Below, piece after piece: positions 1-64,000 of a stretch of 64,000 nt of DNA. A program made the translations under genes and the position numbers. Numbering within the stretch: the first letter of the stretch is position 1; the number at the start of each line of letters is the position of its first letter. This stretch comes from Guillardia theta CCMP2712 (lineage: Eukaryota; Protista; Cryptophyta), in assembly GCF_000315625.1 (NCBI RefSeq), contig NW_005434655.1, positions 884,259 through 948,258 of the forward strand. Reading direction: 5' to 3'. Below the pieces are notes generated by a model, which searched no databases, had not been told where the DNA came from, and saw only the letters and a list, made by a program, of their open reading frames with translations.

Positions 1-254
1 AACAGTCTCCCTCCCTCCCTTCATCTCATCGCAACATCTTCATGGATTGCCGGCCCGTGTCCCTAGCCAGGTCCCTAGCAGGCAACTCGTTACCACATCT
101 ATAGTCAAAATCTTTTGTTGTAGTGAAATATTGCATGCCCATAGTCAATATACACATCGTGATCATAATAGTCAAAACATTTGCATGTGTATAGTCAATA
201 TTTTTACCTTCCATGCTGCAACCACATGCGAGGATAAAGATGTTATGGAGATGT

Positions 255-357
255 TTTGAACACGTTTTGAACACGTTATGAACATGTTATGAAGATACTA
301 TGAAGATACTACGAAGATACTATGAAGATACTACGAAAATACTTTGAAGATGCTATG
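255..357. repeat. Degenerate 11-bp tandem repeat (GAAGATACTAT / GAACACGTTAT variants)
   Basis: Directly visible tandem units that drift in sequence along the array. Confidence 0.7.
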
Positions 358-822
358 TTACGACGAGGTTGATTCGTAGGTTCATTCATGCTCAAGTTCA
401 GGGTCGGGTATGGTGAAGCGAGATTCAAGGAGAAGGTAGAAGAAAGTGAGGAATGGATACAAGGAGGGAAGGGAACGAGGTTATTCGAGCATGTGGTGGG
501 TCCAGGGGAGAAAGAAATCAATACGGTGATGACGAAGATTGCATTCAGTTCGAATGCATGCGAGAAAGACGTGCAGAACTGAGGGGCGATGTTCCAAAAT
601 CTGAAACCACTCAACTATTATGGCAAAGATTGGTATGTGGTCAACACGTGAACCGAAGAGTTTTCATTAAATCATTTCATCTCATGTAACTACTGTACGA
701 TGGAAAACACTGTTCAATATACAACACAAATCTCAACAACCGAGGGCCAGTAGAGAAAACAGCAAACTGCCAATCACTCCTCGCTTTGGCCTCTCCTCGA
801 ACAAGTTCCAGGATCTTGCCCT

Positions 823-3800
823 TCACTCGCACCTGACGTTTCTGAACACAACATATCGTTTGTGCCCGACGACAGACTTGAGCATCATGACCTCTTTGAG
901 CACCAGCTGGATCTCGCAGACATGCCCCGACAGTCCCAGCCTCTTGGACTCGCTCGAGTGGATCCTCAAGTTCATCGCCACGTCACGGTACCCGGCCGAC
1001 CGGTCGGAGCGGTAGTGAAGGTCAAGTCTGTTCTTGATGCGGATGATCTCCAGCTCGGGGTCGCTCATGATGGCTCGGAGGCAGGAGCAGAGGTCCTCGA
1101 CAGCCTCGAAGACGACGCATTGCCTCGCTACGTCCACCAGCAGGGAGACCTCGCAGTTGTAGGACCGAGAGAGTTTCTCGATCGCTCGGTCCACTCCCTT
1201 CAACTTGGCGAACTTGATCTGCTGCACTAGGCCCTGCGCCTCTGCCTCCTCCATCCGGATGAAGGTCACCTTGTGCTCTTGCTCCTGCCCCGGCGAGTTG
1301 AGCACGAACAAGCCGTTGGAGGCTCGTGACAGCGCGATCGCCTTCTCTCGCAAGTGCTGCTCCAGCAGAGCAGCCTGCGCGTAAAGCTGATCCAGCGACC
1401 TTATCCTCCTCCCATCCAGGCCCTCCTCCTGCCCTCTCCTCCACCAGGGCACGTGCACGCTCCTCAGCATGGCAGTGAGCGGAGGGGCGGCGGTCTGCTG
1501 GGGCACGAAGAGATTCTCCCCGGGCCCGTCGATCCTCCGCACAGTCTGTACGATCTTGTCGGACTGCCTGATGGATGCGGCCAGCTGTGCGAGCTCGTCG
1601 AGGGCCTTGAGGGAGGACGGCTGGGATACCAGCTGGTCCCAGACCTCGTCGTACTGGCGCTTGTCACCCTCGACGTCTCGCCGTGACTGGTAGATGATCT
1701 TGGTGCGAAAGAAGAGGAAGACAACGGCGACACACATGACGATGCTCGGACCGGGGGGAAGTCGATGGCGGATCTCCTGATGATGAGGAAGTTGTTGACG
1801 AGCATGCCTGTCATGGTGGTGAAGAAGAGGACGGGAATGAATGGGGGAATCAAGCTCTCCTTGAAGATCAGTATAAGTCCCAGCAGAGTGAACATCACCG
1901 CATACACCCACACGTAGAAACTGTCCCAAGGCCTCTCAGACGAGAGTTGTCCCGTCGCTGCCGTAAACTCCAAGACGCTCACCATCAACCCGACGGTCAA
2001 CCCGTAGGTCATGCGCGCGGCGTGCACGTGACCGGCGACTGCGAGGAGGCAGGTGGCGAGGACGAAGTTGCCGTCGAAGAAGTGACCGTAGACGACGATC
2101 AAGATGCTGTACCAGGGCACCTGCAGGTCCACCTGATTCTCAGCTCCGCGGATCAAGTTGGTGTCGTACTTGTCGCCTTCGATGAAGGTGCAGGTGATCT
2201 CGAGGAAGACCCACCGGCAGACTGACCCTGACACGTACTTCCACGAACTCTCCTCCACCAGCCATGGCGCGTCGGTTGCCTGACGGTCGAGCACATGCAG
2301 CTCGAACTTGACGGGGTCAAGGTCTTGGCTGTCCGCCTGCAGCAGCGTGGAGAAGGTCCAGCCGTTGGCTGTGATGGGGCTGGGGATGCTGAGGTACAAG
2401 TGGCGACCGCGAGTGACTGTAGCGACGCCCGTCGTTGGCAGGTCGACTGGACAGCCGTCGAGCTTGAACCCGAGAGTGCCGACACGAGGGCCGATTGCGT
2501 CCGTGGCGAGGGAGCCGTTGCGGTACTCGATGGCGGTGAAGCGAGCATGGTAGGCCTGAAACTTGCTGTTGTGCATGGAGGCTTTGAAGCTCTCAAAGGT
2601 GCGGTAGTAGTAGTAGATGGCAAAGAGGAACAAGATTCCATGCACTATCGGCTTGCCGAGAGCGTGAGTGGTAGGACGAGAGGTGAACCACACGCTGACC
2701 GTCGCTGCTGTCTTGACCGCAAGTCGCTCCTCATTGAGACGATTGTCTAGGACGCTTCCGGGGTAGTAGCAGCGATGCATGAGCAGCTCCTGCTCTCGAG
2801 GGGGGATGACAGAGTTCACATCCTCGTTTGGTATGATAGTCACGACTGACAGAGCCCTCTGCCTCCTCCTTCCCCCCATGGACAACCAGCCCCTCTCGTT
2901 GAGGTCCTGGGTAAGGGAAGACACGTTGGGTGCCATGATCTGGAGGTACGAGCGTCGCCGCAGGGTTTGATGTACGCTGCTGTGAATCACAAACTGAACG
3001 TGCTCGAGGACGAGTCGGCAGACAAATCCTCTCACACAGCTCTGAACTGCGCTGTCAGTCTTGAAGCGGAAGTAAATTTTACAATCTCGGTATCCGGCAA
3101 GTTTTCTGGATCCGTCCTGCTTGTCAAAGTGATTGTGAATCTCGACGATGGAGATGTCTGTATCCCCAGCCATGATGCTGATACACTTCTTCAAGCTCGG
3201 CAGGTCAGAGAAAACAATCCTCTGAGTCACAAGGTCGCAAGCTTTCGAGACATCCCAATCATAACGAGTCGCTATGTCATCTACAACTTCATCCACATTC
3301 TTGATCTTCTCCCAGCGCACTTTGTTTCTGACACTCTCGTTGGCGAGAGCGTCTGCTGCATGAACAAACTCTCCTTCCGAAGTTGTGCAGAGCTGACCAT
3401 CACACTGAGCAGCGAGCTGCAGAGTCTTGTGGTTGAGGATGGGGTAGACTGCAACGGCCTGACAGTACAACTGATCGAGAGAATCGACGTACATGGAGAG
3501 GTTTGTGTTGTCTATCGAGATCAATTTCGGTGCATTCAGACCCTGACCCGGCCCTGCCCTGATAGGTGATAGCGAGCTGCTTGTAAGAACAAAGCTGTTG
3601 AGGTGTCTAAGACCGTAAGTCTGCTTGTCGCTGTTGTTGTCATTCCATCGACTGATCAGCATCTTCATCTCATTCAACTCCTCCTCCGCCTCCTTGCTAG
3701 ACGACATCTTGCTCCACAGAGCACTCAGCTGAACGAAATCCTCCTTCACACTCCGCCTGCAATCCTTCTTCACTTGCTCGATGTATACAATCATCCAACA

Positions 3801-5412
3801 AGAAGCTGCGGCTATGACAAGGCTTATGACCGGAACATCTCCCAGCACCAAGGAACATGTCGCTAGGATGATGCTGCAGATCAGAGCTGTCGGGAAGACC
3901 GTTGGTGGGCTGAATAACCCCCAAGCTGGGAAGAAGATCATCGTCTGGAGAGAGAAGTCAAAGCAAGGTAGAAGACAAAGCAAGGTAGAAGACAAAGCAA
4001 GGTAGAAGACAAAGCAAGGTAGAAGACAAAGCAAGGTAGAAGACAAAGCAAGGTAGAAGACAAAGCAAGGTAGAAGACAAAGCAAGGTAGAAGACAAAGC
4101 AAGGTACACGACAAAGCAAGGTAGAAGACAAAGCAAGGTAGAAGAGGAAAAGGCAAGAAGAAGGAGAGAGGATGAATGCAGGCGAAGATGGGAGGGCAAG
4201 GGGATCAAATAGGAAGAAGATGGGGAGAACGATGGATTGGAATGAAACAGCTGAGGGAAGAAGAAGACAAAGAGAGGAGAAGAAGAGAGGATTGATATGT
4301 TTGCATCACCGTCAGCGCCTCGATGAGAATGGTCCTTACGTCATACCCAGCAATGGATACCACATGGTTTTCTCGATACAGCGCGACAAACGCGACGATT
4401 TGCAGCACGCTGCGGACAAAGCTGCTGGTAGCCAAGATCTGAAGAATGACTCTAGTCAGTTGTCAGTATTCATGATAGCCGAGCACACCATTATCGGTAT
4501 TCCGTAGAAATCTAGCAGGGCAACCAGTGCAGCAACGATTGTCATGGAGCCTTCTATCAGCATTGCGATGAGGACTAGGTACTGACCGTAGGTACACGAG
4601 AGGGTCGAGAAGTCGAACTTCACATCCTCTAGCCTCTTGAGAGGAGTAGGAAAAGAAAAGTTCTTGTGCTTCACAACGTCTCGCTCATGTTTGCTGCCGC
4701 ACACCCACGGCAGACCCACCTCGTCCCACCGGTCCCCGTCCTTGGACGTCTCAAGCCTGAAGTCGATGGGATCTGCTTCTATGCTAAGGTTGTTGGTAAC
4801 GAAGTACCACCCGTCAAAAGTGATCTCTCGTTCAAACCTCAGTACGATGCTGTTCTGCGAGTACTCATAGCTCGCCCGGTCTGATTTCACTTTGCAATTG
4901 TTCTGCAGGGCGCCGAAGTCATGCACGAACGCCGTCGACGAGGTGATGCCCATGCTGCCATGTTTTCCTCGGAAGGTGTGAACATGGAGGCGAAAGAATC
5001 GCGAGCTCCGAACCTCATGGTTGCCAACCTGAGAGAAGGGCAGGAACGCGCTCCCATGGCTTGTCAATGCGAATAGCATGAGGACCCCAGAGCAGAGCAA
5101 GAGGATCTGAATCGACCTCAGAGTCACCAGAGCATGCAGCGGTCTTGCAGATGAGATTATCCTCTTGATGTCCTTGCGGTACACCGTTGTCTGACATGCC
5201 ATGAGATGCGTCTGAAGATAGTCTCCTGGCCTTTGCGCAGCATATCGCAAGAACTCATCTCGAATCTCTTCCGTGTACATGTCAAGGTTGTGTCTAACGC
5301 CCTCTTCACCATGTCCTCTCTCATCGTCTCCTTGCCTTGAAGTCTCTGCATGTCTATCACGGGCTAGGACGATGTCCGACGAGGCTTCGCATGTTTCATC
5401 GCCTACTCGCAT
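823..5412 (-). CDS. Multi-pass membrane protein with internally duplicated module: [TM - discoidin/F5-8C-like loop domain - TM bundle - RelA/SpoT-like nucleotidyltransferase domain] x2
   Basis: Exons 5412-4489, 4438-4310 and 3944-823 join through phase-0 GT-AG introns, with one homopolymer frameshift at ~1753-1758. The C-terminal domain has RelA/SpoT synthetase-type motifs KLKGVDRAIEKL, DVARQCVVF, GYRD, CEIQL and GHKRY. A degenerate copy (KIKNVDEVVDDI, DLVTQRIVF, GYRD, CRLVL) lies at ~3000-3320. Two homologous loop domains: FDGWYFVT..ADPIDFRLE and ANGWTFST..LDPVKFELH. Confidence 0.75.
3958..4146. repeat. 18-bp minisatellite (AAGACAAAGCAAGGTAGA, ~10 copies) inside an intron
   Basis: Near-perfect tandem units within intron 4309-3945 of the RelA/SpoT-like gene. 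Confidence 0.9.
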
Positions 5413-5867
5413 TCTTGTCGTTTCGACCCTCCCTACGGCTCTCCGATTGCGTTCCTGAGCAAACTGGGCGAAAACACGATTCAGTATTCAAATGTTACCA
5501 GTTATTTTCAATGTTTCATAGAAGATTTAATGGACAAGAGGTCGCAAGGCATCAGGTGGGGTTCGACAGAGATAAGTCACTTTACTGAGCATGACCCCTT
5601 GTTCATTACCAGTAGTGATTCTGTACCATATTTTTATACTCAATATTTTCAATTCTGAAATCTGTACCAATGGTACAATTTATAGAATATTTATAATGCT
5701 CCATGGTCGGATACCCCCCTCTTCCCCTCACTTTACTTTGCTCCTGCTCACCACCCCTCCTCAGGGAACCCCTGTCCTCTTCGACCACCCGCTCTTTCCC
5801 CCTTGATCACCCCACCCTACTGGGTTCCCGGCATCCCATCGTATCTTTGCTCGGATCGCATCGCGCC

Positions 5868-8800
5868 ATGGGCTGGCCTTGTTCGGACTGTGCGGTAAAA
5901 CATGCTCTTCCTCCTCCCTGCTCCTCCTGCTCCCTCACGATCCTCCTCCCTCGCAATCCTCCTCTCTCTCATAGGCTGATTGCTCTCCTCCACTCCCTCC
6001 CCCACCACCTTCGCTTGCTTCTGCACCATCGACATTGACTGCGGCATTGCTCCTCCTCATCGTGCTTACTGAAAGAGAGCCCTCGCACCCTCCATGCAAT
6101 CTTGCTGAGGATAGTTCAGATCGTCGTCGAAGAAGGATCTTCCGACGGAGGATGCTGCGTGAGCTTCAAACATTCAATTTTGCTCCAATCTGATTGTTCT
6201 TTTCCCATGGCTGTGACGAACGAACCGAAGGCTGTAAGTTGACTCTTGTACACTTGACACCTGCCCGGACAGCTGACGATGTTCTTTGCTTCACTTACTG
6301 ATCTGGTTGGCATCAACAGTGGGTAAGTGATGACATTCCTTGGACGATTTTGAAAGTTTCTTTCTCCTTTGCGATCGACGGTTTTCGACGGAACTTCACA
6401 TCAGCGAGTGAGTGCGATGCGATTCACGAGATCGAACTTACGTTGTCTTTACCTCCTGGACATGCTATTCCTGTTGTTGCGACTATCAGACGGTATGTCT
6501 ACCCAACCTCATCGTTGTTCATGCACTGACAAGAGACTCCTACCTGTGCTCACCATTTATCTCTGTCGTCTTTGGGATCAGAGTGTGAGCTGTTCTCTTT
6601 ACGGTGTAGCTCATCTCTGACATCCGATCTCGTTTGCTCCTCGTCGTCCTCCATGATAGTCGGTAAGAATCGTCTTGCAAGCTGCGACTGACAGAGTTGA
6701 AATGATGTCACAATGTTTTTCGGTTTGATCTGACCTTTGTTCTCATGGTTTTGCAGCAAGTCAGAGTCTTTGTCTGTGTTAAGATAAGCAATTGACTCTT
6801 TGCTTTCTCTTCTCTGCATGTTGCACCTGCTGTTCTCACGGGAAAAGGCGGTAAGTCACGAAATAGTCTGCTTCCACTCCTTCCTCATCGCACCCTCAGT
6901 ACGTCTTCACGCCGGGAGAGGAGGGGAAATGCGACTTGTGCGGCAAGGAGGAGAAGGATCATCGCACAGAGCACAAGTTCTGTCCTGTGAGAGCCAATCT
7001 TTTTCATCATACGAACGATGCAAAGTTCTTGACTGACTCATTCTGATGCCGCAGCTCGTACGCGTCTTTGCTCTTGTTGTGTTCCTCTCTAACATGATTC
7101 TTCTCGGATGGACGCTACATTGGCCTTCATGTCATGTGCAGCGAGTAAGAAGCAGATTGATTCTGCTGAGACTGTGTTGACTCTGTTTGTTCTCCAACTC
7201 TGCGAAACATCTTCTGTGATTAGCGAGTGAGTTTGCAATGTTGTATCGTCTGTCCATTGAGTTTGATTTCCTTTCTTTCCGCACTCAATCAACGATTGCT
7301 GGTCATTAGCGGGTGTGCTGTCTTACATCTCCTTTGCTGTTCACTGACTCTATGACGACGACGACGATGACGATGACGATGACGACGACGACGACGATGA
7401 TAATGATGGCGATGGCGATGATGGCGATGATGATAAACTTGACTTCGACTTCATTGTACTTTGGACAACAGGCGGTGAGTCTTGTCTGGCTCAAAGCATG
7501 TCTCAACTGATGGATTGTTCTGTGCAGACGGTAAACCTTGTAAGACGATCTTCATGAGCGCTCACTTTTTTATCTGATGGTTGACGCAACTCGTGATGAT
7601 GTTGCAGCGAGTGAGTGACCCGATCGTGATCTCTACGACACGTGCAGCTAACTTCTTTGACTCTTTGCTTTCGTTTCACTTTCAATTTCATCGGAAATCT
7701 GAAGAGAGTGATATTGATTTCTTGCGATGTCTGCAAGCATGTCTGACGCTCCTTTTTCTCTACTGCGATGACGATTATGCGACGGGCAGCAAGTAATGAC
7801 TTCGATTGCTGTCTTTCCTGCAACCATGCAAAGGGTTCTGAACGAGTTTGCAGAATGTGATAATCTTCAACTTTCAAATCAATTCGCTAATCCATGTTGT
7901 CGGATGATTCATTCTTCGTCTCCGGGAAACAGCGAGTAAGATTATCCTGTGCTTGTACTTTGCAATGTCTGTGGTTGTTTCTGGTACTCGATTGACCTTG
8001 TTCGCAGCGTGTAAGATCCTTGCTCTATCCCTCTTGCCTCCTTTTTGCATTCTCTTCATTCTTGTAATCACTGTGCAATGATGTTCTTTTGGTTGTTTCC
8101 TCCGGCATAAAGACGGTAAGAGCTTTGCTATATTCTGATTTCACGATGTTAATGTTGTCTTTTTACACAACAACCTGCTACAATGCCAGTCGGTACGATC
8201 GCGATGCACTCTGTATCAACGGTCTCTGACGTTTGCATTTTTGAACTGCGATTTTCCTCCTGGTGCGGGACTGAGGAGAGTAGATGGTGAGTAAGAAATC
8301 ATTCTTCAAACTCTGTTGTTCCTCTAATTTTTCTTGTGGATGATGTCTCGTTGTTGACTTTCAACTCAGATGGTGAGTGGAGAGGGAGAGAGTCTACAAG
8401 ACAACTTGTGATTGATGCTTTTCCGTCACATCCATCGCTTGTCTTCCTTGTGGTCAGGCGGTGAGAAACTTTGAAGCACGAGAATCGTACTGAAAGTTTC
8501 GAAATTCTTTTTGAACTTCTCTTGCTGCAGGATGTAAGTACAAGTTCTTGATTTTATTCTTTGTGAAAGATCGTTTTTCCCACTTATAATCTGTCATACA
8601 ACAGACGGTACCATTATAAACTTGAGCTCTTCAGCGCATTTCTAGAGAATGACTTGTTTGTTTTCTTACTGTGTGATGGCTACATCATCGTACAAAGGCG
8701 GTGAGTGAATGTATGATGCGAGTGTTCTGTTGATATTTGTTGTAAAACGACAAGTGATGACAATGAAATAGGCGGTGAGTTCGACAGATTTCTGTCGTTT

Positions 8801-11800
8801 CCTCTTTGCGACTGAGATATGTACAAGTATGTCTTCCGAGCGGGAGATGACAACAAGTGCAAGGGGTGCGGAAAGCTGGAGGGTGAACATCACACCCAAT
8901 TCAAGTTCTGCCATGTAAGAAACATCACCTTCGTTCATGTCAGCGATTGACGTCGATGTTGGAATCTTGAATCTGAACTATCACATACAAACAGCGGGTG
9001 AGGAAACATCTTTTTGTGTTGTTTTTAACAATAATTGACTTCATGACTTTCGCTTTGATATCTATTTGGCTTCCGCTTGCAAATGTGACCTCTATGAAAC
9101 ATCAGGATGTAAGTTGTTATCATGCATTCATACTCTCGGTCGTCTGACTATTTTCTTGATTTTGTCCTGTATACAGACAGTGAGTTTGTGACCTTGCAAT
9201 CCTCTGATGACCTCCATTTGTTTTTCATACCTTCTTCTTCTGAATTCAATTTTTTCAGAGAGTAAGTGTCTTCCCTCAGTCCTGTTTTCTTCAAATCTTT
9301 CTCCTCTCCTCTCTCCTCCTCTCCTCTCCTCCCCTTTCTCCTCTCCTCTCCTCTCCTCTCCTCTCCTCGAACTCCCCTCGCTTCATCTCCGCCCTCCCCT
9401 TCTTGTCAAATTCAGTTTGACGTCTGACACAGTGTTGTATCTGTCACTGCGACAAGCTCACTGAGGGCAGGAGGAAGGCAACCATGTGTCCCTCCTGTCA
9501 AGCTCGTCTCCTCGTCATGCGCGACCTCGAGCAGCAGCTGGCCAGCAGGAGGAGTGGGCGCAACCTGTCACGGGACCTTCTCCTCATCCAGCAGAGCCGT
9601 TCGCATCCCACCGGCATCGGCCTGACCTTTCACCGACGTTTCGATCTCCTCCTCGCACACTACCTCTTCGGGCTGGAGGAGGAGGAGGAGGAGGAGGAGG
9701 AGGAAGGGAGGAGCCAAGTGGAGGCGTTGCTCTCAGCTGGAGAGCTCAGTTGCTGCTATGACCGCAGCAAGTGCATCCTTGACCTCTCCCTCGACACCTC
9801 CACCATGAAGTGGAACGTGTCAAGGGACCTCCGCCTCCGGCGACTCCCCAGCTGGGCCGCAAACTTGTCGGTCCCAGTCCGCGTGCTGGACGTGTCCGGG
9901 AACCCCTCACTCCTCAGCCTCCCCGTGGACGACCTTCAGAGCAAGAATCCTCTCCTCGAAGCGCTCATCTGCAACCGATGCCCCTCCCTCAGCCTGCCGC
10001 CCCCCGAGATCGCCGACCAGGGAGGAGAGGCTGCGCTCAAGTACCTGCAGCGGGTGCAGGAGGCGAGCATACAGAACAAGCACATGCACCTGATCCTCAT
10101 TGGCAATGGAGAGGCCGGCAAGACGAGCGTCCTTCACGCCCTCCAGTCCGCTGAGAGCAGAGCTGGGAAGATCGACGAGGACACGGGCCGTACCATAGGC
10201 ATCGACCTGAAGCACTGGAGTCTGGAGGAGGAGGAGGACGGGCTGACGTTTGACGTGATGGACTTCGGAGGGCAGGCGGTGTATACCAAGACAAACTTGT
10301 ACTTCCTAGTCCGACGGGCCCTCTACCTCCTCGTGTGGAACGTGAGGTCGCAGGCTCCCGGGCAGGGAGAGGGGGAGAGGATGAGAATGGGAGAAGAGCT
10401 GGAGACTAGCGTATCCCTGTGGCTGCGAGCGATCCAGGCGAGAGTGCCGGGAGCGAATATCCTGCTGGTGGCCACCCATGTGGACTTGGGGACGAGGGAG
10501 GAGGTGGAGGAGCAGTGCGAGGCGGTGAGGCGATGCGTGTTGGAGGAGAAGAGGCTGATGGCGAGGCACGAGGTCGAGACCATCCTCCCGCTCAACGTCA
10601 TCAACGAGGGGGAGAGCATGCGGGTCAGCTCGGTGACGGGGGAAGGGGTGGCGGAGCTGCGAGCCGCGATCTGCAGGGTGGCGAAAGGGCTGCTGTGGTG
10701 GAAGGAGAGGATTCCAAGGAGCTTCTTGCAGCTGAAGGAGGCGGTGACGAGGAGGGCGCAGGAGGATCGCTCCTCCATCGACCTGCGGGAGTACAGGGAG
10801 ATGATGGAGGGAGCAGAGCTGGACAGAGACGAGATGGTCGTTGCCACCACCTTCCTGCATGAGACGGGCGTGCTGAAGTACTTCGGCAAGGCGCTGAGGA
10901 GGACGATCGAGCAGGAGGAGGTGGAGAGGAGGGAGAGGTACTCGTTTGAGGACACGGTCTTCATCGATCCCTTCTGGATCGTCGAAGTCTTCAAGGGCAT
11001 CTTGCGGCACGAGTGGCAAGCTCTGATCGACTTCTTCCAGCAGGATCCCAGCAGGTCGAAGATGGTGAAGAGAATGCTTCACCTGGGCGTTATCCACGAG
11101 TTTCTCTTCCCCTTCCTCTGGCCCCAGCACCCGCACCAGCTGGGAGGAGACTTTTGGAAGCTCAGCACTGAGCCGAGCAGGCGCATAGACACAGAGAAAG
11201 CTGTCGCCCTCCTGCGTGGTTGCGATCTTGCCCACTTCCTCCCTACTCCCACTCATCTCCTGCACGACAAGCAGCTTGCAGACTCTTCTTCTTCCTCGTC
11301 CCCCCCCCCCTCCTCGTTGAGGAAGGAGCTTCTGTGCCCTGGCATCATCCCACACTTCGTGCGGGAGCACAGGTATCCCATCCAAGAAGCGACGAGCTTG
11401 CACCTGTGCATGCGGATCGTATACAGCTCGCTGCCTCCTGGCTTCGTTGACCGCCTCATCGTCAAGTGCGCTTCGAGGTACAAGGACGTCGACTGTAGCG
11501 CCTCCATGGCGGCGTTCTTCGGCTGGGGGAGAGTGCTCCTCTTGCGCTGGGAGGAGGAGAGGAGCAGCAGCTCGCTCGTCGCGCACGCATCAACGGAGCA
11601 GATGCTGAGCAATCTTGACAAGGACGTGACGTCACTGGAGGCGTTCTTTCCCGGGCTGAAGCGATTCAAACGAGAGGTCACAGGGAAGGAGGACGGCGAC
11701 TTTGAGCTGGTCCAGGTTGGAATCTTCTGCCAGGGTGAAGAGAGCAAGAGACTGGCGGACGAGCTTCGTTCTGAGCTTCTGCTGCGATATGCCAAAGAGC

Positions 11801-13844
11801 ACGGGACCCCCGCCAGGGTCGTTCCAACGTTCTCTTACACTCAGTCTTCCGCTTCCTCCGTCGCATTCTTCTCTGGTGAAGTCCTGGAGCTCAGCACACT
11901 CACGCGTGTGGTCAAGGATGCAAATGAGCAGGGGGAGGAGGAGAGGGAGGAGGAGGAGGAGGAGGGCAGGGAGGAGGAAGATTTCAGAGATTGTATCGTG
12001 CACATCTTGCTGATCTCCAAAGGATGTCTGAGGTCGAGCGATGGGGAGGAGTCTGCCTTCTTGAACTTGTGGAACAGCCTGACTGCGAAGAGAGCAGCGA
12101 TCGTTCCCGTTGTGCTGCAAGACTATGTCGAGGACATCCGAGACTTCACTCGGTGGTGGCCGGAGGGAGTGAGTGGGATGGAAAGATATCGAATCTTTCA
12201 TAGTTTCTCGCGCTCCGATGAGTCGATGAACAAGTTGTATCAGACTGTCATGAACAAGTTGGACCTGTGGAGAGGAAGGAGCACTGAAGAAACAATCTGC
12301 GTCAACGACCAGAACCGTCTCAAGTGCAAGGAGTGCTTCAGGTCGTTGGATGACATGTCGGAGATTGGGGAGTTCGAACTTCCTGACGACATCTTGGAGG
12401 TAGAAGGCGCAATGGAGACAGTGTTGAGCTGCAGCAAGCGCGGTCACTTGTCAACCCTCGCTGACGTCATTGACTTCAACAACTCCTGTGCTCCTTGTCC
12501 TCTGTGCGTCAAGCACAACCGGGTTCCCTTCTTCTTCAACAGGATGGAGTGTATCAGCAAGCTCTACGGCGACCTGACCGCCTGCGTGACATGCGGGGAG
12601 TGTGCAGGATCGATCAACGTTGTCGACATTACCCCTCCTCAAGTCTTTATCAGCTACCAGTGGGGCCACGGAGGCGTCACGCAGACGCTGGCACGGCAGG
12701 CAAAGCGCTTCATCGAGACGAGGACGGAGCTCTTGTGCTGGCTGGACGTGGAGGGAGGGATCCTGTGCGGGGAGGATCATATCATGAAGATGAAGCTCGG
12801 GGTAGAGCGATGCGACGTCTTCATTGCCTTTATGAGCGACAAGTACGTCAAGAGCGAGAACTGCAGGAGGGAGTTCGCGCAAGCCTGTGAAGCCAACAAG
12901 TTCATCATCCCAGTGATGGTGCCGATCCTCTTCGATGAGAGGAGTGACAGCGACGAGCTGAGAGAGTCAGAGTCGGGCTGGAAGGGGGAGACGGCGACTG
13001 ACGATTGGTGGAAGCGAATCTCAGCCATGGAAGGGACGCGAGAGGTGGAGGTCAGGTGGAGCCACCTGGCGTCATTCCAGAGGAGGGTAGAGCTGAGGGC
13101 GGAGAAGCAAGAGGAGGGAGGGGAGGTCAGGGCGGACGAGTCTTGCCTCGACCTGCTCCTCGCCATCCTCCAGTCTCGAATCTACCGAGGCAACTTCGTG
13201 AACCACGTGGTTGCCTGCTACCTGAACTCGAGGAGGAGCTGATGATTGTGCCAGGCCAAGAGCCCTCTCAAGTCGCTGCCAGGAGGGTCAGGCAAGAGTG
13301 TCCTAGCTAAGAAGCTGAGCGTACGAGTCGACGAGGACAGGAGGGAGAGGATGTTGACTAGGAAGAAGTCAAGGCACAAGAAGGTGGCGTTCGTCCCCGA
13401 CCCGACCATGTTCGAGTTCCAGAGGATCGACAAGCAAGGTGCGTTGATGTGTCTCTCCCTCTCCCTCTCCCTCTCCCTCTCCCTCTCCCTCTCCCTTCCC
13501 TGCTCTACCTCCCTTGCCACGTCCTGCTGATCCCCTACAAGCGCCTCCTCTGCCGCGTTCTGCTACTGCCCAGCTCCTCCTCCTCCCTCTCGCACCAGCT
13601 CATGGCGCTCCTCCTCTCCTCCTTCAGGGCAAGGGAGGCTCTCCTGCGATGTGCTCTTCGAGGGCCTCCTGCATCGCTGGGACCAGGACGAGCTCAGCAT
13701 GCTCTTTGACGCCATGGTGACGCTGCTGGCGCTCTCAACAGCTCGGTCCTCACTAGCTCTCAGGTCGTCAGCCGAGACGGTTCCGTGACCCTCGACGAGT
13801 TCCTGCGGGCTGTGCAGAAACTTCCGCAGACTCCCCGACTGTAG
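5868..13844 (+). CDS. Roco-family protein: microexon/Zn-finger N-terminus - LRR - Roc GTPase - COR - degenerate TIR-like - Cys zinc ribbons - TIR - EF-hand pair
   Basis: Main exon 9433-13206 is in frame with ORF 9484-13242. It carries LRR VLDVSGNPSL, P-loop GNGEAGKTS (~10102), DFGGQ, THVD, COR (FLHETGVL..VFIDPFWI) and TIR VFISYQWG..WLD..SENCRREF..IIPV (~12643-12915). 3' exons 13255-13438, 13628-13716 and 13764-13844 splice in frame (two of the introns are 48 and 47 nt) and encode EF-hand-like DKQGQGRLSCDVL and SRDGSVTLDEFL. The 5' exons 5868-5894 (MGWPCSDCA) and 6120-6158 are tentative. Confidence 0.85.
6900..6986 (+). other. 87-nt phase-0 exon encoding CCHC-type Zn-binding module 1 (YVFTPGEEGKCDLCGKEEKDHRTEHKFCP)
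   Basis: Bounded by CAG and GTGAGA; pattern C-x2-C-x6-H-x6-C; paralogous to 8828-8914. Confidence 0.85.
8828..8914 (+). other. 87-nt phase-0 exon encoding CCHC-type Zn-binding module 2 (YVFRAGDDNKCKGCGKLEGEHHTQFKFCH)
   Basis: Bounded by AAG and GTAAGA; same length and same YVF..G...KC..CGK.E..H....KFC pattern as 6900-6986. Confidence 0.85.
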
Positions 13845-14684
13845 GAGAGGAGGCCCGGCGTTTGATGCCAAGTTACGCCTCTACTCTCTTATTCGCTTCC
13901 ACGTGCAATGAGCGATTGACGGAAGTCATATTGGGAACTCCCTCGCTGAAATCTGACTCAGCCTACGGTCACAGGTGAAAGAAAGCCTTACTCAAAGTTA
14001 AGTTAAATATCAGTACGAGGAAAATCAGGAGAGTCGACTAAACCGGCACTACTGTCACACAGGCCATAGTACGGCGAGAAGAGAAAAGACAGCGAGGACC
14101 AACCCTCAGTAAACAAATCCTAACATCTTCCTCGTCTTCCTCGTCTTCCTCGTCTTCCTGCCCTCGACCTTCGTCATCATCTTCCTGATCTTCATCAGAT
14201 CCCGCTATCCCATCTCTACTCATGGATGATCCTCTTCTCTTTCTAGATTTTGGTAAGTCAGTATTGGTGACAAGGTCTCCAAACAAACTCTTCAAATCTT
14301 TCTATGCCATTGGGAGTATCAATTCGGGTCTTCGTCGACAGCCCAGGGATTCACTTTGAGTAACAGAGGCACGATCCTATTGATCTTGCATCGGTAAACT
14401 TTCTTCGTACTATCAGCGATGACTTTGTTCTCTATTAGGTCAAATGCCCTTTCTTGTCGTCGTCGTCGCTCCTGCAACATGGCGTCATTTGCTCTGCATT
14501 TTTCGGGCAGTTCTGGTTCTATACAAAAATGTTTACTCAATGTCACCATGAGTCAGCATTATTGCGTGGTGCTACCTTGGAGTGCTCTGTGCACAATGAT
14601 TTTGACGAGATCACATTATGAAGGCAGTACCACCCACTCCTGCACATCCAATGGGGCGGATAGTACCGGTATGTTGCACAAATC

Positions 14685-14871
14685 GATTAGCCTGTTAAGT
14701 GAGTTTGACCAGGGCGGCATGGTCAGCCGAAGGAGACGTACAACCTTATACATACTTTTAAATTTTCGAAATCTCTCCGTTTAGTGGGCCAGAAAAATTG
14801 ATTAGCCTGTTTCCTCAAGTGCAAAGTGAGTTTGACCAGGGCACGGTCAGCCGAAGGAGACGTACAACCTT
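14685..14871. repeat. Imperfect ~65-bp direct repeat (GATTAGCCTGTT...AAGTGAGTTTGACCAGGGC...GGTCAGCCGAAGGAGACGTACAACCTT) x2
   Basis: Copies at ~14685-14748 and ~14800-14871, upstream of the ZIP gene. Confidence 0.75.
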
Positions 14872-15078
14872 CGCTTACCCCTACCCCACCCTCACAGCCG
14901 AAATCCTCGGGTACAACCCTAGCGTCGGTGACAGGTAGCGCCTTTTGACCAGAAGCTAGTCAGCCTAATCCCTATCTATATATAGAGATACGACTCGCTG
15001 CCGCCGCAGACTCTCCTCGCCTCTCTTCGTTGCTGGAGAATCTTCATCTATTCGTCAGTCCTGTCGCTGCATGCCACT

Positions 15079-16344
15079 ATGAAGGTGTGAGTGTTAGCCG
15101 TGCTTGTCTCCACTGAGTTATTCTGATCAGACTGAAACTATCGCGTTGGGCTTTGGCCTCAGCATAGCTGCGGGAGCTTGCACTTGTGTGGGATTCCTAG
15201 CAGCTTTCTGTGTCAAACTAGAGAACAGACTGGTCTTTGCTGCCTCGTTAGCAGCTTCTGCTGGAGTCATGATGTATGACATGTCTAACAAGCTCTCTTG
15301 TGCAAGCGTGAGAAGCTCAGTTGTGCTTTCCAGATTCATCTCCCTTACCGAAATCTTGACGATCAAGACTGTCGAGGGCTTCAAGGGAGCTGGGCAGTCT
15401 GACGCAGAAGCAATGAGATACTCCATATTAACATTCTTTGCTGGCGCCTTTATTTGCCATCTTATCGACGTGTTTGTAAGTTACATGATGCAAAGGTCCC
15501 ATCAGGTCCTGAAAAGACTGGTGCTTCTTGAACTGACGCTAATGGAGATAGCAGGTTGAGAGTGACGAAGCCGCGGACAGACAAATGAAACAAACCCACG
15601 TGCAGGAATCTCAGTCTTCGATTGTGATTGCCACTACCCATGCCCATCAAATCCCGCTTTGCGCCCCTATCAGTGCCCCAATGCAGGACTTCGTACCTCC
15701 TTCTAAGGTATCAAAACTTGTATGCTTCTCCGTCTCGACTCATCATCTATATGTCGCTTCTAGGACGAGCTTGAGCAAGGGCCTGTGGACGGGCCCCTGT
15801 CTCTTGTTCTATCAGAGGATAGGGAAAGAGCCAAAGAGCTTCTGCGAATGGGCATACTAAGTGCTGTTGTCATTCTGGTCCACAACATCCCGGAAGGCGT
15901 TGCTACTTTTGTCTCAGCAGTTGCAGATCCAACCGCAGGCGTCGGAGTTGCATTTGCGATCGCACTGCACAATATTCCTGAGGTGACTGACATGCACTAG
16001 ATGCGTTTATCATAAGCGAGCGCTTGTTGCAGGGTTTGATAGTTTCAGTCCCAATCTACTTAGCCACTGGAAGCAAAATCAAGGCTTTTCTATGGACTGC
16101 CTTTTCGGGAGCGGCAGAACCATTTGGTGCTCTGATAGCCTTCACAGCCCTCAAAAGCTCCGACATGAGCCCTTGGGCATACGCTTTTATCTTCGGCATC
16201 GTCTCGGGGATCATGACTTACATATCCTTGACCGAGCTGCTGCCTACTGCCTTGAAGTATGATCCGACAGATCGGGTCGTCAAGAAATCCCTGTTCCTTG
16301 GAATGTTCATTATCGCCATTTCCATCATTCTTTTTGAGGTTTGA
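15079..16344 (+). CDS. ZIP-family (ZupT/GufA-like) metal transporter, multi-exon
   Basis: TM1 GLSIAAGACTCVG, AAGVMM, signature HNIPEG twice (VHNIPEGVATF; ALHNIPE|GLIVS), SGAAEPFGA, GIMTYISLTELLP. The 3' end may include one more exon. Confidence 0.9.
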
Positions 16345-17475
16345 ACAATCAGCGTGAATCTGACTGTCAGGCAGTGCACTGCGGCAGGCACGCAGGCAGG
16401 TTCGACCCGCCCGCTTTCTGAAGCCAGTTCCGCAGGCACAGTATCACAGGCTATGCGGCCGGAGGAGGCATCAATTAAGAGCAACGAGGTTTCAATGGTC
16501 TCTCTCTCTGTTCGTTGAGGCAGTAAGAGTTTTCACGTATTTCTCCGATGCTTCCGAGGGCTATTTATCTTACTGTACGCATTTAATACATAGAAACTCG
16601 TGCAGATTACTGGCAGGCCCGGCTCAGCAAGCCCCTGCTTTTCACTTTTTTCGCCTCGCCTGATGCATTCTAAACGCAGATTCTTCAGCCTGGTCTGTTG
16701 TTAATCAAGCCTGAGTGCAGAGGATTCAGTTGTAATCGGTTGAGGACATTTCAGAAATGTCTCCAAGTTTCTGTGTCGGCGGGAGGATAGAGTAATGTTA
16801 TAGCCTGAAAACCTTGATCCTTTGGCCCGGTAGAGGTAGCCTGAAGACTTTGGGTTGTTTGGGCAGGAAAGGACTTCGAAGAGCAACAAGACTCTCAGAA
16901 ATCGAACACTCAACTCTTGTCGGACGGAGGTTTGGACGTTGACTTCGGCCTGGCCAGCTCTTCATTCTTGTCCCCGCTGTGGAGTTTGCTTTCTTCAAGC
17001 GTCAGCTTCCATACCAGGAGGGCGGGGATGGTTTCACGCCTCAAGCAGGGGTCAGTCTATCAGCTTATTACATCGCCACGGCCACCTTCTTACAATGGAG
17101 CGCTACTCTATCCTGCGGATGGTACCCTCCGTCAAGCGGACGAGCCGGATCTGGTCCTCCCTCCCCTACTCGTCTCCTTCCTGCGGGTACATCAGGCCCT
17201 CCTTGATCGTGGAGTGCCGAAATACCTGGACCTCAGTGACATTTCGATCCCATCTCCAGCGCTCTTTCAACTCGCGGGCGGACCTCCTTCCCCCCCCCCC
17301 CCCCCGCGTTCAGTCACAGGACGGTTGATCGCTTCCTGCACGGGCTAACCCCGGCTAGGCTGCCTCCCACATGGGCGACCTGTGTATCTCGCATGGGTCC
17401 TGCCGTCCTCCTCGCAGGAGCAGATTTCAACTCTTACTTAATTCTAAAAACTTTTATCCGGCAGGCGCATTCGCA

Positions 17476-19693
17476 ATGAGCGAGGCCTCGCAGTTGCGAC
17501 AAAGGTGGGGCGATGCTGCCCTCGTCCCTTCGTCCTCCTCCTCGTCGATGCTCTCCTCTCCTCTCCTCTCCTCTCCTCTCCCCCTCCTCTCCTCTCCTCT
17601 CCTCTCCTCTCCTCTCCTCTCCTCTCCTCTCCTCTCCTCTCCTCTCCTCTCCTCTCCTCTCCTCTCCTCTCCTCTCCTCTCCTCTCCTCTCCTCTCCTCT
17701 CCTCTCCTCTCCCCTCCTCTCCTCTCCTCTCCCTCTCCCTCCTCTCCCTCCCCTCCTTGATGTCCCTGCTGTTCCCCAACCTCTACCTCGACCTGCTTTC
17801 GCCTCCTCGGACGACTAGCCCTCTACAACCTTATGAAAGACATCTTAATAGCACGTCCCAGCTCTTTGTTTTCTCTTCTTCTTCTTCCCTCTTTTCTCCC
17901 CTCTCCTACGCCTCCCCTGTCCACTCGCGTCTTCCTCTTTATTCTCATCGCAGGCGGCCAGCGGGCAAGGATGAAGGAGGCGGAATCAGTGTCGAGTACG
18001 AGCTGGAGGAGCTGGAGCTTGAGAGGAAGAGGATTGAGCTCGAGCTTGAGGTCATGGTCGCCACTCCTTCTGGTTTCCCTGACGTGCATGCAGTCTATCC
18101 AGCTCAAGGAGAAGGAGATGGCGTTGAAGCGCAGGAAAGCGGCGAAGGAGGCCACCGGAGGGTTCGACGTCTTGACGGAGACAGACAAGAAGCTTGCAGA
18201 GCAAGACCTGAAGGAACGACGAAAACGTCAGCTCGTGCTTGCAGCGTGCTTCTAGATCCTGACATGACTCTGTGCAGTGCTGCAGCGTATCAAGGACATG
18301 CAAGGTTGTCGACGTTGATATTCTGCGCGATCCGATGACCCTTGAAACGTTATGATGCAGACGACGGTACGAAGAAGACTCAATACAAGCTGCTGCTCCT
18401 CGTTGTGCTCTTTCCACTCATAAGTCTTGCGGTCATCATGCCGATCTTCCGCTTCATGTACGAAGAGAAGGTCCCGATAGCGTCATGCCGACGTCCTCGG
18501 TCCTCATAGTTTTGCCGCAGATCCTGCCGAATCCATGTCAGGGGATCTGCGATCTGACTCCAGACTTGCTGGCCAAGATGCCCAAGGGATGTGTGCCTGA
18601 AAACCCGCAGCGAGTCTTCTTCATGGACATTCCCACGACTGGCGCAAAACTTTTCTCACCTCCTCTAAATGTCTGTCCTGGGATTCTGCTGGGGTCGGAG
18701 TGACAGTTTGTGCCAGCTACTGAAGAATGTCAAGGAGTGGGAGTTGGTCAATCTCCGCTCTTGGAGGGATGCTGTGTATGCTGCCCCTGTGTACCTGAGC
18801 CCCGCGAGCCGGACGGCCTATAACGATGCTGAGTACGAGGTGATCTACAGGTTCAGTTGACTTCCCTTGCGTGGCCGTTGCTCAAGGGATCGCAGGAAGA
18901 ACGTCGGGAACCTGATCAACTCTCTGGTTCCCCATCGCAGACTCTTCTTTGGAAGCACCTACGTCCACGATGACAACATAACGAGCAAGAGTAACCACAA
19001 CGAGACTGTGCGGTACATCACTTTAATCAGAGAGCCTTTGGTAGGCCTTGGAAGGGGAGGAGGGGGAGAACTTCGATTTGACTAGGTCGCAGGCTCGTCT
19101 GCAGGAGCAGTTTGAAGCTGACCGAGAGCACGATCAGCAAAAAGGCAAGTCGAAGTTCGTCACGAACCTCAACTTCGAGGAGTGTTTGCATGTTTCTGTT
19201 TGCAGGTAGTGTGAAAACAACGAGGCAGCTGATGAGACTGATCTGGGTCATTGCAGGACCTCGCATCAGTTCTCAAGGTGGTGCAATCTGCAAACAAGAT
19301 ACTTCTGTGGTTGGGGGAAAGAGTAAGATGCGATCTTCATGGCTCGATCGCACTAACATGTGCCAGTTGTCTCTATGACAAGAATTTGAACGCAACAGAG
19401 GCTATGTTGAAGAAAGCTCTCCACAACATAGACACTTTGTTCCTTGCTGTTGGTTAGCATGGCTCCTTTCCTCGCTCCCTTTCCCATCCGCTCTCCCCTC
19501 CCACCCACTAGTCTTCCTCCTCCTCACAGATCTTTGTCCTCCCTCCCCCGCTCCCCTTTCTTTCTGATGTTTCCTTTGGATTCTCGCAGGTATCTTTGAG
19601 GACTTTGACTTATCTCACAAGCTCTTGGAGACCTTGCTTCCAACATACTTCCAAGGGTGAGGCTGCCTCTCTCCCCTCTCCCCATCTTTCCCA

Positions 19694-19754
<61 letters not shown>

Positions 19755-20060
19755 CTCCTCCTCCTCGATCATAGCGGCATGCTGCGAGTCACAGTGATAT
19801 CAGGTTGGGCGAAGAGTTGAAGAGCAGCGGAGGAGCAGGAAAGGCTCCCGAGCAACCGAAGCATCTGAAGCAGGAGATGATGCGTTACTGCTGGGCGGAC
19901 ATGGCCTTGTGAGAAGAGGCAAGAGGTCTCTTCCTCTGGTGCTGACGGTCTGGTCAAGGTACGAGCACGTCAAGAAGAAGCTCGCGCAGCAGGTGCCCCC
20001 GGCAGTCGAAGTTGATCCTGCTGACTGTGTGCAGGCTAAAAGTTGCAAACTCACAAGATG
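17476..20060 (+). CDS. Putative membrane-anchored sulfotransferase, multi-exon
   Basis: Exon fragments contain RVFFMDIPTTG (5'-PSB-like) and RYITLIREPL (3'-PB-like), then LKKALHNIDTLFLAVG. Gene boundaries are approximate. Confidence 0.55.
17550..17757. repeat. (CTCCT)n microsatellite, intronic
   Basis: Long near-perfect pentamer run. Confidence 0.95.
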
Positions 20061-20254
20061 ATGCGATTCGGAGGGAGGAGGGAGGGAGGGGGGGGGGGGA
20101 TGGAGAAGTAGGTGAGGGGGAAGAAGAGGAAGGGAAGGAGAAGGACTCATAGTTGAAGAGGGAGGGATGAAGACAGAAAATAAAATTTTTGATGCTTCAA
20201 ATTCAATGGTGACTTCAAGGTCGATACCCTCCCACGAACGTCCAGGAGGTGGTG

Positions 20255-21711
20255 GGGGCGAGAGGGAATTCGTATTTCTACAAGACAAGTCAGCCAACGG
20301 TGTTGACAAGTGCCAAGTCAGACCAGCTTCTCCCTCGGAGAGAATTTCTTGATTTGAGTTTGCAACCCTGTGAGCTGCTGGCTGTACGTCTGAGGAGGAG
20401 GAGGCACGACAATAGTCCTGCCAGGAGCATCAGCATTTTCCTCCGCTTGCCCCTGCTCCTTCACGTACCTCTCTCGTACTACCGGTTGGCTCTCGGGCGC
20501 CTGAACGGCTCCTCTGTCTTTTTGTTTCTCAACTTTCATGTGACTGACTTCCCGTCTTGCTGTTGACAGGTGAAGTCACTTGCTGGACCCAGAAAGAGAT
20601 GTTCACCATGCGGCAGGTCAGGACGGAAAGGAAAAACTTTTTCCGTCGCCAATCTGCTTTCAAACTTCAGGTCTTCAACTCTTGATATCAAATTGCTGCA
20701 CGTGTTGGCAAGTGAAGTTTCAGCCTTCTTGGACCTCGTAAGAACTGCACGCCTACGTCAGTTCCTCTCACTCAACCTGCTCTGAGCTTGCCTGTCCTGT
20801 CGGGAAAGAAAGTCGCCGACCTCTCCTGTACGTCCAAACGATGAGCAGAGGACGCGAGATGTAGCAGGAAGGTTGAGGAAGGAGACAGATAGAGGAGAGA
20901 TATGGATTGAGGAGAGGCATGGCAATCAACAAAGGTGCAATGGAGGAGGAGGAGGAGGATGCAGAGGCGGGGGGGGGAGGACGAGAAGGAGGAAGAGAAC
21001 GACACTTCGTCGAGCTTGAGAGGTTCATTTCCATGTAGTCGCTTCCTCCCGAAGACCCCTCCCATCTGCACGGAGCTTCAACCACGTGGCATAGCAGGAG
21101 CTGTAAACCTTTACGCTCGAGTAGTCCACCATCTGCCCCTCCTCGTCGTACAGCAGCGGGGGTTTGTAGCCTGTGAAATTCGCAAGGGAGGGTAAGAGGA
21201 GCAGCGCAAGCACGAGAAGCAGGAGGGGGAGGGCAGGGGGAGGGAGATGAGAGGTGGTGAAGGTTATGAGGAGAATACCGATGGCTCCTGGAAACGCTTC
21301 TGTGTTGGTCGACCGCTTGTTTTGGAAGATCTTCAACCCTCCTGCATGGCAAGGCATCAGCACAGCAACGGATGTACATCAGCCTTGTCACCAGGCTTGA
21401 ACTGGTCGCGGACCGTGAGGTCAGCAGGCCAGATGTCAACGTGGCGATCGATCCTGACAGCCGAACCCGTAAGACTTGATCTGATACCCCTGTGCTCAAC
21501 TTTTCTGGCTTCCCGACGATCTTCACACCAGAGTTCGACGATCGTTTTGATAGCTGCAATGTACGTCAGACTAGAGCATGCCGCGAGGAGCGCAGAGAAC
21601 GCTCGTCCTATGCTCGCTCGCTTTCTTCCTACCTCTGGATATTCGCGTCGCCTCGGCTCCCAAACTCCCCCATCGTTTGGGTTGAATTTCTATGGGAGAT
21701 GACATGTCAAA

Positions 21712-21754
<43 letters not shown>

Positions 21755-22509
21755 AAGAAGCAGGAGAAGCAGGAGGAGAAGATGATGATGAGGAACTCGG
21801 TGCGCACGTACAACATTCGGAGCGAGGACTTTTCTTCCTCCCGGCGGGCGGATCCTGTTGAGAGAAGGTAAGGAGACAAAGAGGGTGGAGGGGTTGGACC
21901 TGTCCTCTCCACTTATCAAATGCTCGGGGACTTGAAGGCCGCCGACGGGGATCTCTTTCTATACGCGAGAAGTCAGTTTGACAAGGCTGGTCAACGGAGC
22001 TTGTCAGGACCGTTGTCTGCACCAGGTGGTGGTCAAAGTGCCGCATCTGCTTCTTAACGACAAGCTGAGTCGACGCCTGATGGTTCTGTCGGTCCAGCAT
22101 CAGCCTCTGCCCTTTCGACCTCGCGCCCCACCTTGTACAGATCTGAGAACTCAGTCGTGTATGGGGAGACCTTCGGTTGGTCGACCTGCAAAGAGAGACG
22201 ATGAGGAGCAGGATACAGCTGGAGACGGTGAAGGGTAGGTGTTTAGGAAATGGGAGAATGAGGATGAGAAGGAGGAGGAGGAGGAGGAGAAGGAGGAGGA
22301 GGAGGAGGAGCAGGGAAATGAGAGCAATGGTTTAGGCGTTGGGTAATGTGGAGGGTAAGAAAGGAATAGCGTGCCTGCAAGCCAGTCCCGAGCATGTCTG
22401 GAGGCTTACACGTCCTCGTCTTAGTTTGGAGACGCCAGTTGGGTCGACCATCGCTGAAGGGATTCTCTGAGGAGAGCGGATCTCCTACCCCAGGGCGGAA
22501 GGAAGCCAT
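20255..22509 (-). CDS. Hypothetical multi-exon protein
   Basis: Chain of coding-like minus-strand segments separated by pyrimidine/microsatellite introns; no family recognised. Confidence 0.4.
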
Positions 22510-22937
22510 GGAGTTGAACGAGAATGGAGGAGAGAAGGAGAGAAGGAGAGAAGGAGGGAAGGAGAGAAGGACCAGAAAGTGAGATGAGGGACAAGATGCG
22601 CAAGGAAAAGAGGACGGAGAACCCGCAGGAGAGACAGGTAGAAGAGAGCGTCTGAGAGAGGGTTTGGGCAGTTCCAGTTGTGGTCCAATGGGAGGAGGGA
22701 AAAAAGGGGTGGAGGTGTCAGATGAAGGAGATCAAGGCGGTAGAGGGCAGTCGAGCAGGAGGGAGGGGAAGGAGGAGACAGGAGGAGGAGGAGGAGGAGG
22801 AGGAGGAGGAGGAGGAGGAGGAGAAGCCATCCTGTATTGTGTCGACAAGCATGTTCAACCTCTCACGCCATGGTCAACGGTCGGGCTGTTGAGGCGGGCC
22901 TGTAAGATTTTTATCATTGCCGGGCCAGGCCGGGCCA

Positions 22938-25820
<2,883 letters not shown>

Positions 25821-26493
25821 ATCATGGCGACCCCCGTTGAAGGGGCTGGTGAGTGGTCGGGGACGAGAGGGCGAGAACGAGTGGGAGCATGGGGAGGGGA
25901 CGGGAGGGAGGAAAATGAGGGAGCAGAAATTGGCGGCGGCGGCGGCGGCGACAGTGGTGGAGGAGGACCAAAGGCCGATGAATATTTTGCAGCTGCGCGG
26001 TAAGTCCGACTTGATTTTCTGGTCAGAGACAGACTCCGTGTCCAAGGAGGAGGATCAGGTCTGTCTCTTCCCCCTCTCCCCCTCTCCCCCCCTCTCCTCC
26101 ACTAGCAGCTTGTCCTCCCCCTCTCCCTCTCTGCCCCTCTCCCCCTCTCTCCTCCACTAGCAGCTTGTGCTGCGTCTTCCCCTTCGTTCGCCAGCCCCTC
26201 AGTGTTTGTCTCCCCTCCTGCTGCTTCTACTTCCCCCTCCTTATCGGCTTCTCGCAGGATCCTTTCCCCATTCTCAACATGCAGGACTACGTCGCCACCG
26301 ACATCTTCCGCTCCTACCAGCCGCTGCAGAGGAATCTTGTCCTACCTGCCCTTGCAGTAGACTGAGAGTGTCGCAGAGTGTTTGAAGCCGGGCAAGCGGC
26401 GGAGGCGATGCTGAAGTCGACGATTTGACGAGACGAGATCTGACTAGCATGACATTGCAAACAAGAAGCGGATGAGGGGCTTTGATTGTGTTT

Positions 26494-28797
26494 TCACTGA
26501 TATTGGTCATACTCTTTGAAATCATCCATCGTGGCCTTCTTCTTCTTCTTCTCTTGCAGCTGTAAAACAACATCTCTCACGCATGTAACCAGCACAACCT
26601 GCACTTCACACACCAGAGCGTACTCGTCAAACACTGGAACTTTCGTGCCGATCTTGTCGTCTACACCAGGCGTCACATGTCACGGAACGGTGTCAAGAGC
26701 AGGAACCTTTTCCTGTGTAGACCCTGACGAACTTGGGGCGACTTTCTCGCGCTTGAGCTCGTTCCTGAGGAGGCAGCAGCATGAGAGCACGCGACGTTTA
26801 CCCTCTTGCTTCACCCTCTCCTTGCGGATCTCTTCCTTCCTAATTCTCCGCATCTCCTCGTCGTCCTGAGGGGCCGTCAGACTTTAGCGGCAACGACGAG
26901 GCTGTGCTCGCCTTCCTGCCTTCCAGCGCGAGATCGAACGGGAGAGCATTCAGTCGCTCGTTCCCCAGCTTGACGGCAGCTGAGGGAACGAGGAGGTCAA
27001 GAGCGTCAAACGCTGTGACAGCTAACATGTCAGACCTGATCGTCCTTCCTGGGAACTTTCTTTTGCTTGACCAGACGAGATTTTCTTGTTGGTTTTTTTT
27101 TCCCCATTCTTCTGCAAGGGAGGAGATGAGGAGGATTGCAATCAGAATGAGCTGTTACCTTGGGTTTGCTGGATGGTAGTTTTTCCTCTTCCTTTAGCTT
27201 GACACTCTCCACTCGGCCCTGAGCTTGATCGGGCTCTCTCCACTCCAACTCCTTCTCCACTAGATCCACATCACTGAGAAAGTCTTCGCGGCTCGACGGC
27301 AAGTCAGCTGGAGGAGTCTTTGGAGCCTTTTCCTCTTGAGCCGTTTTCCCTAACGCAACTTCCTTAGCTTCCTCCAAAGTTCTCATGAAATTCTCTCGTG
27401 CAATTTCTCGCTGGGCATCAGTCAGCATGAGACGTCTGAGATGTCACAAAACTCGAACACCTTCTTCATCTTCTCAGCATCCTTCTTCGCCTTCTCCTTC
27501 CTGCAGGCAGCCGTCAACTCGGCTACCAAGAGTTCTTCCCTCCTACATCATCGTCTCCTTTGACTTAGGCGGAGGTTTGCTGTCAATACGTCAGCGCGAG
27601 AAGCCATGGACGCTAAGAGCCGACCATGGCATCCCGATGTCTCGCAGGTTCGACAGACTGGCAGGCAGATGAACGCGTTTGATGCCCGTGTCCGGCTCGA
27701 AGAACCTCTCGTCCACTTCAGGCTTGTCCACCTACCACCAACACCATATGAGCAAACCAGGCGAAGAAAGTCAAGACGCAAAAATGCCTTCATCCTCCTT
27801 CTCTCTCTCCCTCTCTCATCCCTCCATTTCCCTCCTTCTCTCGTCTTCTCCTCTCGTCTTGTCCTCACACCTTTTTCCAGAACTCGATCTCGGCAGAGGG
27901 AGTGCTGCTGGAAGACAGGACGTCGTCGAAGTGTCTTCGCCTCGCACGATCCTTCACTTGCTCGAACGGATCCTCAAGGCCCTTCCGCTGCATCTCTTCC
28001 TCCTCTCTGCATCATAAGATTCACAACACACAGCAGACGTTAACATTTTGCTTGTGCCTGAAATGCTCACAGTAGCACAAAATCTTTCCGCAAGATTCAC
28101 AGGGCTTTCCTTTAATCTCCTCGAGGTCTCCCTGTAGCCACCAGTCGTTCCGCTTCCCTTCCTCATGCAGAGCCTTCGACTGAGCCTGTAGCTGAATCTC
28201 CTTGGCTCTCTCAACTCTCCTGAACATGCACACGTCAAACTCCACTCTCGATCCCAACAATCTTCACCGAAATCCCTTCACTTCCTCCACTGCCATGCTC
28301 GCCTGCTTCATGATCTTCGCTTCTTGGGCGACGGTCTTGAAGTCAGGGTTGTCAAAGACAGGTATTCCGATCTCATGCAGCCTCGTGAAGTTGTGACTGT
28401 GAATCCCCAGCCCCGTGGACTCGCCTTCACTCGAGCGCGACAACAACGGAGCCTCATCCTCATCCGCCCCCCCCGAGCTTGTGCTGGGAGCATCAAGGCT
28501 CTCATCAGGTGTTGCTATGCTCGACTCCTCCTCGTGACCGCCAGCGATGCGGAGGAGCATCGGGATCGAAGCCTTGCAAGGAGCCCATGATTGGTCCCCG
28601 ACGCGAGGCCGAGGAGCTATCACACGCGTACTCTCGATGCTTCTCCTCCACGTGTCAACCAGGAGGCTCCCACCCTTGATCCTCATCGACGTCTCTAGCA
28701 TCAGGCCGACGCTCTTGTCTCCTGCTCCACACACCATGACGGTCACGACTATCGCCATCAGCTGCTTCAGCCCATGCGCCCCCTGCATGCCCGACAA
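26494..28797 (-). CDS. Hypothetical charged/coiled-coil protein with N-terminal signal-like peptide, multi-exon
   Basis: ORFs 28264-28797, 28021-28260, 27030-27428 and 26494-26676 are coding-like and separated by short introns; no family recognised. Confidence 0.45.
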
Positions 28798-29093
28798 GAA
28801 TTTGCGCGAGCTCTCCCCGGTGCCCCGGCGGACTCATCGGGGCCCAGGCCGAGGGAGACTGAGATACTACTGAGTGACTGAGTGACGTGAGAGTGACATT
28901 GGGGTAGGTTTCTCAGCAGCGGCTGCCCCCTAACCATGGCGACTGGCGGCGAGACAAGAGCGGAGGGAAGATAGAGGAGGCCTGAAGAACCATCAGACCA
29001 TCAACCAGTAGCCTCTCGAACCTCCTCTTCCCCCTGTCCTCCTCTGCTCCCTCCTGCTCTCTCTCGTTACATCACTGTTTGATATCGATCACA

Positions 29094-30104
29094 ATGGATC
29101 CAAAGAAGTTGAAGTTCCTGGTGCAGGAGCTTGTTTCACACGAGATGCTTCCTTTGAAGAGAAAGATTTCAGAGCTTGAGTCGACGGTAAGCTCCTTGAG
29201 AGAAGGCCTGAACTCTTCTATCGCATCCGGTGTGGAGCAAGGAAATATTATGAAAGCCGACGAGCAAGCGAGTGAAATGGAACGCTTGGACGAACCGCAC
29301 GAAGAAATCACGAGCAACTTGTCACAAGTTATAGATCCTAAGGGAAATCTCATCAATCTCTGCACCCGGAACTCTCTTGAGATGCCCGTATTCAAAACGA
29401 CTCGTGCAGGGCCTGACCATGAGCCTCAGTTTTCCTGCACTGTGACCATAGGGCAACAAACCTTTTATGGGTCTCAGCAGCCTACGAAGAAGTTGGCAGA
29501 GAAAGAAGCGAGCAAGCAGGCAGTAGAGGGCCTGTTTGAAGCTGGCAGCGGCATCGTGCGAAGTCCCTTGGTCAACAGCCGTCTAGTTGAAGAATCGGCG
29601 AAATCTCAAACTCAGACTTGTCCTATCACCAGCTGTCGACCTCAAAACCAACCCGTGCGAGAAAATGTGAGAGAGACAGACTTTATCAATCAAGGTTGGA
29701 TGCTGCAGGTGCTGGTAGACGCAGACAACAGTGCGAATATCCTTCCGCACATCAGCAACTGGATCAAGAGCAAGCCTAGGAAGCTGGGTGGCAGAATCTC
29801 CATCGACGTGTTCTGCAATAGACATTTCTCTGGGCTCAAACCCGAAAATTTCACTTTTCATTTCGCTTCAGGAATGCGAGAAGCTGCTGATCATGAGATG
29901 TCTTTTTTCGCCGGGAAGCGCCTCTATCAGTGGAAGGACTCCAAGGTGGTAGTGCTTGTAATCTCCAAGGACTCAGCGATCGAGAACACGGTTGAGATGC
30001 TGAAAAGAGAAGAAATACTTGCTCTCTTCGAATCACCCTGTCAGATTTCATCTCAGGATGGAGTTGAGTCGATCTTCCGAAATTTGTGTGATACCGTGAC
30101 CTGA
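29094..30104 (+). CDS. Intronless protein: N-terminal coiled coil + double-stranded RNA-binding domain + NYN/PIN-like nuclease domain
   Basis: dsRBD: DPKGNLINLC...GPDHEPQFSCTVTIG...TKKLAEKEASKQAVEGL. NYN-like acidic motifs: VLVDADN, EAADHEM, VISKDS. Confidence 0.75.
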   Translation: MDPKKLKFLVQELVSHEMLPLKRKISELESTVSSLREGLNSSIASGVEQGNIMKADEQASEMERLDEPHEEITSNLSQVIDPKGNLINLCTRNSLEMPVFKTTRAGPDHEPQFSCTVTIGQQTFYGSQQPTKKLAEKEASKQAVEGLFEAGSGIVRSPLVNSRLVEESAKSQTQTCPITSCRPQNQPVRENVRETDFINQGWMLQVLVDADNSANILPHISNWIKSKPRKLGGRISIDVFCNRHFSGLKPENFTFHFASGMREAADHEMSFFAGKRLYQWKDSKVVVLVISKDSAIENTVEMLKREEILALFESPCQISSQDGVESIFRNLCDTVT

Positions 30105-30276
30105 ACTTGAGGCTGTCAACAAGAAGCAAGGGCCAAATAGGGATGGAAATCACAAATATTATTGCTTAAACAATTTATTGAAAAATATCTACAAATCAAA
30201 CCACTGATTTTAACTTTAGGACAGCGTTTGGAATTAAGTTTACGTATGAACTTGAGATGAGAAAAAGAAGCAACAT

Positions 30277-30849
30277 TCAATTTGTTGATTGGATTTGAAC
30301 AAAATTATCTGCATCATCCAGCACAACACTGGCTTCCGAAGTATAGAGCAGACAAGCCTTGTTGGGATCAAAGTTGTGCAGTTTCGAAATCTCGTCCTCT
30401 ACGTGAGCGGGGTGGGAACCAAACATATCTCCCGACGATCGCGAGTGCTTCATGCCCGATCCTGAGCATTCACAATGCCCCCTTGAATTCAAGTTCTGAT
30501 GTGACTTTGACTTCTTCAACTCATCAGAAGGGCAGTCATGGAGAGAAAGGAGCTCTAGTTTGATCCCGTCAATAGCCTTGGGGGTCGCTCGTTTGCTTTT
30601 GAAGGAGTCACTTGACACGGTATGATCAGATGCAGCAGATGATGCCCTTTCCATTGTCTGTGTCAACTTTGTTTCTTCCAGACTTAACCTCGGTCTCGTT
30701 CTTCCCTGGCTCATCAGCCATCTTGCAGCCTTCTGACTGCCACAGCAATTGCGAAGCTCTTCGAAAAAGTAAACATCTGCAATGCGTGCACGCGCAGCTG
30801 ACATTCCTGTTCCACTCATTGTTGCACTGTTCTGCACGCTATCATGCAA
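30277..30849 (-). CDS. Hypothetical 190-aa intronless protein
   Basis: Single ATG-initiated ORF convergent with the dsRBD gene; no family recognised. Confidence 0.45.
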   Translation of the reverse strand: MHDSVQNSATMSGTGMSAARARIADVYFFEELRNCCGSQKAARWLMSQGRTRPRLSLEETKLTQTMERASSAASDHTVSSDSFKSKRATPKAIDGIKLELLSLHDCPSDELKKSKSHQNLNSRGHCECSGSGMKHSRSSGDMFGSHPAHVEDEISKLHNFDPNKACLLYTSEASVVLDDADNFVQIQSTN

Positions 30850-32372
30850 GTTTTCCGATAAGAATTAGGATTGTTCTTGTAAGGTGACTCAAGCACACGC
30901 TTCACCAAGCATACGCTTCACTGGCCTCAGGTGTACTTTCTCGTCCTCTCTTGGTCCTGAAGCAACAGACACTTACTGTCCGCTGTACAGGCTTCGAATG
31001 AACACGTTGGGTAGACCCCCTTTCTTCTCCTCCTTTCCTACCCCTCACTGGGCTACCCTGTCTTGATAGTTTGCTCTACGCTGCTACTGTTGCTCAGAAC
31101 CTCTTCAGTAGCATGGAGGGGAACGCCGCGACAGTCAAACCGTATGGATAAAAGTGCTTACACACTGGCTTACACAATGAATTCCGAAACGACGTACTTT
31201 CAGATCATACAGTCAATTAGGTTTTAGAATGGTACATTTTCCAAAGTTACAGATACAAGATGGCCTGTCTAAAATATATTTCGAATCTGTATATTATTAG
31301 TTGTTTTATACAAAATACTTTTTTGCACGATTCCAAATTTGAAATCATCCTCTATATTTTGAATTTTTTCAAGAAATATCCTGTTAAAAAAGTTTGTTTA
31401 CGAGGCTTTCTTTCAACTCAATTGATCACTAGACTTGCTGACATAAATTCGAAGGCTTGCAACCCCTTCACTACCTGGTGGTAGGGTACTTCCTGTGGAT
31501 TCACCACGGTAGGTGGTGTCATCGGATGCTTGTCATCAAACCGTTACATTTTCCGTTGCAGCAATGATTCAAGTCCCGGATCACTGCTCGGCAATGTCAT
31601 AATTGCACTTCAAGAGTCTCTTCCTGCTCTTTAGACGATGGACTCGGGACTCTTCAAGACCTTCCAGGCTTGACAGCCCTACATCTGGCGGCACTCTACT
31701 GCTGGGGGCACCTGGACTCGCCCGGCCGACGGACGGTGCGCGGCCGCGGGCCGCATCATGGCATCAGGCCCGCCGCCCGCGGCGGGCCGGGCTGGGCCCA
31801 CGCGGGGCCAGTAGTGTACGCCTGAGTCACCGGACGACTTCGCTAGGGCCGCACGGTGACCCCGCCCCCGCGACCGTACCCGCCGGGCCCCGGCGTCAGC
31901 CGTGAGGCTCATCAGTGCCGCCGGCGGTGACCCGGCTACCCGGCGGAGGCACTGCAGTGAACTTGGAAAGTTCCTCGGAAGCCGCTGAGCCTCCGGCCTG
32001 CCACGGTTCGCCGCGAGGCTGAGTCTTTCCAGGTTTGACCCTGACGGCTGCTTTCGCACTGGCCAGGCCACACGGCGAGAAGAGAAAAGACAGCGAGAAC
32101 CAACGGCCCTTACTAATGATTCGGCCCACTGCTGTCCCCCAGACATGTGTGGGGATAGTGCCGGGCCCGGGACGACGAGCCCGGCGTGCTGAGTCCGATC
32201 AGTAGAGGATCATTGATGACGGAGGACGGCAGTCCGCTTTTGCCGTGCCATGCTGCCTCACAGTGATGATGGACTCGGGAAGTGAGAGCGGATCTTCACG
32301 CTTCCCTTGTCGCTGTTCCCTCGCTCTCGCCGTCACCACCAAAATGAAAGTGGTGAGTAGGCGCATTTCCCC

Positions 32373-35300
32373 TTATTTACACGCCATTTCAAAAAAGCCC
32401 TGACACCGTCGCCGGCACAGCCCACAAAGGTAGCCTGGCTGAGATCATTTGTAGTATCAGAGAGGACTGGGTGAGGATAATAGGAAGGGCCTGTCAAAGC
32501 TGCTCAATCATCTAAAGGTGCAGGCAAGGACAAGTTACTTGATCTCTTGGGGAGGGAGGGGACAAGTTCCCGCAGGAAGAACGTCTGTCGGTACAAACTC
32601 GGAAGACTGTAACAAGACCGAGTGTCATACCCATCTTTCCTCCCTCACAGACTCGTTGGAGACCTGATTGCTCATGCGGCAGCTCATCCAAGAGGTGAAG
32701 AGTTTGAGCTTCTCGGGTGAAAAGTTTGTCTCAGACAGGTAGAACTTGGGTCCGACCCACCTGATAGCAAGAGCATCGTGGTTTGAGACAGAAGAAACAA
32801 AGCATCCTCCGTGGGATGAAAGAAGGAAAAGCATGGAGAAAGCGGGAGGAGGGAATAAAACAAAGGAGATGAAGGAGAGGTAGAGGAAGGGACGATAGAG
32901 GACGAGGAGGTAGAGAAAGGGCAGGTAGAGGAAGGGCAGGTAGAGTACGGGGAGGTAGAGCAAGGGACGATAGAGGACGAGGAGGTAGAGAAAGGGCAGG
33001 TAGAGCGAGGGCAGGTAGAGGAAGGGCAGGTAGAGGAAGGGGGGGTAGAGGAAGGGACGATAGAGGACGAGGAGGTAGGGAAAGGGCAGGTAGAGTACGG
33101 GGAGGTAGAGCAAGGGGCGATAGAGTACGGGGAGGTAGAGTACGGGGAGGTAGAGGAAGGGACGATAGAGGACGAGGAGGTAGCGGAAAGGGAGGCAGAG
33201 GAAGGGGAGGTAGAGGAAGGGGCGATAGAGTACGGGGAGGCAGAGGAAGGGGAGGTAGAGGAAGGGGAGGTAGAGCAAGGGGCGATAGAGTACGGGGAGG
33301 CAGAGGAAGGGGAGGTAGAGGAAGGGGAGGCAGAGGAAGGGGAGGTAGAGCAAGGGGAGGCAGAGGAAGGGGAGGTAGAGCAAGGGGCGATAGAGTACGG
33401 GGAGGTAGAGGAAGGGGAGGCAGAGGAAGGGGAGGTAGAGGAAGGGGAGGCAGAGGAAGGGGAGGTAGAGCAAGGGGCGATAGAGTACGGGGAGGTAGAG
33501 GAAGAAGGGAACACATTCGTAGACGTCAAGGTGAAGCAGAGGCACGGAATCTTCACCAGTTACTTGAAGACTCAAAGTGAAACCAAACTCGCTCCCACAC
33601 CTGAGCACCACCATTATCATCTCCACATTACAAGGCTCTTCCGACATCTGAACCTGAAAAACTATCTTCCTGCCGATTCCGATGGACGCCAGTCGTTCGC
33701 ACTCAGCCCTCAACTCAGCTGGAAGGAACTCGTGCAGGCGATGCTGTTGCACAGAAGCATCGGTCTGGTCTGCTTCGCCCTCGTCCTCGTCATCGTCGAA
33801 AAAGTCGTGCTGACCTCCACCTAGCCCCCAGCTGCTCTTCGATCCTGGCATGACACAAGGAAAGTTGACCCCCAGGATGCTTCTTATCCTCAGCTGAGGG
33901 AATCTAAAGCGTTAAGTTTCAGTCTGAGAGAGAGAACGGGAGGAAGGAGCACGAGATGAGTGGAGCGGGAGCTGTAGTTTGATGTCATGGTGTTGTTTGG
34001 ATCAGCATCAACATGTAGTTTGATGTCATGGTGTTGTTAGGATCAGCATCAACATGTAGTTTGATGTCATGGTGTCGTCAGCATCTATAGTTGGGAGGAA
34101 AGCAAGGCTCGAACATGAGACCTTTGGAAGTAGTTGAGGAGGCTGATGCCGACGTCTCCCATCGTTCCATTCACCATCCCAGGCATCCAGTCCATGAGGT
34201 GTGCTTGCGGCATCCTCGACATGTCCATCATCACCATCGCATTCCAAATGTACCTGTCTTGTCTTGTCTCAGATGTCTATGGTAGGAGGAGATGGAGAAG
34301 GAGCAGGATGAGGAGAAGATGGAGATGGAGAAGGATGAGGAGAAGATGGAGGAGGAGAAGATGGAGGAGGAGGAGGAGGAGGAGATGGAGATGGATATGG
34401 AGGAGGAGATGGATATGGAGGAGCAGATGGAGGAGGAGGGGGAGAAAAGCTGCATTCGAACCTTGCAGTACACGGTGGACCCTCAGGCTTGTGATATCCA
34501 ACATGGAAAGGAGGAGTTGATGGAGAACAAGCGTGCGGTTTATCTTGAAGGATGCCGGCCATGTCATACCTGGAGGGGTTGAGAGAAAGCGGCGAAGCAA
34601 GTCTATTGAAACCCTCGGATGTAGTCGAGGACGGAGAAATGTCCTGTGAGGAAGAAGTCGTTGTCGAGGAGAAGTACGACCTCGTTCTTCCAGTACTTAA
34701 GCACAAGCTCTTTCATGATCCAATTCACAGTCTCGGCACATCGTATCGCTGCGGGAAGGATGCAGGGCAGTGCAAGGTCCATCAACATCTAACGTGAGAA
34801 CGAATGATCAGAGTCAGGTCTACCGCACCTGCATCGTAGGGCACATGATGTATGGCTCCTGTTCGAAACTCCAGGACGTGATGCTGTCTGCGGAGCCCCT
34901 CACACAGTGTGTGAATCTTGTTTCTGACGGATGCAGTTGGCCCGTCGTTAACCACGACATAAATGAAATCGTCCAAGAGGAAAGAGGTCAATGATTCATG
35001 CTATCACGAACAACATCGTCATCATCTTCATCTTCCAATCCCCCCCACTCTCTCCCCGTCTCTCTCTCCCTCGGGAGTCCGTCTCCATCCCTCTCTCTCG
35101 CTCTCTCTTGCTCGCTTGCTCGCTTGCTCGGTCTCGGTCTCGGTCTCAGTCTCGGTCTCGGTTTCGGTCTCGGTCTGACTCCCTTTTCCTCCCGCTTGCT
35201 TGTTCAATCGCTCACTGCCTCTCTCCTTCTCTCCCTCCCTCCCTCTCCCTCTCCCTCGCTCTCCCTCCTTCCCCCCGCCCCCCACTCTCACCTGCATTTT

Positions 35301-36887
35301 CACAAAGTCGACTCTGTTAGAGGCGAGAGTCACAACGACGATCTTAGACTTGATATGATGGTCGCGGGGGGGAACAGACAAGGAGGAAGTCAGGTCCTGC
35401 ACATGAGAGCAAACCCTCTCCTCCAACTTCTGAACCAAGCTTGGGTTGTTCATCCACTCTACTGCATCCTCCCTCTCCGGCGCTCTTGCATCATCACCTC
35501 TGCGAGTCTTGAACTCCAGTAGTTCAACATCGACTATCAGCTTCCTCCGCTTTCCGATCCAACCTGAGCTCTCCAAGCACAGATACTCCTTCTCCGACCC
35601 TTGCCAGCAGCCGTAGGAGGCATGATACAACCAGATGGAGCACTTGAAGTTGGCGCAACAGTGCCGCTCACATTCAACCTCGTTGAGAATGAACTGGTTC
35701 TTGTCGTTGAAGATCTCTTCTTCCAGGTTCTTGCATTGCACATCCTGCATCTCAACCTCGTAGAAGCAGTTTGTCACCGTCTCTTGCACCGGAAGCCCAA
35801 GTGCTCTCGCATCCCTTCTGAAGGAGGAGAAGCCCATCCCTGCGCTAGCCAGCACCCGCACAAACGAGGGGATGCGAGGGTTTTCGATCTCAACGAGGAA
35901 CATGTAGACGACAGACGTCTGGTGCGGCACTGAGCTGTCATGCAAGATTCCTTTCCGTACAAGGAAGAAGCCGTCTTGCTCGATCAAGTAGTGCGATGCG
36001 GGTTGGAGGAGGGCATACCCGATGTTCCAGGTGATCAGGAGAGCAAGCCTGTCGTTCAGCTCCAAGTCTTGCACGTCTCTCATCATTGCCGTGACATGCG
36101 TCATGTGCTTCTTGGTTGTTCCAACCATAGTCGAACTTGCGAGCACAAACAGCTGAATCGTTGGAGTCTTCTCGTCTTCCATGGCACCACACGCAGCAAA
36201 GAAAGGCTCGGCTGCCCCAGTCTCAACATCTCGCACGGGCAGGCTTGCTGCTATTTGCGACATCCTGGTCAGCAGGTCTGGCACGTACAAGAAGGATATC
36301 TTGCTGCATTCACCAAACCCCTCATGTGCTCCTTTTGCCCTGCACTCAACAAGGAACTCATGTCTTCCTGGTCGAATATCATGGATGGAAAACGTTCCTA
36401 CGCTCCTTTCGCCTAGCACAGCCTCGGCACTACACTGCCGCTCCTCGCAGATTCGAATCATCCACTCGCTGTCAAAGTGGGCGGTGATGGAGATGTAGAG
36501 ATCGTCGCGCGAATAGACGCTATCTCCTTCAATCGGCCATGAAACCTCGACGAGGTGAGAAGACGACTGGGGAAACATACCCGAAACAGTCATGTTGTCT
36601 TGGAGGACTTGGCCCGAATACCTTTCTGCCCCGAAACACGAAAAGGGATATTTGGCGTGACCTGGTCTGAAGTATGTGAAAGCATAACACCTAATTTCTT
36701 CGTGATTGTAAAATTTACAAGCTCGCAGACAGTCCCCTGCATTCAACGTCATTCCAAGAAAGATGTCTTGTTTTACTCCTGCGATTGCCAGGCCAGGCCT
36801 GATCGTCCAAGGATTTGCACATGGGAACAGGAGGAGGAGGACAAGGACGCGACAGTATCTCATCGCCATCTTCAGTTGCGCTTGCAT
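32373..36887 (-). CDS. Secreted or Golgi protein with PAN/apple-like Cys modules and a GT-A-fold glycosyltransferase domain, multi-exon
   Basis: Signal peptide; CLRAC..CYAFTY and CERHCC..CSIWLY..GCW modules; then IVVVTLASNRVDFVKMQ | FIYVVVNDG | VVLLLDNDFF (DxD) | YIWNAMVMMD..GDVG. The 3' end is approximate. Confidence 0.6.
32876..33505. repeat. 15-bp purine-rich minisatellite (GTAGAGGAAGGGGAG variants), probably intronic
   Basis: About 40 variant units; it generates low-complexity ORFs in several frames. Confidence 0.9.
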
Positions 36888-37356
36888 GAGCTGGGAACGA
36901 GCTGATCTCCCCTTCCTCGGCCTGTTCTCATATCCTCAACCATCGTCGCCGCCTTGTTCGCTCCGGGATCCCTCCGGTCTTCATAGGGAACAGAGGGGCG
37001 CAGCAGGAGCACAGCTGTCGGGCCCGCCTCAATTGAATCTCGTAAAAAACCAAACTGACGGCGCACCGTGACCGTCATTCAATGATTCATAACCTTGGTG
37101 AAGTAGTTCAGGACGGTACGCCGGGACATCCGGAGAGTCGAGGAGGCTTGACCCTGACACTGTCGCACAGGCCAAACGGCGAGAAGAGACAAGACAGTCC
37201 CCATGGTTCTGCCCCGGCCTTTTGATGGAGTACAATATTCAGTATATTACAAGTCAATCACAAATACCCAGGAGTGCTAATAGATCGGACACATAGTAGG
37301 GCTGATCTATCCAATGCAGCCTGGAGACGGAAACCGATGTTTGGAATCACAGACAA

Positions 37357-38748
37357 TCAACTACAAGAGCGCGTCAAATCCATGAGTTGCTCTTCATAGT
37401 CTCCCACTCTTTGCCAGATCTGATGAGTCATTTGCAATTCGTTGCGGTCATTCAGCAAAAGTCCAGCATAGTGACATTGATCCTTGGTGAAGATCGCAGT
37501 CTGATTGTGCACAATAGTAAAGGATTTCTTCTCCTCGTCGAATTGGAGGTATCTTTCGGTAATGTGCAGCTCTGTTGGAGGAGCATCGTAATGAACGAGG
37601 TAGGAGGCATACAAGCCCGGGCAGCAAGGATGAGGGTACGGGGTTCCATCCAGCTTAATTCTGAAAGCTTCGTGCCACTCTGTCTCAAAGACATCCAAAT
37701 ATTTGGGAAGCTTCAGCTTCACGTGCACCACCGAGTAAACGATGTTGTCTTGATCTGCTTCATGAGAGACATGAATCTGGAGCATTCGCTGGAGAAGAAA
37801 CTCTTTCACGCATTTGAATCTTGTAAGAACACTTTCCAGCGCCATCTTGGCCTCGCTAGTCTCCATCATTTTTGAGATTGAGGCGGTCAAGACAGCTGAA
37901 ACCGCCCCAAAAGTCTTCTGCATCATTTGAAAGCTGGTCTGCAAGGAGCAACTCGACGAGATAGGATCGAACATGAGTACCCCGGAGACTTCCCTCAAAT
38001 GATCTCCATTCCACATCTTAACAGGCCATTCTGGTTGCGCCAGGAAATCTTCAACATGCACAAAAACTTGATTCGCAGCTCTGTCGAGGTATATCCTTAG
38101 TCGTTTCTTTGCGCTGCGCAAACCAATACCGCTAGCGACAAGCATTCGGCAGCATATTTCCACGTGGTCGCTGTCTTTGAGAGTAGCAATTCCATTCAAA
38201 AACACCGTGACGTCGGTTGAATTGAGAAAATGATGGAAATATTGATTTTCAATCGCAAGATCACAATTCTTGACTTGCGTCACTTGGTGCACAGGTTCGC
38301 TGGCTGATTTTGTTCTAAGCTTACCATCTTCAAGATCCGAAACCACCAGAAGAAAATGCGACTTGCTTGATAGAAGGCCATTGTATATGTCATTCTGGGT
38401 GAGAACCGTTTCAGGTAACTTGATCGTTTTAGGGATCGTTGTGCTCGAAGATGATGCAGCTTGATCGCTGCCCTCCGGCGTAGTTGAGAGCGCTAGAACA
38501 TGTCGCTTTGCGTCTTGGAGAAGTTGCAACCAGGTACGACCAGCCTTGAACATACCAATTTTCAACTCAACTTCATCAAAGTTTGGAACCAGACTATCAA
38601 GTTTCTTCTGCAGGTCTCTCGTCCTGCCTCGCTGTGCTTTCTTGCTCGATGCGCTTTCTTTGTATTTAAGAAGCTGGTTTGGGTTTACTCCCATCCGAAG
38701 ATGATGGGAAGAAGATTGGTTAGAGCCTTGTCCTAGATTGTATTGCAT
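37357..38748 (-). CDS. Intronless bHLH-like transcription factor with a possible PAS-like domain
   Basis: SKKAQRGRTRDLQKKLDSLVP..RTWLQLLQDAKRHVLAL fits a basic helix-loop-helix pattern; the downstream HFLLVVSD..QYFHHFLNSTDVTVFL segment is PAS-like. Confidence 0.55.
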   Translation of the reverse strand: MQYNLGQGSNQSSSHHLRMGVNPNQLLKYKESASSKKAQRGRTRDLQKKLDSLVPNFDEVELKIGMFKAGRTWLQLLQDAKRHVLALSTTPEGSDQAASSSSTTIPKTIKLPETVLTQNDIYNGLLSSKSHFLLVVSDLEDGKLRTKSASEPVHQVTQVKNCDLAIENQYFHHFLNSTDVTVFLNGIATLKDSDHVEICCRMLVASGIGLRSAKKRLRIYLDRAANQVFVHVEDFLAQPEWPVKMWNGDHLREVSGVLMFDPISSSCSLQTSFQMMQKTFGAVSAVLTASISKMMETSEAKMALESVLTRFKCVKEFLLQRMLQIHVSHEADQDNIVYSVVHVKLKLPKYLDVFETEWHEAFRIKLDGTPYPHPCCPGLYASYLVHYDAPPTELHITERYLQFDEEKKSFTIVHNQTAIFTKDQCHYAGLLLNDRNELQMTHQIWQRVGDYEEQLMDLTRSCS

Positions 38749-40344
38749 CGTTTCTGTAAACTCAACCGAAGACTGGGCTCATTCGCGGTTTAGTTCAGTT
38801 CTTTCGAGTTAGGGAATGAGATCACGCTCAAGATGGTGGCCGAGTGAGCGTAGTGAGATGGAAGGGAGGGTATGAAGCGACAGGAACAAAGTGCGAGTCA
38901 GATCGACGAGATTCGCAAAACCCAGAGGTGGGCGCTGCAGGGAGGCACGGGGGGGGGCACGGGACGAACGTAGAGGGCAGGCGCAACAGGAATCCAGTGG
39001 GTGGGGTAGTGACGAATTGACCGGTGCGGCAGGTAATATCACATCCATTGGCTCAGAAGTAGGGGTTAAACAACCTCGGAGTATGGGTATAATCGAACCA
39101 ATTAGCGTCTCCGAGGGGTGGGTGATCAAAATTGTGGTTGATGGTAGCGAGCCAGGGGTATTTGGGGAAAACCTGGTGGAGGAACATACCGTATTGGACG
39201 GTGAAACACGGGGAAAGCAGGGGGTGGGTGCGCCATGGGTCAAAAAAATTGAGTGAGTAGGGGTGGTTGTACTGTATGTCGTGACCATGTTTTTTAAAAT
39301 CTAAGCAGAGGAAAGGACATGGTGTTGCTGTAGTACCGGGTACTGCCCGTGACCCGCTGTCTCCCACGATATGCACTATTAATTATAAGGGTGGGGTTAT
39401 CTGATTCATGGTCCCAGACATGTAGGGTCCTGCTCAAAGGCTAGAAGTAGTTGTAAAGGCTGACTCTATCAGAATTTTTTTTCGTCAGGAAGTCGAGTAA
39501 ACGTGAAGCGATGCGATCCCATGCTACAGATCGCATCGCTTTCTACTTCACTGGGAGTAAATGAAAAGACCCACCCCCTCAATCGTGGAGATGAGAGGGG
39601 TTATCAGTAGGTACGCATTTACCCGCCCTCAGCCATATGTTTTCATATGTTATAAATTTCTAGGGTTAATTTGAATTTATAGTTTACAAATCTTGCTTCC
39701 AACCATTGTGGCCGGGCATTTTGGATTGGACATCGGTCACGGAGCGAGCCCGACCCTTTTAAAAAGTCCACGAAGGGGTGGGGTAGGGACATGAGGACAT
39801 GCGATGGAAAAAAAAATGGTCCGTGAGATGTCTCTGTGGATCACGAGGGGACAGGGGCAGCGGTCGGAGCACTACCCCTGTATCATTATGATAAAATAGG
39901 GGTGGTCTGAGGAGCACGATACCGACGGGCAAAAGGGTTCTATGTTTTACTCGTTTCAGCCCGTGCCCGGTCGAGTTTAAAATACGTTTTCATCACCGTT
40001 ACTGGCAGTTATTTGGCCTTCTTGTTGTGCTGCGCTCAAAGTTTTAAGCTAAAAATGAGAACTTTGAGTAAAAGAACAATCAACCACCCCTCATCCCCTC
40101 TCCCCCATCGCTGTCCCCCAAAACTTGACTTAAAATTAGACCTTGTGAACTTTACAGCAGCCACAGCAGCCTTGGTAGTGTGATCATCGGATATCGGAAC
40201 TTGCGGGGCCCGGAGTCGAGGGGCTTTGGAAACTAGGAAACTATGATGGTACGGTATGTCACAGTGTAAGTTGACCAGCCTCTCTCTCAGTAAGCCATGA
40301 TGCGGGTCCGAGGTCAGTCCGAGCGAGGGTCAGCTGAGCGCAGG

Positions 40345-43300
40345 CTAGTTTTCATTACGTACAGGTGGGCCTAAAGCAGCTGTGGTGCCATCGGATGCTA
40401 TCGGCGGCAAGCGATCAAGTTCCTCCAGTGTCACACCCGCCTCTGTGAGCTTGGAGAGCAAATATGCCTCCTCCAGCTCTTTGTTGCCTTGTAGCTGCAG
40501 CCTGCAAGCTGATGTCACTCGACGAGCATTGATAGCAAGGCGAGCTCAAACCTGTCCCACTCATAGAAAGGAATGGAGACAACAATCAGACCCTCTTGTC
40601 GAAGAATTTTCTCTTTCCATCTCGACTCTGTAGCAGGCCAGTGAGATCAGAACAACGGAAATCGCACGAGCTCAAGCGCCGGCTACCAATCGATCGCACA
40701 TAGCGGAAAGAGTCTCCGTCGGCCACTCGGTTGAAATGCATGGGCCCATCAACCTTGAGAAAGCTCTGAGCTGAGAGCAACTAGTCTGTTCCCTCCCTCC
40801 TTACCTCAACCGCCACAATGGCTTTCTTGTTCTTGAAGAGGACGATGTCAATGAGGAAGATCCCGCTCAAGAACTGCGCCAAAGCAGTGACAACCGTGAT
40901 CACGGAGGCAAGGCAAGTCAGACTTACTCTATACTCCATGCTGTGAGAGAATCGCATTCCTTGTAGACAAGAAGAGACGCCTCTGTCACGAGGAGCCGTA
41001 AGCCGGCGCACAAGCTTGCATGCAGAGAAACCTGTGTGTGACAGAGGAAGGGGGCAGCTTTCTTTCCTTCCAGGTCGCTCCAAGTTTCTTGAGCACCTTC
41101 ACACGGGTCACTTCAAGTTCTCCAGGACGGCATAATCATCTGACCTGTCTCAGCTGTCCATCATGTTTCTCTGATTTCCGTAATGGCGAAACTGCGACTA
41201 GAGCCTGAAGAGATGCGTCAATGTTTCCAGCAGCTCCTCTACATGCGCTCACTTGTGCTATCTGGGTAAGATTGGCTGCTCGACATTCGTCCAACCTTGC
41301 AAAGATGGGCTCTAGCAGCAACTCGATGTAATCAAGCCGCTCTCTGGCATGCAGCATTAGCTCCTTCCTCCTTCCCTCCTCCTTCCCTGCCCTTCATCCT
41401 CTCTCATTCCTCCTCCCTCTTCCCTCGCGGTTTCTATCTCTTCTTCTGTGCTCTTTGATCCCCATCCGCCCCTTTCCCTCCACTCTTGTCCATTTTCTTG
41501 GTTACCTCCCCAAGACCACGTGAATCCATAACAAGCTTGACAGGTCATCAATATCCCCTTTGCTCAGCTGCCTATTTTAACAGTCAGGGAGAAACGAATG
41601 GACTGTCGAAGAGGTTCAACAAGGTAGCGATATAGTCTTCGAGAACATGCATGTGAGAGAATTCCTGCATGTCCGTCAGTTACAAGCGCTTAATCCAGCA
41701 TCTTGAGCTCACGTTCTCAGCTTTCATACAACTCCATGACAGCGAGGAGACGGATGAAAGATCCCAGCCGGAGCGTTTCAGCCATCCCTCTACCCGGCAA
41801 GCGTAAGGTGTGTCCGAACAGGACCGGAAGTTTCCTACCTTCAAGAAAGAGACGAAAGCACTTGTCTTGGATCACTCTCGCACCTTTGTAGCAGCCGCTC
41901 ACTGTGAATGCCCTGAAGCATTTTTCAGTTTCTTCTTGCTCACTGATTTGTTTCCTCCCCTCCGATGCGCTTGGCCCTCGCTAATCCGCTTGCCGTCTTT
42001 GCGTGAACCTTCCCTCCCTCCCTTCTGTGGCTCCCTCCCTCATGTTCTTTGTGGCTCCCTCCCTCATGTTCTTTGTGGCTCCCTCCCTCATGTTCTTTGT
42101 GGCTCCCTCCCTTATGCTCCTTCTTCGACTTGCCATCTATTGTTTCATCTCGGCTCTGCCTTTCAGCCTCGAACCTCTTTTGCTCGCCTCTTTCTCTCTC
42201 CTTTCTCTTTCTTATCCTCCTCCTCGGCTTTCAACTCGGTTGAGCCTCCTGCATTACCAGATCGCCTTTGTGAGTTCAGAAGGAGAGAAATTCTTGAATT
42301 CTCTGCGGTTGGGGTGAGAGCGAGAAGTGGGAGTGAAGCTGGCGATGCAAGAGGAGGACGAGAAGAACGAAGAGGAAGCCCTAAACCCTAAACCCAAAGG
42401 CGCTTTAGGCTGACCTTCTGCTGAATTCAGCAATTAGGAGCTCAAGGATCGTCATGGAAGAAGGCGAGCTGTAGAAGAGAGTGAGCAGTTCCAGCTTGAC
42501 TGAGCGTGCCATCACCGAAGGTAGACGATAGTCCAAGCGATCGCACAGAGACTCTGACGTGAGAGAGGGGAAAGGGGACGACGGAACGGAACAGGAATGT
42601 CAGAATGAGCAATGTTTCTTGAACGTGATTACCTTATTCGACACCTTTGACGTAGACTTTGCTTGTAGGATGCACGATGAAATCAGCTGCACCATCTCTA
42701 CTTTGATAGACTTGGATGGAAGCTAAAGAGCTACTTAGTGGACAAGAGGGAGCGAGAGGAGGAGGAGGAGGAGGAGAAACGATAGTGAAAATGCACAAGA
42801 TCGACTTTCACCTTAAGGATATTGACCAGAAGTCTGCTGCAGGTTTCGAGGTCCCACACCCTTTGCATCCTCTTTAGAGCCCGTCCACTACAACGATTCG
42901 AATCACCTTTTCTTCGATCCAGAGTCGCACGATCGGAGGCAGTCTATGAGGAGGGTAAAGAATTTTCTCCCTGCCGTTTGAATTCCGTGGTCATCCTCGG
43001 CTTCTCCAACGTCATGCAGCTCTTGCTCTCTACTCCTGCGGTACAAGGTTCATCGATGCAATGGGGTTGGAAGGGAGCAACTTGTCCATGCCATCCGATT
43101 TTTCCAGCTCCACGTCATCCATCTTGACCACGTTGGAAGTTTGCTGAAACGTCGCAAACAGCGAGAAAGATCTTGTTAGGATGCAAAGGCTGTGATTGTT
43201 GAATTGATCCATCCCTCGGTCAAGGATTTCCTGCCTCAGAGTTTAGCCTGCCCTTCGTCTTTCTGACCTGCTTTGCACCTGCTCGATTGAACTCACAAAT

Positions 43301-45010
43301 GACTCCTTTGCGAAGCCTGTCGACGTGTAGGACCTGTACAACGGTCAACTGACAGAACATCTGTGTTCTCTGCACCATAAAATCACTGAAAGTCCTTGTT
43401 CGTTAAACTTATGCAGCCCTCGTTTTGTAATCTGATCATGGAGGAATAAGCGGAGGAAAGGACGGGGGGGAGGAGGAGGAGGAGATGGAGATGGAGATGA
43501 GGGGGGAAGAGGAGGAAAAGGAGGAGGAAGGAAGAGGGGGAGGGGGGGAGGGGGGGAGGGGGTGGAGGAGGAGGAAGGAGGAGGAGGAGGAAGAGAAGGG
43601 GATTTCGACCTCCTCTTCGCTGACTTCAAACAGGCTCTTAAAATTCTCACTGCGTACACCAATAGTCGCAACCGCCCAGAGGACGTTGCCGATACCCTTG
43701 ACCGAGTCAACAGATGAACTGATTGTGCGGAGAGACTTTTCACCTGCTCACTGAAAATTGAAATGCGAGGGCTCAAAATGCGCTGAGCAGATTCGACAGA
43801 CTGAAAGGAGTTCTTCTTTCGCGCCTGTTGGAGCTGTATGCAGGGAGCAAGCAAATGCTCCTGGAGTGAATCGTCAGGTGCTTCTAAGGTTGATCAGGCA
43901 AACAGGCGCAAAAACACAAGAGCAAGGTTCTATTCTCATTGTGGAAATGTGTTGAACATCATTTCATACCTGAAACTTCAACAGCACTGCGTCGGAGGTG
44001 AAGCCCACTGTAGCGAAGGCCCACAGAATGTTGCTGAGGGACTGCAAGGCAGTTAGGGAGATGCAAGAAGCAACAGCATGAGCACTTGAGTAGTGAAGAG
44101 CTGTAGGTTCATCTTCAACAAATCCTTCTCCAGTCTGAGAGCAAATGCGGTCACGATAAGGCAGAGGTACGGGGCGTTCTATTTACCGAGCAAACAACTT
44201 CTTGTTTGGAATGTTGAAACAGGCGAAAGACCATGCGAGACTTCCAATGGACTGCGAATAGAGTAAGGTAAACTGTCGTCTTTCATACTTGCAGTCATAG
44301 AGATGATTTCGAATCTGTACTTACCACATGCCGGAAGTACATGAAGCCGAGAGTGATCAAGTGATCTCGGAGATAACGGATCAGCCCCAGAACATCGCTG
44401 TCTTGCAGGCGAAGCTTTGCAAGTGCATGAGCAAGAAGAGGAATGATGTCTATATCAAGCTCTTCTCCCCCTTTCAACACTCTCTGATTGATTCCCCTAA
44501 CCAAAGCCACGCACATCGATTTTTCTTTTTCTGAAAGTTGCGCCGGGGCCTGCAGGAATGTTCATGAAAATGAGGGGAGAAAAGCGGCGGCGATGTTACA
44601 GATACCTGCAAGCGCGACATTTTCTGCAAGGCATGCACACCATCTGAAAGACTCAGAGCCAGACCTTTGCTTCGGAGAGCTTGAAGGACATCGAAAAGAT
44701 CCTCCGAGCTTGTCACCTCGTTGATCTGCTCGCGGACGCTCTCGCAGTGGTCATCGCAGCCCTGCTGAAAGGACAGGAGCCTCGGCTGCTGCCAGGAGGT
44801 GCTCCAGGGCCGACGAGACCTCAGTTGCTTCACCGGCAGCCAGGGGATTGTTTCTCCTTTACTCAGACACGAAGTTGAGAAGTTGAGAGCAAATCGGTTC
44901 GACCTGCTCGACTTGTTGCGATTCAGCTGCACTACGACATGATTGCACCTGCTGTTGATGACATTCCCACAATTCAGCGCAAGCCTGCGGCCATGAAATA
45001 CGCATGCCAT
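40345..45010 (-). CDS. Helical-repeat (OPR/FAST-like) protein with C-terminal RAP domain; likely organellar RNA-binding; many exons
   Basis: Repeats LAHALAKL, LAWSFA and AANLTQIAQ; RAP motif IDIVLFKNKKAIVAVE|VDGPMHF split by an intron at ~40755-40805. An intron at ~41903-42413 links the two halves. Confidence 0.65.
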
Positions 45011-46123
45011 GACCCGTTAGTTCATGCCTTCAAACCCAGCATGTGATTGTTTCCATGCATGTTTGTGCCAAATTATCCGCCACTGAAGGCGAAGAGAAGG
45101 GAGAAATGTTGAAGCTAGCCGTGTTTTGACCACTAAGACTTACAAGATTCAGTTAATTGAGCGCGTGTCGGGCAGCCCATGGCTGATCCAGCCCCTCGAT
45201 CATCGGGTTACCCTCATGCATCCTTCAGTGCATGATCAGCCTTTGATTATCTTGAAGCATCGCAATGCACCGCGACTCTTCTTGCTTTGATGTTCTCCAT
45301 ATTCCTCCTCCTCCTCTACAGCCACCTCTGTGCGAGTCAGCAGCTCAGAACTCGCTTATGTCACCATCTCGCACATGTCGCAGGGTTGTCGCACCCTGCC
45401 AGGCTGTTGTCGCGGGGTGCAAAGGACTTGGGCGCCGGGCCGGCGGCCGCCGCCCGGCCCGGGCCGGGGGGCGGCCCCGGCGTACTGAGGCCCCCCGGCC
45501 CGGCCCCGGCCGGTACGGTCGGATGCGTTGGGCTCCGACTCGGGCAACCGGCGCCGGCGGATGCCGGGCCGGACGCTGCCAGGAGGCTCTCCGAGGGTCA
45601 GGCGGTGACGGAGCACTGGCAAGTTTGTTAGACTTGTACTGTCAGTGTGCCAAAGCAATGCCGTAGACCGGACGGACACTGATCGGCATCATATCGACCA
45701 AGTTAGTTGACGCCCAACAAGACAGTCACAAGTTTTGCTCAAAACCGAGTTTAATGCACTGTGCCACGAACTGACCAGAATTGAGGAGAGCATGAGAGAT
45801 AGACTGTATGCTAGGATGCATAATGTTCAGCGCCGTACTCGGTAGTAACAGGCTCGGCTGCTATCTCGGACTGGCACGGCTGTCATGCGACAAGTTTGTG
45901 AGAGTTTGCTGGACGCCGGCCCGCCCACTGCCGTGCCGCCCGGCACCGCCCAGGCCGCGGGCACGGACTCCGTGCCGCCCGGCCGCCGGGTGTCAGTGTG
46001 CCAGTGTAATAGCCTTGAATTGGCCCTGAGCCTCCGAGGCTCACTGACTCGTATGAAAGTTGTTTTGATTCACCGGACTTCCAAGGCGCCAAGTTTCGAC
46101 AGTTTTCAAGCCTAGGCCCGTTC

Positions 46124-47178
46124 AAGTTTGCAAAAAATTCATTACTGTATCATAAACAAAAAAGTTACTGCATGATTTGTAGCTGCTCGTAGCATCTTGC
46201 TTTCAATGCCATCAAAAAGACCCCAATTCCTCCACGGGTATACAACTCGTAAGCAGTTTCAATTGTGGTTGGCGCCCGAGTCTTACCATCCGTGTTTTGG
46301 ATAGTAGTCTTGATGACGTCCATGGGATACACTGGGAGCCAACACGCACATCCGCTGAGAGCGCCAGCCAGGAGAGGAGCAAACATGCCAAGACCTTGAA
46401 TTACCTGTTGATTCATCAATTGTGAATAAATGACGAAGTAAATTCCATAGGATGGAGTCTCCCGCAGTATTGTGGGTCCAAGTCCTCGAAACAGAAAGCC
46501 TTTGATTCCATCTGATCCAATGATAATGCGAGCACATTCTAGTTCAGATTTGTAAGTTCCTTTCTCAGCAGCTTGACACATGATTTTGATTCTCTCTATC
46601 GGATTTACAAGAAAAGATGTCACAAAACCTGAAAATAATGCAGCACAGGTGAGTTGTGCCAAAGGAGACAGGCTTGCAAACATAGAAGTCATCTTTTCTG
46701 CGTCCAGCGCAGCACTATTTGCCGAAAATGCGACAGCTTTAATGAATGCCTGGCCAACCATCATGGTAGAAACTCCCCCATAGAATCCACCAAGGCCTTC
46801 TGTTTTCAGTACTTGGATGATGATTTGCTTCATGCCCACTCCCCTTGCCTGATCCTCCTTTCCTTGTCCAAAAGAATACACTTGTGCTTTCGTTTTGAGG
46901 GTATCGAAAGGAAATGCAGCACCTACCCCGACCGCACCTCCTAAGGAACCAGCTACAAGCGCTGCTAAGGCTGGAGGAATGGCCATGCGTATGGTTTGAA
47001 CACACCCTTTCTTTCTTGCTTCCCTATGAATTCTTGGCAATCCTCCAATATGATTTGTTTTCATCGAAATGGATGTCGAAGAAGAGATAGACGAAATGTA
47101 ACCCGGTAAACAGAGGGCTTGAATTGCTTCGGGAAGGAATAAGGCAGACGCCAGAAGGAGCATCAAATTTGCCTTCAT
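46124..47178 (-). CDS. Mitochondrial carrier family (SLC25) protein with N-terminal signal + transit-like peptide
   Basis: Three PxD/ExxK signatures: PFDTLKTK, PIERIKIM, PMDVIKTT. Leader MKANLMLLLASALFLPEAIQALC. The last helix is restored by two homopolymer corrections. Confidence 0.9.
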
Positions 47179-48269
47179 GGTCCTTCGTTTAGACGACAGC
47201 AATCTACACAAACATTTCAGAGCGACTTCGATATGCTTCACCTTCCCCATCAATATGCGTCACCTCCCCAAATTCCGTACCGCACAGATGTACATTCCAT
47301 TTCAAGATGCGACTTAAGTATTATCAGCCCCTCCGGACATGCATCGCATCAAACAGGTGTAGAGACAGTTTCTCAAATATGTCTTAAACTTCTCAACCAT
47401 CGCTCATCGCAGCTTCGCTTACGCTAAGCTATCCTCCCTTGTGCTTCTATCACTGCTATTTGCGAACGCTTTGCTTGCTTGTACCATTCAAACTCCATTA
47501 CTCTACATCGAGCTTTCTTTCCATCCCCACATCCTTGGTAGAACCTCCCCGATCCCCCACGCTTTCCCCCTCCTATATCCCACCCTACCCCACCCCACGC
47601 CACCCCACCCCCAGTCTCATCCACCCCCATTGCTTCATTCTATGGAAAAGCCACGCACCCACCCTCAGTGGGACACCACCCTTGAATTTTGTCAAGTACC
47701 AGAAATTTTCAGCAGCAATGACTGATAATAAAACATATTAAGTCTACAAAGAAAGATCTTTTGGTACCTCTTGCAGTACTGCTCTGCCATGATGATGAGT
47801 AAAACAGTGTACCACAGACATACAGAATATGGAGGCCTTCCCGCGGCCGCCCCGACGGGCCCGGCCGGGATTGTGATCGAGTCCTCTTGGTGGAGAGTCA
47901 GATCGTTGAGTAAAGTTGTGTTTGCCTGGCATTATTATAGTACCCCCTGTTGTCCCTGGCTTTGACCGTCAAATAACTAGCTACGAAGGGGTAGGGGTAC
48001 AATTCTGAACAGTAAAATACATATAAAAAACGAGGCCCCTGCGCAAGAATTGCTTCACTGATCGCTCACGTTTCAATCGTTTTTCTTGCTTCAATCTCGT
48101 CTTCGATCTCGTCTTCGATCTTGTCTTCGATCTTATCTTCGATCTTGTCTTTGGATCCAGGTCTCTCCAGACATCTCTTCATTTTCCGTAACAAAGATAT
48201 CGTGATACCTCGGCAACTGCTTGCCGCAACAGCATCGCTATCTGCAAGACCCGTGAACAGCAGACGAAA

Positions 48270-48623
48270 ATGTTCAAGAGCATGCGAAGGAAATCAGTAG
48301 CATGCCTCAAGTCCGAAGATCCTGAAAATCAAAAGCTTGACGCACCTCCATCAAAGCACTCTTCGATACGCCGCGCTTCAGCCGTTCCAGCTCCCTCAGA
48401 TTTCAATCCAACGAAACCAGAGCCATTGGAGACAAAAGTCGCAGAGGCCTCAAGGAAAAATCGGTACGGCTGCCCATCTAGGCTGAAGCAGCTGATATGC
48501 TTGGCAAAATCTGTAAAATTTATTCGAAGCGAGAGAAAAGTGCGTGATTCTAGCGGCAAAATATTGAACGTGGGAACTGGAGCGCTCGAAGAAAATGAAT
48601 TGACAGACGAGCAGCAGGGATGA
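48270..48623 (+). CDS. Small basic hypothetical protein (YGCPSRLKQL motif), paralog A
   Basis: 117-aa ORF sharing a ~35-aa block with ORF 49204-49623. Confidence 0.65.
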   Translation: MFKSMRRKSVACLKSEDPENQKLDAPPSKHSSIRRASAVPAPSDFNPTKPEPLETKVAEASRKNRYGCPSRLKQLICLAKSVKFIRSERKVRDSSGKILNVGTGALEENELTDEQQG

Positions 48624-49203
48624 GCTTTTCCAAAGGTCACCAGGAACTATTTCAAATTCGTTTCTCTACGAGGATCGACTATCAGTGCAATTTTGATGGA
48701 TGGCAATGGTCTTGGTGATTGTCAACCTAGGGAAAGAAATTTTGAGGCGGTCACTTAGTGCCTAGGTCTTGTTTGGTTAGTCCAATCAGTCATTCCAGCT
48801 TAACGAATCAAGCAATTACGTTCGTCAAGTCCTAAAACTCAGTAAGACTTAGACTGCCATCTATATATAGTAGCCTGTTTCCCTCTGAGTTCCGCGATTC
48901 AAATCATAGTCCAGGATACAGGAGAATCACACGATCATAGTAGTGAATCTATGGAAATGTGGGTAATTTTGAAGGTGATCTGTGAAATGTAAGCAGAAAT
49001 ATTGACTTCCTCTCATCGTTCCTATCTTGAATTCTTCAAGTCATGCACAATAGAGTTATGCTATCAAATTTGTCAGTCTGCTGACTTAAAAGTCATACAC
49101 AAATGAATGAAAAAATTCCTCAGTCCAATGTTGTGTCAAGAAATCAATATTTATTAAGAAAAGGAACATGATGAAAGATGGGAAATGAATTTTAGAAATC
49201 AAG

Positions 49204-49623
49204 CTAGCTCATAATCTCCTCCAAGAAACATGCTTTTGGTGCCTCTGAGACGGTGGCCGAAGCATGAATGTTTTTTTTTGACTTGATGTTCCTCACGGAC
49301 TTAGCCAAGCAGAGCAGCTGTTTGAGTCTTGATGGGCAACCATACTTGCTTCTTCTCGACGCCTCTTCTACTCTTTTTTCCAATTCTGCATGGTGGTTCG
49401 AATTGGTATCATCCTTATGCTGCACCAGCGAAGGTCGACGGCGATCACTTGAGTATACCACCTCTGATTCATTCAAAACCAACTCAGGCAAGGATGATCG
49501 TCTGAAAGTCGTTGAGGGTCTCATATTTGTCGAATGAATCATGTGTGCCTGCTTGCAAAATCCGGTTTCTATAACGTGCGAGGTACAGCAAGCCACAGCC
49601 TCCTTATGTAAGGATTGTGACAA
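49204..49623 (-). CDS. Small basic hypothetical protein (YGCPSRLKQL motif), paralog B
   Basis: LEKRVEEASRRSKYGCPSRLKQLLCLAKSVRNIKS; the true start may be an internal ATG (~49542 or ~49524). Confidence 0.65.
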   Translation of the reverse strand: MSQSLHKEAVACCTSHVIETGFCKQAHMIHSTNMRPSTTFRRSSLPELVLNESEVVYSSDRRRPSLVQHKDDTNSNHHAELEKRVEEASRRSKYGCPSRLKQLLCLAKSVRNIKSKKNIHASATVSEAPKACFLEEIMS

Positions 49624-50277
49624 TGTGCAGGAGTAAATTACCAGGGAACTGCTGACATGTCGGAGGTTGCTTAAAATAGATTTAATACTATATAAGGTTT
49701 TTGTGTTCTTTTAATATATATATACAGACTCACAGTTGGTCACAAGATCATTGCTTCGAAAACTCCGTGCCAGTCAAATCAGAAATTGTGTTATCTACTT
49801 CAAAGTTTCAAAAACTCAAAGCGAGACAATTTCAAAGATAATAAAGCAATTTCAATCTTCAGAATTGCCTGTCAGTGCTGGGGTCACGTTACTATATCAG
49901 ATATCGGAGTCACTTACAGGAAGAAGAGTCGCAAGCAAAAGGGCACACTCGGATCATAGGATAATGACGGACGGGGGCCGGCCCGGGCCGGCCCGCGGGG
50001 CGCTGCGGGGGGTTCAAGTTGCCCGGCCCGGCCGGGTCCGCGGCGCGCCGTAAGACACAGTTTTTGCTCAAGACAGATTTTTTGCCAAGTTGTCAAGTTG
50101 TCTGACTGAGTCTGAGCCTCCGTGTTTCGAACGCCGCCGGGTGACTACGGCATGGTCGGCCGTCAGACTCGATTGCCAGTTGACTCCGAGCCAGTGTTCC
50201 GGAACGGTCCGTCACCGGCGGGTGGAAGAGTCACGGGCCGGGTCACAGTGTCACTAACGCCGCGGACTCGGGCCGGG

Positions 50278-50364
50278 GTTTGGCTCGGAACTTCGGAAAC
50301 TTGGCCGCCGTCAGTCACAGCCCGGCCCGGCCTGAGGCCAAGTTTCCGAAGTTCCGAGCCAAAC
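50278..50364. repeat. Perfect 29-bp inverted repeat with 29-nt spacer
   Basis: GTTTGGCTCGGAACTTCGGAAACTTGGCC (50278-50306) and its exact reverse complement (50336-50364). Confidence 0.9.
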
Positions 50365-50986
50365 TCAGAGTCACGCCAAGTTTCCGAAGTTCCCTAAACC
50401 CGGCGTTTGAACCGTTGAACCCTAAACCGTTTGAACCGTTGAACGGACTCCGGGACGGTCCGATCCCGGCGCACTCAGACTGCGAACCGGTCACGGTGGT
50501 CCGTTTATGTGGTTTCAATAGTATTGTCATAAACAATACAAAACATAGAACTTGAAATTTGCAGAGTTTATTGCACTGAGTATCATAGTGCGCCAGGGCA
50601 TGCATGCGGCGGTTTCGTGATGTAACCGGCAGGCATTTGTAGTAGGTTTGCCCTTCTTTTTCAGTCAATAAAGGGGATCGTAGTAACCATCTTGCAGGAA
50701 GTTGCCATGGTTGCCTGCGGTAAAGATGGTGGAGAAGATTCAAGCAATAAAGACAAAAGGGAGATGAGGCAGAAGTGAAGGGAATCCAAATGGACCCTCT
50801 GCTGGGCATGACTCAAGGTCAATGTCCCCCTCACAGCAATTAGCAAGATATTTCTGCGCAAGGCATTCGACGAGATCTGGCCCAGAAAATTGGAACAGAT
50901 CCTTGTCGTATCTCGCTTTGGGTTGGTGTACCCGTAACTCAAAACAATTTCCACTCGACGAGTAAGGAACATCAAGATAGGTTGAA

Positions 50987-53090
50987 ATGGAGAAGGAGGA
51001 TGAACCGCGTTGGAAAACTCCGGAGGTCAATGATGGTAGAATCCTTGTAGCTCGCCGCAACCTTCGGATCCATCAGAGAAATCACAGCTGGGGAAGTGAG
51101 CAATACCTGCAGAAGGCCAGCAGTAACAAAGGATTTGATTTTAGTCAGCTCGACTTGGACCAGCTTGACGATGAAACTGAAGGAGATCAGCCTCGTGATG
51201 CTAAGACAAGCATCGGAGGATCGAGCGAGGAGGAGGAGGAGAGGCCGCCTTCAAGAAGATGGGAGCCTTCTTCTTCGCTGCACTGCATCTGCATGGTCTC
51301 AGACTTCTTCTACCCTGACGCGGGAGGAGTTGAGAACCACATGTACATGCTCAGCCAGTGCCTCCTTCAGCTCGGCCACAAAGTGATAGTTGTGACACGA
51401 GCCAGAGGTAACAGGCAGGGGGTCAGGTGGCTCACCAACGGGCTAAAGGTCTACTATCTGCCTCTCATGCCCATGCCCGACGTCTTCTCCTCTGGACGAG
51501 TGACCTTGCCGACACTGTTCAGCTCGTGGCCCATCTTTCGCTTCATCTGCATACGAGAGCGAGTGACCATCGTCCATGGACACCAGGCGTTCAGCATCAT
51601 CTGCCATGAGAGTTTGATGCATGCAGGAACAATGGGGCTAAAAGTGATCTTCACTGATCATTCTCTCTTCGGCTTCTCTGACCCTTCAGCTATTCACATG
51701 AACAAGGTCCTCAACTTCACTTTATCTTGCATCAACCACGTTATCTGCGTGTCGCACACAAGCAAGGAAAACACAGTTCTGCGAGCTAGCATCGAGCCAT
51801 CGCACGTTTCCGTCATCCCAAATGCGGTAGACACATCAGTGTTCACTCCGAACCCCACGGCGAGGAAGAGCAACTGCATTACCATCGTTTGCATAACACG
51901 GCTGGTCTACCGCAAAGGAGTCGACCTGATGGTGGAGATAATTCCTTCCATCTGCCAGCAGTTCGAGCATGTCAACTTTGTCATCGGTAAGGGTGCTCGT
52001 GTCTGCTCTTTTGGTGAGTGGTGACGGCAGGTGGCGACGGGCCGATGAGGGTGGCGCTAGAACAAATGCGGGAGAACCATCAGCTACAGGACCGGGTAGA
52101 AATGCTGGGACACGTGCGGCACACCGACGTGCGGAATGTGCTTGTGCGAGGACACATTTACCTCAACTGCTCGCTGACTGAAGCATTCTGCATCGCAATC
52201 CTTGAAGCTGCCAGCTGCGGGCTGCTGGTTGTGAGCACGAGAGTGGGAGGAGTGCCAGAAGTAATGCCCTCACACATGATCAAGTATGCTTCACCTGACG
52301 CAAACTCCCTCATCGAGGTAATGCAGCAGATAATCGTGATGCAGATGATGACGATGATGATATGGAGGAGGAGGAGGAGGAGTAGCACGAGGAAAGAATG
52401 CCTTGAAAAAAAAGTTATTTGAGATATGCATTTTTGACATTTCTTGTAGGTACTCAAGGTTGCGATCAGCAAGGTGAAGGGCTACAATCACAAAATTTAA
52501 TCTCACCCACGGCTTTGATAGGATGTGAAGGAGGTTGTGCCATCCGAGTTTCACGCCAAGTGATTGTTGTGATCGCATGAAATTTCTTTCATAACCTTTT
52601 GTCAGCATCAAGAAGATGTATTCGTGGCATGATGTAGCCAAAAGGACTTGTAAAGTCTACGACCGGGTGGTGCAAGACAAGCCGAAGCCATTGCTGGAGA
52701 GGCTCAAGAGGTGCCATTCCCGAGGTGATCTTCGTATTTCGTTCATTTCGTTTCTGGTCACCAACGCCCCCCCCCTTCGCTTTTGTCTCCTTTCCTCTGC
52801 ATTACCTGGCCTCATCTGCTCCTTCAGCACTTCATTGCTTTTGCGTTTGCTTTCACATCCTTGTATCCTTCTCTCTGGCTACCGCAAAGAGATCATTTTC
52901 GGTTCCGTACTCAATGGTATCTCAGGTCCATTTTTCGGCATCTTGATTGCTTTTCTCGTTGCTGTTGATTTCATAGTTTGGCAAATTATGTGAGGTTTAT
53001 AGATGGTTTGCGCCTAACAACTCAATTCGTTTCAAGTTGTTGGATATACCCTGAGGAAGATATTGAGATCGCTGTGGACTACCCCTATCA
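50987..53090 (+). CDS. PIGA: Phosphatidylinositol N-acetylglucosaminyltransferase subunit A (GPI anchor biosynthesis), multi-exon
   Basis: [97 protein letters not shown]. Both termini are approximate. Confidence 0.93.
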
Positions 53091-54332
53091 TCACAACGTG
53101 TCGTCCCTTTTCTTGGTTTCGTCTGCCTGACCAGTTGTTCTTTAGGTTAATAAGCAAAAGCAAAGCACAAAGCCTATCGAGCGCATGTGAAATATTTCTT
53201 CTCCTCTCCCTCCTCCTTCTTCAAAACCATGTTCTGCTCCTCCTTTTTGTCCGTGTTGTCGATACCCTCCTTTGTCTCCTCCACCCTCGTTGCCGTTGTT
53301 GTGATAGTCATGATCATTACCATTACCACCACCGCCACTACCACCAACATCAGGCTCCTTTCTTTGAACACATGAATGCCCAACACGGCCTTCTTTGCTT
53401 TCTTGGTTTGATGTTGTTATGACTTGCCTGACAGAAAAGACGCGCCTCGTTCGGAAGCACCTCAAGCTTTACCCCCGTGAGCCCCATCAGCTGTTCTTGC
53501 TTGGGCTGACCTCCAATGGCAGTCAGAGACCTCAGGCTAGGAGAGCACTTGTGGGCATGTTTGAGGAACAAGGTTCAGACAATCCACTTGCAGTCCTTTC
53601 TTTGACTCTCTCGCAGTCAACGGAAGGGATGGAGAGGATCTTCTTCCACCTGTCAGGGCAGGTTGGTCGAGCCAAGAGGTGAAGAAGGTCAACTCAGAGG
53701 AAGCGATCTCGTCCTCGTCGTCAGGTAGTGCATGCTTCATTTGGATCTGTACTCACAGAGATGAAGATGCGGATTTTGACGATGGAGAGGAGGGGACAAG
53801 AGGTGATTCTCGTTTCAACTTCCTGTTGGTTTACCGAATTCTTAGATTTGCTGGACACAAGCCTTGGACGCGACGAGGATGATACCAGGGGAGGTGGGAA
53901 AAAAGTCGGAACCGAATCTGAGCATGAGGGGATGGTGAGAGGTTTTAAGGATGGAGAGACGAAGGAGGGATTAAGAGAAGGAGACGGCATTCAAGCCTCA
54001 CTTCATGAACCGGGCTGGAAGAAGTTTCTCGGGCCCGTTGCAAACAATCGGGAGTACTAAAGAATATTTTGAAACGAACATCACTACACTTTTACAGATA
54101 AAAGACACAAGAAAAAAATCAGCTTCATACATCAACCAACTAAACTTGAACGATCGATCCAATGCACAAAAGCCATTACAAGAGGAAGAGTTTCAGCGGA
54201 ACGCAAGGGTGTCAAGGGCGACAGCAAGAACCCAAGCGCAGCTGAGATAGATGAGGGTCCTGCAGACCCTGCCAGTGGTTCGACATGATACACTTCATTC
54301 CCACCTTATGCTACAAGTCTCCCTCCCCTCTC

Positions 54333-56490
54333 TCATGGCCTCGTGCCCTCTGAGCGGTTTCCACCAAGAACGCCTTCCAGCTGCTTCGGGTCTCTTGCGC
54401 TTAACCCGTTGCTAAGCTGGAGAGGAGCTGAACCGGAGTCGTCGAGTCCATAAGCTGCCTGCATGGCCAGGCTCGAAGTCATGACCTCAGCCTGCATCAC
54501 AGCCATGGTCCCTCCACCGCCCGTTCCTGAGAACGCCTCCATCTCCTGGTCATCTTCTCCGACGTCTTCGACCACTTCAACTGGTTCACGGATGGAGGAG
54601 ACGTCTGCGTCCTCTTTTGGCACTACTCCTATCAGTCGCCGATGTAGAGTGATCTCGATTTCCCCCCTATATGGTCCTCGAAGAAGTCCCTGTAACAATG
54701 CCGACGTCAGCAGTTTCATCTCACACTCACCCTGCCTAACTTTCTTCTCATAGCTCTACTGATTTCCTTCAACTTCCGCAGTCTTCAATTCCTTCTCCCT
54801 ACTCGCGATTCTTTTCTACTCAAGAGATCAGAACTAGATAAACTACCCGAACAAAGCCTCTACTTGCTACATTTTTCTCCGCTGTTCCTCCTCCCTCTCC
54901 TCATCTTACCAGCGTGACTGGGGTTCCTGGTTCTCCTGCACATCGTCGCAGCACATGTTCAGGCAGCCAAACAGGGAAGTTATCCACACTCGTGATAACA
55001 TCACCAACTTCCACCCCTCCCACTTGAGCCGGCATTCCAACCAACAGCCCCATCACTACCACCTCCCCCCTGTGCGTGACGTTCAGCCGCAGCCCTATGC
55101 CCACCAGAGAAACAAGCTCAGGCCCTCCTTCATACTGGTTTGCACTTTCTTCTAACTTGCCAGGACGACCAACGATGCGTGTGATGGTTTTCTTAGGAGG
55201 GTCCAACCCCATCTGCTCAGCATCTGCCCTTGATATTCTCACTGGTTGCATGCTCCAAGTGTTCTTGCGCACCCTTCGGACGTATCGCTCAACATCTGTA
55301 GGGTCGGGATCCGGAATTCTTCCACGATCGGTCCAAGTGCCCAGAAACAACGGGAGACCGTCACCGTAATCTACCTCTCTGTCAGCCTCAATAATCTCTC
55401 CTCCCCACGCATCATGCCACGGGCGTCCGTGTATCACACTATCGTAAATTTCCATGGCAGCCAAGTGAGCTTCGTTTCCTGCAACGAAGGCACTTTTGTT
55501 GTCTTTGATCAAACATGCTTGCACTGTCATTTTTGCTTCCTCGTCGACCATGAGACCTCCTATCTTACAACCTTGAATCGTACAACCGTTGACTTCCACT
55601 ACGCTGGCATGGCATGCACTGATTCCGATATATTCAGTATTTTCTACCAGACAATCTTCAATGCAGACTTGTGACAGTTGCCAGCATAAGACACCCCACC
55701 CCGACAGACTGGAGCTATCAGTCAACCCTCCCAGGGTGCATCGTCTCATGTGCGCGTCTGGGCCCGGAAAATGATCAACAATTTTACCACCTCCTCGGTA
55801 ACTGTCATCAAAGACATACTTCCCTCCACAGCACCAGACGGCCTTGCTGAATTCTCCCGTGCACCGTATCTCGCACTCTTCAACTAACCAAGCACCACCT
55901 TCCAAAAAAAGACAAAAATCGTGTACAGTCGGTTCCTGATACCAAATTCTCATCAGTTGTAAAGTCCCCCCGCCTTCTTCAGGCTTCCATGTTTCTATGT
56001 CGACTGGCTGCTGCAGCACCACCTTTCCTTTCAACAAGGGCTTTTCGCTGCCCGCCAGATCTCCTTGCAACAACAATTTCTTGTTGATCTCAATCTCCGG
56101 TCTGAAGTGCTTGGGTTCATTGCCGTGAAATAGTCCCCCTTTGATTAAGTGCTCTCCAATCTGATGTTCACCTTCTCGTAAGGTAATTACCTGAAACAAT
56201 GTCATTTCTTCACTCAAACTCCAACAACTTACATCTGGACTTCCAGCTGCTTGAAATGCTTCATTCAGTGTTGGAAAGTGATCCGGAACCAGAACCCCAA
56301 TGCTTTTCTTCGGATGAAAGGATGCTGAACTTCCAGTACCCTCAAACGAATTCCCCAAAGAATTAACTGGTCCGGTCGAGCCCAAGCTGAAATCATAAAG
56401 GTCGCTCACCACAGCTAAAAGAAGGAAGATGGGAAGATGCCATCCGGAAGGCAGTCTTCGCCTTCTTGCAAACTTATGCTGCATTTGCAT
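54333..56490 (-). CDS. Signal-peptide protein with right-handed beta-helix (pectin-lyase-like) domain and C-terminal PDZ domain
   Basis: VLVPDHFPTLNEAF..ITLREGEH, repeated IEDCLVEN/VNGCTIQG/VQACLIKD, PDZ VGIGLRL..VMGLLVGMPA..VEVGDVITSVD..GEPGTPVTL. A second PDZ-like tail LLRGPYRGEIEITL is in ORF 54333-54719. Confidence 0.7.
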
Positions 56491-57249
56491 CTTTCCCGGC
56501 CTGCTGACTCTGAATTCTCACAAATTCTATCTCAGGTCAATCAAAGCCTGTTCAACTTGAGATTCCTGTCTTCGACAATCAAAGCCGACTTGCCGTCCAG
56601 TGAAAACCAGGAGGGCTGTCAGGAAAGGTGGGGGGGACAGCGCCCCCCCCCTCAGTAAGTGCTGAAGAGAGCGGCTGTCCAACTCTTGTCGCTCGTCTAG
56701 GCTTCAAGATCCTGTTCTCCTGTGCAATCGAGCCCTTGGGCTGTATGTACTTTCAGCAAACTTTCAACATCAGTTCCTAGAGTGTCTTGTGGATTTTCGA
56801 AGCTTCAAGATCGATATTAAATGTATCGAGTAAGTTTGATGCCGACCTTCCAAATCTGTTACTTCCAACTCGTATCACTACAAAACAACTCCTGACGCAC
56901 GAGCAGATGTCGGAGTAGAGACTGCTCGCCTTGAAAGGAACAAACAATCAAAAGCAAGACGGAAATGCTCTATAGAAGTGAAGGAGGAAGAGCAGAGGCG
57001 AAGGAGCGGCTCTGCTACCACGCGCGGCTCTTCTACCATTGTGGCCTCCCTCCTCTCCCGCCATCCTCTCCCGCTGGTTGCGCCCGCAGCTGCGGCAGGG
57101 ATGGTGGTCTGAGTGGGACTGAGGGGCTGAGCGCTAGAAACCGAGCCGGGCCGGGCCTCCCCGGGTCACGGCAGGTCACTGCAAGGTCACCGGTTGAGCC
57201 TGAAAATGGCTGTGGGAGTACAAGCAATAGAGCAAGCGCTGATGTGAGT

Positions 57250-57446
57250 GGGAGGAGGGAGGAGGGAGGAGGGAGGAGGGAGGAGGGAGGAGGGAGGAGG
57301 GAGGAGGGAGGAGGGAGGAGGGAGGAGGGAGGAGGGAGGAGGGAGGAGGGAGGAGGGAGGAGGGAGGAGGGAGGAGGGAGGAGGGAGGAGGGAGGAGGGA
57401 GGAGGGAGGAGAGAGGAGGGAGGAGGGAGGAGGGAGGAGGGAGGGA
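57250..57446. repeat. (GGGAGGA)n heptamer satellite
   Basis: Directly visible tandem run. Confidence 0.9.
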
Positions 57447-57463
57447 AGAGAAGGGGATGGAAG

Positions 57464-60146
57464 CATGAGATATTTCTGGTAATACAATGTTGAGATGATG
57501 GCGAAGGGCTCATGTTTGTGTGTGAGTGAAAACTTGCCAGGGATCACCCTCATCATATTCTCGAAGCACTCTTCTCCTGGCAGACTCTTGGAAATGCTGC
57601 GATGAAGGCATGCACACTTGCAGACATCTGTAGGCCTCTGATGTAGTGTCACAGGTGGGATGCTTTGAAAGGGCTGCGACGGCCTACCAAAAGATGCTCC
57701 AACTTTCGGCTTCGAACCGACAGCTAGTAGATTCTCTTTGAATCTTCTCTTGATGAACTCAAAGTGCATCCCTGGAACAGGCTGCATGGGAAGGTGCCGC
57801 GCACGCAAACTTGGGATGTCTTGCCATCCTGACGGGACAGGAAAGAATTTCATGGTGAAAAAGCTGGAGAATTGACTGATTGATAGGTGACAGTTGCAAA
57901 AGTTCATTTCGAACAAGAAGAATCTTGTGCAAGCAAGTGCAATAGAAGCGAGTGGGTGCTCAAGGCAAGGTGATACTGTGAGGTCAAGGTGTCGTGATGT
58001 TCTAATTCACTGCAAATCAGAAGGAAACATGAGATTGCAAACACTATGCTCCTTCTTGGAATAATGAATCAGGTAACACGAATCCGAAGAGTCCATATGC
58101 TGACAGCAATCGTAAGGAAACTTCGGGTCAAGGTGTTGAGCTGAATGGTTAGGTTTTGATAATTTGTTTCCCAAACTTATTGTCACTCAAAGAAACTTCC
58201 GAGATCCAAGAGAGGTTACAGAATTTCAGCAAGCTCACTGCCGATAGTAGCAGTGGTTTGATCGGTTGCCATTCGTGTCGCTCCAATATTCTATGCCTGA
58301 TTGTAAGCAGATGCAGAAAGGATCGCGTTTTTTGCACGATCCGTTCAGGTTATCCTGCCCTTCTCGATCATGGAGTTTGACGGATTATTCGAAGAAACAT
58401 GCAAGGTTAAGGAATGTTGTAGAATCGACGCGTAGAAGGATCAGCGATGGCAATGCATCAAACTCGGTTGCCGGAATATCAAAGATTGCATCGTTTGATC
58501 TCATGCAAATAGGCGGATGTCCTTCCAGTGTTGACCTACTTCCGTGCTCTTACAGACGCACATGGGAGGAGGAGAGTGCAGGCTACGGCCTGCAATGATC
58601 TTGGTTCTTGTTTTTCATCATGCTCAGTTGTAACATCTGCTGCAGGACATGCGCTAAGCACCATTGGTGATGATGAGCTGAGCATAGCTTGGCATAAGAA
58701 AGCATTGAGACATCACTTGTCCATCGATGATGTTTGATATGCTTGGATCCTGATTGACTTGTGATGATTTGAGATTAGATTGAGGGCATTGAGACTGACA
58801 TTGATTACTTGCTCTCTTTGTTTACTCGTCTCGGTTGGTGCACGTGTAGGAATTTTCTTTCTCTGACGTAATGGTTTAAGATGCACACCAAATGCGCCTG
58901 AAACAATGGATTGAAGTGAAGCAAAGAATTAGGTGTGGATGGATATCCCTTCGTTGTGTAGAAGTGGATGTTTGTTTGTCAATCATTCACTTCTCGCTGC
59001 CTCTCATTGACATCACGTTTCAGCTCTTCGCAAGGATCCTCCTATCGAGACGTTTTGAACCTCATACGATCGATGATTAATGACACCAAGGTAGTTTGTG
59101 CAGCATTGGAATGTTAAGTGGTCTTGACTCGTTTCTGATAGTTGGACTCCTCTAACAGTACACCTACGGCAGATCAGTCCGAGGTAGAACAGCTGGAAGC
59201 AAACAAGATTTCCAATGTTGTTTTTGTATTGCACGTCTAAAATGTAACTTGATTTTTATACTTCAGAGGGCCAGCGAAGATGCTCTTTCTGCGCAGCAAA
59301 CTTGGAATGCTGTCACGCCAAGTTCGTCCTCAGTATCAAATTCGGAGGTGGCATTTACAGCAGGAAGTTTAGACGGATGGGAAGCACAGGGTCCTCCAGA
59401 GCGCTCGTCTAGTCGAGGAAGCATTCCAAGGGCCGAGTGCATCGTGATCAACCAGGACATACATCACCTTCAGATGCACTCCTCAAGCGAGTCCTCCTTC
59501 ATTCCGTCAGCCGTGAACTCCTCTTTTGTTAACTTGCCGCATTGGACGAGACATGAAGGATATCTGAAGCAGGTATTCAACTGTCCTTGTGGCAGATATT
59601 GCAATGCTCGAGTGTTATACATGCATACAATGGTTTTGCTGATTGCATCATGACAATGGGAACTACCCCGTATACCCTTTCACCCTGCTCCTGATTGATT
59701 TTACGAAATGTGTCTTTGGTTTGTTATTTGCTTCTGAGCAGCGTGAGCAGAAAGTCGGAATTTTGAACACTTGGAAGGAAAGGAGGGTCGTCGCTTCACT
59801 TGGCATTCTGGAAATTTACAGGAGTGCAGACAGGACTAACGGTCATTGACGTCGAGACACTTTCTGCGTCTCATTTCAAGGGCAGGAAAGCAAGTGAATG
59901 ATAGGCAAGGAGCAACTCCAGCAGTCGACAACAGCATCACCCTCAGAGTGACCAGTAATGGACATGGTTATCCTTGCTTATGGGACTTCACAGGCGGAGC
60001 TAAGAGACTGTGCGGTCCTTTCAAAGCAGTTTGGAAGACAGGTGGTGTTGGGCAGCCCTTTCACCTTTGACTTGCCCCTCCAGCACTTCGGGATCGAAGT
60101 AAAACTTCACAACGGCAACAAGATCCACTTTGCGGCGCAGGGGTAG
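57464..60146 (+). CDS. Hypothetical multi-exon protein with a possible TPR-like segment
   Basis: Coding-like fragments such as AAGHALSTIGDDELSIAWHKKAL, ending with ORF 59958-60146; exon structure not resolved. Confidence 0.3.
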
Positions 60147-60494
60147 TGGCTGACAACGACAAATCGTCCGTTTCACTGATTTGCAATTAGGGTGATGGAA
60201 CAATCGAGATGGATTGAAGTCATACAGATGCAATCTTCGAACTGGTGCGAGGGAATGGCTTGTCTGTACAGTTGATTGATGTGATATGCACAGGCATACC
60301 AATGCTCGACATTCTGTTCGATGATATCGACATCTTTACGACATCAACTATTGCAATTACATGAGCATTAGTTTAGCTTTCCCAACATGTAATGCTAGCT
60401 AAATTTATTTCTCAAACAAGATAGCGGGGGAGGTCTCAGTCATTCTCTTTTATGAACGACTTGAAGCACATTCTCAGAAATCATGGATTTTTGT

Positions 60495-61354
60495 TCAGTC
60501 ACTGTTGCTGTCGTACCTTCCTGAGTGAAAATCAGACAGACGGACGGGACCAGATTCCTTGCGTTTCTCTTCCTTCTTTTTCTTCTTCCTCTGCCCCTGT
60601 CACGATCAAACAGTCAATACAACTGAAGGAATACTAGGAGGGATACTACATCATCATCACTGTCACTGCTGCTGCTGCTGCTGCTGCTGTCACTGCTGCT
60701 GTCGCTGCTGGTTGACGCATCTCGCTTTCGTTTCTTGGCTCCACTATCTGCTTCGGATCCCCTGTATCCACTCCATAAGGTTGTAAAGTTTGAACGAGCG
60801 CGAATGCCTGCTGGCCTCAGCTTTCTTCTTCTGCTCCTTCTTTTCACGCTTGAGCCGCTTCTTCTCTCTCTTCTTCTCCTTCTTGTCTTTTTTCTCCTTC
60901 TTCGACTTTTTGTCCTACAAACACTGTCAGTGCAGGTTGACTCTGGGGTAAGTGAAAACCTTCTTGCTCTTTCCTGTTAAGTGTTTGTTATTCATACCTT
61001 TAGAAAGCTGCAAGTGTGAATTCGCACTAGATCAGCTGTCATACATGGCGATCTTACCTTGCGATTTCGCTCCTCATCTAGAAGTCTGCGGTAGTCCGCT
61101 TGTTCCTTCTCAATACCAGACCCAAGCCGATCTGAAAGTTGCTCTTTGTGTTTTTCTTTGAAGTCTTCCCAGGACATCCTTGGCTTTCGGTTGATTAGCG
61201 ACTCGATGTACTTCTGCTCGAACTCCGAGGTATGCCTGGTTCCATTGTCGTCCTGCCTTCATTGTAACTAGCCGTCGGTTCAGAGTTACCTCACAGGATA
61301 ATCTTCCTCGGCCTCCTGGCTGTTGAATTGCGGCTTCTTCGACGTTCGCCCCAT
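60495..61354 (-). CDS. FAM133-like Lys/Ser-rich protein, multi-exon
   Basis: RKPRMSWEDFKEKHKEQL..ADYRRLLDEERNRKL, then a K-rich and SSDS-rich tract and C-terminal GPVRLSDF. Confidence 0.65.
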
Positions 61355-61633
61355 GGCTAGAATGAGAAGGTGGAGGAGGGGGCAGTCAAGACGGCAGCCT
61401 GTCGCAGGACGAGGAGAGGAGGCGACAAGAACTACAAGTCTCAGTTGCTGCTCGCCATGAGAAAGATATGGCTGCCACAAAAAATTGCCGCAATGGGGTT
61501 CTTGATCTTTTCTTGATGGGACAACCAGGGGTGGGTCCCGTTTGAGCAGGTAGGGATGGTATATCAGGGGGTGGTGGGTCTGGTGGTCGATCGGAGTGGC
61601 AGGCTGCGAGATGGTGGAGGGGATGTTGAACTC

Positions 61634-63336
61634 GATGGGAGACAATGAAGCCATGCTAGAGAGGAGAAGGCGAGAATCTTCACGTGAGAGGAAAGACGAC
61701 TTAGAAACCCCCCCGTCAAGATCAAGAGCATATGGTGATGAAGATGATATTGAGGTGAGTTTTCGGACACCTGTTCGATGGTATGATTTGCTTTCAGGTA
61801 GATTGTTATGGTCCAAAAAGGAGACAAGGATCAAGGAAATCACGGATGTTAATCTTGACAGTAATCTTGGCTCTCTTTGTTGTCCTTATTTTTTCCCCCC
61901 TTTTCCTCGAGCTGGTTGGGTAAGGATATTTCCATCTTGTCGGGAGATTCCTAGATTCAAAGTCTTCTTTAGGTACAAGGATCTAACTTCAAAAATCGTG
62001 CTTTGGATTATGGGAAAGCAAGTACTTCAATCAAACTTTTGAGCAATATTAAATGAAAATCCAAAGTTTGATATCATGGTACAATGTATACAAGCGAGTA
62101 AATCAAGTTTGAAATTGTTTCAGCATCCTCATGGTGTTGGACGTAGAGAAGATGTTGGAAAGAATCTTGACAATTGGGTTTCATTGCTACCTCCCCCTGT
62201 AAGAGATAAATGCCTTGGTCGAATCTTGCCCTTCAAAATTTCCCCAGGCGCGAACTTACTCGTAGTAGATGTGACATGCGGCTGGAAGCTGCTTCTGAAC
62301 AATGAATGTCCGGCCAAATTTGCCGGGATCTTCGCCATCTTTGAGATTTGGGGAGTCTTAGTTTTAGTGACAAACATGATTCTTGGCTGGATGTCAATTG
62401 GTTGCATCTGGACTTCATGCTGTGACGGAAATCCTCACTCATGTGCCAGCATGATAGTTGACAAAACTTCACCTCAGATTGACGCCCGTTTGCGAAAGTT
62501 TGATTGCTTTGCAAGCTAAAGCCAAGTCTTCCTTCACTCCTGGTTCTGCCAGCGTCTAAGAGACAGTTTACGGAAGCGGCGAAGAAAAGCGTACGGAATT
62601 AGCTTCGATCGCGTGTTTTTGGAAAGCGCGTCGAGAGATCCCCTGCTGCAGGAGATTTTTGCCAAGTTCGTCATCTATAGCATTCAGTCACAACGGATCA
62701 AACACACCTGCAGGCACAATGTCTTTCCATGTCAACATCACCTGCGAACGAAGCACGTCCTCAGATGTGCGCATTCGTATCACAATGCTGACGGGTTCAT
62801 CTGCTTTCCCAGATACTCTGTTGGGTGCGCTCCGCCATCCTTGTCTATATGGTAGACTCAAAAAAGAGAGAACTTTTGAGACTTTTACGTGTGAACCTGT
62901 ACGAGAAGGCGCTATTCAGATGATCGGGCGAGGATTCAATCACGCTAATCTGAGCGAGTGCGCAATTGTCCGGTATTGCCTTACTAGCTTCAATGCTGAC
63001 ATCTATCGAACTTGATTTTTGTGAGGCCTCAACATGCACGTGTTTCTCTTGGTTTTCATTATGATCATGGAGAGATTGATTGAAAGGTCTTCCAATGACA
63101 TTTGACACCCTTGTTCCTGTTGCTTGAAGTTTAAGAAGCTGCCCGCCCCGTCCATGTTTCATCTTTTCATCGCTGTTTGTGGTGATGATTCAACATTTGA
63201 TAAAAAAAGAAAAAAGATGTTGAAGACTGGCAATAAAGATACCTTACCTGTATCTTGCATGCAGCAAAACGGCCACATCCATGCCAGCGGTTGCGTAATG
63301 GCGTGCTGCTTGACTCATGAAGAACTTGGCAGATGA
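61634..63336 (+). CDS. Hypothetical multi-exon protein
   Basis: Series of short coding-like segments with splice signals, divergent from the FAM133-like gene; no family recognised. Confidence 0.3.
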
Positions 63337-63479
63337 AAACCAGGGCCTCGATCGTTGTTCAAAAAAGCTTACAGTGATCGGGGAGTCACAGTCTTCGCTT
63401 CGTTCAGAGACTACGTGAGATTCGATGCCGATTCACTGGTAGTAGCCTGCCGCCACACGAGCCGCAGCAAGGCACTGGC

Positions 63480-64000
63480 CGCAGCCTTCAGAACTCGGAA
63501 CGACGCCGCCGCCGTGACCGTCGGTCAGGTCCGTCACACCGTGCCGCGTGTGCCACCATCTTGTCGGAGCAGCCAGCAGAGCCTACAAACGGCGGTACCG
63601 TACGGTACTACTCAGTACCTCCCGGACTCCGGGAGTCCTGATTTTTAACTTAACTTTGAGTAAAGATTGTCCTCGTACTGTAAACCGTACGGTAGTAAGT
63701 TTCAGTGACGGTAGTACCGACGGTAGCCTACCGGGGACTCACGGTGGCACGGCGGCACCGTGGCATGCGGCACGCGGCAATCACGGCCCGCCGCGGCGGG
63801 GGCGCGGCGGCAAGTCCGGCGGGCAAACGGCCGGCCAGGCCGTTTGCCCGGGCCAGGCCGGGCGGGGCGGCGGCAAACGGCCCTGGCCGGGCCCCGGCCG
63901 GGCGTGACTTGAAAACTTGATCATCGGTGTCAAGTGTGGGGGCCGGCCCGGGCCGGCCCGGCCCGCGGACCCGGCCGACCGGCGGGCCGCGCCCACGCAG
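63480..64000. repeat. GC-rich (GGCCG/CCGGG) low-complexity intergenic repeat
   Basis: Similar tracts occur at ~31720-32190, 45420-46000 and 49970-50480. Confidence 0.6.

Follow-up and report, generated by a model that had tools for sequence, protein, structure and literature searches.

The window, a 64,000-nt stretch of the Guillardia theta CCMP2712 genome, carries on its minus strand, at 823 to 5412, one gene of about 1,348 codons in two exons separated by a 544-nt intron. The locus was built from three minus-strand open reading frame (ORF) pieces, at 4456 to 5412, 1464 to 4208, and 823 to 1929; all searches and folds were run on separate ORF pieces, with the exons unjoined and the frame change in exon 2 not bridged. 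No gene model for the locus was among the matches found. Exon 1 (4489 to 5412, minus strand) was delimited by its ORF and by a match to the family's membrane-module profile, and has 308 codons counted from an ATG at 5410 to 5412. It encodes a cytosolic lead with the family motif PG..L, the first transmembrane (TM) helix, TM1, ectodomain 1, and the first helix beyond, and its N-terminal offset resembles that of annotated paralogs. The inferred intron (3945 to 4488, minus strand) is in phase 0, is bounded by a frame-compatible GT..AG pair, and has a polypyrimidine tract; it contains, at 3953 to 4145, 11.4 tandem copies of a 17-nt repeat. The long ORFs of paralogs start at the same point, ahead of an "FPxP" segment. 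No RNA read spanned the inferred intron in the 6% of one RNA run (X10) that was read.

Exon 2 occupies two reading frames in the reference. The first (1752 to 3944, minus strand; 731 codons) encodes, in order, the last TM helices of unit 1, a linker, the first catalytic-like domain (c1), the unit-2 lead, TM1, ectodomain 2, and four TM helices. It was recognized as an ORF that is colinear with GUITHDRAFT_121390 (residues 5 to 730, E = 4e-69). The second (823 to 1752, minus strand; 309 codons plus a stop at 823 to 825) encodes the last TM helix of unit 2, a helical linker, and the second catalytic-like domain (c2).

The encoded protein thus consists of two homologous units. In each, a cytosolic lead and a TM helix are followed by an extracellular beta-sandwich ectodomain and a TM bundle, and then by a helical linker and a cytosolic domain resembling the synthetase of RelA/SpoT homologs (RSH). 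The initial annotation had described two such halves from the sequence, and the comparisons bear it out. c1 and c2 are homologous by BLASTP (E = 1e-22, 26% identity). The two membrane modules match each other weakly when compared pairwise (E = 0.005), and both match a family membrane-module profile built without the window's own rows (unit 1, E = 9e-31, residues 59 to 302; unit 2, E = 2e-70). The repeated order of membrane module and catalytic domain within one gene, also claimed at the outset, is the norm in all 20 paralogs that were fetched. One-unit relatives of 500 to 700 amino acids (aa) exist, such as GUITHDRAFT_122928, so the locus could conceivably hold two adjacent one-unit genes instead of one two-unit gene. 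We consider this very improbable. A 914-codon ORF runs from c1 into unit 2 with no stop codon in between, and c1 lacks the family's terminal RN.RCE-stop and continues straight into the unit-2 lead. Moreover, c1 and c2 lie in one open frame ending in RN.RCE in 20 of the 20 fetched paralogs, and annotated two-unit proteins of 1,316 to 1,459 aa are colinear with the window gene.

The unit-2 membrane module was modeled as a 350-aa piece (1752 to 2801, minus strand; AF2 model mc1c7d8ec65b5, pLDDT 89.3, pTM 0.79). The model has cytosolic helices, TM1 at residues 51 to 77, a beta-sandwich at 81 to 225, and four TM helices at 230 to 343. Overall, unit 2 has six TM helices and unit 1 apparently about four. 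The beta-sandwich of the model is ectodomain 2 (2118 to 2570, minus strand); ectodomain 1 (4558 to 5040, minus strand; about 160 aa) is a beta-sandwich by homology, aligned to the modeled one. The proposal that these loops are discoidin-like holds as far as the beta-sandwich goes, and their assignment to the F5/8 type C family is weakly supported. Pfam matches to PF00754 (F5_F8_type_C) had E values of 0.2 (the unit-1 loop of the window) and 0.13, far under the cutoff, and PF00754 occurred in 5 of 10 Atlas structural-neighbor sets of ectodomain 2 at low TM-scores (0.26 to 0.36). By VIA, ectodomain 2 gave a Z score of 6.8 to the galactanase beta-sandwich 6eon_A. A Foldseek search of the PDB with the unit-2 module model found nothing at E ≤0.1, with lactadherin C2 at rank 48, and a wide VIA search with the module returned mostly unspecific helical bundles. 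Within the family, variation is greatest in ectodomain 2, where the median identity among paralogs is 21% versus 48% for c2; a variable ectodomain joined to a conserved output domain is a pattern that, in sequence terms, looks receptor-like. The juxtamembrane helical linker between the unit-2 TM bundle and c2 (1411 to 1707, minus strand; AF2 model m59423c4bafb3) has long helices at residues 2 to 28 and 30 to 48, a disordered stretch (residues 53 to 72, of low pLDDT), and short helices leading into c2.

c2 (826 to 1410, minus strand) was identified by fold, profile, and motifs. Its AF2 model has a pLDDT of 84, and the top 50 Foldseek matches are RSH synthetases throughout. With VIA-align, the Z scores were 13.1 for RelQ (root mean square deviation [rmsd] 2.8, 147 residues), 12.3 for YwaC, 11.1 for CapRel, and 10.9 for Tas1; 26 RSH entries fell between 13.1 and 7.8, and Pol-beta-type and other nucleotidyltransferases scored 6 or less. 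These comparisons of the model support the assignment of c2 to the RelA/SpoT synthetase fold, as had been read from the sequence. A cGAS/OAS-type fold was also considered and rejected: it was absent among the structural matches, and the generic Pol-beta transferases stayed at or below the Z of 6 given above.

In a PDB search, the family profile matched Tas1 (2e-4) and YwaC (7e-3); the aligned motifs are K, K, D, GYR, ExQ, and HxxY, and the Tas1 match covers the donor-ATP helix and the catalytic Asp. A single-sequence phmmer search of the PDB with c2 gave chance matches only. PF04607 found nothing at an E value of 1 or less on the window's pieces, which stay under its gathering score; of 36 family members, 8 had Pfam RelA_SpoT as their top subthreshold family (best E value, 2.7e-4). 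On the three ORF pieces, there was no match to an HD domain or to any other Pfam or NCBIfam family, in agreement with the earlier statement that an HD hydrolase domain is missing.

The motifs of the two domains differ in the way initially described. c2 keeps K..R...K, D..R, GYRD, ExQ (as CEIQL), and GHKRY, the last with the HxxY pattern; the codons on the minus strand are K71 at 1198 to 1200, D93 at 1132 to 1134, GYRD at 982 to 993, E166 at 913 to 915, and Q168 at 907 to 909. Its C terminus is ..RNVRCE, as in the rest of the family. c1 (2892 to 3494, minus strand; domain profile match, 1.5e-57) reads K..E...D, D..T, GYRD, and CRLVL, with HxxY absent. Five motif residues are altered in c1 (R to E, K to D, R to T, E to R, and Q to V); it retains the Mg-binding Asp, with R and V replacing the E and Q of ExQ. 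Roles for the equivalent residues are known from the toxic synthetase FaRel2, in which R and K bind the triphosphate of ATP, D binds Mg, E and Q recognize the adenine, and the Tyr of the G-loop stacks on the acceptor base (PMC11782079). The triphosphate-binding residues K71, R75, and K79 of c2 align with those of Tas1 and YwaC; c1 has K, E, and D. The G-loop GYRD is present in both domains and is invariant across the family, in which basic residues near the G-loop (KNR, GYRD, and GHKR) are also conserved. The initial idea of one active domain and one pseudo-enzyme is therefore upheld at the level of motifs, by which c2 looks complete and c1 looks dead. A prediction of the c1 and c2 complex gave a score of 0.00 with controls not run, a value that bears neither way on their pairing.

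Could both domains be noncatalytic, the RSH fold having been reused as a cytosolic nucleotide sensor or scaffold through which a partner signals? Noncatalytic use of the fold does occur in the family, as its c1 domains have Q changed to R or V at the adenine-reading position and the last motif missing. The donor-ATP, Mg, and acceptor motifs of c2, however, are all kept in 21 of 21 genes (the window gene and the 20 paralogs), and this conservation of the Mg Asp, ExQ, the triphosphate K/R, and the G-loop Tyr is the pattern expected under catalytic selection. We therefore regard a wholly noncatalytic module as improbable.

At least 86 domains of this kind are present in the G. theta CCMP2712 genome, spread over about 30 loci with two domains and about 20 with one, which answers the call for a paralog count made in the initial annotation. 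The window gene shares the family traits of two units, an RN.RCE end, and an intron before FPxP, and departs from them only in the single-base change of frame in the reference. c1 and c2 have been homogenized in 15 of the 20 fetched paralogs, being 85 to 100% identical up to the ExQ strand and sharply different beyond it. The window c1 and c2 have escaped this homogenization, and the window c1 is far more degenerate than its counterpart in any fetched paralog. In Hanusia phi, a transcript product (P0001) is ortholog-like, with 66% identity to the C-terminal piece of the window protein. An exhaustive profile search of public data gave 6,088 matches, of which the best 150 were viewed. A word search with region 89 to 819 of the 914-aa piece gave no match at E ≤1e-3, its list being taken up by 8,000 unrelated candidates, and so carries no information on relatives. 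Ten long family members yielded no further domains in Pfam. The PF04607 scan of the genome matched only the two canonical RSH loci (C47 and C24). Likewise, the only two HD_4 hydrolase matches in the genome lie within the canonical long RSH genes, so there is no obvious cytosolic hydrolase to end a (p)ppNpp signal. The suggestion that the system is possibly uncharacterized holds in part: a literature search on Guillardia or cryptophyte RSH proteins and membrane alarmone synthetases found no description of the family, but UniRef already names some paralogs "RelA/SpoT domain-containing protein," and the relatives run to about 50 loci here and to thousands in public data.

The frame change in the reference falls at a C6 homopolymer (1753 to 1758, minus strand) and was examined in both sequence and reads. 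An extra G behind 1752 is present in 6 of 10 reads of an independent raw DNA run (X11) and in none of the contigs of two 2011 sets (X2 and X3); the reference is also of the C6 form. With the extra base both pieces fall into one continuous frame (..DFPPGPSIVMC..), and the joined reading fits the family pattern P-G-(G)-P-TM, which is seen in paralog L031. The reference frameshift is thus not fixed, and a frame-preserving form coexists with it in the reads. The shift falls immediately ahead of the final TM helix of unit 2, and the reference allele would lack c2. Two other routes to the protein of the longer allele, programmed −1 ribosomal frameshifting and transcriptional slippage at the C run, were considered and rejected: the reads make them unnecessary, and no canonical slippery heptamer is present there. 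In the same 6% of one RNA run, about four reads touch the stretch and none fall inside most of the coding region. The initial annotation had named a read-confirmed frameshift at an untranscribed locus as grounds for refutation, and these observations go halfway toward it: the frameshift is real in the reference, but reads also carry a frame-preserving form.

A genuine frameshift in a nearly silent locus would be expected if the window copy were a decaying or silent recent pseudogene, with c2 untranslated and c1 already dead. The C6 form in the reference and both contig sets, the near absence of RNA, the failure to recover a gene model, and a c1 so degenerate and unhomogenized are all consistent with this reading. 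We nonetheless consider it rather unlikely. Apart from one homopolymer base, all 1,348 codons are open and the motifs of c2 are intact; the frame is restored in most of the independent reads; the Hanusia phi counterpart is a transcript; and the scarcity of RNA was seen in a small part of a single run. Whatever its history, the polymorphic frameshift at this locus matters for annotation of the family.

The explanation that we favor, with somewhat more confidence than doubt, is that this is a single gene for a receptor-like, two-unit membrane protein in which c2 is an ATP-dependent pyrophosphokinase, and that it is a divergent member of the family of about 50 loci in G. theta. To the observed anatomy, fold, motif states, and family context this explanation adds a predicted enzyme action and regulation. 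c2 would transfer pyrophosphate from ATP to the 3′-OH of an acceptor, most likely a purine nucleotide, to give a cytosolic product resembling (p)ppGpp or (p)ppApp. Conformational changes in the ectodomains, relayed by the TM bundle and linker, would control how active c2 is. c1 of the window gene is predicted to be unable to bind donor ATP and so, as a pseudo-enzyme, would have a scaffold or regulatory role. A broader proposal, which we put forward tentatively and regard as less likely than not, is that cryptophytes have a large family of ligand-gated plasma-membrane alarmone synthetases, that (p)ppGpp or (p)ppApp serves them as an extraplastidic cytosolic messenger, and that selection keeps c1 distinct despite ongoing gene conversion.

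The output of c2 could instead be toxic. As a cell-autonomous defense effector, a triggered RSH-like domain would act as a toxic small alarmone synthetase (SAS) and shut down an infected or stressed cell. It would do so either in the manner of Tas1 and FaRel, which deplete ATP through (p)ppApp, or in that of CapRel and FaRel2, which pyrophosphorylate the tRNA CCA end. Such toxSAS enzymes are documented bacterial immune effectors (PMC11782079, PMC11559606). Tas1 is the best PDB sequence match and, together with CapRel, one of the top matches in structure; the family has undergone a large lineage-specific expansion with fast-evolving ectodomains, and a dedicated cytosolic HD_4 hydrolase for ending a signal is missing. 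On the other hand, the nontoxic (p)ppGpp synthetases RelQ and RelP score slightly higher (Z of 12 to 13 versus 11), and the family's basic residues near the G-loop are as in alarmone makers, which have a large positive acceptor patch (PMC11782079). In addition, an antitoxin-like partner is not evident, and about 50 constitutive membrane toxins would require tight autoinhibition. On balance, we think a defense role unlikely and prefer a regulated synthetase.

These genes may represent a eukaryotic receptor-enzyme system not yet described. The known RSH enzymes are soluble stress regulators of bacteria and plastids, or toxins of bacteria. If the favored explanation is true, a eukaryote has adopted alarmone-type chemistry as the output of a receptor, for signaling or for cell-autonomous defense, and ligand-gated membrane alarmone synthetases would add a new class to the receptor enzymes of eukaryotes. 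The conserved asymmetry of c1 and c2 would also be a natural experiment on the maintenance of pseudo-enzymes.

Among known systems, the closest in fold are RelQ/SAS1 and RelP/SAS2/YwaC (5DED, 6EWZ, and 6FGK), at Z scores of 12 to 13 and rmsd of 2.4 to 3.0 over about 145 to 150 residues. Every synthetase motif of YwaC aligns with c2, which is SAS-like in being a synthetase domain without an HD hydrolase. However, identity is only 12 to 20%, below the Pfam threshold, and whereas RelQ and RelP are soluble single-domain oligomers, the window protein is eukaryotic, nuclear encoded, and embedded in the membrane by multiple passes, with ectodomains and with the domain twice per chain. The C-terminal helix bundle that forms the RelQ/RelP tetramer is not evident, as c2 ends after one or two short helices. 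In sequence, the family profile is closest to the toxic SAS Tas1 (6OX6; E of about 2e-4), and Tas1 and CapRel (7ZTB) have Z scores of 10.9 to 11.1 to c2, but unlike Tas1, FaRel/FaRel2, and CapRel, the window protein is in the membrane and has no secretion or antitoxin context. Plant and algal plastid RSH proteins (RSH1-4/CRSH) and the two canonical RSH loci of this genome (C47 and C24) belong to the same synthetase-domain superfamily; the canonical loci, however, encode soluble proteins with HD_4 and a Pfam-detectable RelA_SpoT domain, and the window protein has neither of these domains, has TM helices, and shows no plastid leader.

The nearest relatives in architecture, GUITHDRAFT_121010, GUITHDRAFT_121009, and GUITHDRAFT_121390 (UniRef L1IAA7, L1I9C6, and L1I874), share the two-unit plan and are colinear over their full length. 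Their identity to the window protein is just 26 to 52%, and the window gene differs from them in its much more degenerate c1, its lack of c1/c2 homogenization, its frameshifted reference, and its missing gene model. Finally, class III adenylyl cyclases (6TM-C1-6TM-C2) also repeat a membrane module and a catalytic domain, with one of the two domains degenerate. The catalytic fold is unrelated, no Pfam cyclase family matched the window pieces, and the window units have about four and six TM helices, each unit with a large ectodomain. The active site of a cyclase is formed at the C1-C2 interface, whereas that of an RSH enzyme sits within one domain, and for this reason the likeness to cyclases is one of layout only.

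The window gene (minus strand, 823 to 5412) consists of two homologous halves, as the initial annotation held. The catalytic-like domains of unit 1 (c1; 2892 to 3494, minus strand) and unit 2 (c2; 826 to 1410, minus strand) matched each other at an E value of 1e-22 with 26% identity. The membrane modules of the two units were weakly similar pairwise (E = 0.005), and a family membrane-module profile, built without any window rows, gave E values of 9e-31 for unit 1 (exon-1 residues 59 to 302) and 2e-70 for unit 2.

The gene is read from three ORF pieces on the minus strand, at 4456 to 5412 (318 amino acids [aa]), 1464 to 4208 (914 aa), and 823 to 1929 (368 aa). Counted separately, the pieces contribute 308 + 731 + 309 = 1,348 codons, and all searches and structure models of the window protein were run on separate pieces, with exons and frames unjoined. 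Pfam and NCBIfam gave no match to the three pieces beyond a chance-level F5/8 type C match (E = 0.2). An inferred phase 0 intron (3945 to 4488, minus strand), with GT..AG ends and a polypyrimidine tract, joins pieces 1 and 2; the long open frames of the paralogs begin just before an FPxP segment, the same point as after the window intron. Within the inferred intron lies a tandem repeat (3953 to 4145) of 11.4 copies of a 17-nt unit with 97% matches. Because its read depth in the DNA runs was 3 to 5 times that of the flanks, the unit is multicopy in the genome. The translation of the repeat in the ORF frame imitates transmembrane (TM) helices (LLCLLPCFVFYLALSST repeats).

Pieces 2 and 3 overlap in different frames, and the frame switches at a C6 run (1753 to 1758, minus strand). 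Four runs were mapped to window positions 500 to 5800. In X11, an independent raw-read DNA run (about 10×), 6 of 10 reads, with 6 different starts, carried an extra G behind position 1752 that lengthens the homopolymer. This base merges the two frames into one (..DFPPGPSIVMC..), and the joined reading matches the P-G-(G)-P-TM pattern of the family, e.g., in the paralog locus L031. Since X2 and X3, two contig sets from 2011, have the reference form, both forms are present as DNA; they could be two alleles or a polymorphism of the culture, or could reflect a choice made in assembly. In the RNA run X10, of which about 6% was read, 4 reads fell on 500 to 5800, none within most of the coding region. 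These reads were mostly past the 3′ end of the gene (500 to 676, first mate on the plus strand) and may come from a neighboring transcript. Of the concern that raw reads would confirm the frameshift at an untranscribed locus, half is borne out: the reference and the 2011 contig sets carry the frameshift, most X11 reads restore a single frame, and RNA from the gene was nearly absent in the 6% of X10 that was read. No G. theta gene model for the window locus was among the matches listed; a Hanusia phi transcript product was 66% identical to piece 3. The window copy is a divergent member of its family, of doubtful functionality.

The linker and c2 were modeled together with AlphaFold2 (AF2) at a pLDDT of 84 and a pTM of 0.81. 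When this c2 model was compared to the PDB with Foldseek, the top 50 entries were all RelA/SpoT-homolog (RSH) synthetases, including RelQ, RelP, CapRel, Tas1, FaRel, Rel, RelA, and SpoT, and no cGAS/OAS entries were among its structural matches. VIA-align gave Z scores of 13.1 for RelQ (5DED; root mean square deviation of 2.8 Å over 147 aligned residues), 12.3 for YwaC, 12.1 for RelP, 11.1 for CapRel, 10.9 for Tas1 (21% identity), and 6 or less for Pol-beta-type transferases (TdT and Pol mu). A family profile matched PDB sequences of Tas1 (E of about 2e-4) and Bacillus subtilis YwaC (7e-3), and in the YwaC alignment the family K, K, D, GYR, ExQ, and HxxY fall on YwaC's own motifs. Pfam RelA_SpoT was the top subthreshold family in 8 of 36 members (best, 2.7e-4). 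The RelA/SpoT-like fold proposed initially was therefore recovered by structure comparison, and by model and alignment we take the catalytic-like domains to be RSH synthetase domains.

The c2 domain retains K71, R75, K79, D93, R96, GYRD, E166, Q168, and GHKRY. The equivalent FaRel2 residues have been assigned roles in binding the ATP triphosphate (Arg and Lys), holding Mg (Asp), reading adenine (Glu and Gln), and holding the acceptor base (G-loop Tyr) (PMC11782079). At five of the c2 motif positions, window c1 reads E, D, T, R, and V, and it lacks the last motif, so the description of one active and one pseudoenzyme domain holds, as a reading of the sequence, for the window gene. In all 21 of 21 genes compared, the c2 motif set was complete apart from a single Q to R change. 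Among the c1 domains of 20 paralogs, the Glu was kept in all, R or V replaced the Q in 17, and the C-terminal segment always differed; window c1 was the most degenerate c1 of all.

A six-frame search of the G. theta CCMP2712 genome (87.1 Mb, 669 contigs) with c2 gave at least 86 domain matches, which by our own reading of the match table sort into about 30 loci with two domains and about 20 that are fragmentary or have a single domain. All 20 fetched two-domain paralogs have c1 and c2 in one open frame of 1,019 to 1,514 codons that stops exactly at the RN.RCE terminus. Therefore, one two-unit gene is the rule in this family, from which the frame change sets the window locus apart. In 15 of the 20, c1 and c2 were 85 to 100% identical over their central 97 residues and 14 to 36% identical over the last 29. 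This pattern is an intragenic homogenization that ends sharply at the ExQ strand and looks like gene conversion bounded by selection. It suggests that selection keeps c1 and c2 functionally different. The window gene escaped homogenization (28% identity in the c1/c2 center). Among loci L031 to L047, identity breaks exactly at the ExQ strand, which reads CELRL in c1 and CELQL in c2 (e.g., L033:3301-3882 against L033:5410-5991). Paralogs sit in local clusters on contigs C30 and C206, which suggests that duplication, tandem or inverted, was recent. The first cluster (G000:C30:486000-531000) has three near-identical two-unit genes, and the second (G000:C206:44500-59000) a head-to-head pair, GUITHDRAFT_121009/121010.

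In an exhaustive profile search, 6,088 representative proteins matched at an E value of 1e-3 or less (538 at 1e-30 or less), many with two domain matches. Among the best 150 of the 6,088, the named members looked up were all cryptophyte (Guillardia, Hanusia, Rhodomonas, and Hemiselmis), and the remaining matches listed were unnamed metagenome or assembly proteins. One 339-aa partial member (P0178, MGB1606902.1) is filed as "MAG: hypothetical protein, Promethearchaeia archaeon"; it clusters with P0137, at 90% identity with eukaryote-type metagenome proteins of 1,139 to 1,202 aa, and is probably a misbinned eukaryotic contig in an archaeal MAG. UniRef names paralogs "RelA/SpoT domain-containing protein," and we found no description of the family in the literature on Guillardia or cryptophyte RSH proteins or membrane alarmone synthetases. 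In architecture, the window gene is a new variant within the RSH superfamily; automatic annotation had already recognized some of its paralogs. Only two loci in the genome matched both Pfam HD_4 and RelA_SpoT (G000:C47:131263-132737 and G000:C24:131220-132315); these are presumably the canonical plastid-type RSH genes. A free-standing HD_4 hydrolase (Mesh1/SAH-like) was not detected in the Pfam search of the genome.

As modeled with AF2 (pLDDT, 89; pTM, 0.79), the unit 2 module has helices on the cytosolic side, one long TM helix (residues 51 to 77), a beta-sandwich (81 to 225), and four more TM helices (230 to 343). Past the frame change there is another hydrophobic helix, giving unit 2 a 1+5 arrangement; by hydropathy, unit 1 appears to have fewer helices after the ectodomain, about three. 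Of the "discoidin-like" loop first described, the beta-sandwich stands and a relation to discoidin (F5/8 type C) domains is weakly supported: Pfam E values were 0.2 and 0.13, Foldseek with the membrane module gave no significant match, and PF00754 was present in 5 of 10 Atlas neighbor sets at TM scores of 0.26 to 0.36. VIA-align gave a Z of 6.8 to a galactanase beta-sandwich. Median identity among paralogs was lowest in the ectodomains (21%) and highest in c2 (48%), the sequence pattern to be expected if the members of a receptor family share one output.

In the mechanism we propose, the ectodomains would respond to some extracellular cue, the TM bundle and two long juxtamembrane helices would pass the signal, and c2 would use ATP to pyrophosphorylate an acceptor. 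The initial interpretation is partly supported: the analysis shows the anatomy, fold, motif states, and family pattern, and from these we infer the sensing, signal passage, and pyrophosphotransfer. The main rival is a toxSAS-like defense output, by ATP depletion or tRNA modification, for which four things speak: the affinity to Tas1, the family expansion, the variability of the ectodomains, and the absence of any obvious hydrolase from the genome. Alarmone makers have a large positive acceptor patch, and the tRNA-modifying FaRel2 has a smaller one (PMC11782079). Because the conserved basic residues near the family G-loop (KNR, GYRD, and GHKR) are closer to the former, a nucleotide acceptor for c2 is, by analogy, weakly favored. 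The likeness to adenylyl cyclases drawn at the outset is one of layout only, the domains themselves having the RSH fold.

Follow-up and report, generated by a model that had tools for sequence, protein, structure and literature searches.

Runs of predicted one-codon exons in a Roco-COR-TIR gene of Guillardia theta

The stretch of Guillardia theta DNA analysed here (64,000 nt, referred to as the window) carries a gene for which a complete model of 38 exons could be built, encoding 1382 amino acids in frame and without a stop codon (Table 1). Upstream of a long main exon lies an array of 33 predicted one-codon exons, located at approximately 890,489-893,519 of scaffold JH992983.1 (GCA_000315625.1); sequence taken from that scaffold matches window positions 27357-48748 at 100% identity. 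An earlier note on this DNA had begun the spliced product with the first run of these exons; this placed the start too far downstream, as two exons with clear counterparts in paralogues were found further upstream.

Table 1. Exons and domains of the gene model, with coordinates in the window.
Feature	Position	Strand	Description
Exon 1	5868..5894	+	start codon, MGWPCSDCA (a CxxC), phase 0; equivalent MxxCxxC exon in four other G. theta genes
Exon 2	6120..6158	+	39 nt, IVVEEGSSDGGCC, phase 0; 39-nt counterparts ending in Cys in L001-L003 and in the L002 kinase gene
Run 1	6231..6850	+	eight 3-nt exons, AWRTSSQA
Putative zinc finger 1 exon	6900..6986	+	87 nt, phase 0, C-x2-C-x6-H-x6-C, no Pfam family
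Run 2	7055..8774	+	twenty-one consecutive 3-nt exons, Arg/Ala/Thr-rich
Microsatellite	7354..7434		GAC/GAT, inside one run 2 intron
Putative zinc finger 2 exon	8828..8914	+	87 nt, phase 0
Run 3	8995..9261	+	four 3-nt exons, RDTR
Main exon	9433..13242	+	1269 codons, stop-free: CCxC and CxxC, helical region, short LRR-like stretch, Roc, COR, C-terminal TIR
Roc GTPase domain	10090..10485	+	Pfam PF08477, E 3.7e-12; P-loop GNGEAGKTS intact
TIR_2 domain	12643..12924	+	Pfam PF13676, E 3.3e-13; Glu present in CxxE motif

The main exon has the succession of Roc and COR domains that defines Roco proteins, although the COR-A match (E 2.1e-7) lies below the Pfam cut-off and COR-B is faint. The P-loop, DxxG and THxD motifs are all present in Roc; GTP binding and hydrolysis are predicted. 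The N-terminal part of this exon consists of helices and a short LRR-like part, with weak LRR matches only. The two finger exons share 66% of their DNA sequence and 14 of 29 residues. No match to the finger was found in Pfam, PDB or Atlas, and assignment to the RanBP2 type was dropped because the spacing does not fit. The AlphaFold model for the N-terminal region of an intron-free homologue (see below) was unusable (pLDDT 36). No protein record was found in the databases for the Roco protein of the window; public gene models omit the one-codon exons, and those of the paralogues start at the Met equivalent to the ATG at 9484.

All 33 units of the array, each a triplet between an acceptor AG and a donor GT, were found where the earlier note had listed them. 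The acceptors recounted identically (23 CAG, 5 TAG and 5 AAG), no triplet is a stop codon, every unit is in phase 0 and the translation is correct. The donors are 23 GTRAG and 10 weaker GT sites. Between positions 6150 and 9300 the motif AG-N3-GTRAG occurs 23 times, as had been claimed, compared with 0.25-0.77 times (maximum 5) in Markov simulations of order 1 to 3, and any other AG-to-GTRAG spacing from 0 to 30 nt gave only 0-2 matches each. Neither strand shows more than a background level of the motif in the rest of the window; the excess is confined to the array and to the 3-nt spacing. Three DNA sequencing runs of one sample (X1-X3), which is probably the source of the assembly, reproduced the sequence of the locus with single-base gaps as the only differences, and DNA contigs cover most of the array. 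Given the 23 matches where fewer than one is expected, this contig coverage, and the same architecture at four other G. theta loci and in another organism, a chance pattern or an assembly artefact is extremely improbable.

The introns of the array (median 82 nt) have a distinctive layout. Upstream of each 3-nt exon there is an intron in which a branch-like motif, some 40-70 nt ahead of the AG, is followed by an AG-free, pyrimidine-rich tail. The AG-free stretch has a median of 51 nt, compared with 17 nt when the bases were shuffled (at most 34 nt in 2000 shuffles) and 20 nt upstream of long exons (p=0.001). In 14 of the 33 array introns (3.3 expected) a TGAC resembling a branch motif was present at -70 to -38; in a rough control outside the array it lay about 14.5 nt from the AG. 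The donors of the 3-nt exons are mostly strong. It speaks against the reading preferred below that 10 donors depart from GTRAG, that 5 of the acceptors are AAG and that in 5 units the AG-free zone is shorter than 30 nt.

Codon usage was analysed in 91 one-codon exons from five G. theta genes: the Roco gene of the window, three Roco-TIR paralogues and a kinase gene. None of the 91 triplets is a stop codon (p about 0.01-0.03), which implies that they are translated. CAG and AAG were absent (7.8 expected), as was GTN (6.4 expected), and a single codon ended in C where 28.7 were expected; a CAG or AAG codon would create a rival acceptor and a GTN codon a rival donor. In the window array alone, codons ending in C were again rare (1/28 compared with 477/991, p=6e-7) and no NAG codon was present (p=0.004); for CAG/AAG and GTN separately the depletion was not significant in this array.

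The closest relatives of the window Roco protein are proteins of G. theta and Hanusia phi. Three G. theta Roco-TIR paralogues are preceded by 13, 21 and 11 3-nt exons that are missing from the annotation; a kinase gene next to one of these loci has 13. Runs in these sister genes comprise 2-13 codons, so that run lengths in the genome range overall from 2 to 21. The layout is a common one: a CxxC exon, a Cys exon and codon runs interleaved with 0-2 finger exons, followed in the Roco genes by the CCxC that starts the main exon. The finger exons of the family measure 81-87 nt, are in phase 0 and encode C-x2-C-x6-H-x5/6-C; similar ones are present in Hanusia phi. The introns of the sister arrays resemble one another, measure about 105 nt and reach 92% identity, yet paralogue units with 80-89% flank identity have only 48% of codon letters in common. 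Judged from these sequences, the paralogues point to diversification in DNA through duplicated intron-codon cassettes, with the codon diverging faster than its flanks.

Metagenome contigs of another eukaryote (L015 and L017) carry 3-nt exons between the same exon types. Intron-free homologues on other metagenome contigs are 80-90% identical to those exons but pass directly from one exon into the next. Two intron-free copies lie on opposite strands of a single 6-kb contig, one of them with stops, as expected of retrocopies. The linkers of the intron-free homologues are 1-16 codons long and repeat part of the bias of the arrays, with 3/49 codons ending in C compared with 228/532 and no CAG or AAG (0/56); GTN was not depleted. 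The test was post hoc and covered few, related loci, none matched to its parent array, and at that level it suggests that runs of many codons were really assembled by splicing in a relative.

These homologues bear on how much of an array reaches the mRNA. The choice of one exon per run was our first idea, and was dropped because the homologue linkers do not fit. With a single residue between the last Cys-x of a finger and the finger that follows, a regular C-x2-aromatic spacing would result, and the linker of L016 is indeed one residue, but up to 16 biased codons stand in series in other intron-free homologues. If the triplets instead served as stepping stones for recursive removal and were absent from the mRNA, zero-length AG-GT sites would be anticipated; spacing 0 gave no match compared with 23 for spacing 3, and the absence of stops argues for translation. 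Either of these schemes now seems very unlikely. Somewhat less improbable, though still doubtful, is a diversifier acting at the level of splicing, as proposed in the earlier note (up to 2^33 combinations), in which codon exons would be skipped in many combinations to give a repertoire of linker lengths and sequences in each cell population. Because all exons are in phase 0 any skip stays in frame, several units have weak splice sites, linkers of 1, 2, 3, 6 or 11 residues are seen in intron-free homologues whose fingers are nearly identical, and alternative splicing varies both brown algal ROCO genes and schistosome micro-exon genes (MEGs; PMC11378527, PMC10526429). On the other side, the RNA searches yielded no transcript with skipped exons, and the variable linkers are equally explained by different parent genes, as genomic run lengths already differ to the extent given above.

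None of the RNA-type runs searched for the locus contains it. In the one raw RNA run (X5), 18 scattered reads and no joint were found over window positions 5600-10400, from 6% of the run with reads of 60 nt or shorter. A pattern for both finger exons gave no match in JGI contigs, and a profile of the Roco N-terminus gave two irrelevant LRR matches only in JGI contigs and none in viral contigs. Since no RNA covers the locus, we infer the splicing of the array from the DNA. The main claim of the earlier note, a Roco/TIR gene in which the 33 triplets are one-codon exons joined by splicing, nevertheless has strong indirect support from the frame, the intron signals, the codon bias and the homologues.

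The absence of RNA in the runs searched would also be consistent with a silent or decaying relic, either not expressed or with the main exon translated alone from the ATG at 9484, whose counterpart begins the public models of the paralogues. The introns of the window array have lost their similarity to each other (best pair score 2.0, and 2.0 in shuffles), and a microsatellite has expanded in one of them. The RNA sampling was shallow, however, and 33 of 33 AG/GT pairs, the AG-free zones, the codon bias, the two finger exons, the two upstream exons and the frame of 1269 codons are all intact, whereas neutral decay that has taken the introns to background would have erased these as well. We consider a relic improbable.

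The survival of splice signals, codon bias and frame alongside introns that no longer resemble each other leads us instead to infer purifying selection on an old array. The Roco protein of the window shares 43-46% identity with all its relatives, and its long branch joins neither the G. theta trio nor the Hanusia trio, the node being poorly resolved. The introns of the window array are also shorter than those of the sister arrays (median 82 compared with about 105 nt). The earlier note had stated that the array is not a tandem repeat, and this is right for the window copy, where introns are at shuffle level and the only tandem repeats are microsatellites. It does not extend to the sister arrays, which are repeats, and the window array therefore probably began as one.

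Three-nucleotide exons, runs of symmetric micro-exons and exon-modular ROCO genes are each known separately. No description of arrays made solely of one-codon exons was found in the literature searched, most subscription papers being beyond reach. Schistosome MEGs string together 10-20 tiny exons whose lengths are in most cases divisible by three and most often 15 bp (the text gives a range of 6-81 bp, the abstract one of 3-81), separated by introns of 0.1-5 kb, and encode secreted, alternatively spliced proteins (PMC10526429). Like them, the G. theta array is a run of frame-preserving tiny exons overlooked by annotation, and with 21 consecutive exons in phase 0 it exceeds the run of at least 10 symmetric micro-exons by which MEGs are recognised. 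It differs in that the exons are all of 3 nt, the introns have a median of 82 nt and the predicted product is not a small secreted protein but a Roc-COR-TIR protein of 1382 residues with a CxxC start. Brown algal LRR-ROCO proteins are candidate immune receptors with an N-terminal part of symmetric, shuffled exons and fast-changing residues, each modular exon being a 72-bp phase-2 LRR (PMC3341825, PMC11378527). The G. theta gene likewise has modular symmetric exons at the N-terminal part of a ROCO protein, but its unit is one codon or a finger of 81-87 nt, in phase 0 and in a Cys-rich region, its LRR-like stretch lies inside the main exon and it ends in a TIR domain. In the paralogue cassettes the codons outpace their flanks, which may reflect diversifying change in the modular exons. 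Since it departs from MEGs in size and product and from the brown algal genes in the LRR exon, the array works like both and is a member of neither.

Microexons of 1-3 nt in animals, plants and dinoflagellates are spliced, with successive removal of the flanking introns (PMC4674806, PMC8831610, PMC12584245), but these are singles or pairs, whereas in G. theta there is a run of 21 and a gene family built on such exons. PMC10250204 discusses the steric constraints that microexons place on U1 and U2, and consecutive intron removal is treated in PMC8831610. Distant-branch-point exons are scattered human exons with a far branch point and no AG up to the acceptor (PMC1431707); the geometry in G. theta is the same but recurs throughout most of the array. 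Families of look-alike introns arise from introner-like elements and when introns are gained by tandem duplication (PMC4457414, PMC4974935). Such families are also present in the sister arrays, where the G. theta repeats differ in occupying all codon boundaries within a single segment; the introns of the window, having no mutual similarity, are not of this kind, and the array has no zero-length AG-GT of the kind that marks recursive splice sites.

Taking these results together, we think it probable on balance that the locus is a functional 38-exon Roco-COR-TIR gene with variable one-codon-per-exon segments in its Cys-rich N-terminal region, that most or all of the codons are included, and that diversity lies at the level of DNA. 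The ordinary spliceosome would remove the introns of about 80 nt successively by intron definition; with the branch point so far away, U2 would stay clear of the U1 bound at the following donor, and since the tail contains no AG the correct one would be the first encountered. Most transcripts would then carry most or all codons. Diversity would arise mainly in DNA over evolutionary time, through duplication, loss or exchange of intron-codon cassettes and of entire finger exons, all with no frameshift, and the faster change of the codons would help to alter a probable recognition loop, in length and sequence, one residue at a time. By analogy with the brown algal ROCO proteins (PMC3341825, PMC11378527), the one-codon segments probably form the variable recognition segment of an immune-type receptor. 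The window copy would be an old and divergent member in which the repeats decayed and the splice signals were kept.

A run of 21 consecutive 3-nt exons takes splicing almost as far as is physically possible. As such exons are beyond exon definition, the array is naturally suited to testing intron definition, the order of splicing and where branch points are placed. It is conceivable, though we regard it as unlikely, that cryptophyte-type algae have a whole system of single-residue diversification on immune-type receptors, in which portable arrays, cassette recombination between genes and regulated skipping within a cell would generate a repertoire of recognition loops. In the window copy the architecture has outlasted the decay of its founding repeats, which argues for long-term selection. 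The array may also be an evolutionary device for altering the length and sequence of a protein segment by one residue, with no frameshift, on the candidate immune receptors of a unicellular alga.

Among the 91 one-codon exons of the five genes that carry them (the window gene, three Roco-TIR paralogues and a kinase gene at the Guillardia theta locus L002), 34 contained CG, against an expectation of 7.9. For the array in the window itself (6231-9261), CG was present in 19 of the 33 triplets, and 10 of the 33 encoded Arg. The start exon was followed by a GT donor in the window gene and in the L001 paralogue, whereas in the other three genes (start exons L002:5157-5183, L002:14399-14425 and L003:6496-6522) the donor was of the GC type, GCAAGG.

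At the locus L016, a gene with a weak HET-domain match (E 0.0013) continued, past an intron, into two fused putative zinc fingers joined by a linker of one residue; a TTTAGGG telomere-type repeat lay 400 nt away. The aromatic-rich linkers of related proteins (P0015 and P0023-P0027) varied from 1 to 14 residues. Proteins P0024 and P0029 shared a near-identical finger, which in P0029 ran on into an apparent intron and in P0024 was followed by an 11-residue linker and then the next finger, making it possible that the two are a parent and processed pair. A metagenome locus (L010:2887-4200) held the module twice without introns, on opposite strands and with stops in one copy; these copies look like retrocopies. 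P0058, a fragment of a G. theta-type Roco from a 1411-nt JGI contig, began with an aromatic-rich leader (residues 1-30) joined in frame to CCVC, and this leader may be the spliced codon run of a paralogue.

Cassette- or finger-bearing genes at other loci, and further features of the window
Feature	Location	Strand	Remarks
Kinase gene with N-terminal codon-exon cassette	L002:14399-18782 (G. theta JH993185.1)		adjoins Roco-TIR paralogue
HET-domain match, intron, two fused fingers	L016:871-2241		
408-aa ORF	window 32625-33851	-	covers internally repeated stretch (self-matches ~85%); no Pfam match
PIG-A-like glycosyltransferase	window 50987-52024	+	
Beta-helix + PDZ protein	window 54901-56490	-	

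A 26-nt tandem repeat (L002:12893-13725) separates the two cassette genes of L002, and a PARP-domain gene comes after the kinase gene. The kinase gene carries the same N-terminal cassette as the Roco-TIR genes, with 13 one-codon exons and two finger exons that are identical in protein sequence. The one-codon-exon cassette is portable across effector types.
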